This document shows, piece after piece, positions 1 through 50,080 of a DNA stretch of 50,080 nt. Each line of letters opens with the position of its first letter. Within the stretch, counting starts at the first letter, position 1. The stretch lies in contig JAYUQJ010000605.1 in assembly GCA_043756825.1 (NCBI GenBank), positions 1 to 50,080 on the forward strand, given 5' to 3'. A program made the translations under genes and the position numbers. Source of the DNA: Betaproteobacteria bacterium. GTDB lineage: Bacteria > Pseudomonadota > Gammaproteobacteria > Burkholderiales > Burkholderiaceae_C. Below the pieces are notes generated by a model. It did no database searches, was not told the origin of the DNA, and saw only the letters and a list, made by a program, of their open reading frames with translations.

Positions 1-92
1 CAGCCATAGCCCGGGCTATGGCGAGCATTTGCAACGACGAGCGGGTGCGTTTTGGGGTGCTGAGCGGGCATGATCGAAAAACTCTCAGTCTC
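1..92 (-). mobile_element. Partial copy of MITE type A (truncated by window edge)
   Basis: Reverse complement matches 23934-24025 at 90/92 nt; the terminus CTCTCAGTCTC (82-92) abuts TCA (93-95), the stop codon of the ParA-like gene. Confidence 0.85.
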
Positions 93-887
93 TCAGCCCC
101 GACCCTTGCGCCCGGGCGGCGTTGCGGGCTGCAGCGCCTGGTGCAGCGCCAGGTATTCCAGGGCCAGCTTGTGGCGCGGGTCCAGGTGGATCATCGGCAA
201 GGCCCGCTCGTGCGATTCCTTGATCTTCACACTGGCACTCAGGTAAGGCTGCAGCACCGGCAGGCCTTCATCGATCAACTCCTGCACCAGCCGCTGCGGC
301 AGATTGGCACGTGGCTGGAACTGGTTGACCACGATACCGCTGACCACCAGGTCGCGGTTGTGGTCGGCCTGGATCTCCTGCACGCTGTCCATCAAGGCGT
401 ACAGCGCCCGGCGCGAAAAATCATCGCAATCGAAGGGAATCAGGCAGCCCTGGCATGCGATCAGCGCAGACCGGGTGTAGAAATTCAGCGCGGGCGGGGT
501 GTCGATGTAGATGCGGTCATAGCCCTCCAGGCCGGCCAGGGCGTCGCGCAGCTTGTAGATCTTGTAGCGCGATTCCAGCTTGCCGTGCAGTTCCTCCAGC
601 TTCGGGCTGGACGGCAGCAGGTGCAGCTTGTCGAAAGGCGTGGCGGTGATGAATTCTTCGGTGGCCTGGGCACGCAGGGTGAACCTCAAGGTCTGGTCAA
701 AGAATTCGGCAGCGCTGTCGCCCAAGGCATCCGCACCCGCGCCCAGCAGGTAGCGGGTCGAATTGCCCTGCGGGTCGAGGTCCACCACCAGGGTGCGCAG
801 GCCCTGGTCGGCGCTGATCGCCGCCAGGTTGCAGGCGATGGTGGATTTGCCCACGCCGCCCTTCTGGTTGAAAACGACATAGCGCAT
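93..887 (-). CDS. ParA/Soj family ATPase (no parB in window)
   Basis: Deviant Walker [18 protein letters not shown] and IDTPP motifs; ATG at 887. Confidence 0.9.
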
Positions 888-1038
888 GAGGCTGAAGGCT
901 CCGGGTGCGGAAGACGCTCCCATGAACGCCAAGACTTGTTATTTTGCACTGCAGCAAGGTGCGCGCCGGCATCCCCTGATCTAGGGGCGCAAAGCCGGCT
1001 TGATTGTCATTGCGGCATCACGCCTTCAGCGCACAATA

Positions 1039-1168
1039 CGCTTGTCTTGGCGATAACCGACCGCACCAATGGGCGGGCTACCGGAACCCGTAACCGGCGC
1101 CAACACAAGCGGCTCAGGCGCAAGCCCGAACCGTGAGCAGGGGCCACTTCGGTGGCCCTTGGCTTTTG
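1039..1168 (+). ncRNA. Candidate structured ncRNA or cis-regulatory RNA: three-way junction, GCAA hairpin, UUCG-capped terminator
   Basis: P1 1039-1052/1098-1111 (13 bp, one mismatch), P2 CCGC/GCGG, P3 CCGG/CCGG, GCAA-loop hairpin 1111-1132, terminator 1139-1168; -10-like CACAAT at 1032-1037. Confidence 0.55.
1139..1168 (+). terminator. Intrinsic terminator with cUUCGg tetraloop
   Basis: AGGGGCCAC-TTCG-GTGGCCCTT followed by GGCTTTT. Confidence 0.7.
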
Positions 1169-1305
1169 TGCCCTGCCGCAGGCAGGCCCTTCGCGACGCG
1201 CGTCGCCGACCAGCACCGGTGCGGCACGTTAGGGACAATGCCTTATGCTCCGCCGCAGCTTCGACGCGCGAACGGCGCTCGTCAGCCATCCACAGGAGCA
1301 CCGCC

Positions 1306-1497
1306 TTGGCGACCCCGAACTATTCATACGAAAAACGCCAGCGTGAACTGGCCAAGAAGCGCAAGAACGAAGAAAAGCTGCTCAAGAAAAAGCAGTCCGG
1401 CCCGGCAGACGGCGTCGGCCCCGGCGACGACAAGCACAACAACGCCCCGGCCGACGCGACGCCAGGCGATTCGGGCAGCGCACCTGCCGGACGCTGA
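1306..1497 (+). CDS. Small basic protein (63 aa)
   Basis: AGGAG RBS then TTG at 1306; Lys/Arg-rich N-terminus ATPNYSYEKRQRELAKKRKNEEKL; terminator follows. Confidence 0.75.
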   Translation: MATPNYSYEKRQRELAKKRKNEEKLLKKKQSGPADGVGPGDDKHNNAPADATPGDSGSAPAGR

Positions 1498-1533
1498 TCG
1501 GTTCGGGCACCCGGCTGCCGGCACCAGGCAGGC

Positions 1534-1564
1534 AAAAAAAAACCGCACCCTGGGGTGCGGTTTT
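1534..1564. terminator. Bidirectional intrinsic terminator
   Basis: A-tract, AACCGCACCC-TG-GGGTGCGGTT hairpin, T-tract between convergent genes. Confidence 0.85.
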
Positions 1565-1604
1565 CATTTGGGCCGGCGCACCCGGCGCCGACCGGCAGGC
1601 TGAT

Positions 1605-1820
1605 TTACAGCGTGCGGATGTTGGCAGCCTGCAGGCCCTTGGGGCCTTGCTTGACTTCAAATTCGACGCGCTGGTTTTCGGCCAGGGTACGGAAGCCGCC
1701 GTTGTTGCGGATTTCGCTGAAGTGGGCGAACAGGTCCTTGCTGCCGTCTTCAGGGGTGATGAAGCCGAAGCCCTTGCCGTCGTTGAACCATTTGACGACG
1801 CCAGTTTGGGTGGTGCTCAT
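1605..1820 (-). CDS. cspA: Cold-shock protein (CspA family)
   Basis: GVVKWFN, RNP1 KGFGFI, RNP2 LFAHF; 71 aa; paralog identity uncertain. Confidence 0.95.
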
Positions 1821-2166
1821 GGAGAGTTTCCTTTGAGTGGATTGAAGATGAAAAGACAACCGCTCAGGCAAATGCCCAGCGCGGACAGAGACACTCAAGA
1901 AACGTCAAACCGGGAGTTCCAACCTGGACGGGCCTTCTGTAAACCCTTGCCGCGGGTGGCAAGAGCTGGACATCGGGCGGTACGGGGATAAGACCTTGTG
2001 GAAACGGCCTCGTGCATGTCTGTGCCCGGACTGTAACAGGGAACGGTACTGCAGGTGCGCCCGGGCATCGCTGGCGCGTCTAGAGGCGCTTGCCCAATCC
2101 AGGGCGGCCACGGCCGCAGCCTTCAGTCCCTATCATCTGGGTACAACGGGATTGCAAAGGCTGGGC

Positions 2167-3765
2167 ATGTTCGACTACGTGGTGATTGGTGGCGGGTCCG
2201 CCGGCTGTGTACTGGCTTCGCGCTTGACCGAAGACCCGGCGGTGCGGGTGGCCCTGCTGGAGGCCGGTGCGGCGGACCGCAGCGCAGTGATCCACTGCCC
2301 GGCCGGCCTGGCACTGATGTCCAAGATTCCCGCACTGAACTGGCGCTTCGATACCGTGCCGCAACCCGGGCTGAATGGCCGCAAGGGCTACCAGCCGCGC
2401 GGCAAGGTGTTGGGGGGGTCGAGTTCGGTCAACGCCATGGTCTACATCCGGGGCCAGCGTGCCGATTACGACGCCTGGGCCGCCGAGGGCAATCCGGGCT
2501 GGGGTTTTGACGATCTCCTGCCGTATTTCAAGCGCTCCGAGAACAACGCCCGCGGCGCCGACGCCTGGCATGGCAGTGGCGGCCCCTTGCAGGTGCAGGA
2601 CCTGCTGCAACCCCACCGGGGCAGCGGCCTGTTCGTACAGGCCGCGCAACAGGCCGGCCACGCCTTGAACCTCGATTTCAATGGCGCCAGCCAAGAGGGC
2701 GTCGGGCCCTACCAGGTCACCCACCGGGGCGGCGAACGCTGCAGCGCCGCCAAGGCTTACCTGGGCCTGGCCCTGGGACGCCCCAATTTGCAGGTGATCA
2801 CTGGCGCGCATGCCACCCGCATCCTGTTCGACGGCACACGCGCCAGCGGGGTCGAGTACCTGGTGGACGGCACACGCCAGCAGGTCATGGCCCGCGGCGA
2901 AGTGCTGCTCAGCGCCGGTGCCTTGCAATCCCCGCAATTGCTGATGCTCAGCGGCATCGGCCCGGCCGACCACCTGCAGGCACTGGGCATCGCCGTGCGC
3001 CAGGATCAGCCCGGCGTCGGCGCGCAATTGCACGACCATGTGGACGTGGTGCAGGTGGTGGACGCCCCGGCGGCCAAGGACTTGTTCGGCCTGTCCTTCA
3101 GCGGTCTGGTGCAGGCCGTGCAAGGCATCCTGGAATGGCGACGCCACCGCACCGGCATGCTGACCACCAATTTTGCCGAGGCGGGTGGCTTCATCCGCAG
3201 CAGCCCGGACAAGCAGGCGCCCGACCTGCAACTTCATTTCGTGATCGGCAAACTCATCGATCACGGCCGCAAGCCGGTCTTCGGCCACGGCTATTCCTGC
3301 CACGTCTGCCTGCTCGACCCCGAAAGCCGCGGCAGCTTGCGCCTGGCCAGCCCCGACCCCCATGCCGCGCCGCTGATCGACCCGGCCTTCTTGCAGGCGC
3401 CCGGTGATCTTGCTCGCATGGTGCGCGGTTTCAAACTGATGCGCGCGATTCTTGAGCAGCCCGCGCTGGCGGGCCTGGGCGGACGCGAGTTGGCAGTCTC
3501 TGCCGGCGCGCAGACCGACGAGCAGATCGCCCAGTACATCCGCAGCTACGCCGACACCATCTACCATCCAGTGGGCAGCTGCCGCATGGGACTGGGCACG
3601 CGGGACGTGGTCGACAGCGAGCTGCGGGTCAAGGGCGTGCCGGGGCTGCGGGTGGTGGATGCGTCGATCATGCCGCGCGTGGTGTCAGGCAATACCAATG
3701 CGCCGACGATGGCCATTGCCGAGAAAGCCTGTGACCTGATCAAGCAAAGCCGCCGCAGCGCTTGA
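2167..3765 (+). CDS. GMC family oxidoreductase (choline dehydrogenase-like)
   Basis: GGGSAG FAD motif, GKVLGGSSSVNAMVY, YHPVGSC, GNTNAP. Confidence 0.92.
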   Translation: MFDYVVIGGGSAGCVLASRLTEDPAVRVALLEAGAADRSAVIHCPAGLALMSKIPALNWRFDTVPQPGLNGRKGYQPRGKVLGGSSSVNAMVYIRGQRADYDAWAAEGNPGWGFDDLLPYFKRSENNARGADAWHGSGGPLQVQDLLQPHRGSGLFVQAAQQAGHALNLDFNGASQEGVGPYQVTHRGGERCSAAKAYLGLALGRPNLQVITGAHATRILFDGTRASGVEYLVDGTRQQVMARGEVLLSAGALQSPQLLMLSGIGPADHLQALGIAVRQDQPGVGAQLHDHVDVVQVVDAPAAKDLFGLSFSGLVQAVQGILEWRRHRTGMLTTNFAEAGGFIRSSPDKQAPDLQLHFVIGKLIDHGRKPVFGHGYSCHVCLLDPESRGSLRLASPDPHAAPLIDPAFLQAPGDLARMVRGFKLMRAILEQPALAGLGGRELAVSAGAQTDEQIAQYIRSYADTIYHPVGSCRMGLGTRDVVDSELRVKGVPGLRVVDASIMPRVVSGNTNAPTMAIAEKACDLIKQSRRSA

Positions 3766-4180
3766 GCCTGCGCCGGGCACTGCCGCCATGACCGATCGCA
3801 GAGGCCATGGGGAACGGTGGAACATCTTTAGGCTTTCTGCCATAATCCGAGGCTGCGCTGATCTTGGTCAGCGCATTTCGTTCATCCCACTGACCCTCAT
3901 CGAGCCGGCCCTGGCAAACCGCTGAACCTTCAGCGCCAGGATTCCACCGCGTCTCGAGTCCTGGTTGGCGGCGATGCCGTCGCTTCAGGACGTCAGGGCA
4001 TGCAGGCGAGATTCCAGGGGACTCACCCTGCGGGATCGGCTGCTTTCTTCTCGCCCCAATCTTCCGTTGAAGTCGCGACCCCACTGCGGTCGTCTGCAAA
4101 TGTTTGCAGCGCCGTGGCTGGCTTTGCTGTGGTCACAAGCCACCGGAGTCGGCCGGATTTGAAGAAGAAAGTTGCTGATC

Positions 4181-5992
4181 ATGAGTTTTGACCTGAACCT
4201 CGAACCCGTCCTGGCCGACGCCCTGACCTCGGACCTGAACCCTGACCTGCCCCTGGCCGCACTGCCCGCCGTGGCCGGTGCCGCCTTCACGGGCCTGGGT
4301 CTGCCGCCCGAAATCGTCAAGGCCATCAACCACGCCGGCTATGCCACGCCTACCGACGTGCAGGCCCGCGCGGTGCCGGCGGCCTTGAGCGGCCGCGACC
4401 TGCTGGTTTCGTCGCAGACCGGCAGCGGCAAGACGGCGGCCTTCGTCTGGCCGGCCTTGCAGTGCATCCTGGCTGCGCGCCTGGATCCGGCCAAGAAGCG
4501 CGCCAAGGGCCAACCCTGCGGCCCGCGCATCCTTGTGCTGGCGCCCACCCGTGAACTGGCCCAGCAGGTCTCGAAGGCCTGCACCGAATACGGCTACGGG
4601 GTGCAGGGCTTGCGCGTGGCCCATGTGGTCGGTGGCGTGCCCTACCAGGCCCAACTCAAAGCCCTGCGTGCGCCGCTGGACGTGCTGATCGCCACCCCGG
4701 GCCGCTTGCTCGACCTGATGAATTCGGGCGTGGCCCTGCTGTCGCAAGTAGAAATGCTGATCCTGGACGAAGCCGACCGCATGCTCGACATGGGCTTCAT
4801 CGACGACATCACCGCGATTGCCCAGGCCGTGCCGCAGACGCGCCAGACCTTGATGTTCTCGGCCACCTTTGCCGGCAATGTCGGACACCTGGCCCAGCAG
4901 CTGACGCGCGAGCCGCAGCGCATCAACGTCGACAACCACACCGACACCCATGCCGCCATCGAGCAACGCCTGCATTGGGCCGACAGCATGCACCACAAGC
5001 ATGCCTTGCTCGAGCAGTTGCTGAACGACAAGGACATGGACCAGTGCCTGGTCTTCACCAGTACCCAGCGTGATGCCGACGAAGTGGCCTTCAAGCTGCA
5101 GCAGATCGGCCATGCCGTGGCCGCGCTGCACGGCGGCATGCCGCAGGGTCGTCGCAACCGCGTGTTGCAGGACCTGCGCAACCGCCACCTGCGCGTGCTG
5201 GTGGCCACCGACGTGGCCGCCCGCGGCATCGATGTGCCCACCATCAGCCACGTGATCAACCACGGCCTGCCGATGAAGCCCGAGGACTACATCCACCGCA
5301 TCGGCCGCACCGGCCGCGCCGGCCGCACCGGCCTGGCGATCACGCTGGCTGAGCGTCGCGATGTCGGCATGATCCGCCGCATCGAGCGCTTCACGACCCA
5401 GCCGATCGCGGTCAGCGTGGTGCCGGGCCTGGAGCCCAAGTACACCGCACCGACGATGAACGGCCCGGGCAATGGCCCGCGTCCCGGCTTTGCCGGCCGC
5501 GGCCGGCCCAGCTTTGGCGCACCGCGAGGCGCAGAGCGCTTTGCCGAGCGCGGCGGCGACCGCTTTGCCGACCGCGGCCCGGACCGGGGCCCGGATCGAG
5601 GCCATGAGCGTGCGCCCTTCGGTGGCCCGTCGGGGCATTCGGCGCCGCACCAAGGGGGCGGCTCGTTCGGCGGTGATCGGCGCCCGGCCGGCGGCTTCGG
5701 CGGCGGTTTCGGTGCCGGCCATGGTGGCGCCGGTGCGGCGCGTGGCGACGACCAGCGCGGCCCGCGTGGCCCGCAGGACGCCGGTCCGGCCCACGGTGGC
5801 TTCCGCGAAGCGGGCTTCCGCAACGACAGCCGCAGCCAGGCGCCGCGTGGTTACGGTGCAGCCGGCAACGGCGGCGGCCCTGCGGGCGGCTTCAACAGCG
5901 ACCGTCCGGCACGACCGGCCTTCGGCGGCAAGCCGGCTGGCGGCGGCTTTGGCGGCGGCAAGCCCTTCGGCCCGCGTCGCCCGCCGCGCTGA
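4181..5992 (+). CDS. DEAD-box RNA helicase with long Gly/Arg/Phe-rich C-terminal tail
   Basis: QTGSGKT, PTRELA, TPGR, DEAD, SAT, ARGID, HRIGRTGR motifs. Confidence 0.95.
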   Translation: MSFDLNLEPVLADALTSDLNPDLPLAALPAVAGAAFTGLGLPPEIVKAINHAGYATPTDVQARAVPAALSGRDLLVSSQTGSGKTAAFVWPALQCILAARLDPAKKRAKGQPCGPRILVLAPTRELAQQVSKACTEYGYGVQGLRVAHVVGGVPYQAQLKALRAPLDVLIATPGRLLDLMNSGVALLSQVEMLILDEADRMLDMGFIDDITAIAQAVPQTRQTLMFSATFAGNVGHLAQQLTREPQRINVDNHTDTHAAIEQRLHWADSMHHKHALLEQLLNDKDMDQCLVFTSTQRDADEVAFKLQQIGHAVAALHGGMPQGRRNRVLQDLRNRHLRVLVATDVAARGIDVPTISHVINHGLPMKPEDYIHRIGRTGRAGRTGLAITLAERRDVGMIRRIERFTTQPIAVSVVPGLEPKYTAPTMNGPGNGPRPGFAGRGRPSFGAPRGAERFAERGGDRFADRGPDRGPDRGHERAPFGGPSGHSAPHQGGGSFGGDRRPAGGFGGGFGAGHGGAGAARGDDQRGPRGPQDAGPAHGGFREAGFRNDSRSQAPRGYGAAGNGGGPAGGFNSDRPARPAFGGKPAGGGFGGGKPFGPRRPPR

Positions 5993-6015
5993 TCCGCGCG
6001 GACGCCCCTGCTGGC

Positions 6016-6816
6016 TCAGCAATCCAGTTGCAGCGCCTGCAGGGGCGCACCGGTGCTGCCGTCGGTCACCACCACCAACAAGCGGGCCCGGTGCCCGCTT
6101 TCGCTTTTGTGCGGCGCCATGTCGATCAGTTGTGGCGCGCTTTGGCCGGCCTGGGCCGCCCAGGTCGGCAGCTGGCCATACTGGCGCACCACATGGTCGT
6201 GGCGCAGGGTGACACCCTGGTTTTCGCCAGCCCGCACGGTAGAGACATGGCCGTCCTCCAGCCAGGCCCACCACAGGCCCAGGCGCGCCGGCGCGCCGTG
6301 GCGTGGCTCGATCCGCACGGCTACGCGCCGCTCGTCCTGGCGCCTGGCCTGCACCTGCACCAGTGCAGGCCGGTCGAGCAGGGGCAGCGCGGGCGCACCG
6401 CGCCAGTCGCGGCCATTGGCCAGCACCTGGGGCGTGTAGCTGAAGCCGGCGCCAGAGCTGCGCTGCTGCTGGGTCTGGCGCTCGGTATGGCGCGGGCTGG
6501 CGAAGCGGTCGACCCAGCCCAGCCGGTCCCAGTATTCGACATGGAAGGCCGCCGCCAGCACATCGCTTCGCCCGACCAGGCTGGACAGCCAGCGGTCGGC
6601 CGGTGGACAGGAATTGCAGCCCTCAGAGGTGTAGAGCTCGACCAGCAGCGTTTGCCGATCGCCTGACCGGGCTTGGCAGGCCGCCGCCGGCGCCGCCACC
6701 GCGCCAGCCACCTGGACGACCAGGGCCAGGCAGCCGGCCACCCAGCGCATGCGGCGAGGCCGCCGAAGGCGGCGCGGGGTAGCGGGGCGCTGCGGGCGCC
6801 CAGGCAATGCGGTCAT
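6016..6816 (-). CDS. DUF1223 family thioredoxin-like exported protein
   Basis: ELYTSEGCNSCPPAD, FHVEYWDRLGW, YTPQ motifs; signal-like N-terminus; AGGAG RBS before ATG 6816. Confidence 0.85.
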   Translation of the reverse strand: MTALPGRPQRPATPRRLRRPRRMRWVAGCLALVVQVAGAVAAPAAACQARSGDRQTLLVELYTSEGCNSCPPADRWLSSLVGRSDVLAAAFHVEYWDRLGWVDRFASPRHTERQTQQQRSSGAGFSYTPQVLANGRDWRGAPALPLLDRPALVQVQARRQDERRVAVRIEPRHGAPARLGLWWAWLEDGHVSTVRAGENQGVTLRHDHVVRQYGQLPTWAAQAGQSAPQLIDMAPHKSESGHRARLLVVVTDGSTGAPLQALQLDC

Positions 6817-6916
6817 GGCGGCTCCTGCTCGCCGCGGCTGCGGCCAGAACCCTGGGTCGGCGGCGCGGGCCCATCCTTACGCCGACGGTGCAGCCAGGTC
6901 AGCCCCATTCAACGCT

Positions 6917-8143
6917 TCAGCGGCGGGCCGCTGCGGCCGGCGGCGCGGGCGCTGCGGCGTCCTTGACCGGGTCCCGCGCGGCAGCCCCGGCCGCCGCCTT
7001 GGCCTCGGCCAGCTCTGCCTCCAGTTCGGCCTTGCGGCGCGCGGCCTGCAGGTCCTTGAGTTGACCGAGCTGGATCTCCACATTCGACCTGCGAAAGGGC
7101 GTCATCACGAGCACGTCGGCCGCCACGCCCTGGGCTTGCAGGCGGTCGGACAGGCGCAGGCCGACGGCCGGGTCACCGCCCATGGCCAGCACGACCTCGT
7201 TGGCAAACAGGTCGGCGCCGCCCACCAGGCCGTCCACCTGCAAGCTGCGTTGAGCCTTGGCCTCCATCGCCGACAGCATCGTGCCGGCACCTGGCAGGGC
7301 AAGCGCCAGGACCTTGCCGATCATGAAGGCACTGGCGGCGGTGTCAGACTTTCGCTGGCGCAGGATCGAACCCTCGCTGGCCAGAAAATAAGTGCCGAAG
7401 GCCGCCAGCCAGCGCCGCTCGTCGCGGCTGTGGGCATGGAGCAGGGCATTGCCGGGAATCTTGCTGCGCCGGCCCTCCTGGCGCAAGAAGTTTTGCGGCT
7501 CATCGTCGAAGGCGCTGGCCAGCACCGTGCCAGCGCAGCCGGTCTGGGTGGACAGCTTGACCTCGCGTCCGCCATCGAGCGTGAGGGTCATCGACGAATC
7601 GGCGTTGGCCTCGTCCCGCGCCTGGTGCAGCACGGTCCAGAAGGCGTGGTCGTCCACCGTCATGGCCGAGCCGCCGCGCAGCACCGCCATGATCTCGAGC
7701 TTGGTACCCGGTTCAGGCAGGGGGCGCTTGTTGACAGCCAGCACCCGCTGGCCGATCTGCAGCTCGTCGGCCGCACTCTCGTCGAGCCAGGCGACACGCC
7801 AATGCTCGTCCATGCCGGTGGCCTGGGTGAACAGCTTCTGCTGGTGCGCAGACAGGCTCTTGCGCATGCTGCGCATCGACCACAGCACCACCGGCTCGAT
7901 CTCGGTGGTGTCGTCGCACAGCGGCTCGGCGCCCCAGGCCACATGCAGCGCGGCCTCGCGGAAGGCGATCTCATGGCCAAAGGCGTCCTTGAAGCGCTGG
8001 CGGTCGAATTCGTCGCTGAATTCACCGGCCCCGACCTTGGCGGCACAACCCAGCAGTACCAGGCCAGCCAGGCCCCAACGGGCGCGGCGCGCCGCTGCCG
8101 CAGGGAGGGAGGCCCGTGGGCCAGTGAGCAGTTTGGGCAGCAT
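6917..8143 (-). CDS. Exported hypothetical protein, PDZ-like plus degenerate peptidase M48-like region
   Basis: Hydrophobic signal segment; PDZ-like ELQIGQRVLAVN; M48-like layout without HExxH; start uncertain. Confidence 0.65.
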   Translation of the reverse strand: MLPKLLTGPRASLPAAAARRARWGLAGLVLLGCAAKVGAGEFSDEFDRQRFKDAFGHEIAFREAALHVAWGAEPLCDDTTEIEPVVLWSMRSMRKSLSAHQQKLFTQATGMDEHWRVAWLDESAADELQIGQRVLAVNKRPLPEPGTKLEIMAVLRGGSAMTVDDHAFWTVLHQARDEANADSSMTLTLDGGREVKLSTQTGCAGTVLASAFDDEPQNFLRQEGRRSKIPGNALLHAHSRDERRWLAAFGTYFLASEGSILRQRKSDTAASAFMIGKVLALALPGAGTMLSAMEAKAQRSLQVDGLVGGADLFANEVVLAMGGDPAVGLRLSDRLQAQGVAADVLVMTPFRRSNVEIQLGQLKDLQAARRKAELEAELAEAKAAAGAAARDPVKDAAAPAPPAAAARR

Positions 8144-8245
8144 GGGCAAAGTATGCCTGCCGGGCGCGCGCCCCAGGGCGGCCAGGACGCTATGCTGACG
8201 CTCCCTCTGCGCGAAATCGCCGCGCCCCCACCCGCCCCCACCCGC

Positions 8246-8713
8246 ATGGCCGGCCTGCACATCACCGACATCGAGGCCGCCATCAACTGGTGGCGCGCAC
8301 GCTCGCCGTCGCCCGACGGCATCACCGCCTGCGCCGAGGTGCTGGCGCTGGCCGAGGTTTATGCGCTGATGGTCTATTACCGCGAGGGTCAGGCCGACGA
8401 GAACACCCTGCCAGCGCAGGCCCGGACGGCCTGGCTGGCCTGGTATGCGCAGACGCCCGACGCCCCCTGCATCGCCATCTGCTCGACCGCCCAGGGTGAC
8501 CCGCTGTGCAAGGGTTGCGGCCGTACCGAGGGCGAGGTGCAGGCCTGGCCCCTGATGACCCCGGGCGAGAAGCGCGACGTGTGGCAACGCATCACCCGCG
8601 AGGGCACGGCCTGGCGCTTCAACCGCTATGCCGAGCGGGCGCGCGGCCAGTCGGCCGATGGCACGGCAGGCCGCAGCGAGACGGGCGCTGGCAACGCAGG
8701 CTCGCGCCGATGA
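8246..8713 (+). CDS. DUF3717-DUF1289 fusion protein (Cys-rich C-terminal domain)
   Basis: HITDIEAAINWWR N-terminus; PCIAIC...CKGCGRT motif; stop overlaps MATE start (ATGA). Confidence 0.8.
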   Translation: MAGLHITDIEAAINWWRARSPSPDGITACAEVLALAEVYALMVYYREGQADENTLPAQARTAWLAWYAQTPDAPCIAICSTAQGDPLCKGCGRTEGEVQAWPLMTPGEKRDVWQRITREGTAWRFNRYAERARGQSADGTAGRSETGAGNAGSRR

Positions 8714-10110
8714 ACCAGGGCCTGGCCGACAGCGTGCGGCGCATCGTTCCCATCGCCTGGCCGGTGTTCGTGGGCCAGGTGGCGGTGCTGGGCTTCGGCA
8801 CGGTCGACACCGTGCTGGTGGCACGCCATTCACCCACCGACCTGGCCGCGCTGGCGGTGGGCGGGGCCACCTACATCACGGTGTTCATCGGCCTGATGGG
8901 CGTCGTGCTGGCGATCAGCCCGATCGTCGGCCAGCACTTCGGCGCCGGCAGGCTGCCGGAGGCCGGCCGCCAGGTCTGGCAGTCTCTGTGGATCGCGCTG
9001 GCACTTTCGCTGGTGGGCAGCAGCCTGCTGGCGTTTCCGGGGCCCTTTCTGGCCCTGGCGCAGGCCAGCCCGGCGGTGGCCGACAAAGTCCGCGGCTACC
9101 TGTTGATGCTGGCGCTGGCGCTGCCGGCGTCGCTGGTGTTCACGGTCTACCGGGGCTTCAACACCGCGGTGTCGCGGCCCAAGGCGGTGATGGCCCTGCA
9201 GGTGGGCGGGCTGGCGCTGAAGGTGCCGCTGTCGCTGGCCCTGGTCTCGGGCGTGCCGGCGCTGGGCCTGCCCGCCATGGGTGTATTGGGCTGCGGCCTG
9301 GGCACCCTGATCGTGATGTGGACGCAACTGCTGCTGGCCTGCTGGATGGTGCGCCGGGATAGCTTCTACCGGCCCTTCCAGATCGGCCTGCCGGCGCAGC
9401 GCCGGCCCGACGCCCAGGCCTTGAAGGCCCTGCTGCGCCTGGGCTTGCCGATGGGTCTGGCGATCCTGGTCGAGGTGTCGGGTTTCGCATTCATGGCGAT
9501 CTTCATCTCGCGCCTGGGCGAGACCGCGGTGGCCGGGCACCAGATTGCGGTCAACCTGGTGTCCCTGCTGTTCATGCTGCCACTGGGCTTGAGCAATGGC
9601 ACCAGTACCCTGGTGGCACAGCGCATCGGCGCAGGCGATCTGGTCGACGCCCGGCGGCTGGGCTGGCATGGCCTGCAGTTCACGCTGGGGCTGGCACTGC
9701 TGGTGGGTTGCAGCATCTACCTGTCGCGCCATTCAGTGCTGCGGCTCTACACCACCGACCCGGTGGTGCTGGCCGCCACCTTGCCGCTGCTGGCCTGGAT
9801 GGCGCTGTTTCATGCCGCCGATGCGGTGCAGACCGTGGCCGCCTTCGTGCTGCGCGCCTGGCGCATCACCACGCTGCCGATGCTGATCTTCGTGCTGTCG
9901 ATGTGGGGCGTGGGCCTGGGCGGCGGCTACCACCTGGCGTTCCAGTCCAAAGCCTGGGCGCCCGCCAGCTGGCAGGGTGCCAGCGGTTTCTGGATCGCAG
10001 CGACCGCCGGCCTGATCCTGGCCGCAGCCTTGCTCAGCGGCCTGCTGGCCTGGGTACAGGCCCAGCACCGGCACCCAGCGGCGGTGGCAGGGGCTGCGGC
10101 GGCAGGCTGA
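8710..10110 (+). CDS. MATE family efflux transporter (NorM-like)
   Basis: Many hydrophobic segments; VDTVLVAR, LGLPMG, AGHQIAVN motifs. Confidence 0.92.
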   Translation: MNQGLADSVRRIVPIAWPVFVGQVAVLGFGTVDTVLVARHSPTDLAALAVGGATYITVFIGLMGVVLAISPIVGQHFGAGRLPEAGRQVWQSLWIALALSLVGSSLLAFPGPFLALAQASPAVADKVRGYLLMLALALPASLVFTVYRGFNTAVSRPKAVMALQVGGLALKVPLSLALVSGVPALGLPAMGVLGCGLGTLIVMWTQLLLACWMVRRDSFYRPFQIGLPAQRRPDAQALKALLRLGLPMGLAILVEVSGFAFMAIFISRLGETAVAGHQIAVNLVSLLFMLPLGLSNGTSTLVAQRIGAGDLVDARRLGWHGLQFTLGLALLVGCSIYLSRHSVLRLYTTDPVVLAATLPLLAWMALFHAADAVQTVAAFVLRAWRITTLPMLIFVLSMWGVGLGGGYHLAFQSKAWAPASWQGASGFWIAATAGLILAAALLSGLLAWVQAQHRHPAAVAGAAAAG

Positions 10111-11611
10111 GCAGAAAACAGCTGCCCCCGCCCGGGCGCGACTCGCAATGCACGCTGCCGCCATGGCGCTGGGCGATCTGGCGCACCAGGCTCAGGCCCA
10201 GGCCCACCCCGCCTTCGCGCTCGGCATGGCCGGGCAGGCGGAAGAAGGGCTCGAAGATGCGATCGTGCAGTTCGGCCGGTACGCCCGGGCCACGGTCGCA
10301 GACGCGGGCTTCGGCGCCACCGCCAGCGCCAACGCCGACCTGGATGCGCACCTCGCCGCCGCCGTAGCGGCGGGCGTTTTCCAGCAAGTTGCGCAGCGCT
10401 CGGCGCAGCAGCCGCTCGCTGCCGATGACCGGCGCCAGCGCCACCCCGCCGATGGCCTCGACCTCGGCATCGATGCGCGAGGCCTCTTCAGCGGCAACCG
10501 CCAGCAAGTCGACCGGGGCGTCTTCGTCGAGGTTCTTGCCGGCGTCCAGCCGGCTGGCCAGCAGCACCTCTTCGACCAGCGCATCGAGCTCGGCCACATT
10601 GGCGTCGATTTCATGGCGCAGGCGGTCGCGCTGCGCGTCCGGCACCTCGCCATACAAGGCCACGGCCATTTTCAGGCGGGCCAGTGGCGAGCGCAGCTCA
10701 TGGCTGGCATTGGCCAGCAGCTGTTGGTGGCTGAGCACCAGGGTTTCGATGCGCTCGGCCGCCTGGTTGAAGGTGGCGGCCACGGCGGCCACCTCGTCGC
10801 TGCCCTCGGCATCGACCCGCTGCGACAGCTTGCCCGCGCCAAAGGCCTGCACACCCTGTTTCAGCGCTTCGAGCCGGCGGGTCAGCCGACGCACCACGGG
10901 GAAGGCCCCGGCGGCCACCGCCACAAACAGCATGGCCACCAGGATCAAGGGGCCCAGCGCTTGTGAAAAGCCCAGACTGAGCGGCAGGCCCGCCAGGCCG
11001 GCCAGACCCGGCAGGTGGGGCGGCCCGGGCGGGCCGGGCAGGCCCGAGGCTCGGCCGCCCAGGGCGGGACCGGGGCCATGCTCGCCCAGCATCGGGCCGC
11101 GCTGCGGCCGCAGCGCGCCCGGCACGCCCTGATCAGCGCCAGGCCCGCTGCGGGCCAGCGGACCGTCTGGGGCCAGGACGTCCAGTGGCGAGCGATCCGG
11201 CAAGGGACCCTCGGGCGGGGCCCGGCGCAGCGTGCGGCGCGCCAGCCACAAGGTGCGGCCGTCGTCCAAACGCACGGCGGCCGCCGCCCGCGGGCCGGCG
11301 TCGATCTCGCGCCGCAAAAAGCTCTCGGACGCGGCGATGCGCGTGCCCCGCCGGTCGTCCAGCGCCAGCGGCACGCGCAGCCGCGCCGACCACTCGCGCA
11401 AGGCCTCGGCCTGCTCACCCTGCGGTGCATCGGCGCCGGGCAGGGCGCGCTGCACCAGCTCGGCCCAGGCGGCCAGGCGCTCGGTGGCGGCGGACTCGAA
11501 GCGTACGCGTTCGTGCTCGATATGGCGTTGCCACATCCAGCCCGAGACCAATGCAAACAGCGCCAGCGCAGCCACCACCGTGAGCCAGATACGCAGGTAG
11601 AGCGACCTCAT
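10034..11611 (-). CDS. HAMP sensor histidine kinase (CpxA/RstB-like)
   Basis: Two TM segments, HAMP, H-box SHELRSPL, N-box NLLENA, DRGPG, GLGL. Confidence 0.92.
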   Translation of the reverse strand: MRSLYLRIWLTVVAALALFALVSGWMWQRHIEHERVRFESAATERLAAWAELVQRALPGADAPQGEQAEALREWSARLRVPLALDDRRGTRIAASESFLRREIDAGPRAAAAVRLDDGRTLWLARRTLRRAPPEGPLPDRSPLDVLAPDGPLARSGPGADQGVPGALRPQRGPMLGEHGPGPALGGRASGLPGPPGPPHLPGLAGLAGLPLSLGFSQALGPLILVAMLFVAVAAGAFPVVRRLTRRLEALKQGVQAFGAGKLSQRVDAEGSDEVAAVAATFNQAAERIETLVLSHQQLLANASHELRSPLARLKMAVALYGEVPDAQRDRLRHEIDANVAELDALVEEVLLASRLDAGKNLDEDAPVDLLAVAAEEASRIDAEVEAIGGVALAPVIGSERLLRRALRNLLENARRYGGGEVRIQVGVGAGGGAEARVCDRGPGVPAELHDRIFEPFFRLPGHAEREGGVGLGLSLVRQIAQRHGGSVHCESRPGGGSCFLLSLPPQPLPPPLGAGAGPVPRPAGR

Positions 11612-11669
11612 GCCGCACCGGCCGCCCGCGCCGGGCGTTCAAGCGGGGGCCGGCAGCCTGCCACGCGCG

Positions 11670-12377
11670 TCAATCGGCGGCGTCCTGCTTGCGCGCGAAC
11701 ACATAGCCCGAGCCGCGCACCGTCAAGACCCGCTTGGGGGCCTTGGGATCGTCTTCGATGCAAGCCCGGATGCGCGAGACATGCACGTCGATGCTGCGGT
11801 CGTAGGCCTCCATCGGATGGCCCTTGAGCGCGTCCATGATCTGGTCGCGGCTCAGCACCCGACCCGCCCCCTGCGCCAGCACCACCAGCAGATCGAACTG
11901 GTGGCCGGTGAGATCGCAGGCCTTGCCGTCGATGTTTGCCTGGCGTGCGCCCAGGTCGATCTCGAGCCGACCGAAGCGCAGGATGTCCTCCATCGGCGGG
12001 GCGGGCTGGGCGCGTCGCAGCAGGGCCTTGATGCGGGCCAGCAACTCGCGCGCCTCGAAAGGTTTGGCCAGGTAGTCGTCGGCGCCGAGCTCGAGGCCCA
12101 GTACCCGGTCCAGCGGCTCGCCCCGGGCCGTGAGCATCAGCAGCGGCAGGCGCTTGAAACGCGGATCGGCGCGCAATTCGCGGGTCAGGTCGAGACCGTC
12201 GCCATCGGGCAGCATCAGGTCCAGAACCAGGGCGTCGTAGGCGCCCAGCCGGAGCCGGTCGCGCCCGGCCGCCAGGGTGCCGGCCACATCCACCTCCTGG
12301 CCGTTGGCGCGCAGGTAGTCGCCCACCATCGCGGTCAGGCGCGCGTCGTCGTCGATCAACAGCAAGCGGGGCGTCAT
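11670..12377 (-). CDS. OmpR-family response regulator (CpxR-like)
   Basis: LIDDD, LDLMLP, GADDYLAKPF, RSIDVHVSRIR, TVRGSGY. Confidence 0.93.
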   Translation of the reverse strand: MTPRLLLIDDDARLTAMVGDYLRANGQEVDVAGTLAAGRDRLRLGAYDALVLDLMLPDGDGLDLTRELRADPRFKRLPLLMLTARGEPLDRVLGLELGADDYLAKPFEARELLARIKALLRRAQPAPPMEDILRFGRLEIDLGARQANIDGKACDLTGHQFDLLVVLAQGAGRVLSRDQIMDALKGHPMEAYDRSIDVHVSRIRACIEDDPKAPKRVLTVRGSGYVFARKQDAAD

Positions 12378-12495
12378 GGGCAGGTGACCCGGGCACCGCA
12401 CAGTCGCGGCGGTGCCGGCAGGCGGCCCGGCCCGGCCAGGCGCGCCCGCCTCCTGCGGCACCCGGGCCAGCCGGGATCAAGCCCGCATGCCGACA

Positions 12496-13059
12496 TCAGC
12501 TGCGCGGCGTCATCGATTCGCGCTCGCGGCGGTGCCGCTCGTGCATCTCGCGGTGGCCCTTGGCCTGTTCAGCCAGCTTCTGGCGTTGCTCGGGCGTGAG
12601 CACCGCGCTGGCGTCGAGCAGGGCCTGGAGATGGCGCTTGCTGGCCTGCTCATGGCGCCCGGCCAATTGCTGGCGCAGGTTTTCGGCCGCAGCGGTGTCC
12701 ACCTGAGGCGCCGCCAGGATCCCCATCATCTGCTGGTGCAGCGTCCGATCGGCCTCGCGCTGCTTGCGCACGTTATCGCGAACCCGACCCATGATGTCCT
12801 TGATACGGGTCTTCTGGTCGGCATTGGCACCCACCGCATCCAGCACCCGATCGGACAGCATGGCTGCGCCCTGGACACCCTGCCCGCGATGATGGGCCAT
12901 GGCGTGACGGGGGCCATCAGTGCCCGGGCCGCCGTGCGAGGGCTGGGCCTGGACCGCGTTGAACAGGGCCCCCGACAAGGCCACCACCCCGATCACCCGA
13001 CCACCGATCCGCGCCCAGGCGGGTCCGGGCCTGCGCGCCCTGATTGCTGTGCTGTGCAT
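12496..13059 (-). CDS. Spy/CpxP family periplasmic protein
   Basis: Signal peptide, His/Gly-rich segment, LTPEQ motif; GGAGGT RBS. Confidence 0.85.
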   Translation of the reverse strand: MHSTAIRARRPGPAWARIGGRVIGVVALSGALFNAVQAQPSHGGPGTDGPRHAMAHHRGQGVQGAAMLSDRVLDAVGANADQKTRIKDIMGRVRDNVRKQREADRTLHQQMMGILAAPQVDTAAAENLRQQLAGRHEQASKRHLQALLDASAVLTPEQRQKLAEQAKGHREMHERHRRERESMTPRS

Positions 13060-13126
13060 GACGTTCACCTCCAGGTTTTGGTGGTGCAATCGTGGCCAGG
13101 ACGGGTAAGGCCGGCTTGTTTGCACG

Positions 13127-13141
13127 GTAAAGATGGGTAAA
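13127..13141. promoter_or_regulatory. CpxR-type binding box
   Basis: GTAAA-GATGG-GTAAA, an exact match to GTAAA-N5-GTAAA, about 70 bp upstream of the Spy/CpxP-like gene. Confidence 0.7.
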
Positions 13142-13163
13142 CCGGTGGGCGCGAGGGTAGCCG

Positions 13164-14114
13164 TCAGGGCGCGGCCGGCTCGATGCGCATCAAGCGCCGC
13201 CGCACCGCGAAGGCCGGATTGGCGCTGCGCAGTTCAAGGCGCAACAAGACCCCATGCTGGCGGTCAACCGCCATCACGCCGTCCAGCCGGGTACTGCCCT
13301 CCTGGAGGCCGGCCGCAGGGTTGCCGCCGGGCGCCTCGCCGAAGAGCTCGATCACTGCCACGTCAAAACTGCGGCCGGCGATGGTTTGTGGCCCGGTGGC
13401 CACCACCTGGCCGCGCACCCGCGCACTGGCCACCGACTCTTGCGCGCCCGCCAGTTCGCCCACCAGCACCTGGCCCAGCGTCAGCCCGGTCTTGAGCAGG
13501 CGGCGCCAGCCGATCAGGGCGGGCCGCCCTTCGAGTACCGAATTGCCGGCCCAATCCTGTTGCCAGGCTTCGGCCTGCCACAGTCCATCGAACTGCACGC
13601 GAAACTCGATGCCATCGCGACGCAGGCCGCTGACCTGCATTGCCAGGGTGCGGGACGTCGCGCCGACCCTGTCGTCGTAGACCAGGCGCTCGCCCAGGGC
13701 CACCGGCAAGGCCGCCTGGCGCTGGGCAGACAGGGTGTCAGGGGGCGGGCCGCAGTCCTTGGCGCGGGCAGCAGAACGCAGGGCCTCGAAGCGGCCCTTC
13801 AATGCGGCAAGCTCGGCTGCCTCGGGGCCATCGGGTCGCATGGCCAGCAGGGCCGGCCAGAACACGGTAATCCCCAGGCCCAGCGCGATGATGTTGTTGC
13901 CCGCCCGCGAATCGACCGCATAGGCCACGTCCGCCGCCTGCTGCTGCACCGCATCGGTTTCGTCGACCAGGCGTTCACAAGGCCAGGCGGCATAGTGGGC
14001 AGGGTCAGCAGGCTTTGCGGCGATCTCACCCGACCGCGACGCACAGGCCGACACCAGCGCCAGCGCCGCAGCGGCGGCACCAGCGGTCGACCAGGACGGG
14101 TACCAGGCGGGCAT
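13164..14114 (-). CDS. Hypothetical lipoprotein
   Basis: Lipobox-like LALVSAC; 316 aa ORF filling the gap before the tRNA terminator. Confidence 0.7.
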   Translation of the reverse strand: MPAWYPSWSTAGAAAAALALVSACASRSGEIAAKPADPAHYAAWPCERLVDETDAVQQQAADVAYAVDSRAGNNIIALGLGITVFWPALLAMRPDGPEAAELAALKGRFEALRSAARAKDCGPPPDTLSAQRQAALPVALGERLVYDDRVGATSRTLAMQVSGLRRDGIEFRVQFDGLWQAEAWQQDWAGNSVLEGRPALIGWRRLLKTGLTLGQVLVGELAGAQESVASARVRGQVVATGPQTIAGRSFDVAVIELFGEAPGGNPAAGLQEGSTRLDGVMAVDRQHGVLLRLELRSANPAFAVRRRLMRIEPAAP

Positions 14115-14356
14115 GCCGGAATGATAGTGCCCTGGCCGACCCTGTCCGGGGCTGCAAGCTCAGCAGAGAAGCCGACTGCCGCAGCGGGTATCGAACAGCC
14201 TGCGGTGCGATCAGCAAAGGGCCGGGACGCGCCAACAGCGGAGCGATGGACTCAAGCCAGCCGGTTTGCCGGGCGGCACGACGCGGCATGCCGGGCGAGT
14301 TCGATGGGGCCACCCCGCCGGCGGCCAAGCGGATTCGCAAGTGCGCTGCCAGAAAG

Positions 14357-14392
14357 AAAAAACCCCAAGTGAATCAATCACTTGGGGTTTTT
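14357..14392 (-). terminator. Intrinsic terminator of tRNA-Ser
   Basis: AAAAACCCCAAGTGA-ATCAA-TCACTTGGGGTTTTT hairpin. Confidence 0.85.
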
Positions 14393-14396
14393 GGTC

Positions 14397-14487
14397 TGGC
14401 GGAGAAGGAGGGATTCGAACCCTCGATACGGGAGAACCGTATACCGGATTTCGAGTCCGGCGCATTCGACCACTCTGCCACCTCTCC
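14397..14487 (-). tRNA. tRNA-Ser (CGA)
   Basis: GGAGAGG acceptor, anticodon arm CCGGA-CTCGAAA-TCCGG, long variable arm, GGTTCGAATCC T-arm, encoded CCA. Confidence 0.97.
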
Positions 14488-14587
14488 TGGTGTCCGCAGT
14501 GCGCACCTTTGGCCGCACACCCCCCGGGGTCATCGGGTCAAGCCATTGATTCTAGCGTCCTTTTTTCCATGCTGGCCGGTCTTGAAC

Positions 14588-16051
<1,464 letters not shown>

Positions 16052-17056
16052 TCACGATCGCGATGCGCTTACCGGCGCCATCAACCGCTCACTGGCCGCC
16101 ATCGACTTGTCACCCAGGCCCATGGGCAGCGGAAATTGCACCGTCTCGGCCACCCCTTCCATGCGGCTGATGCTGCGCGCCCCCAGTTGCTTGAGCCGGT
16201 CGATCACCTGCTGCACCAGCAGATCGGGGGCTGAGGCACCGGCCGTCAGGCCGACCCGCGGCCGGCCGGTAAACCAGTCGGGCTGCAGGTCATCGGCCGC
16301 ATCGACCATGTGACTGGGCGTGCCCAGGCGTTCGGCCAGCTCGCGCAGGCGGTTGCTGTTGCTGCTGGTGGGACTGCCCACCACGATGACGATGTCGACC
16401 CGCGGCGCCATGATCTTGACCGCGTCCTGGCGGTTCTGCGTGGCGTAGCAGATGTCTTGCTGCTTGGGCTCGCGCACATGGGGAAACAGGCGCTTGACCT
16501 CGGCCAGGATGGCCGCCGCGTCGTCCACGCTGAGCGTGGTCTGGGTCACCACCGCCAACTGCCGGCCACGCGGCTGCACGCGGGCCACATCGGCCACGTC
16601 CTCGACCAGGTAGATGCCTTCGGACAGCTGGCCCATCGTGCCCTCGACCTCGGGATGGCCCTTGTGGCCGATCATGATGAACTCGAAGCCCTCGCGCGCC
16701 AGCTTGGCCACCTCGACATGCACCTTGCTGACCAGCGGGCAGGTGGCATCGAAGACCTGGAAGCCGCGCACTGCCGCCTCGGCGCGCACCGCCTGGCTCA
16801 CGCCGTGGGCACTGAAGACCAGCGTGGCACCGGGTGGCACATCGGCAAGGTCCTCGATGAAGACCGCGCCCCTGGTCTTGAGATCGTTGACCACATAGGT
16901 GTTGTGCACGATCTCGTGGCGTACATAGATGGGGGCGCCGAAGCGCTTGAGCGCGCGTTCGACAATCTCGATGGCGCGATCGACCCCGGCGCAAAAACCG
17001 CGCGGCTCGGCCAGCAAGACATGGTCGACCTGGTGAACTGGAAGAAACTCAGGCAT
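16052..17056 (-). CDS. ispH: 4-hydroxy-3-methylbut-2-enyl diphosphate reductase
   Basis: [35 protein letters not shown]. Confidence 0.97.
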
Positions 17057-17529
17057 CAAATCACCCCGATGACATGCACTTCAAAAGTCACCGGCAGGCC
17101 CGCCAGCGGATGGTTGAAGTCGAACAGCAGCCAGCCTTCGCCGGTCTCGCGCACCACCCCGGCATAACTGCCGCCGCCCGTGGGCGTTGGGAACTGCACC
17201 ACATCGCCGACCTGGTATTGCGCGTCCGGGTCGCCCCATTCGGCCAGCAGGCTGCGCTTGACGCGCTGCAGCAGGCTGGGGTTGCGCTCACCGAAAGCCT
17301 CACCCGCGGCCAGCGAGAACACCCGCCGGCTGCCCTCGGGCAGGCCGATCAGGTGGCGCTCCAGCGCCGGGGCCAGCTGACCGGTGCCCAGCGACAGGGT
17401 CGCCGGCTTGTCGGTGAAAGTGTTGATCACGTCTGCGCCGTCGGGGCCGGCGAGCCGGTAGTGCAGGGTCAGGAACGACCCCTCCAGAATAGTGATCACG
17501 CTTTTGGGGGATGGTTGGGGGAAGGTCAT
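17056..17529 (-). CDS. fkpB: FKBP-type peptidyl-prolyl isomerase (SlpA/FkpB)
   Basis: [16 protein letters not shown] motifs; directly upstream of ispH. Confidence 0.9.
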
Positions 17530-17634
17530 GCGTCAGGCCAGCGCATAGACTGAAACCCGGATTCTAGTTGCCGCCCCACCCGCCGCCCCATCCGCCACCC
17601 CATCCGCCGCCCTGCCCCCAGCCCTGCCCCGCCC

Positions 17635-18309
17635 ATGTCGATCAAGGACCTGCCCATCAACGCCCGCCCGCGCGAGAAGCTGCTGCAGTTGGGTGCCGCC
17701 GCCTTGTCGGGGCCCGAGCTGCTGGCCTTGTTGCTGCGCACCGGCACCCGCGGCCAGGGCGTGCTGCAGATGGCCGATGGCGTACTGCAGCGCTTCGGCG
17801 GCTTTGCCGGGCTGCTGCAGGCCGACCCGGCCGAACTCAAATCCGTCAAAGGCCTTGGCCCGGCCAAGCGGGCCGAACTGGCCGCCGTGGTGGAGATGGC
17901 ACGCCGCGCGCTGGCGCAGCGCCTGGAGGCCGCAACGGTGTTCGACTCGCCCCAGGTGGTCAAGGACTACCTGCAACTGCAACTGGGCAGCCTGCCGCAT
18001 GAGGTGTTTGCAGTGCTGTTCCTGGACGCCCAGCACCGCTTGATCAAGCTCGACCAGATGTTCACCGGCACCCTGAGCCAGACCAGCGTCTACCCCCGCG
18101 AAGTGGTCAAACGCGCCTTGTCGCGCAACGCGGCGGCGGTGATCCTGGCGCATAACCACCCCTCGGGCGTGGCGGAGCCCTCGCGCGCCGACGAGTTCCT
18201 GACCCAGACGCTCAAGAGTGCGCTGGCGCTGGTGGACGTGCGGGTGCTCGACCACCTGGTCGTGGGCCAGGGCGTGGTGGTGTCATTTGCCGAGCGGGGC
18301 CTGTTGTGA
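17635..18309 (+). CDS. radC: RadC/YicR family JAB-domain protein
   Basis: PREKL, HhH GLGPAK, HNHPSG...S..D, LDHLVVG. Confidence 0.95.
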
Positions 18310-19007
18310 AAGTGCACAGCCTGGCCGAGATCGGCCGCCTGCGCCTGGCCCTGCAGGCCGCGCGGTGCGAAGCCGCCGAGCGCGCCGCGCACCTGGCGCG
18401 CGAACAGGCGGCGCAGCAGGCTGCCGCGCTGGCCCTGGCCGCACGGCCCCAACACCGCGAGGTGCTGGCCCGGGCGGCCGAGCCGAACGGTCTGTTTGCC
18501 CGCAGCGTGGGCGCCGCGCATGCCTTGCGCGACAAGGGCCAGGCCGATCTGCAGCTGCCGCGCCCCCAGCCACAGCCCCTGCAACGCCAGAGGGACGAGC
18601 AGGCCGCGCTGGCCGAGTCGATGTCGGACGAAGTGACGCTGGAGACACTCTTGCTCACTGACGACGGCCTGAGCTTCCGCCGCCCCGGCATCGGCGTGGA
18701 CGTGGTAAGCCGCCTGCGCAAGGGCCATTGGGCGCTGCAGGGTCAGATCGACCTGCACGGCTGCACCCGCGACGAAGCGCGCGAATTGCTGGCCGGCTAC
18801 ATCCGCGAGAGCCACCGCCGGGGCCTGCGTTGTCTGCGGGTGGTGCACGGCAAGGGCCACGGCTCGCCCGGCAGGCAGCCGGTGCTCAAGGCCAAGGTGC
18901 AGCGCTGGCTGGCGCAATGCGGCGAGGTGATCGCCTTTGCCCAGGCCAGCGGGCCTCAGGGTGGCGCCGGGGCGCTGATGGTGTTGCTGGCCGGTCTGGC
19001 GCGCTGA
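18306..19007 (+). CDS. Smr/MutS2-domain protein
   Basis: IDLHG, VVHGKG, GGAGA; GTG start overlaps radC stop. Confidence 0.9.
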
Positions 19008-19058
19008 GCGCCGGCCGTGCCCGCCGCAAGCTGTGCGGGGCCGGCGGGCGGCCAGCCC

Positions 19059-19472
19059 TCAGCCGCCCTTGTTGCGCATCCAGTCGGCGGTGCCGAAGAA
19101 GCCCTCGGCCAGCCGCCGGGCCAGCTCAGGCTCTATCGCCTGGTCGGCCATGGCCTGGCCCATGCAGGCCAGCCACTGGTCGCGCTCGGCGATACCGATG
19201 GCATAGGGCAGGTGGCGGGCCCGCAGGCGCGGATGGCCAAAACGCTGGACATACAAATCGGGCCCGCCCAGCCACCCGCACAAAAACCAGAACAGCTTGT
19301 CGCGCGACCGGTCCAGGCGGGGCGGGTGCAGCACGCGCACGCCTGCCAGCGCGGGCTCGAGGTCCATCAGGTCGTAGAACCGGTCCACCAAGGCGCGTAC
19401 CCCGGCCTCGCCGCCGAGTCGGTCGAAGGGCGTCAGCGGCGGGGCGGCGCTGCCCTCGGCATCCGCACTCAT
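19059..19472 (-). CDS. glbO: Group II truncated hemoglobin
   Basis: LVDRFYDLM, FLCGWLGGP, HPRLRARH, RDQWL. Confidence 0.9.
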   Translation of the reverse strand: MSADAEGSAAPPLTPFDRLGGEAGVRALVDRFYDLMDLEPALAGVRVLHPPRLDRSRDKLFWFLCGWLGGPDLYVQRFGHPRLRARHLPYAIGIAERDQWLACMGQAMADQAIEPELARRLAEGFFGTADWMRNKGG

Positions 19473-20260
19473 GGCCGCAGCAGCCTGCCCGCCGCAGCCA
19501 CGAGCGCGACGGCGGCGGCGCTGCCGGGCAGAAACTCAAGCAGCAATTGGCGCCGCTGGATTGACTCGCGCACCGCAGCGTCCATCGGCACCTCGCCCAG
19601 CAGGGCCAGCTGCAAGGGCGCGGCCAGGCCCGGATTGACGAACCGGTCCAGCACCGCCTGCAGCTGGCCGCGCACCGCCAGGCCGTCGCCCACCCGCTGG
19701 GCCTGGTTGACCAGCAGCCGCATGGGTCGGGCCGCCTGGGTCGCCGCCAGCACCTTGAGGGTGGCGTAGGCGTCGGTCAGCGAGGTCGGTTCGGGTGTGG
19801 CCACCACCAGCACCTCATCGCCGAGCGACACGGTGAACAACACCACATCCGAAATGCCGGCACCGGTGTCGAGCAGGATGTGATCGAAGCGCGGCCGCAC
19901 CTGGCGCACCACCTCCAGCAGTTTTTCGCGCACCTCAGGCGTCATGCGCGAATATTCAACCAGTCCGGATCCCGCCAACAGCACCGAGAAGCCCCCGGGG
20001 GCCGCCAGCAGCGCATCATCGAGCGCCACCCGGCCGGTAAACACGTCGTGCAGCGTGACGCGCCCGGCCAGGTTGAGCACCACGTCCAGGTTGGCCAGGC
20101 CGAGGTCGGCGTCAAGCACCAACACGCGTTGGCCGGCGCGCGCCAAGGCCGCCGCCAGGTTGGCGGCGACAAGGGTCTTGCCCACGCCCCCCTTGCCGCT
20201 GGTGATTGCGGTGATGCGGGCGCCTGGGCGCTGGTCGGGGATAGCAGCGCGGGTATTCAT
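19469..20260 (-). CDS. flhG: MinD-like ATPase of the FlhG/FleN type
   Basis: ITSGKGGVGKT, DADLGLAN, DTGAGI, TPEPTSLTDAY. Confidence 0.85.
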   Translation of the reverse strand: MNTRAAIPDQRPGARITAITSGKGGVGKTLVAANLAAALARAGQRVLVLDADLGLANLDVVLNLAGRVTLHDVFTGRVALDDALLAAPGGFSVLLAGSGLVEYSRMTPEVREKLLEVVRQVRPRFDHILLDTGAGISDVVLFTVSLGDEVLVVATPEPTSLTDAYATLKVLAATQAARPMRLLVNQAQRVGDGLAVRGQLQAVLDRFVNPGLAAPLQLALLGEVPMDAAVRESIQRRQLLLEFLPGSAAAVALVAAAGRLLRP

Positions 20261-21003
20261 TCGGGGTCCTGGAGGGCAAGCCGGGCCAGCAGCATGGCGC
20301 GTTCCTGGGGGCTGACCTGGGGCGATGCCGACGGCTCCAAACAGACCCGGTCGCGCCCTTCGGCCTTGGCAAGGTAGAGCTGCTGGTCGGCGCGTTGCAG
20401 CCAGATGGCAGGTGTGGACCGAACCCACTGCGGCGCGAAGGCCCCACCCACGCTAACCGTCACCGCCACGGTGCGACCCTCGGGCGGCAGGGCGACGGAT
20501 TTGCGCGCCACCCGCTGGCGCACCCGCGCGGCCACCTGGGGGCCGAAGGCGGGCGGGCAATTGGGCAGCAGCACGGCAAACTCTTCACCGCCAATGCGCG
20601 CCACCAGGTCCATAGGCCGCACGCTGTCGCCCAAGGCCTGGGCCACGGCACAAATCACCAGATCGCCGGCAGCATGGCCGTGCCGGTCGTTGACGTTCTT
20701 GAAGTGGTCGATGTCGATCATCAGCAACAGCGCCGATTCGCCGGACCGGGCCACCCGGTCAACCTCACGCGACAGCGCCAGCTCGAAGGTGCGCCGGTTG
20801 GCCAGGCCCGTCAGGGCATCGCGGCTGGACAGGTCCACCAACTGGTCGATGAGCGCCTGCAGATAAGCCATCGACCCCACCGGGCCGGCCGGCTCGTCTT
20901 GTGCGGCCTGGCGCAACAGGGCCAGTGCCTGGTCCAGGCGCAAACCGGCGGGCGCCGGCAAGGCAGGGGCAGCGGATCGATCGGCAGGGACGGGGTTTTC
21001 CAC
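20257..21003 (-). CDS. Diguanylate cyclase (GGDEF), soluble
   Basis: DALTGLANRR, DIDHFK, RPMD I-site, GGEEF; GTG start inferred. Confidence 0.9.
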   Translation of the reverse strand: MENPVPADRSAAPALPAPAGLRLDQALALLRQAAQDEPAGPVGSMAYLQALIDQLVDLSSRDALTGLANRRTFELALSREVDRVARSGESALLLMIDIDHFKNVNDRHGHAAGDLVICAVAQALGDSVRPMDLVARIGGEEFAVLLPNCPPAFGPQVAARVRQRVARKSVALPPEGRTVAVTVSVGGAFAPQWVRSTPAIWLQRADQQLYLAKAEGRDRVCLEPSASPQVSPQERAMLLARLALQDPE

Positions 21004-21174
21004 AGGTTGGAGGCCTTGGATTAGGGCGGGGCCGCCCAGGCGGCGCCGGCAGGCTGCAACCGCCGCTATTGCGCAGTCTAGCGCCACATGCAAGCGCACT
21101 GCCCCGGAACAAGCGGGCCTGGCCGGCCCACTTCGGCGCGCCGGCGTCCGCGGCGGGCCTGCAGACTGAGCGCC

Positions 21175-22074
21175 ATGACCGAGATCACCATCAGGCCACG
21201 GGGCAGCACTGCACCCTCGGGCAACAGCGATGCCGCTGGAGCCTGCGGCGGCCCGAACACTGGCCAGGAATTCAGCTTCTCCAGCGGCGACTACGACCGC
21301 ATTCGCGAGCTGATCTACCAGCGTGCCGGCATCAGCCTGCACGCAGGCAAGCAGGCCATGGTCTACAGCCGCCTGTCAAGGCGCCTGCGCGAGACCGGGC
21401 ATGCCTCGTTTGCCGACTATCTGCAAAGGCTGCAGCGCAACACAGGCAAGGCGGCCGACGCCGAATGGCAGGAGTTTGTGAACTGCCTGACCACCAACCT
21501 GACCGCCTTCTTCCGTGAGGACCACCACTTTGCCGAACTGGCCGACGACCTGCGGGCGCGCCAGGGCAGCCCCTTGCGCATCTGGTGCAGCGCGGCGTCC
21601 ACGGGTGAAGAGCCCTATTCGATTGCGATGACCGTGATCGAAACACTGGGGCCGCAGGCCCCGGTGCGCATCGTCGCCAGCGATATCGACACCCAGGTGC
21701 TGGCCACCGCCCAGCGCGGCGTCTATGACGCCAAGTCGCGTGGCCTGTCGCCCGAGCGTCTGCGCCGGCACTTCATGCGTGGCACCGGCAGCTTTGCCGG
21801 CCAGGTGCGGGTACGGCCGGAACTGACCCGGCTGATCGAGTTCCGCAGCTTCAACCTGATGAGCCCGCAATGGGCCCTGGGCGAAGCCTTCGATCTCATT
21901 TTCTGCCGCAATGTGATGATCTATTTCGATGCCAGCACCCAGCGCAACGTGTTGCGCCAGATGCATGGCGTATTGCGCCCGACAGGCCTGCTCTATGTCG
22001 GCCACTCCGAGAGTTTCAGCGATGCGCGCGAACTGTTTCATCTGCGCGGCAAGACCATTTACCAACGCGCCTGA
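21175..22074 (+). CDS. cheR: Chemotaxis methyltransferase
   Basis: TTNLTAFFRE, STGEEPYS, IFCRNVMIYF, GHSE. Confidence 0.95.
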   Translation: MTEITIRPRGSTAPSGNSDAAGACGGPNTGQEFSFSSGDYDRIRELIYQRAGISLHAGKQAMVYSRLSRRLRETGHASFADYLQRLQRNTGKAADAEWQEFVNCLTTNLTAFFREDHHFAELADDLRARQGSPLRIWCSAASTGEEPYSIAMTVIETLGPQAPVRIVASDIDTQVLATAQRGVYDAKSRGLSPERLRRHFMRGTGSFAGQVRVRPELTRLIEFRSFNLMSPQWALGEAFDLIFCRNVMIYFDASTQRNVLRQMHGVLRPTGLLYVGHSESFSDARELFHLRGKTIYQRA

Positions 22075-22122
22075 AGTTGCGGCGCCGGCTACCGACAAGC
22101 CACCCAACGACCTCTGCCCTTG

Positions 22123-22821
22123 ATGATGCCAAGCCCCCCACCTGTGCGCCCAGCCAGCCCACCTGCCGCTGCGCCCCTGGCCGGCGCTGCGGCGGGCGCG
22201 GCAGCGCTGCCGGCCGGCCTGGCTCGCCTGAAGGCCCAGCAACGCAAACCTGGCGAAGCGTCCTTCTTCTACTGGGACGCCCACTTTCGCAGCGATGCGG
22301 TCAAGGTACTGCCGGGCGAGTACTTCGTGCATGACAGCGACATCCTGATCACCACCACGCTCGGCTCCTGCATCGCCGCCTGTCTGTGGGACCGCGAGCG
22401 CCGGGTCGGCGGGATGAACCACTTCATGCTGCCCGAGGGCGCCGGCGACTCGGGCCGCTACGGCAGCTATGCGATGGAACTGCTGATCAACGAGTTGCTC
22501 ATGCGCGGCGCCTCGCGGCTGACCCTGGAGGCCAAGGTGTTCGGCGGGGGCGCGGTGATCGCCGGCATGAGCAGCCTGAACGTCGGTCAGCGCAATACCG
22601 AGTTTGTCATCGACTACCTGCAGACCGAACGCATCCCCATCGTCAGCCGCGACGTGATGGACGTCTACCCGCGCAAAGTCTGTTTCCTGCCGGCCAGCGG
22701 CAAGGCCATGGTCAAGCGCCTGGCGCCTACCCATGCCGATGCCCTGATCGCGCAAGACCGTGCGGCCGCGCAAAAGGCCGTGCCTGCCGCCAGCGGTGGC
22801 GGATCGGTCGATCTGTTCTGA
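22123..22821 (+). CDS. cheD: Chemoreceptor glutamine deamidase
   Basis: [21 protein letters not shown]. Confidence 0.95.
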
Positions 22822-22841
22822 AGCCCGCCAGAGGAGTACAC

Positions 22842-23933
22842 ATGGCAAAGACACGGGTGTTGGTGGTGGATGATTCGGCCCTGGTGCGCGGCCTGCTGGC
22901 CGAGATCATCAATCGCCAACCCGACATGGAATGCGTGGGTGCAGCCAGCGATCCGCTGATGGCGCGCGAGATGATCCGCAATCTCAATCCCGACGTGATC
23001 ACGCTCGATGTGGAAATGCCGCGCATGGACGGCATCGATTTTCTCAGCCGTCTGATGCGGCTGCGGCCGATGCCGGCCGTGATGGTGAGCACGCTCACCG
23101 AGCGTGGCGCCGAGGTCACGCTGCGGGCACTGGAACTGGGCGCCATCGACTTCGTCGCCAAACCCAAGATCGGCGTGGCCGACGGCTTGGCGCGCCTGGC
23201 CGACGAGATCACCGACAAGGTGCGCATCGCCGCGCGCGCCAAGGTCCGGCGCCTGCCGCCCGCCGGCCCGGCGGTGCCGGCACAGGCCGGCGCGGCGCAG
23301 GGGCCAGACGCCATCGCGCCGATGGGCCGCCTGTCCACCGAGAAGATCATCTTCATCGGTGGGTCGACCGGCGGCACCGAAGCCACCAAAGAAGTGCTGA
23401 TGAATCTGCCGCACGACGCACCGGCTGTGATGATCACGCAGCACATGCCGGCCGGCTTTACCCTGAGCTACGCCCAGCGCCTGAACAGCCTGTGCCGGAT
23501 CCGGGTGAAGGAGGCGGTGAACGGCGAACGGGTGCTGCCCGGCCATGCCTATGTGGCGCCCGGCGGCCAGCATCTGGCGGTGGAACGCTCAGGCGCCAAC
23601 TACCTGGCCCGGGTATTCGACGGCGGCCCGGTCAACCGCCACAAACCCAGTGTGGAGGTGCTGTTCACGGCGGCCGCCCGGGTGGTGGGCCCGAACGCGC
23701 TGGGCGTGATGCTCACCGGCATGGGCGCGGACGGCGCCAAGGCCATGAAACTGATGCGCGACGCCGGCAGCTACAACCTGTGCCAGGACGAGAACAGCTG
23801 CGTGGTCTTCGGCATGCCGCGCGAGGCCATCGCGCAAGGCGCCGCGCACGAGGTGCTGCCGCTGCAGCGCATTGCACCGGCCCTGCTGGAACGTCTGCGC
23901 AGCACAGCAGGCGGGGTGCTGCACCGGGTCTGA
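22842..23933 (+). CDS. cheB: Chemotaxis response regulator methylesterase
   Basis: Receiver domain; [22 protein letters not shown]; GAGGAG RBS. Confidence 0.96.
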
Positions 23934-24161
23934 GAGACTGAGAGTTTTTCGATCATGCCCGCTCACCACCCCAAAACGCACCCGCTCGTCGTTGCAAATG
24001 CTCGCCATAGCCCGGGCTGTGGCTGCGCTTTGCGCCAGGGCCAGGAGGCCCTGGCCTTCGCCAGGCACAAACAGTCCTCAGGACTGTTTGTGTCCGGGCT
24101 CAGCCTAGATCGAGCAGGTTTTGTGGTGTTGGTCGGTCACGCTCGAAATCCTCTCAGTCTC
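23934..24161 (+). mobile_element. MITE type A, full copy (228 bp) with nested hairpin insert
   Basis: Terminal inverted repeats GAGACTGAGAG/CTCTCAGTCTC; TGA on both flanks (23931-33, 24162-64); second copy at 1-92; no transposase. Confidence 0.85.
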
Positions 24162-24171
24162 TGAGCCCAGC

Positions 24172-25443
24172 TCAGTCCGCCGGCAGGAACAAGCTCTGCA
24201 GGTCAGACAAGAAATCGAAACCCCGCACCGTCGGCCAGGCCCGGACAAAGTCGCGCGCCAGCAGACCGCGCGCCTCGGCCTCGGCCAGGGGCTTGGCAAT
24301 CGCACTGATGGGCAGACCGGTACGCGCCGTGAAATCCGCCAGCTCGAAACCTCCGCGCAGGCGCAGGGCATTGAGCATGTACTCGAAGGGCAACTGGGCC
24401 CGCGCCACCTCATCGTCATTGCTCATCGCCTGGCCCGCGAGGGCCCGCGCAATATAGGTGTTGGGTTCGCGCCAGCGAACCTGGCGTATCACCCGGTGCG
24501 GATAACTCAACTTGCCGTGCGCACCCGCACCCAAGCCCAGGTAGTCGCCGAACTGCCAGTAGTTCAGGTTGTGGGTGCAGCGGTGGCCGGCCTGGGCAAA
24601 GGCCGACACCTCGTAGCGCTGCAGGCCGGCGGCGGCGGTGCGCTCAACGATCAGGTCCAACATGTCGCTGGCCAGATCGTCGTCGGGCAGGTTGGCCGGC
24701 GGCGCCAGCGCGAAGCGGGTGTTGGGTTCGACCGTCAGGTGGTAGATCGACAGGTGCGGTGGCCGCAAGCCCAGGGCGATGTCCAGATCGGCCTGCAACT
24801 GTGCCAGGGTCTGCCCCGGCAGCGCGTACATCAGGTCGAGATTGAAGGTGTCGAAGGCTGCAGCGGCCTCGGCCAGGGCCGCCCGCGCCTGCGCCCCATC
24901 GTGCACCCGGCCCAGCTGCGCCAGCATGCCGTCATCGAAGCTCTGCACCCCCACCGACAGTCGGGTGACGCCCGCCGCGCGAAAGGCGCGGAAACGGTCG
25001 CGCTCGAAGGTGCCGGGGTTGGCCTCCAGCGTGATTTCGCAGCCCGGCTGCAAGGGCAGGCGGGCGCGGATGTCGGCCAGCAGGCGGCCGATGGATTCGG
25101 GCGAGAACAGGCTGGGCGTGCCGCCGCCGATGAAGATCGAGTGCACCGGGCGCCCCCAGACCTGGGGCAGCGCGGCTTCCAGATCGGCCCGCAAGGCGTC
25201 CAGGTAGCGCGCCTCGGGCGGGTCTTGAAAGGTGGCCCTGCGGCCCTGCCAGACCAGAGCCTGGGCCGGGCCGCCCGGGCCGGGCGGCGGCCGCTCGCCG
25301 TGTGGCAACGCATGCGAGTTGAAGTCGCAGTAAGGGCATTTGACCAGGCACCAAGGCAGGTGGACATACAGCGACAGCGGCGGCGACGCCCCCAGCTGCA
25401 AGGTGCCCGGCCGAAGGTAGCGGCCCACCAGGTCGGTGCTCAT
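24172..25443 (-). CDS. hemW: Radical SAM heme chaperone HemW
   Basis: YVHLPWCLVKCPYCDFNSH, GGGTPS, EANP, HNLNYW; next to rdgB. Confidence 0.93.
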   Translation of the reverse strand: MSTDLVGRYLRPGTLQLGASPPLSLYVHLPWCLVKCPYCDFNSHALPHGERPPPGPGGPAQALVWQGRRATFQDPPEARYLDALRADLEAALPQVWGRPVHSIFIGGGTPSLFSPESIGRLLADIRARLPLQPGCEITLEANPGTFERDRFRAFRAAGVTRLSVGVQSFDDGMLAQLGRVHDGAQARAALAEAAAAFDTFNLDLMYALPGQTLAQLQADLDIALGLRPPHLSIYHLTVEPNTRFALAPPANLPDDDLASDMLDLIVERTAAAGLQRYEVSAFAQAGHRCTHNLNYWQFGDYLGLGAGAHGKLSYPHRVIRQVRWREPNTYIARALAGQAMSNDDEVARAQLPFEYMLNALRLRGGFELADFTARTGLPISAIAKPLAEAEARGLLARDFVRAWPTVRGFDFLSDLQSLFLPAD

Positions 25444-25450
25444 CGGCGCA

Positions 25451-26116
25451 TCAGCCGGCCAGATGCCAGGCTTCGCCCAGCAACTGGCGCAGCAGGGCTG
25501 CCGATCGGGCGCGGTGGCTGTGCTGGTTCTTGGTGGCAGCGTCAAGCTGGGCCACGCTGGCGCCCAGCGCAGGGATAAACATCAGCGGGTCATAGCCGAA
25601 GCCTTGCTCGCCTTGCGGCGCTTGCAGGATCTCGCCGGACCAGCGCCCCACGGCCACCAGGGGTTCGGGGTCGTCGGCATGCCGCAACGCCACCAGGGTG
25701 CTGATGAAGTGCGCGCGCCGATCGGTCACGCCCGCCAGGCTGTCGAGCAAGGCCCGGTTGTTGGCCGCGTCCTGGCGCTGGCGGCGCTGTTCGCGGGCTT
25801 CGCCGTCGACCGGGGGCAGCTCCCCGGCGTAGTGGGCCGAAATCACGCCGGGCCCACCGGCCAATGCCGCCACGCACAGGCCCGAGTCGTCGGCCAGCGC
25901 CGCCCGCCCGCTGTTGCGGGCGGCATGCCGGGCCTTGGTCAAGGCGTTCTCGACAAAGCTCGGAAAGGGCTCATCCACCTCGGCCAGGCCCAGGCTGCCC
26001 TGGGTCACGATGTCCAGCGGCAAGCCGCCCAGCAAGGCCTGCAGCTCAGCCAGTTTCTTGGCATTGTTGGACGCCAGCACCAGGGGCAGGCGAAAGCGAG
26101 GCGGCAGCAAAGGCAC
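25451..26116 (-). CDS. rdgB: Non-canonical purine NTP pyrophosphatase
   Basis: LASNNAKK, ADDSGL, GFGYDP, KNQHSHR. Confidence 0.95.
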   Translation of the reverse strand: MPLLPPRFRLPLVLASNNAKKLAELQALLGGLPLDIVTQGSLGLAEVDEPFPSFVENALTKARHAARNSGRAALADDSGLCVAALAGGPGVISAHYAGELPPVDGEAREQRRQRQDAANNRALLDSLAGVTDRRAHFISTLVALRHADDPEPLVAVGRWSGEILQAPQGEQGFGYDPLMFIPALGASVAQLDAATKNQHSHRARSAALLRQLLGEAWHLAG

Positions 26117-26126
26117 CCTGCACGCC

Positions 26127-26867
26127 TCAGCCCGGCAGGGCCGCGGCCAGCGCCGCCCGCTGAGCCTGCACCAGTTCGCCTATGCCTTTGGCCGCCAGGT
26201 TGAGCAGGGCGTCCATCTCGGCCTGGCTGAAGGCCGCACCTTCGGCGGTGCCCTGCACCTCGACGAATCCGCCCGAGGCGGTCATCACCACATTCATGTC
26301 GGTGTCGCAGGCCGAGTCTTCGGTGTAAGCCAGATCGAGCATCGGCACCCCGCCCACGATGCCCACCGAAACCGCTGCCAGGCCGTCTCGGACCGGGCTG
26401 CGCGCGAGCTTGCCCTGGGCCAGCAGCCAGCCCACCGCATCCTGGGCCGCCACCCAGGCGCCGGTGATCGCGGCGGTGCGGGTGCCGCCATCGGCCTGGA
26501 GCACGTCGCAATCGATCAGGATGCTGCGCTCGCCCAGTGCGGTCAGGTCGAACACGCAACGCAGCGACCGGCCGATCAGGCGCTGAATCTCCTGGGTGCG
26601 GCCGCTCTGCTTGCCGCGGGCGGCCTCGCGGTCGCCGCGGGTGTGGGTGGCGCGCGGCAGCATGCCGTATTCGGCCGTGACCCAGCCCTGGCCGCTGCCG
26701 CGCTTGTGCGGCGGCACTTTCTCTTCGACCGAGGCGGTGCACAGCACCCGGGTGTGGCCAAAACTCACCAGCACCGAACCCTCGGCATGGCGGGTGTAGG
26801 CACGCTGGATCGTGACAGGGCGCAGGGCATCTGCGGCACGCCGGTCAGCGCGCAGTGAAGTGGACAT
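26127..26867 (-). CDS. rph: Ribonuclease PH
   Basis: [43 protein letters not shown]. Confidence 0.97.
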
Positions 26868-26875
26868 CGCAATCC

Positions 26876-27805
26876 TCAAGGTCGTTTTTGGGCCGAGCGC
26901 CGGATGGCCTCGTTGATTTCGCGGATCGAGCGCTCGATCTCGGCGTCGTCCAGCTCGGTGCCGGCCAGATCACTGGCGGTCAGGCTGGCCTGGATGGTGG
27001 ATGCAAACCCCTCCTCGCCCAGGGCACGGGCGGGCAGGGCCTGGGCCGGGTCTTGCGCCTCGACGCCGTCCCATTCGACCGCCAGCACAGTGACGTTGTC
27101 GCTGCGCGGACCGGCATTGCGCAGGGCTTGCTCGGCCAGCTCGGGCACCGCGTCCGCAATCGGCCGACGCGCCAGATGCTCGACGATCACCGCATCGGCC
27201 ACGCTGCCCCACAGGCCGTCGCTGCACAGCATGACCCGGTCGCCGGCCTGCAGCATCAGCGGTCCGGCCGAATCCACCACCGGCTTGCCCGGGCTGCCCA
27301 GGCAGGTGAACAACACATTACGGTTGTAGCGCTGGTTCTCCAGCGGCACGGGCTGGCCCGATTGCGCCAGGGCGCCATGCAGTTCGGTATAGCTGTGGTC
27401 GCGCGTGCGCACCACCAGCTTGTCGCCGCGCAGCAGGTAAAGGCGTGAATCGCCACAGTGGGCCCAGTAGGCCGCCTGGCCCTGCAGCACACAGGCCACC
27501 AGCGTGGTGCGCGGGGTGTCGAGCAGGCCACGCTCGGTGGCGTACCGCAGCAGCTGGTGGTGCGCTGCCAGCACCGCCTCCTGGAGAAAGCGCGCCGGGT
27601 CCTTCAAGGTCGGCTTGGCATCACGCTGGAACAGCGCGGCAATCGTCTGCAGCGCCAGCTGAGATGCCACTTCACCCTCGGGGTGCCCGCCCATGCCGTC
27701 GGCCAGCGCAAACAGGCCAGCCGACCGGGTGTAGCAGTAGCCCATGCGGTCTTCATTCTTGGGCCGCCCGCCACGCCTGCTGACCTGGTAGACCGAGAAC
27801 CTCAT
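26876..27805 (-). CDS. PP2C-family Ser/Thr phosphatase
   Basis: NED, ADGMGGH, GDSR, CSDGL, DNVT. Confidence 0.93.
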
Positions 27806-27881
27806 GGCCTGCTCCGCGCAGCGTGGGCACCGCCTGGCCGCAGCGCCACGGCCGACGTCGCCGCGATGGGCCGCCGCAGCG

Positions 27882-28850
27882 TCAAGACTTGGCTCCGGCT
27901 TTCAGGCTTTCGAGCTGCAGCTTCAGGCGCTCGCTGAAACTGAGCTTGGTGTAGCGGCGTTCGGTCTCGCGCGCCAGCTCTTTCTGCAGCGCAAACACGC
28001 TTTGCGGACGCGACAGCGGATCGAGCGACATGCACCATTCGGTCACTTCGATCAGGTTGTCGCTGTAGACATTGCGCAGGCGCGACAGGCTCAGCGCCAG
28101 GCGGTCTTTCTCGAGCCGTTGCGGTGCCTCGTTGGGCGGGTAGCCCTGCATGCAGGCATAGATGCAGGCGCCAATCGCGTAGATGTCGGTCCATGGGCCC
28201 AGGGTGCCATCGCGGCGGTACATCTCGGGCGCGGCAAAGCCGGGGGTGTACATCGGGCGGATGAAGTTGCCCTCCTTGCTCAGCACCTCGCGGGCCGCGC
28301 CAAAGTCCAGCATCACCGCCTTGTTGTCGTTGGTGATGAACATGTTGGCCGGCTTGATGTCCAGGTGCAGCATCTTGTGCTGATGCACGATGCGCAGGCC
28401 GCGCAGGATTTCATCGAACAGGCTGCGGATGGTGCTCTCGCGAAACACCTTGTCACGCTTGAGGTCACGTGCAGTGACGATGAAATCCTGCAGCGTGTCG
28501 CCCTGCAGATAGTTCATCACCATGTAGACGGTTTCGTTCTCGCGGAAGAAGTTCAGCACACTCACCACGCTGGGGTGGCTGATCTGCGCCAGCGAGCGGC
28601 CTTCTTCGAAAAAACTCTTCAGGCCCAGCCGGTACAGGGGTTGCTTCTCGGGCTTGACCCGCGGCGTCAGTTCGCCGGCGGCCCGCTCGGCGAGTGACGC
28701 CGGCAGGTACTCCTTGATCGCCACGCTGTGACGCTGCTCGTCTTCGGCCAGGTAGACCACGCCAAACCCGCCGGCCGCCAGTTTCTTGACGATTTGGTAC
28801 CCACCCACCACGGTGCCCGCAGGCAACGGGGCTGGCTTTGCCTTTGACAT
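27882..28850 (-). CDS. Hanks-type Ser/Thr protein kinase, soluble
   Basis: GGFGVVY, VAIKE, HLDIKPAN, DFG, APE; no TM segment seen. Confidence 0.93.
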   Translation of the reverse strand: MSKAKPAPLPAGTVVGGYQIVKKLAAGGFGVVYLAEDEQRHSVAIKEYLPASLAERAAGELTPRVKPEKQPLYRLGLKSFFEEGRSLAQISHPSVVSVLNFFRENETVYMVMNYLQGDTLQDFIVTARDLKRDKVFRESTIRSLFDEILRGLRIVHQHKMLHLDIKPANMFITNDNKAVMLDFGAAREVLSKEGNFIRPMYTPGFAAPEMYRRDGTLGPWTDIYAIGACIYACMQGYPPNEAPQRLEKDRLALSLSRLRNVYSDNLIEVTEWCMSLDPLSRPQSVFALQKELARETERRYTKLSFSERLKLQLESLKAGAKS

Positions 28851-28880
28851 AATCCGTGTTTTCCCTGAACTGGTGAGCCC

Positions 28881-29822
28881 ATGGCAGTTTACAGCATGAC
28901 CGGTTTTGCACAGGCCAGCGCAGGTGCCGGCGGCGGCCCCGACGACCCGGCCCATCGGCCCGCCAACGCCGCTGCCGGTGTCACCGTGGAGGCGCGGTCG
29001 GTCAACAGCCGCTTCCTCGATGTGGTGTTTCGCCTGCCCGACGAGTTGCGCGGCCTGGAGCCCACGCTGCGCGAGATGGTCGGGGCGGCCTGCAAGCGCG
29101 GCAAGATCGAGCTACGGGTGGTGGGCCAGCGCGATGCCGAGAGCGCCTGGCCCCAACCGCTACCCGAGCAACTCAATCGCCTGTCGCGGCTGGAATCCAC
29201 TGTCATCGGCTGGCTGCCACAGGCCCGACCGCTGAGCGTCAATGAAACCCTGCACTGGTGCCGGCTGGGCGGCGGCACGGCCGAGCGCCTTGACGACGCA
29301 GCGCTGGCCGCCGGGCGCGCGGCCATCGCCGGCCTGCGCGAAGCGCGCGCTCGGGAGGGCGCGCGCCTGGTGGCCATCCTGGTCGAGCGCATCACGCATC
29401 TGCGCGACCTGGCCGCCCAGGCAGCACCGCTGGTGCCGGCAGTGGTGACGCGTCAGCAACAGCGCTTCCTGGAGCGCTGGCAGGAGGCCTTGCAAAACCT
29501 GCCCGTCTCCAGCGGCGGCGCCAGCGCGACCGTGGGCGCCGAGGCCCTGCGCGACCGCGCCCTCAACGAGGCCGCCGCCTATGCGCTGCGCATCGATGTG
29601 GCCGAGGAGTTGTCGCGCTTGAACGCCCATCTGGATGAACTGACCCGGCTGCTGCATGCGGGCGGCGAGCTGGGCAAACGACTTGACTTTCTGATACAAG
29701 AGTTGCACCGCGAAGCCAACACCCTGGGCAGCAAGTCATCGGCCCTGGAATTGACCAGCATCTCGCTGGAGATGAAAGTGGCGATCGAGCAGATGCGCGA
29801 ACAGGTGCAGAACATCGAGTGA
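28881..29822 (+). CDS. yicC: YicC/YloC family endoribonuclease
   Basis: SMTGF, RSVNSRFLD, GKRLDFLIQELHREANTLGSK, EQMREQVQNIE. Confidence 0.96.
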   Translation: MAVYSMTGFAQASAGAGGGPDDPAHRPANAAAGVTVEARSVNSRFLDVVFRLPDELRGLEPTLREMVGAACKRGKIELRVVGQRDAESAWPQPLPEQLNRLSRLESTVIGWLPQARPLSVNETLHWCRLGGGTAERLDDAALAAGRAAIAGLREARAREGARLVAILVERITHLRDLAAQAAPLVPAVVTRQQQRFLERWQEALQNLPVSSGGASATVGAEALRDRALNEAAAYALRIDVAEELSRLNAHLDELTRLLHAGGELGKRLDFLIQELHREANTLGSKSSALELTSISLEMKVAIEQMREQVQNIE

Positions 29823-29888
29823 TGGGCTGGCCTTGATCGAGCGCCACGCTGCGGCCGGCGCGGCCTCCATCACCACGTTTCGAGCCGG

Positions 29889-30680
29889 CTACCCACGCCG
29901 GCGCATGGCAGCCAGGCACAGCAAGCCGGCTGCGAGCAGGCCCATGGTGGACGCTTCTGGCACGGCGGTGGTCTGCACCACCAGCGATGGCCGCTGGCCG
30001 GGCAACAAGCCTTGCAGGCTGTCGAAGCGCTTGGCGTTCTGCGCGTCTGCTTCGGGGCCCAGCAGGATCCATCCGAAGTTGTCAGACGACCGGTCCAGCC
30101 AGCCCTGCACGTCGGCCACCAGGCCAGGGCTGCTCTGCCAGCTGTAGAAGTCATTCGGCGCCCCGACCAGCGTGACGGCGCTGGCTTGGGCCACAAAGTC
30201 GCCTCCCCGCCGGTCCCACTCGGCCACCCTGTAGTCGCGCCAGCGCCAGGTGGCGTCACCGGCCTGGGCCGCCGCGCCGACGCCTCCGTTGCCACCGTTG
30301 GAGGCGCCTTCCCCCCAGGGTGCCAGCACGCGATGCAAGGCGACATCATGGTCGGCGCGTGACCTGGATTCGTACAGGCTCAAGCTGGCCGAGACCACAC
30401 GCTGCCCTGCCGGGATGGACTTCAGGTCGAAGCGGATCAGCGCACGCCGCAGCACGCCGCCGGCCGTGGTGCTCAGCCACAAGGATTCACCTTTGCCATC
30501 GCTGACATCGTCCCAAACCGGGTTGCCTCCCGCCAGGTCGCTGTAGATCGACGTGTCGGCCGCCGGGTTGAAGCGGTAGGTTTGCAAGGGCTGAGGCGCG
30601 GCTTGCGCGGTGGCGACCCAGGGCGTGGTCAGCAAGACCACGCCCAAGATGGCGGCAAATTGACTTCCAGACTTCGTCAT
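29889..30680 (-). CDS. DNRLRE-like domain protein with PEP-CTERM sorting signal
   Basis: Signal peptide; ADTSIYS...RRALIRFDL...WGEG...NFGWIL; C-terminus VPEASTMGLLAAGLLCLAAMRRRG. Confidence 0.85.
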   Translation of the reverse strand: MTKSGSQFAAILGVVLLTTPWVATAQAAPQPLQTYRFNPAADTSIYSDLAGGNPVWDDVSDGKGESLWLSTTAGGVLRRALIRFDLKSIPAGQRVVSASLSLYESRSRADHDVALHRVLAPWGEGASNGGNGGVGAAAQAGDATWRWRDYRVAEWDRRGGDFVAQASAVTLVGAPNDFYSWQSSPGLVADVQGWLDRSSDNFGWILLGPEADAQNAKRFDSLQGLLPGQRPSLVVQTTAVPEASTMGLLAAGLLCLAAMRRRG

Positions 30681-30720
30681 GGCGAGACCTTGAAGAAAAA
30701 GTGGCGGAACAGAACGCTGC

Positions 30721-30754
30721 GTTGTAGGGACGCCGTTTGTCAGGCGCGTGACAA
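30721..30754 (-). promoter_or_regulatory. Putative Pho box and -10 for the leftward PEP-CTERM gene
   Basis: Minus strand TTGTCAC-GCGC-CTGACAA, 10 nt, TACAAC. Confidence 0.5.
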
Positions 30755-30801
30755 ATCTCCGCCGACCCTCGATCCGGGGGGGGCACGGTGCACGCCCGCT
30801 T

Positions 30802-30835
30802 CGGTCACGCCGCGGTCATGCGTGCTGCCCACACT
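30802..30835 (+). promoter_or_regulatory. Putative Pho box and -10 for phoX
   Basis: CGGTCAC-GCCG-CGGTCAT (11-bp period), 10 nt, CACACT. Confidence 0.55.
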
Positions 30836-30912
30836 TGCCCTTGCAATTGGCTGCTCGCCGCCTTAGGCCGCACCAGCCAGTGCCTGCCCCCAACCCACGA
30901 GGAGTTCCACCC

Positions 30913-33099
30913 ATGAAGGGTCTTCAACATCCGAGCAACGACCTGTCGCTGAACGCGTCGGGCAACCAGTCCATCCACGATGTCATCGCGCGCACCGACA
31001 TGAGCCGCCGCCAGTTCGTACGCGGCGGGGTGGGCGCAGGCGCCCTGGTCGCCGCGGGCGGCCTGACGCTGGGTGGCTTCACGCAGACTGTGCAGGCCGC
31101 GCCGGTGCCCGCCGGCCTGGGCTTTGCCGGCTTCGGCTTCGAGAGCGTGCCCGCCATCCGGGCCCCGGTGGCTGACATGGTGACCGTGCCCACCGGCTAC
31201 ACCGCCAAGCTGCTGGTGGCCTGGGGCGATCCGGTGATGCCTGGCGCGCCGGCCTTCAACCCCGACGCCAGCCAGTCCGCCGCCGATCAGGCCAAGCAGT
31301 TTGGTGCTCACACCGACGGCATGCACCTTTTTCCGTTTGCCGGCACCGGCGGCATCCCGGTCAGTGACCGCGGCTTGCTGGTGACCAACCACGAGTACAC
31401 CCACGAAGAACTGCTGTACCCGGACGGCCAAGTCGGCACCGGCTACACCATTGCCAAAACCCGCAAGTCGCAGGCGGCACACGGCCTGGGCGTTGCCGAA
31501 ATCCGCAGCGTTGGCGGCAAGTGGCAAGTGGTGAAGAACTCACCCTTCGGTCGCCGCATCACGGGCAACGGCTTCTGCCGCATCAGCGGCCCGGCAGCGG
31601 GCCACCCGCTGATGAAGTCGGTGCAGTACGCCATCGCCGATGCTGGCAGCATCCCCACCGGCGCGATGACCGATGGCCGCAGTTGCTACGGCACGCTCAA
31701 CAACTGCGGGCACGGCGTCACGCCCTGGGGCACCTACCTCAGCGGTGAAGAGAACTACAACGGCTACTTTGGTTCCACCAGCGGGCCGGTGCCCAACGCC
31801 GCCAGCGGCGAGGTGGGCAAGCTGTTCAACCGCTACGGCATCAGCGCCGGCGGCTTCGGCTACCGCTGGCACACCACCGACCCGCGCTTCGACGTCAGTG
31901 CCAACCCGAACGAGCCCAACCTGTTCGGCTGGGTGGTCGAACTGGACCCTCAGAACCCGCGGGCGATACCCATCAAGCGCACGGCCATGGGCCGCTTAAA
32001 GCATGAAGGCGCCTGGTCGGCGCTGGACAAGCAGAACAACGTGGCCTTCTACATGGGCGACGACGAGCGCAACGAGTACATCTACAAGTTCGTCTGCAGC
32101 GGCAAGTACAACCCGACCCACCGCGCCGCCAACATGAACCTGCTCGACAGCGGCACCTTGTATGCCGCCAAGTTCCACGCTGACGGCACCGGCATCTGGC
32201 TGCCCCTGCTGCCTGGCACCGTGGGCGTGGATGGCGTGGCGCTGCGTGACAACCCGAACTTTGCCGGCGCCAACGACGCCGAAGTGCTGGCCAAGATCCT
32301 GATCAAGACCCGCATGGCCGGTGATGCTGTGGGCGCGACCATGATGGATCGACCCGAGTGGACCGGCGTGCGGCCGATGGTGGGCGGCTTCGACCAGATC
32401 GAAGCCTATTGCACGCTGACCAACAACAACCGCCGGGGCAGCGCCGCCAACCCGTCGTCCAACCGCGCGGACGGCATGACCACCGCGGGCAGCGCCCGCC
32501 CGGCGCTGGACGCCGCCAACCCCCGCGCCGTGAACGTGCACGGTGGCGTGATCCGTTGGCGCGAGACCGGCAAGACGGTGCTGGCGACCACCTTCAGCTG
32601 GGACCTCTTCATCCAGAGCGGCGACGTGGCCACGGCCAAACCAGCCCTGCCATCGAACGACTACAAGGGCCACATCGTCGACGATCCCAACGGCAGTGCC
32701 GACTATGGTGCGCCCGACGGCATCTGGTTCGACACGCTGGGCCGCCTGTGGGTGCAGACCGACCAGCAAGGCGACGGGCTGGGTGCGGACTGGGTCAACA
32801 TCGGTGCCAACTGCATGGTGTGCGTCGATCCCAACACCGGCATGACGCGGCGCTTCATGACCTCGCCGCCGAATTGCGAAGTGACCGGTGTGGTGACCAC
32901 GCCCGACAACAAGACCCTGTTCATCGGCATCCAGCACCCGGGTGAAGAGGCCACAGCCGCCAACCCCACCCAGTTCTCCAACTGGCCCGCCAGCCAGTGG
33001 TCGCATGCCGCAGACGGTGTCACGCCCCTGCCCGGCGGCCGCCCGCGTTCAGCCGTGGTGGTGATCACCAAGAACGACGGCGGCGTCATCGGCAGCTGA
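30913..33099 (+). CDS. phoX: PhoX family alkaline phosphatase, Tat-exported
   Basis: SRRQFV Tat motif; NHEY, GTLNNC...TPWGTYL..EEN, FGWVVE, KHE, MDRPE, CEVTG, IQHPGE. Confidence 0.93.
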   Translation: MKGLQHPSNDLSLNASGNQSIHDVIARTDMSRRQFVRGGVGAGALVAAGGLTLGGFTQTVQAAPVPAGLGFAGFGFESVPAIRAPVADMVTVPTGYTAKLLVAWGDPVMPGAPAFNPDASQSAADQAKQFGAHTDGMHLFPFAGTGGIPVSDRGLLVTNHEYTHEELLYPDGQVGTGYTIAKTRKSQAAHGLGVAEIRSVGGKWQVVKNSPFGRRITGNGFCRISGPAAGHPLMKSVQYAIADAGSIPTGAMTDGRSCYGTLNNCGHGVTPWGTYLSGEENYNGYFGSTSGPVPNAASGEVGKLFNRYGISAGGFGYRWHTTDPRFDVSANPNEPNLFGWVVELDPQNPRAIPIKRTAMGRLKHEGAWSALDKQNNVAFYMGDDERNEYIYKFVCSGKYNPTHRAANMNLLDSGTLYAAKFHADGTGIWLPLLPGTVGVDGVALRDNPNFAGANDAEVLAKILIKTRMAGDAVGATMMDRPEWTGVRPMVGGFDQIEAYCTLTNNNRRGSAANPSSNRADGMTTAGSARPALDAANPRAVNVHGGVIRWRETGKTVLATTFSWDLFIQSGDVATAKPALPSNDYKGHIVDDPNGSADYGAPDGIWFDTLGRLWVQTDQQGDGLGADWVNIGANCMVCVDPNTGMTRRFMTSPPNCEVTGVVTTPDNKTLFIGIQHPGEEATAANPTQFSNWPASQWSHAADGVTPLPGGRPRSAVVVITKNDGGVIGS

Positions 33100-33134
33100 G
33101 TGCCGACCTTCCACCCCTCACACCTGGATCCCAC

Positions 33135-33788
33135 ATGAAACAACTTCTCATGGCCTCTGCCCTGGCCGCGGCGGCCGCCTTGCCGGCCCACGCCGTACTC
33201 GTCACCAACGCCGGCAGCATCGCCGGCGCCACCGTCGCGGTGGACTTCGAAGACTTCAACGGCCTGTTGACCAGCGGGCCGGTCGTGGTGGCACCCGGCG
33301 TGGTGTTCACCGGTGACAGCGCCGCCGAACTGGGCGCCAACAGCCGCGTGCTGTACGACAACGGCCTCTGGGGCGTGGGCAACCACTTTGCGGCTGGCGG
33401 CGTGGCGGGCGAACTGCGGTTCACCTTCACCGACGGCTTGTCGGCTGGTGCCGGGGCATTCGTCAACCACGCGGCCTTCGATGCACTGGTCAGCCTGTAC
33501 GGCGCCGCCCCGATCAGCGTCGAGGTGTCGGCCTACGGCAGCAACAACCAGATCATCGAGACCTACGCGTACACGGTCGACACCGGCGACGCCAGCTACA
33601 ACGAAGGCCATTTTCTCGGCATCACGCGCGCCCAGGCCGACATCCGGTCGATCAGCTTCAAAGGCGTTGGCGTGGTGGTCGACGATCTGTTGCTGACCAC
33701 CCCTGTGCCAGAAACCGGCACCTTGGCGATGATGCTTGCCGGCCTGGCCGCAGTGGGTTTCATGGGGGCACGCCAGCGCCGGGCTTGA
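33135..33788 (+). CDS. PEP-CTERM surface protein
   Basis: Signal peptide ending AHA; beta-rich body; C-terminus PVPETGTLAMMLAGLAAVGFMGARQRRA; 35 bp after phoX. Confidence 0.88.
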   Translation: MKQLLMASALAAAAALPAHAVLVTNAGSIAGATVAVDFEDFNGLLTSGPVVVAPGVVFTGDSAAELGANSRVLYDNGLWGVGNHFAAGGVAGELRFTFTDGLSAGAGAFVNHAAFDALVSLYGAAPISVEVSAYGSNNQIIETYAYTVDTGDASYNEGHFLGITRAQADIRSISFKGVGVVVDDLLLTTPVPETGTLAMMLAGLAAVGFMGARQRRA

Positions 33789-33817
33789 AAGCGCAGGCGC
33801 CCAACGCTTAACAGCAA

Positions 33818-33851
33818 GAACAAGGCCGGGCCTGTGGGCCCGGCCTTGTTC
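33818..33851 (+). terminator. Hairpin/terminator closing the phoX-PEP-CTERM unit
   Basis: GAACAAGGCCGGGCC-TGTG-GGCCCGGCCTTGTTC, 15-bp stem. Confidence 0.7.
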
Positions 33852-33890
33852 CATGGGCCGTCGCGCCCGCCGTCCACCAGGTTGCCCACC

Positions 33891-34501
33891 GTGCCCGTCC
33901 GCCGGTCCCAGCACCGCCCCCATCGCCGCCCGACGCCGCCGCGTGGCTTCACCCTGCTCGAGTTGCTGGCGGTGATGGTCATCATCGGGCTGCTGGCCGG
34001 CGATGTCGGACCCAAGCTGTTTGCGCTGATCGGCAAGTCCGAGAGCAAGGTGGCCAGGGCCCAGATAGACGCCTTGCAGAAGGCACTGGACCAGTACCGC
34101 ATCGACATCGGCCGATACCCCGCCACCGATTCAGGGCCTCGGCGCGCTGGTACAACGCCCCGCCGATGAACCGCGCTGGAGCGGCCCCTACCTTGCCAAG
34201 GCAGCGCCCGCCGACCCCTGGGGCAGGCCCTAGTGCAGTGTTCGATGCTGTGAGCGACTTAAGAAAACCGATGGATTTGCCGCTGTGGCTAGGCGCGAAT
34301 CCTCGCCATGCCCAATGGCATGGCGAGGATTTGCAACGCCGCCACAGCGGCAAATCCACGGTTTTATGTCGCGAATAGCGTTGAACACTGCACTAGCTGT
34401 GTGCCAGCCCCGGCAGCCACGGCGACTACGATCTGCAGTCGCTGGGCAAGGATGGCCAGCCCGGTGGCGCGGGCGACGACACCGATCAGACCAGTTGGTG
34501 A
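33891..34501 (+). pseudogene. gspG: Type II secretion major pseudopilin pseudogene (frameshift, nonsense codon, MITE insertion)
   Basis: GFTLLELL N-methylation motif; frameshift near 34131 continues QGLGALVQRPADEPRWSGPYL..DPWGRP*; after the MITE resumes PGSHGDYDLQSLGKDGQPGGAGDDTDQTSW*. Confidence 0.9.
34234..34392. mobile_element. MITE type B (about 159 bp) inside gspG
   Basis: CTAG-TGCAGTGTTC...GAACACTGCA-CTAG; internal perfect inverted arms of 18 bp (34272-89/34341-58) and 15 bp (34298-312/34317-331); removal rejoins the gspG sequence. Confidence 0.88.
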
Positions 34502-34523
34502 TCCCCGTTGGTGACGGCGCGCG

Positions 34524-34750
34524 TCAGCGCTGCGGTCGACACTGACGCGCCAGCAGCCCCACCGCCAGCAAGAGCCCGAGCAGCCAACCGGCCTGCATGG
34601 CGCCACCACCAGCGCCACTGTCGACCGGGGCCGGTATGACCGGTATGACCGGTATGACCGGTGTGACCGGTATGACCGGTGTGACCGGTGTGACCGGTGT
34701 GACCGGTGTGACCGGTGTGACCGGTGTGGCCGGTGTGACAGGTCGACCCG
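34524..34750 (-). pseudogene. C-terminal relic of a surface protein: Pro-Val-Thr linker plus GlyGly-CTERM-like anchor
   Basis: (PVT/PVI)n then [31 protein letters not shown]; no credible upstream domain. Confidence 0.55.
34631..34738. repeat. 9-bp tandem repeat, 12 units (CCGGTRTGA)
   Basis: Counted directly; one variant unit CCGGTGTGG. Confidence 0.95.
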
Positions 34751-35131
34751 TCGACGGCGGCGGACCCGGCCCACGACACGGCCGATGCATTCCACTGCTA
34801 CCTGCAGCAACGCGCCAGCTTCCAGGCGCAAGGCGACTGGCTGTCTCGACTGCGGGCCTGGCGCCAACGTTGCGGCGCGCCGCGCGGCGACACGCCGGAA
34901 CCTGCCCGCAGCGTTGCCACGGCCTGGGTAGGCGGCGGCACAGGCCAGGCCAGGCCAGCCGACACCTGCCCCAGCCGACAAAGCGCTAGCGTCACCGGGC
35001 GTCCAGCGGCCACCGGGCGCCGTGGTCTGCCCCCGTCCCTACGGCCGCCCACCGGACATCGCCACGCCCCAGCCGCAGGTGCTTCAGTTAACGTCTCTCT
35101 CCCGCCGCCGCGCACCGCCTGGAGACCCCGC

Positions 35132-35668
35132 ATGACCCGCCTGCCCCAACTCACCGACGAGCAGGTCGGCCCGCCCGAACTGGTGGCCGCGATTCGCCAG
35201 CGGCGTGGCGGCGCGCTGCTCGAACTGGACCGCCTGCTGCTGCACAGCCCGGCCTTCGCCACCGGGTGGGGAGAGTTCATGGGCCGGGTGCGCGGCGCAT
35301 TGGCACTGCCGCCCCTGCTGCGCGAACTGGCCATGTGCGGGGTGGCTGCCCTCACTGGGGCCGCCTACGAGATGCACCACCACGCCCCACTCTACCGGGC
35401 AGCCGGCGGCACAACCGCGCAACTGGCCGCCATCGAGGCCCTGGCCGGCCCGGGCGCACGGGCAGATGACCCGGTGTTCGATCCCACCCAGCAGGCCGTG
35501 CTGGCGCTGGTGGTGGCGATGACCCGCGACGTGCAGGTGCCCGACGCGGTGTTCGACCGTGCCCGCGCTGCCGTTGGCAGCGACGCCGAGATGTTCGAGC
35601 TGGTGGGCGTGATCGCGGCGTACAACATGGTGGCCCGCATCCTGGTGGCATTGCAGCTCACGCCCTGA
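35132..35668 (+). CDS. Carboxymuconolactone decarboxylase/AhpD family protein
   Basis: [23 protein letters not shown]; GGAG RBS. Confidence 0.85.
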
Positions 35669-35787
35669 GGCCGGCAGGCACGCCACCGCCCGTGGCCACC
35701 CGACGCACACGCAAGCCGAGAACTGGCCGGCCGCTGCACCCCTTTGCCCGCCTGCACCCAGCAGCGCTTGGGCGACAATTCCGGCCG

Positions 35788-36408
35788 ATGGAAACCCCCG
35801 GCAACCTGTTCGTCGTCGCCGCGCCCAGCGGCGCCGGCAAGTCCAGCCTGGTCAAGGCCTTGCTGGAGCTCGATTCACACCTGGCCGTGTCGGTCTCGCA
35901 CACCACCCGGGTGCCGCGAGGCCAGGAGCGCGATGGCCGCGAGTACTGGTTCATCGACCCGGACGAGTTTCGCGCCATGGCCGCGCAGGGTGACTTCTTC
36001 GAGTGGGCCGAGGTGCATGGCAAGTTGTACGGCACCTCACGGTCGGCCGTGGAGCAACGCCTGGCAGCCGGCGACGACGTGGTGCTGGAGATCGACTTCC
36101 AGGGCGCACTGCAGATCAAGCAGTTGTTCAGCCATGCGGTGCTGATCTTCGTCCTGCCGCCGGGCTGGGACGAGTTGCGCCAGCGCCTGACCCGCCGCGG
36201 CGAGGACCACCCCGAGGCGATCGAACAGCGCATGGTCAATGCGCGCAACGAAGTGGCACAGGCCCGGCACTTCGATTTCGTTATAATCAACGGTTTGTTC
36301 GAGACGGCGCTCTTCGACCTGAAGACGATTGTTCACTCCCAGCGCCTGCGCTACGCCGCGCAGCTTCGCAACAAGTCGCAGGTATTTGCGGCGCTGGACC
36401 TGATCTGA
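35788..36408 (+). CDS. gmk: Guanylate kinase
   Basis: [29 protein letters not shown]. Confidence 0.97.
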
Positions 36409-36437
36409 CCCCCCCCCCCCCACACACACACACACAC
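36409..36437. repeat. Compound simple sequence repeat C13(AC)8
   Basis: Counted directly; between gmk stop and rpoZ RBS. Confidence 0.9.
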
Positions 36438-36449
36438 GAAGGCAAGCCC

Positions 36450-36653
36450 ATGGCCCGCATCACCGTCGAAGACTGCCTCAAGCACATCCCCAACCGTTTC
36501 CAGCTGGTGCTGGCTGCCACCTACCGCGCGCGGATGCTCAGCCAGGGTCACGCCCCCAAGATCGAGAGCAAGAACAAGCCCGGCGTGACCGCATTGCGCG
36601 AGATCGCCGCCGGCGAAGTCGGCGTGGAAATGCTGCGCCGGGTGCCGATCTGA
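36450..36653 (+). CDS. rpoZ: RNA polymerase omega subunit
   Basis: [26 protein letters not shown]...ALREIA. Confidence 0.97.
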
Positions 36654-36690
36654 CTCCGCGGCGCGGCCGCTGAGACCGCTGCCCCTGCCG

Positions 36691-36716
36691 AAAGCGCCCC
36701 CAGCGGGCGCTTTTTT
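36691..36716 (+). terminator. Intrinsic terminator after rpoZ
   Basis: AAAGCGCCC-CCAGC-GGGCGCTTTTTT. Confidence 0.8.
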
Positions 36717-36805
36717 CATGGCCGTCCGGCACGCCGACTGCATCCAATTTGCGCAAGTACGGCCCCTTCCATCGTGCGCTGCAACAAAGCAGGCTAAATT
36801 CGGGC

Positions 36806-39088
<2,283 letters not shown>

Positions 39089-39121
39089 GCGCCGCCCGGG
39101 CGTGGCCCGCTGCCAGGCCAA

Positions 39122-41464
39122 TCAGGTTTCGTCGATGGCCGCGCGGCGCAGCCGCAACGCATTGCCGATCACCGACGCCGAGCTCAAGCTCATCGCCAGC
39201 GCCGCGATCATGGGCGACAGCAGCCAGCCGGTGAACGGGTACAGCAACCCGGCGGCCAACGGAATGCCCAGCGCGTTGTAGACAAAGGCGAAGGCCAGGT
39301 TCTGCTTCATGTTGGCCACGGTCGCCACCGACAGCGCGCGCGCGGTCGCGATGCCGCGCAGGTCGCCTTTGACGAGAGTGATTTGCGCGCTGTTCATCGC
39401 CACGTCAGTGCCGGTGCCCATGGCGATGCCGACATCGGCGCGAGCCAGCGCCGGCGCATCGTTGATGCCATCGCCCGCCATGGCGACGATGCGGCCTTCG
39501 GCTTGCAGCTTCTCGACCAGCTTGAGCTTGTCGGCCGGCGTCACCTCGCCGTGCACTTCATCGATGCCCAGTCGCTGGGCCACAGCGTGTGCCGTGGTCA
39601 GGCCATCGCCGGTGGCCATCACGACACGGATGTTCGCTTGGCGCAGCGCGGCCAGGGCGGCGGGTGTTGTGTCCTTCACCGGGTCGGACACCGCGAGGAT
39701 GCCCGCCAGCTTGTTGTCCACCGCCAGGTGCATCACGCTCGCGCCCGCGGCACGCAGGGCCTGCGCCGGCTCGGCCAGCGCGGCCACATCAACGCCGAGT
39801 TGCGTCATCCATGCCGTGTTGCCCAGCGCGAGGGCCTTGCCTGCAACGGTGCCGCGCACACCAATGCCGGACGCTGAATCGAACTGCTCCGGCTTGTCGA
39901 GCACGAGGTTCTTGGCGCGCGCTGCCGTCACGATGGCCGCAGCCAGGGGATGTTCGCTGCCCTGGTCGAGGCTGGCCGCCAGGCGCAAGACCTCGTCGGC
40001 ATCAAAGCCGGCCACGCCGAGCGAGCGCTCGAACGTCGGCCGGCCTTCGGTCAGCGTACCGGTCTTGTCGACGATCAGCGTGTCCACCTCGCGCAGCTTC
40101 TCGATCGCCGCGGCGTCGCGGAACAGCACGCCGTGCGTTGCACCACGCCCGGTGGCCACCATGATCGACATCGGCGTGGCCAGGCCCAGGGCGCAGGGGC
40201 AGGCAATGATCAGCACCGACACCGCATTGATCAGGCCGTAGACCCAGCTCGAGTCATTGGCAGAAGACGGCCCGAACCAGCCCCAGCCAAAAAAGGTCAG
40301 CAATGCAGCCGCCACGACACCGTAGACGAAATAGCCGGCCACTGCATCGGCCATGCGCTGCATCGGCGCACGCGAGCGCTGCGCCAGCGCCACCATCTGC
40401 ACGATCTGCGCCAGCACCGTGGCCGAGCCGACATGCTCGGCTTGCAGCACCAGCGCGCCGCTGGTGTTCAGCGTCGCGCCGATCAGCTTGTCGCCCACAC
40501 GCTTGGTCACCGGCAGCGGCTCGCCGGTCAACATCGACTCGTCCAGCGCGCTGCTGCCCTCGACCACCACGCCATCGACGGGCACCTTCTCGCCCGGGCG
40601 CACGCGCAGCCTGTCGCCCACGTGCACGTGGGCCAGCGGGATGTCTTCTTCCGACCCGTCGGCCGCGACGCGGCGCGCCGTCTTGGGTGCCAGGCCGAGC
40701 AGCGACTTGATCGCGGCCGATGTTTGCGAACGCGCTTTCAGTTCGAGCAGTTGCCCGAGCAGCGTCAGCGAGATGATCACCGCCGCCGCCTCGAAGTACA
40801 CCGCCACCCGGCCCATTGCGATGAACGAATCCGGGAACACCTGCGGGGCGACGGTGGCGACGACGCTGTAGACGAAGGCCGCCCCGGTGCCCAGGCTGAT
40901 CAGCGTCCACATATTGGGGCTGCGGTTGATAACCGACTGTGCGCCGCGCACGAAGAACGGCCAGCCCGCCCACAACACGATGGGCAGCGACAACACCAGC
41001 TCGAGCCAGCTCTGCACGGCCATGTCCAACCAGCCGAGCCGGTGGCCGAACATGGCCAGCACGGTGACGATGAGGGTTAACGGCAGCGTCCACCAGAAGC
41101 GGCGCTGAAAGTCGACCAGTTCAGGGCTCTCGTCGTCTTCCAGGCTGGGCAACACGGGCTCCAGCGTCATGCCGCACTTGGGGCAATGGCCAGGTTGAGC
41201 CTGGCGAACTTCCGGGTGCATCGGGCAGGTGTAGACCGTGCCGGCTTCGGCAGCGGTGGCGGCCTCGGCCCCTGGCACCGGCGCGGCGGCCAGGGCGGGC
41301 GCCACGTACGTCTGCGGACTCGCCAGGAACTTCGTGCGGCAGCCGGCGCTGCAGAACCAGTAGGGCTGGCCTGTATGCTCGGCCCGGTGCGGCGAGTCCG
41401 GTGTGACCGCCATGGCGCACACCGGATCCTTCAGCGCCTGCGCGGCGGGCTGGGCCTGCGACAT
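39122..41464 (-). CDS. copA: Cu(I)/Ag(I) P1B-type ATPase with YHS and YTCPMHP domains
   Basis: [50 protein letters not shown]. Confidence 0.95.
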
Positions 41465-41529
41465 GGTGGCTTCATCGCCTTTCATTGCAACGCAGGCGTG
41501 AGCACAGTAGCGGGGCGTGTGGTTCTCAA

Positions 41530-41730
41530 TCACTTGCGTTTGTGCATGACGATCCAGCCCACCAGGCCCACCACCACGAGAACCAGGCCGGGCACCCAGT
41601 AGCCGCCGAAGCCGCCCATCCAGCCGGCGTCGCCCATGCCGCCGTTCATCATCGGCCCGCCCTGCGCCGATGCGGCGCCGCCGATCAGCAGCGGCATGGC
41701 CCCGAATGACAAAGCGATCCAGCGTTTTAT
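41530..41730 (-). CDS. Small Met/Gly-rich membrane protein (start uncertain; ATA behind a GGAG RBS)
   Basis: Signal-like segment, [14 protein letters not shown], one TM helix, KRK tail. Confidence 0.55.
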
Positions 41731-42105
41731 GACAACTCCGGTTGAAAGCGGCGACCCTTCCAGCCTTGACTCGGTGCATGCGGAACGCTTGCAGGCCATG
41801 CGCATTGCCAGCTGTCGTGCCAGGCGGGAACTCGTGACGCCAAGCCTCGAAGGACTGAAACTACGCCCAGCCAGGGCCAGGGTCTGTGCGCCAGCGCACG
41901 TCGACTTGGTCAGACCGCGGTGACGTTGAACCGGTCGCAGGGTTCGTCCACCTGCCGCGCCTCGAGCTTCTCCACAACGCCGCCGCCAGCACCGCGCTGA
42001 TGGACGCCGACGGCAATGGCTGGCGAGCCGTGGCCGGGCGATCGAAACGAGCGAGAACGCAGCACCAGCTCGAATCGTGAAGGTGCGCAGACTATTCTCC
42101 GGGTC

Positions 42106-43701
42106 ATGACCTCTGCGCCCCTGACGTGTTACCTACGAAGGGTTCCGATCCACTTCGCGGCGGTGATCGCGCTGCTGCTGATGGTGGGTGGCTGTGCCTC
42201 GTTGCGGCCGGACTTTCCACGCGTGCCGTCGCTGGCGATCGCTGGCGGCGAAAGCACGTCGCTCGGCCGCGCGTTTGCAATGCAGGCCAGCCAGAACCCA
42301 GGGCGGTCCGGTTTCCAGGTCATGGCCACCGGCCAATCGGCCTTCGTGACGCGCGCAGCCTTGGCCGACGCGGCTGAGCGCACGCTCGACCTGCAGTACT
42401 ACAGCGTGGGCGAGGACCTGACGACGGATCTGCTGCTGCTGCGCATCGTCGCTGCCGCCGAGCGCGGCGTGCGGGTCAGGATCCTGCTGGACGACATCCA
42501 CGCGCCGACGCGCGTGTTCGCGTGGCGCGCGATGGCCGCGCATCCCGGCATCCAGGCGCGCCTGTTCAATCCGTTCTATTTCGGCGCCACGATGAGCCTG
42601 GCTCGCCTGGGCGAATTCGCTTTCGACAGCGAGCGACTGAACCGGCGCATGCACAACAAGCTCTGGATCACGGACAACGCCGTAGCCATCGTTGGCAGCC
42701 GCAACCTGGGGGACGAATACTTCGACGCCAACGAGTCGGGCAACTTCGCCGATGTGGACCTGCTGGCTGCCGGGCCGATCGTGAACGAGTTGTCACACGC
42801 TTTCGACGCCTACTGGAACAGCGCAGCCGCCGTACCGGCGCAGGCTGTTGTCGCGGTGCCGCAGGCCGATGATGGCGCGGCGGTGCGCCAGGGCCTGCGC
42901 GCGCGCATGGCGGCGTGCGCAGGCGCTGCACCCTGTCGCTGGCTGGGCGAAGGTGGCTTGCCGGATGCCCTGCGTTCCGGCAGCGTGTCGCTGTCGTGGG
43001 CGCGTGCCCAGTTCATCTACGACGCGCCCGACCGGGGCAAGTCCAGCGTGCCCTCCGGTATCGAGCACGGGTCGATCGACGACCACCCGGGTGGCGCCCG
43101 CACGCGCAGTGAACTGCTGATCGTGTCGCCGTATTTCGTGCCGAGCGAAGCGGGACTGCGCCACCTGGGTGAGATGCGCGAGCGCGGCGTGCGTGTCGCC
43201 GTCCTGACCAACTCCCTGGCCTCCACCGACTCGCCGGCCGCGCACGCGGGCTACGCGCGGCATCGCGCAGCGTTGTTGCGCGATGGCGTGGAACTGTACG
43301 AACACAGGCCCACGCCGGGTGTTCGACACCGTCTGTCGCATCGCTGGGGCGACGCGTCACCGTCCAGCCTGCACGCGAAGATCATCATCCAGGATCGCGC
43401 GCATGCCATCGTCGGCTCATTGAACCAGGATCCGCGCTCGCGGTTGCACAACACCGAGGCCTGGATCGCTGTTGACAGCCCCGAACTGGCGGCCGACCTG
43501 GCGGCGCTGTTCGAGGCGGGAGTCGATTCGCATCATGCGTTCGAGGTCAGGTTGAACCAGGCCGAGCGGACGTGCAGGCTCGAATGGAAGACGCAAGAGG
43601 GGGGCAAGACGGTTCGCCATGGTGTCGAACCGATGACCGCGCTTTGGCTGCGGCTGTGGCGCGGCATCCTCGGTGCGCTGATCCCTGAGCACATGCTTTG
43701 A
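42106..43701 (+). CDS. Phospholipase D family protein (ClsC/YmdC-like)
   Basis: Two HKD motifs (MHNKLWITD, LHAKIIIQD), LDLQYY, LTNSLASTD; lipobox-like LMVGGC. Confidence 0.9.
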   Translation: MTSAPLTCYLRRVPIHFAAVIALLLMVGGCASLRPDFPRVPSLAIAGGESTSLGRAFAMQASQNPGRSGFQVMATGQSAFVTRAALADAAERTLDLQYYSVGEDLTTDLLLLRIVAAAERGVRVRILLDDIHAPTRVFAWRAMAAHPGIQARLFNPFYFGATMSLARLGEFAFDSERLNRRMHNKLWITDNAVAIVGSRNLGDEYFDANESGNFADVDLLAAGPIVNELSHAFDAYWNSAAAVPAQAVVAVPQADDGAAVRQGLRARMAACAGAAPCRWLGEGGLPDALRSGSVSLSWARAQFIYDAPDRGKSSVPSGIEHGSIDDHPGGARTRSELLIVSPYFVPSEAGLRHLGEMRERGVRVAVLTNSLASTDSPAAHAGYARHRAALLRDGVELYEHRPTPGVRHRLSHRWGDASPSSLHAKIIIQDRAHAIVGSLNQDPRSRLHNTEAWIAVDSPELAADLAALFEAGVDSHHAFEVRLNQAERTCRLEWKTQEGGKTVRHGVEPMTALWLRLWRGILGALIPEHML

Positions 43702-43717
43702 CACCGGCCTTGGCGAC

Positions 43718-44266
43718 TCAACTTGATTCGCGCGGTGTCGCCTTGCCGGGACGCCAGACCCAGCACGCGACTGCTGCGATGGCGGCATAGTTCAGCGCCA
43801 GCATCCACGGCGTGTTCCAGGCGGCGCCGTCGAACCCGCGCTCGGTGATCGGGTACAGCACCGCGACGGCGTAATAGTCGGCTGAATGAGTGAACACGTC
43901 GCTGACGATGTGCAACCACCAGCCCAGCAGGGGGATCCACAGCGTGCGCCGAACTGCCCACAAAACCAGCGTTACGGCAGCCGCCACGATGGCACTGTGC
44001 GTGATGCAGTGCAGGTGGCGCGACAGCAAGTCCACCGTCGCCGGCAACCCGGGCTCCTGGCCCGGCGTCGCCACGGCATAGGCCCACACCACTGCCCACT
44101 CACCACTTCCGAATGCCCACCAGGCCATGATCGGCAACAGGTGCAGCACGTCTGGCACCGCGGCCATGGCCAGCGTGGCTGCCACCGTTCGGGGCGGGAG
44201 CGGCCAGTGGCGGCGCAAGGCCGCCACACCCAGGCCCGCCCACAGGGTGTGCGCGACGATGTCCAT
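43718..44266 (-). CDS. Membrane protein, putative metal-dependent hydrolase (YdjM-like)
   Basis: MDIVAH, PD, THS, HIVSDVFTH motifs; hydrophobic. Confidence 0.75.
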   Translation of the reverse strand: MDIVAHTLWAGLGVAALRRHWPLPPRTVAATLAMAAVPDVLHLLPIMAWWAFGSGEWAVVWAYAVATPGQEPGLPATVDLLSRHLHCITHSAIVAAAVTLVLWAVRRTLWIPLLGWWLHIVSDVFTHSADYYAVAVLYPITERGFDGAAWNTPWMLALNYAAIAAVACWVWRPGKATPRESS

Positions 44267-44388
44267 GCGTGATGGCGAACCCGGCGACTTACTTCAGGAC
44301 CAGCCTGTCGGCCAGCTTGGCTGGGAACGCCGGCTGGTTGGGCATGCCGGCGCGAACTTGCCCGGCGCGGGCGTCGGCGCGTGAACTG

Positions 44389-44727
44389 TCATGGGGCCGG
44401 TCGAATGTCGGTCACCACGTAGCCCGACGCCGCCTTTTCAGCGGCGAAGCGGATCTTGTCGCCGGCCTTCAATTTGTCGAGCAGGGTCGCATCCTTCACT
44501 TGAAAGACCATGGTCATGGCCGGCATGTCCAGACTCTTGATTTCGGCATGCTTGATGGTGAGCTTCTTGGCGTCTTTGTCGACCTTGCGCACCTCGCCTT
44601 CGGTCATGTCAGCTGCCGTTGCGGCAGCGGCGGGATGATGGGCGCCGTGGCCTTCGGCCTTTTGCTGGGCCATGGCCGGGGCAACCAGGGTCGATGCCAG
44701 GGCGATGGCGGTGATGAGGTGCTTCAT
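44389..44727 (-). CDS. cusF: CusF-like periplasmic copper-binding protein
   Basis: Signal peptide; GEVRKVD, IKHAEIKSLDMPAMTMVF, LKAGDKIRF. Confidence 0.9.
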   Translation of the reverse strand: MKHLITAIALASTLVAPAMAQQKAEGHGAHHPAAAATAADMTEGEVRKVDKDAKKLTIKHAEIKSLDMPAMTMVFQVKDATLLDKLKAGDKIRFAAEKAASGYVVTDIRPAP

Positions 44728-44911
44728 TTGGATCCTTTGTGTGTGTGCAGCAATTGGCTGCGGTGGCGGGGTGTCAATCGAGGGGTGGAACGACGGCGGT
44801 ACGGCGGCTGCAAGACGGTGGCGCTGCTGTTCGCCGGCAGCAGCCGCGCGACGCCCCCAGGCCGGCGCCATGGCCGGGCGCAGCGTCGCAGTCACCCGGC
44901 GGCGGTTCAGC

Positions 44912-45430
44912 TCAATGCTTGTGTTTGGCATGCCCGTCCCCTTTTTCGGCAGCTTTACCGGCCGCCACGGCCACGGCGCCCTTCATGCCGGCGTCGTAGT
45001 GCCCGGGCTGCAGGCAGGCAAAGTTGATCTTGCCGGCCTTGGTGAACTTCCAGATCACCTGCCCGGTCGCGCCGGGTGCGACCGTGACCATGTTCGGGTC
45101 GTCGTGCTCCATCTCCGGGAACTTCTTCATCACTTCGTAGTGCTCCTTGAGTTCTTTCTCGGTGCCCAACACCAGCTCATGCTTGACCTTGCCGGAGTTC
45201 TTGATCACGAAACGGATCGTCTCGCCTTGCTTGGCATCGATGCTGGACGGCGTGTAACGCATGGCGTCACTCATGTCGATCCGTACCGTGCGGGTCACCC
45301 TGGCAGCCTTGCCGGGCTCGCCGATGGTGGATGCGGCGTGGCCGCCGGCATGCTCGCCGGCAGACCTGGCGTGCGGTGCGATGAGTGTCAAAGCGAGCGC
45401 CAGGGTGAAGGTGATGGATTGGTGATTCAT
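44912..45430 (-). CDS. Cupredoxin/plastocyanin-like protein (CopI-like)
   Basis: HELVLG, MEHDDPN, FACLQPGHYDAGM type-1 Cu ligands. Confidence 0.9.
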   Translation of the reverse strand: MNHQSITFTLALALTLIAPHARSAGEHAGGHAASTIGEPGKAARVTRTVRIDMSDAMRYTPSSIDAKQGETIRFVIKNSGKVKHELVLGTEKELKEHYEVMKKFPEMEHDDPNMVTVAPGATGQVIWKFTKAGKINFACLQPGHYDAGMKGAVAVAAGKAAEKGDGHAKHKH

Positions 45431-45473
45431 GCCAGGGCCTTTCGGGTGAGTGGAGCAAGGGTGAAAGAACGGG

Positions 45474-46154
45474 TCATGCGCGGCCGTTGGACGACGAGGG
45501 GACGACTGCGACGGCGAGATAGGCGCTGCCCCACAGCGCCGTGCGAAGGACAGTGACCTTGGCCCCTTGCCGTTCCAGAACGGCCCAGGGCCGATCCAGG
45601 TTGGCAAAGGTGGTCAGGTAGCGGCGGGCGCGGTAGAGGTTGAAGGCGTTGACGGGCCAGCCCCACAGCCAGGGCAGCGTCTTCATGCCCAACAACACGA
45701 GACGGGCGCCGGGTCGCGCGGCAGCGAACAGGCGCTCGATGGCGGCGGGCGACTGCAGCACGTCATGGGTGTACGACAGCAACATCGCGTCCGCGGCGTT
45801 CCCCGGGCGGAAATCTTCGACTGCACAGCATTCAACACGCACGGTGGCGGTGGCCGACAGTGCCGCGACGCGCCGGCGCGCCTGTGCGGCCATCTCCGGG
45901 CTCAGATCGACGCCGACCACAGTGCCACCCGCGCCGACCGCGCGCGCCAGAAGCGGCAACATGGCACCAGTGCCGCAGGCGATATCGAACACGGTTTCGC
46001 CGGCGCGCAGTTCGAGTGCCCGCACGGCCTCGACGCGCAGCGGCTCTATCCGCGTGCAACGGCTGTCGTAGCCGCTGGCCAACCGGCGATAGTTGCGCCG
46101 CGCCCGCTGCGGGTCGGGCGCCGTGCTCAGTTTGGGCATGATGGAAAGCGACAT
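45474..46154 (-). CDS. Class I SAM-dependent methyltransferase
   Basis: VFDIACGTG, GVDLSPEM; N-terminal YRRLASGYD. Confidence 0.88.
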   Translation of the reverse strand: MSLSIMPKLSTAPDPQRARRNYRRLASGYDSRCTRIEPLRVEAVRALELRAGETVFDIACGTGAMLPLLARAVGAGGTVVGVDLSPEMAAQARRRVAALSATATVRVECCAVEDFRPGNAADAMLLSYTHDVLQSPAAIERLFAAARPGARLVLLGMKTLPWLWGWPVNAFNLYRARRYLTTFANLDRPWAVLERQGAKVTVLRTALWGSAYLAVAVVPSSSNGRA

Positions 46155-46177
46155 GGCAGTGCCGGTGCTGTTGCGGG

Positions 46178-47617
46178 TCAGTGCTGTTTGTGCTGGCTGG
46201 AGCCTGCCCCAGGCTTGCGCACGGTGACCTCGGTGTCGGTCTTGGGTCGCGCCAGAGGCGGCATGGAACCGGTGCCCTCGGCCTTGAAGCGCGCCGGGTC
46301 GGGCAGCGAACCCGTCCACTCATAGGCCACCTCGCCGGGCGGGTGCTTGTACCAACCGGGGTCTTTGTAGTCGCCCGGCTTCTGGTCCTTTCGTACCTTC
46401 ACAACGCTGAACATGCCGCCCATGCCGACAGCGCCGAACGGCCCGGTGCCAGTCATCATCGCGGCGGTGTTGTCGGGCAGTGGCATTTCCATCTCGGTCA
46501 TGTCCTTCATGCCGCGCTCGCCCATCACCATGTAATCAGGGATCAACTGGGTGATCTGCTTGGCCACGCCCCGGTGGTCGACACCGATCATGGTGGGCAC
46601 GTTGTGCCCCATCGCATTCATCGTGTGGTGGCTCTTGTGGCAATGGAAGGCCCAGTCGCCTTCCTCGTCGGCCAGGAAGTCGATCTGCCGCATCTGCCCC
46701 ACCGCCACGTCGGTGGTCACCTCGTACTGGCGGCTGCTCTTCGGCGTCGGCCCGCCATCCGTGCCGGTAACCAGGAACTCGTGCCCGTGCAGGTGGATCG
46801 GGTGGTTGGTCATCGTCAGGTTGCCGATGCGGATGCGCACCTTGTCGTTCTTCCTCACCACCAGCGGGTCGATGCCCGGGAAGATGCGGCTGTTCCAACT
46901 CCACAGGTTGAAATCGAGCATCGTCATGATCTTCGGCGTGTAGCTGCCGGGGTCGATGTCGTAGGCGTTGAGCAGGAAGACGAAGTCGCGGTTCACCTCG
47001 TCGATCAGCGGATGCTTGTTCCTTGGATGGGTGATCCAGAAGCCCATCATCCCCATCGCCATTTGCACCATTTCGTCGGCATGCGGGTGGTACATGAAGG
47101 TGCCGGGCCGGCGCGCCACGAACTCGTAGACGTAGGTCTTGCCGGGTGGAATGCCCGGCTGGTTCAGCCCCGTCACGCCGTCCATGCCGTTGGGCAGGCG
47201 CTGGCCATGCCAGTGGATGCTGGTCAGTTCACCGAGCTTGTTGGTGACGAAGATGCGCACGCGGTCGCCTTCCACCACCTCGATCGTCGGCCCCGGGCTC
47301 TGGCCGTTATAGCCCCACAGATGGGCCTTGAAGCCTTCGGTCATCTCGCGCACCACGGGCTCGGCCACGAGGTGGAATTCCTTGACGCCGTTGTTCATGC
47401 GCCAGGGCAGCGTCCAGCCATTCAGCGTGACCACCGGGTTGTAGGGCCGGCCGCTTGGCGGCAGCAGTGGCGGCATGGTGTCGGGCTTGGTCTGCAGCAC
47501 CGGTTCGGGCAGGGCGGCCATGGCCACCTTGCTGACGCTGGCCGCCGCCGCGGCGGCGGTGATGGCGCCAGCGCCGCCCAGGAGATGTCGTCGGGAAAGC
47601 ATGGGGGTGTCCTTCAT
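46178..47617 (-). CDS. Multicopper oxidase, Tat-exported
   Basis: SRRHLL; HWHG, YHPH, HPIHLHGH, HCHKSHH; Met-rich tail. Confidence 0.93.
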   Translation of the reverse strand: MKDTPMLSRRHLLGGAGAITAAAAAASVSKVAMAALPEPVLQTKPDTMPPLLPPSGRPYNPVVTLNGWTLPWRMNNGVKEFHLVAEPVVREMTEGFKAHLWGYNGQSPGPTIEVVEGDRVRIFVTNKLGELTSIHWHGQRLPNGMDGVTGLNQPGIPPGKTYVYEFVARRPGTFMYHPHADEMVQMAMGMMGFWITHPRNKHPLIDEVNRDFVFLLNAYDIDPGSYTPKIMTMLDFNLWSWNSRIFPGIDPLVVRKNDKVRIRIGNLTMTNHPIHLHGHEFLVTGTDGGPTPKSSRQYEVTTDVAVGQMRQIDFLADEEGDWAFHCHKSHHTMNAMGHNVPTMIGVDHRGVAKQITQLIPDYMVMGERGMKDMTEMEMPLPDNTAAMMTGTGPFGAVGMGGMFSVVKVRKDQKPGDYKDPGWYKHPPGEVAYEWTGSLPDPARFKAEGTGSMPPLARPKTDTEVTVRKPGAGSSQHKQH

Positions 47618-47619
47618 GG

Positions 47620-49050
47620 TCAATGGCCCGCGCCCGCAGCGTCGGTGGTTGGGCCGGCAGTGGCCGCACCCATGGCCGCGGCCAGGCTGGGCTTGCCGAT
47701 CAGCGCCATATCGAGATTGGCCTGCGCGAGCCAGTAGTCGCGCTTGGCGTCGATGGCGGCGTTGACGCTGGCGATTTGCGCACGCGCATCGGCCAGCAAC
47801 TCGAACACGCCGATCAGCATGCCGTTGTAGCGCAGCACGTTCTCGTCGGCGATCTGTCTGCGCAGCGGCACGACTTCTTCGAGGTGAAAACGCGCGATGT
47901 CATACGCCGAGCGGTAAGCCGTGTAGGCCTCGCGCACTTCAGAGCGCGCGTTGATGGCCGTCTCAGCCGCGCGGTGCAGGGCCTGCATGTACACCGCTTC
48001 GGCCCTGGCCACACGGGCATCGCCCCAGTCGAACAGGGGCAACTCGAAGCCGATTTCCCAACCACGCTGGGTGGGCGCTTCATTCGAGCTGTTGCGCACG
48101 AGCCCCAGTTCCAGCACGTTGATGAAGCGCGTGGTGCGCGTCAGGCCAAGGTTGCGGGCGGTTTGTTCGGCGGCCAGCCGGGCGCCTTGCACGTCGAGCC
48201 GCTGGGCCAGGGCGGTGCGCTCCACGTCGGGCAGGTCCCGCGCTTGCTGCGGCAAGTCGGCCAGCCGCTCGGGCAACGCAAACTGGGTCTGTTCGCCCCA
48301 CAGGCCCAAAAGTCGGGTCAAACGTTCGCGCGTGGCGCGCTGCGCTTGCTCGGCCCGCGCCAGGTTGAGCGCCGCATCGGCGGCAAAGCCCTGCTCGCGT
48401 GCGCGCTGCAGCTTGTTGAAATTGCCCACCTGTTCCATGCGCCGCGCCAGCTCAGCGCCGGCCAGCGCGGCTTGCCGCACTTGCTGCATGTAGCGCACGC
48501 TCTCTTGCGCGGCCAGGGCCAGCACATAGGCCTTGCGCGTGTCAGCGGCCAGGCTGAGCATGCTCATGGCCACCATGCCCTGGGTGTGCTGGAAGCGGCG
48601 CGCTTCCATCGGCCCGACCAGCGGCAACGCCAACAGCCGGGCGAGGTTGAAATGCAGGCTGCCTTCGATCTCGACTTCGCTGCCGCGCTTCAAGCGGCCC
48701 ACGCTGAACCCGGGGTTGGGCAAGCGGCCGGCCTGCACCACTTCGGCCTCGGTGATGCCGAGTTCCTGGAACGTGGCCTGCAGGCCGCGGTTATTCAGCA
48801 GCGCGAGTTGCACCGCGTCGTCTGCACTCAGCGGTTTGGCCAGCAGTTCGGCCACGCGCTGATCGATGCCCTGCTGATCGGCGGCCGAGCGCACCCAGCG
48901 CACTTCCTTGCCGAGTTGGGCTTTGGCGGCTTGCTCAACGCTGGCAAAGCCGCCGTCGGGACTGAACGATGCGCAGCCACCCAGCAAGGCCGCGGCGAGC
49001 AGGATGGCGGGGTTCGTGGTGTGTCTCATAGTGTGTCGCATGGCACTCAT
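47620..49050 (-). CDS. TolC-family outer membrane lipoprotein (copper cluster type)
   Basis: Lipobox LLGGC; AVQLALLNN, LPLFDWG, YNGMLIGVFELL. Confidence 0.9.
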   Translation of the reverse strand: MSAMRHTMRHTTNPAILLAAALLGGCASFSPDGGFASVEQAAKAQLGKEVRWVRSAADQQGIDQRVAELLAKPLSADDAVQLALLNNRGLQATFQELGITEAEVVQAGRLPNPGFSVGRLKRGSEVEIEGSLHFNLARLLALPLVGPMEARRFQHTQGMVAMSMLSLAADTRKAYVLALAAQESVRYMQQVRQAALAGAELARRMEQVGNFNKLQRAREQGFAADAALNLARAEQAQRATRERLTRLLGLWGEQTQFALPERLADLPQQARDLPDVERTALAQRLDVQGARLAAEQTARNLGLTRTTRFINVLELGLVRNSSNEAPTQRGWEIGFELPLFDWGDARVARAEAVYMQALHRAAETAINARSEVREAYTAYRSAYDIARFHLEEVVPLRRQIADENVLRYNGMLIGVFELLADARAQIASVNAAIDAKRDYWLAQANLDMALIGKPSLAAAMGAATAGPTTDAAGAGH

Positions 49051-49433
49051 GGCACCTTGTGCCCGCTGTGGCCCTGCGGCGCGGCTGCCGGCTTGCCCAC
49101 GGGCCTGGGGGCTCCTGTGGGCGCTGAAGCAGGCACTGCGGGCGTTGGCGCAACCTGCGCCGGCAGCGGCTCTTGCGCCTCGCGGGCATAGGCGCGCCAG
49201 CCGCCGATGCGGGTGACGGTGTCGTTCGCGTCGCGCCAGCCGATGGGCTTGTCAGCCTGCCCCGGCGGCGCCGGTACGAGCGACGAGCGGTACACCAGCC
49301 TGGGCACGCTGGCCTTGGCGTCGAGCGGATCGGGGCGCACGGCGCCGGCCGGCGGTGATGGTTGCGCAGGCACGGCCACAGTGGTGATGCACAGCGCGGC
49401 GGGTGCGAACCAGCGCAAACAGGTCTTGATCAT
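49047..49433 (-). CDS. Exported hypothetical protein of the copper cluster
   Basis: Signal peptide; WRDANDTVTRIGGWRAYAREA; stop overlaps TolC start. Confidence 0.75.
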   Translation of the reverse strand: MIKTCLRWFAPAALCITTVAVPAQPSPPAGAVRPDPLDAKASVPRLVYRSSLVPAPPGQADKPIGWRDANDTVTRIGGWRAYAREAQEPLPAQVAPTPAVPASAPTGAPRPVGKPAAAPQGHSGHKVP

Positions 49434-49545
49434 GGGGTCCTCTCGTCAGGGTCTGAACGCCCGGCTCGCCATCAAAGCAGCGAGGGGCAGACTGGGCCCG
49501 GCGTCGCACCGCATGCCCGTGCACGCGACGCAACGCCCTGGCAGG

Positions 49546-50016
49546 CTAGACGAGCAGGAGTCGAGGCGGCCGATCCGGGCCGACGGTGGCAAAGGGTTCG
49601 ACCGTGGCCACGACGGCCATGAAAACGGTGGGCGTGAGCTCAGGCGAAGGCACGATCAGCGCAGCGCTGAAAATCGCAGCCGCCGAACAGCACGATGCAC
49701 AGGCGCTGCATTTGTGCTGCTCGGCCTGTGCCAAGCTCGCCGGCTTGGCCTGACCCGCCGGCGCAAATTGCCCGCGAACTTGATCGCCCGAGTCAGCCGG
49801 CGCCGCGAGAACAGGATTGTGTGGTGCGGGGCTCGCAGGCTGGCCATGCTGGTGCACCTGCCGCGCCGGCTGGGCCATGGCCTGGTCATGCTGGTGGGCG
49901 ACCGTTCTGGCTGCATGACCCGGCCCGCACAACGCCATGGTGGCAGCGGCCGCGCCCTGCATGGGCAGCGCCAGCACCAGCAGCCAGACCAAGACCGTTC
50001 GAACCCAGGTAACCAT
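49546..50016 (-). CDS. Cys/His-rich small protein (CopL/DUF2946-like)
   Basis: Hydrophobic N-terminus, His-rich middle, CSACASCC, C-terminal DRPPR. Confidence 0.75.
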   Translation of the reverse strand: MVTWVRTVLVWLLVLALPMQGAAAATMALCGPGHAARTVAHQHDQAMAQPARQVHQHGQPASPAPHNPVLAAPADSGDQVRGQFAPAGQAKPASLAQAEQHKCSACASCCSAAAIFSAALIVPSPELTPTVFMAVVATVEPFATVGPDRPPRLLLV

Positions 50017-50080
50017 GCGGCCACTCTAACGCAATTGCGGCAGGCTCACCGTGCGGCAGCGCACCGCGCGATTTAAGGTA

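Follow-up and report, generated by a model that had tools for sequence, protein, structure and literature searches.

Positions 1032 to 1168 of the window (the whole 50,080-nt stretch of contig JAYUQJ010000605.1 from a betaproteobacterium that was analysed) had been predicted to encode a compact structured RNA with motifs resembling those of purine riboswitches. It was left open whether this RNA is a stand-alone small RNA or an attenuator or riboswitch of the small basic protein gene downstream. We therefore asked which of these it is and what it might do. All parts of the element lie on the plus strand. A Pho-box-like 11-bp direct repeat, GTCAT-N6-ATCAC (1004-1021), replaces the -35 element and ends 10 nt 5′ of the -10-like hexamer CACAAT (1032-1037), where homologues have CACAAT, CATACT or GATACT; from the promoter spacing, the start site is predicted near 1043-1045. 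It is followed by a P1-closed three-way junction (1044-1105; inner P1 1049-1052 with 1098-1101), which is supported by covariation in 86 stand-alone copies. Within it, a conserved 43-nt core (1055-1097) consists of the AAYCG strand as its 5′ part (1055-1060), stem P2 (1061-1064/1073-1076) with a loop L2 ending in GG, a variable linker J2/3 between P2 and P3 (1077-1080), and stem P3 (1081-1084/1094-1097) with the loop L3, AACCCGU (1085-1091). An accessory hairpin P4 with a GCAA loop (1110-1133) and an intrinsic terminator (1138-1168) made up of a cUUCGg stem (1138-1161) and a U tail complete the element.

A check of the sequence confirmed the proposed positions of CACAAT, P2, P3, the GCAA hairpin and the cUUCGg terminator. 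Folding of 1032-1168 gave -60.6 kcal/mol (z = -3.2), and 1 of 200 shuffled sequences folded equally well. The proposed three-way junction was recovered but the 13-bp P1 was not, as the prediction gives 12 pairs flanking a C·C mismatch. The outer P1 pairs start 5′ of the likely transcription start (~1043-1045), and in the 86 stand-alone homologues the inner four pairs were paired in 93.8% of cases versus 80.4% for the outer three. The GCAA and UUCG tetraloops are present in the window but are not conserved within the genus. P4 retains its CGG/CCG base, with a variable upper stem and loop, and is missing in some stand-alone copies and in the array and phage copies described below; the terminator stem was kept in all 29 aligned genus homologues. 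A coding reading of the invariant ATG (ORF 1069-1497) was rejected, as changes occur at codon positions 1 and 2 and indels break the frame.

The element is conserved in relatives. BLAST found it in 50 of 57 genomes of the same genus. Of 150 genomes of the family, 44 scored above a loose cut-off with covariance model R1; model R2 set apart 35 by a distinct gap in score, or 34 after removal of genome G108, in which the L3 loop is missing, and two copies were present in 8 of these 34 genomes. With a third covariance model and a family sample drawn somewhat differently, the count was again 34 of 150, in this case with G108 included. In samples of 150 genomes each from the order, the class and the phylum, the best matches outside the family scored at most 28 bits, compared to at least 39 bits for true members, and the top-scoring ones lacked the core on inspection. 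A pattern scan of species genomes yielded an estimated ~610 stretches, and the named true matches came mostly from Rubrivivax, Roseateles, Pelomonas, Ideonella, Methylibium, Rhizobacter and kin; Variovorax is present among the array copies. The core was found in three settings: as the stand-alone element, in T4-like phages and in tRNA arrays.

Covariation was likewise observed. In the set of 86 stand-alone copies, both partners vary in 11 of 15 pairs and in each of the four inner P1 pairs, and none of 500 shuffles reached the covariation score. For all settings together, 5 of 8 pairs change on both sides and the covariation lay above 500 of 500 shuffles, but ~25 rows of the MAFFT alignment A3 were out of register in P2, so that the P2 figures of this test and of the 96-sequence test are too low. 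The shuffle counts should not be read as probabilities, given related sequences and alignments that had been fitted to the model. For the core pair counts, alignment A3 was replaced by anchored parsing. In 177 distinct cores, the four P2 pairs were kept in 169, 169, 176 and 177 cases and the four P3 pairs in 159, 172, 177 and 177, the three complete figures being fixed by the search pattern itself; the same invariant bases were seen in sequences found pattern-free by BLAST or the covariance model. Of 181 pattern loci, 24 were dropped early, mostly as chance matches (L128, L172, L186 and L200 later scored as true), L105 was dropped from the rows, and exclusion of four of the 177 cores with fewer than six stem pairs left 173 distinct cores. 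L2 has 7-10 nt with A at its start and GG at its end, L3 reads AAC(C/U)CGU plus two variable bases, and the linker comprises 1-6 nt or, in L487, a whole hairpin. L3 also varies in length (AACCCGU, AACUCGU, AACCGU).

The conserved core, the covarying stems, the promoter layout of its own and the terminator bear out the view of a stand-alone structured RNA. Its lack of a known family was upheld as well: Rfam 15 placed no family on the stand-alone, array or phage form (window scan with E up to 5). A search of the open literature returned no paper on such an RNA. In a catalogue of 10,000 viral candidate RNAs (PMC10690425), motif terms gave no matches in the readable supplements, and this catalogue may hold the phage form unnamed. 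The element thus represents a real and apparently undescribed RNA family.

The neighbouring genes argue against a role as a leader. Upstream lies a divergent gene for a ParA-family ATPase (93-887, minus strand), which is a neighbour only. The small basic protein gene (1306-1497, plus strand; 63 amino acids, TTG start) begins 138 nt after the RNA and has a -10-like site of its own, TATGCT (1244-1249, plus strand). A riboswitch or attenuator of this gene, the second option of the original prediction, could draw on the shared strand, the short distance and a linkage that holds throughout the genus, and RNAalifold predicted for the genus sequences that the P1 strands may pair instead with P4 and with the tail of the terminator. 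These alternative pairs are ruled out by the covariation of P1, which covaries as drawn above. The gene follows the RNA within the genus only, and even there L007-L014 carry ~600 extra bases with an opposite-strand ORF between the two. Outside the genus, the genes downstream of the RNA are unrelated and often convergent (crude gene calls). From its sequence context, the RNA is not the leader of the small basic gene, and a riboswitch or attenuator function for it is largely refuted and very improbable. The small basic protein matched no Pfam or NCBIfam family; it has 943 relatives among 979 candidates, of which all named ones are hypothetical. It carries a conserved N-terminal PNYSYEKRQRELAKK motif, and its gene is convergent with cspA throughout the genus; in the window, a cspA thermoregulator-like leader and gene occupy 1535-1964 on the minus strand (60.9 bits, below the gathering score of 78).

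The motifs AUAA, AUGG, CUACC and CCGUAA, which had suggested a likeness to purine riboswitches, are present in the window but poorly kept among the 173 distinct cores, with 5, 38, 3 and 29 occurrences, respectively. The purine riboswitch model RF00167 gave no match in positions 1-3000 of the window at E up to 5 and none at E up to 10 in five of five carrier genomes. According to PMC12282948, the ligand pocket of the RF00167 RNAs (guanine-I, adenine, 2′-dG-I to III) needs U22, U51 and Y74 in J1/2, J2/3 and J3/1. Our RNA resembles these aptamers in the P1-P2-P3 three-way junction, in the stand-alone copies only, and in an L2 that ends in GG and an L3 that holds CCGU, two loops that would be able to kiss. 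It differs from them in its stems of 4-5 bp, a J2/3 of 1-6 variable nucleotides or a hairpin, an invariant 6-nt J1/2 and a dispensable P1. It has neither a J3/1 nor an equivalent of Y74, P3 running directly into P1 in the window, and it does not occupy a 5′-UTR place with an expression platform before purine genes. As J2/3 is variable and J3/1 is absent, the purine ligand pocket is gone. By these comparisons the RNA is not a purine riboswitch, and the resemblance is confined to the L2 and L3 loops, where it is real and clearest in the phage variants.

For these loops, the original prediction had proposed a contact between ATGGG (1069-1073) and CCCGT (1087-1091). Both motifs are present, but G1073 doubles as the closing base of P2. 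The GG:CC part of such a kissing helix is invariant, whereas its A-U end was found in only 53 of 96 sequences and none of four tested pairs showed a compensatory change. An 8-nt loop, AACCGUAA, is compatible with pairing of GG with two L3 pyrimidines, as is a C-to-U change in that loop L3. Extension of P2 and P3, possible in several phage copies, would shorten the linker to 0-2 nt and strain a side-by-side kissing fold. The P1 strand also changes its partner between settings: its downstream duplex has a median of -10.7 kcal/mol in stand-alone copies and -3.5 kcal/mol in array copies, in which an upstream hairpin reaches -16.3 kcal/mol, a change of partner that is like a circular permutation. 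AT-rich phage copies have no consistent P1.

The loop resemblance leaves one ligand-based explanation to be considered, namely that the core is a trans-acting aptamer for a small molecule of the starved state, such as the purine nucleotide ppGpp or a 2′,3′-cyclic nucleotide released by RNA breakdown. Its loop-loop scaffold would be like that of purine riboswitches, and its pocket would be new and formed by the AAYCG strand. The GG and CCGU loop motifs, the phage variants AUUGG and CCGUAA, the C-to-U change in L3 that retains a G·U pair (11 of 177 cores) and the many invariant bases in a small fold would agree with it. The variable linker, the missing J3/1 and the failure of the purine model in the five carriers apply here as well, and neither an expression platform nor a consistent regulated gene was found. 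To our knowledge, an RNA cannot titrate millimolar alarmones. We consider such an aptamer unlikely.

In the promoter, GTCA(C/T) occurs twice with an 11-bp period, 10-11 nt 5′ of the -10 hexamer, in 29 of 29 genus homologues examined. When a matrix built from the homologues, with the window's own copy left out, was run over the genome, the window site came 8th among 7.6 million positions and the promoter of pstS came 11th. The genome encodes pstS and phoB, both over the cut-off, and 17 of 18 pstS promoters of the genus score at least 12 with the same spacing to the -10 hexamer. Conversely, with a matrix derived from pstS promoters alone, a score of at least 9 was reached by 62 of 106 P1-closed copies, by none of 108 array copies and by none of 30 copies located beside phosphate genes. 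With this matrix the window Pho box itself scores 7.1, its second half-site being degenerate, and 44 of the 106 P1-closed copies are without a recognisable Pho box. Cultured strains with a Pho box include Ideonella margarita (L143), Roseateles aquatilis (L121) and Mitsuaria sp. (L107). In E. coli, the boxes of phoA and phoH are built in this way too and keep a strict spacing to the core promoter (PMC10294691). Given an 11-bp-period box 10 nt before the -10 hexamer in a genome that encodes PhoB and PstS, induction by PhoB at low phosphate is very likely.

Most other top-ranked matrix sites fall in reading frames. The highest-ranking Pho-box-like site of the genome (contig C530 of G000, near 2253) lies before a GAPDH-like gene, presumably of the ArsJ-linked type, and the site at rank 12 precedes a protein that starts with an EAL-like domain, as read from the sequence. 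Stand-alone copies without a Pho box (L040, L041, L045, L101, L176, L179, L186) often share a GATCG-like motif before the same CACAAT, which suggests a different regulator.

Besides the Pho box, the earlier reading had missed the copies of the core behind phosphate genes of phages and those in tRNA arrays. Relaxed patterns run over IMG/VR gave 34 distinct viral loci, two of which (L656 and L660) are probably chance matches. At 21 of the 34 loci, a gene for PstS, a Porin_O_P porin or a PlcP-like metallophosphoesterase was present, versus 0 of 152 chance-match control loci; among the AT-rich viral loci, phosphate-type genes were found in 21 of 25. Of the phage proteins, PstS scores above the NCBIfam cut-off and the porin belongs to Porin_O_P. 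The phosphoesterase resembles LpxH at a score below the cut-off, and we take it to be PlcP-like by analogy, from its pairing with glycosyltransferases and Pho boxes as in PMC4796936. Pho boxes were detected in 16 of 24 AT-rich viral loci compared to 0 of 33 controls, in L358 directly before the RNA, and Gp23 of the T4 type together with PhoH in three of three complete phage records tested. In the literature, cyanophage pstS is under host PhoBR control (PMC10976474) and plcP-agt lipid remodelling genes carry Pho boxes (PMC4796936). The phage copies described here end such Pho-box-headed units; those described in the accessible parts of the two papers consist of protein genes, with no non-coding RNA named.

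Several large AT-rich T4-like phages (L346, L350, L357, L361, L658) contain Pho-box-headed cassettes with pstS, a phosphate porin, a PlcP-like phosphoesterase and a glycosyltransferase, which possibly represent phage-encoded membrane lipid remodelling. In L338, L341, L344 and L355, terC-family genes lie just 5′ of the phage pstS, and one phage terC locus gave a weak match to the Mn2+ (yybP-ykoY) riboswitch, below the cut-off. A different arrangement was seen in Bcep22-like Burkholderia phages, in which the core is located between a DUF2303 gene and ssb and no phosphate genes are nearby. In BcepIL02 (L206:4140-4550), ~400 nt of GC-rich sequence with many hairpins lie 3′ of the core, and the annotation shows only a doubtful opposite-strand ORF there.

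The phage cores are closely tied to stop codons. The core starts at offsets of -2, -2, -2, -3, -8 and -199 relative to the stop codon of pstS, at -10 to -20 for the porin and at -1 for PlcP-like genes; the stop codon lies inside L2 for four glycosyltransferase genes, most offsets range from -57 to +14 nt, and in L352 and L359 the core lies inside the reading frame. Overlapping or abutting stop codons in this way also fits a role in cis at the end of the message, either as protection of the upstream message from 3′-exonucleases or as an aid to polymerase read-through of long operons, with the stand-alone copy as a decoy for the factor involved. The mid-operon place of the core in Bcep22-like phages and tRNA arrays points in the same direction. 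The commonest chromosomal form, however, has no upstream message and a terminator directly 3′, and many phage copies also have a terminator next downstream; we therefore judge an element acting in cis to be quite unlikely.

The 3′-end place in phage messages, together with the promoter and the terminator with its U tail, could equally be that of a base-pairing sRNA, in which the C-rich L3 or the AAYCG strand would serve as a seed for repression or activation of host mRNAs of the Pho response and the phage copies would be derived from 3′-UTRs. A precedent is PhoS of Bacillus, a Pho-induced 3′-UTR sRNA (PMC11522486). Our RNA is like PhoS in being a probable phosphate-starvation sRNA with a Pho regulator and a place at the 3′ end of Pho genes. 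It differs in phylum and locus, in its covarying compact core and in its occurrence in phages and tRNA arrays, a distinction drawn from the description of PhoS. Against pairing with mRNAs, complements of the loop were not enriched near the starts of 2332 predicted genes of the own genome (9 found versus 11.5 expected, crude gene calls), the loop length is variable, array copies have no terminator, and the invariant GG of L2 is better explained by pairing with L3. A base-pairing sRNA is thus as improbable, in our estimate, as the aptamer. Pairing with rRNA was no better than for shuffled sequences (23S, 5S and part of 16S rRNA of G107). Pairing of L3 with the tRNA T-arm was also rejected, GAAC being complementary to 27 of 30 predicted tRNAs but each full 7-mer to only 2 of 30.

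The third setting was found at 112 of 286 distinct loci, where the core is located among co-oriented tRNA genes. Its neighbours are tRNA-Glu upstream (62 of 77) and tRNA-Asp downstream (52 of 97), with gaps of ~40 nt upstream and 11 nt downstream. Array copies have no terminator and no phosphate link, and their closing P1 is replaced by the upstream hairpin. An upstream terminator hairpin (attenuator) was present in 55 of 61 arrays with enough flank. HNH genes were found in 24 and RtcB in 3 of 37 long array loci, and RtcR beside one; two megaplasmid arrays with 27 and 19 tRNAs also hold the core. In Anabaena, translational stress induces long tRNA arrays with HNH genes and, along with them, rtcB (PMC8421152). 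Our arrays are like these in that the core lies among co-oriented tRNAs with HNH, RtcB or RtcR nearby, and unlike them in having a non-tRNA unit with a fixed slot; a term search of the accessible part of PMC8421152 gave no ncRNA, Y RNA or attenuator in arrays.

The upstream terminator hairpin often lies behind a leader peptide of eight codons, MHPGEG(S/G)A; this peptide and a GAGGCCCGG...CCGGGCC terminator stand at the head of the arrays (e.g., L063, L064, L099, L109) and probably form a ribosome-stalling attenuator. The array leaders also contain a second conserved structured RNA of ~170 nt (L063:1250-1450; L064, minus strand, ~200 nt before the core; L065:1330-1490), with a closing stem near GCGGGUGUG and GGCACAGCCGC and an internal GUGCAGCGAG; its motif occurs in 42 of 61 arrays and had no Rfam match. 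In L378 and L382, array-type copies without nearby tRNAs lie directly before rtcB, at distances of 62 and 174 nt.

The fixed place between tRNAs, the proximity of RtcB and RtcR and the location at phage stop codons might be taken to indicate a small self-cleaving ribozyme or a processing signal for tRNA-array transcripts and phage messages, which would also suit the small size, an invariant core with two possible pseudoknots and the alternative strand connectivity. tRNA-processing ribozymes such as theta ribozymes abut tRNA ends. The core does not, no Rfam ribozyme model matched the element, and the stand-alone transcript would consist of the element alone, with nothing to process. This explanation, too, appears quite unlikely, slightly more so than the aptamer.

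The reading that we prefer, with a probability of about 40%, is that the RNA is induced by PhoB, acts in trans and binds, through its fold, a protein involved in RNA turnover. In this reading, a stand-alone non-coding RNA of ~125 nt would be transcribed by way of PhoB when phosphate is short; once released, it would act in trans, its compact fold binding a host protein with a role in RNA turnover or translation. Such action of a released RNA in trans is likely, because three expression routes all yield one core and the stand-alone copy lacks a message on which it could act in cis. Four short contigs of relatives from RNA runs, obtained in three of seven runs, cover the element at low depth but extend past its ends, so that no discrete transcript is shown by them. 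A recognised shape, that is, a bound fold, is suggested by the finding that the loop bases are invariant while the stems covary freely. Within the fold, the GG of L2 would pair with two L3 pyrimidines, possibly alongside a second pairing between the 5′ CG and the CG in L3; if this second pairing is real, every invariant G and C has a partner. The bases of these putative tertiary pairs are invariant and partly fixed by the search patterns.

The protein-binding step is inferred by exclusion and from the shared context of the copies. Phosphate starvation and damage to ribosomes or tRNAs both raise the breakdown of stable RNA. Because both inducing states share breakdown of or damage to stable RNA, the partner would most likely be a ribonuclease or its regulator, for which the RNA would be a decoy or modulator and thereby tune the breakdown of stable RNA. 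Phages would carry the RNA to keep this breakdown response of the host working for them.

Working models for such a function exist. ToxI, the antitoxin of type III systems, and Y RNAs are short RNAs, pseudoknotted or tRNA-sized, that bind a nuclease or an adaptor, and phages carry mimics of them. Unlike for ToxI, neither tandem repeats nor an adjacent toxin gene were seen for our RNA. An identity with Y RNAs of the YrlA type was rejected, as Ro60/TROVE was found in none of five carriers and YrlA did not match the element. The manA RNA motif (RF01745) is another structured phage RNA that often lies beside tRNAs; it gave no match at our loci, its best match in five carriers reaching 16 bits elsewhere.

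In a wider formulation, the core would constitute a new class of RNA domain, a doubly pseudoknotted effector of phosphate starvation whose action would be either to bind a nuclease or nucleotide signal or to cut RNA itself. Bacteria would deploy it from a Pho promoter and from stress tRNA arrays. In large freshwater phages it would be a captured auxiliary metabolic RNA, attached to the stop codons of genes for PstS, a porin and lipid remodelling. We place this formulation a little short of an even chance.

The known components of the response of bacteria to phosphate starvation, and those of the phage cassettes that hijack this response, are almost exclusively proteins. For the RNA fold described here, two independent lines lead to the phosphate response, one from the host Pho promoter and one from phage Pho cassettes, which comprise at least two sequence types. 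Together with the fixed slot in translation-stress tRNA arrays, this points to a link at the RNA level between phosphate economy and the upkeep of tRNAs and ribosomes. With a core of 43 nt, natural variants in three topologies and carriers among cultured non-pathogenic strains, this RNA should be cheap to study.
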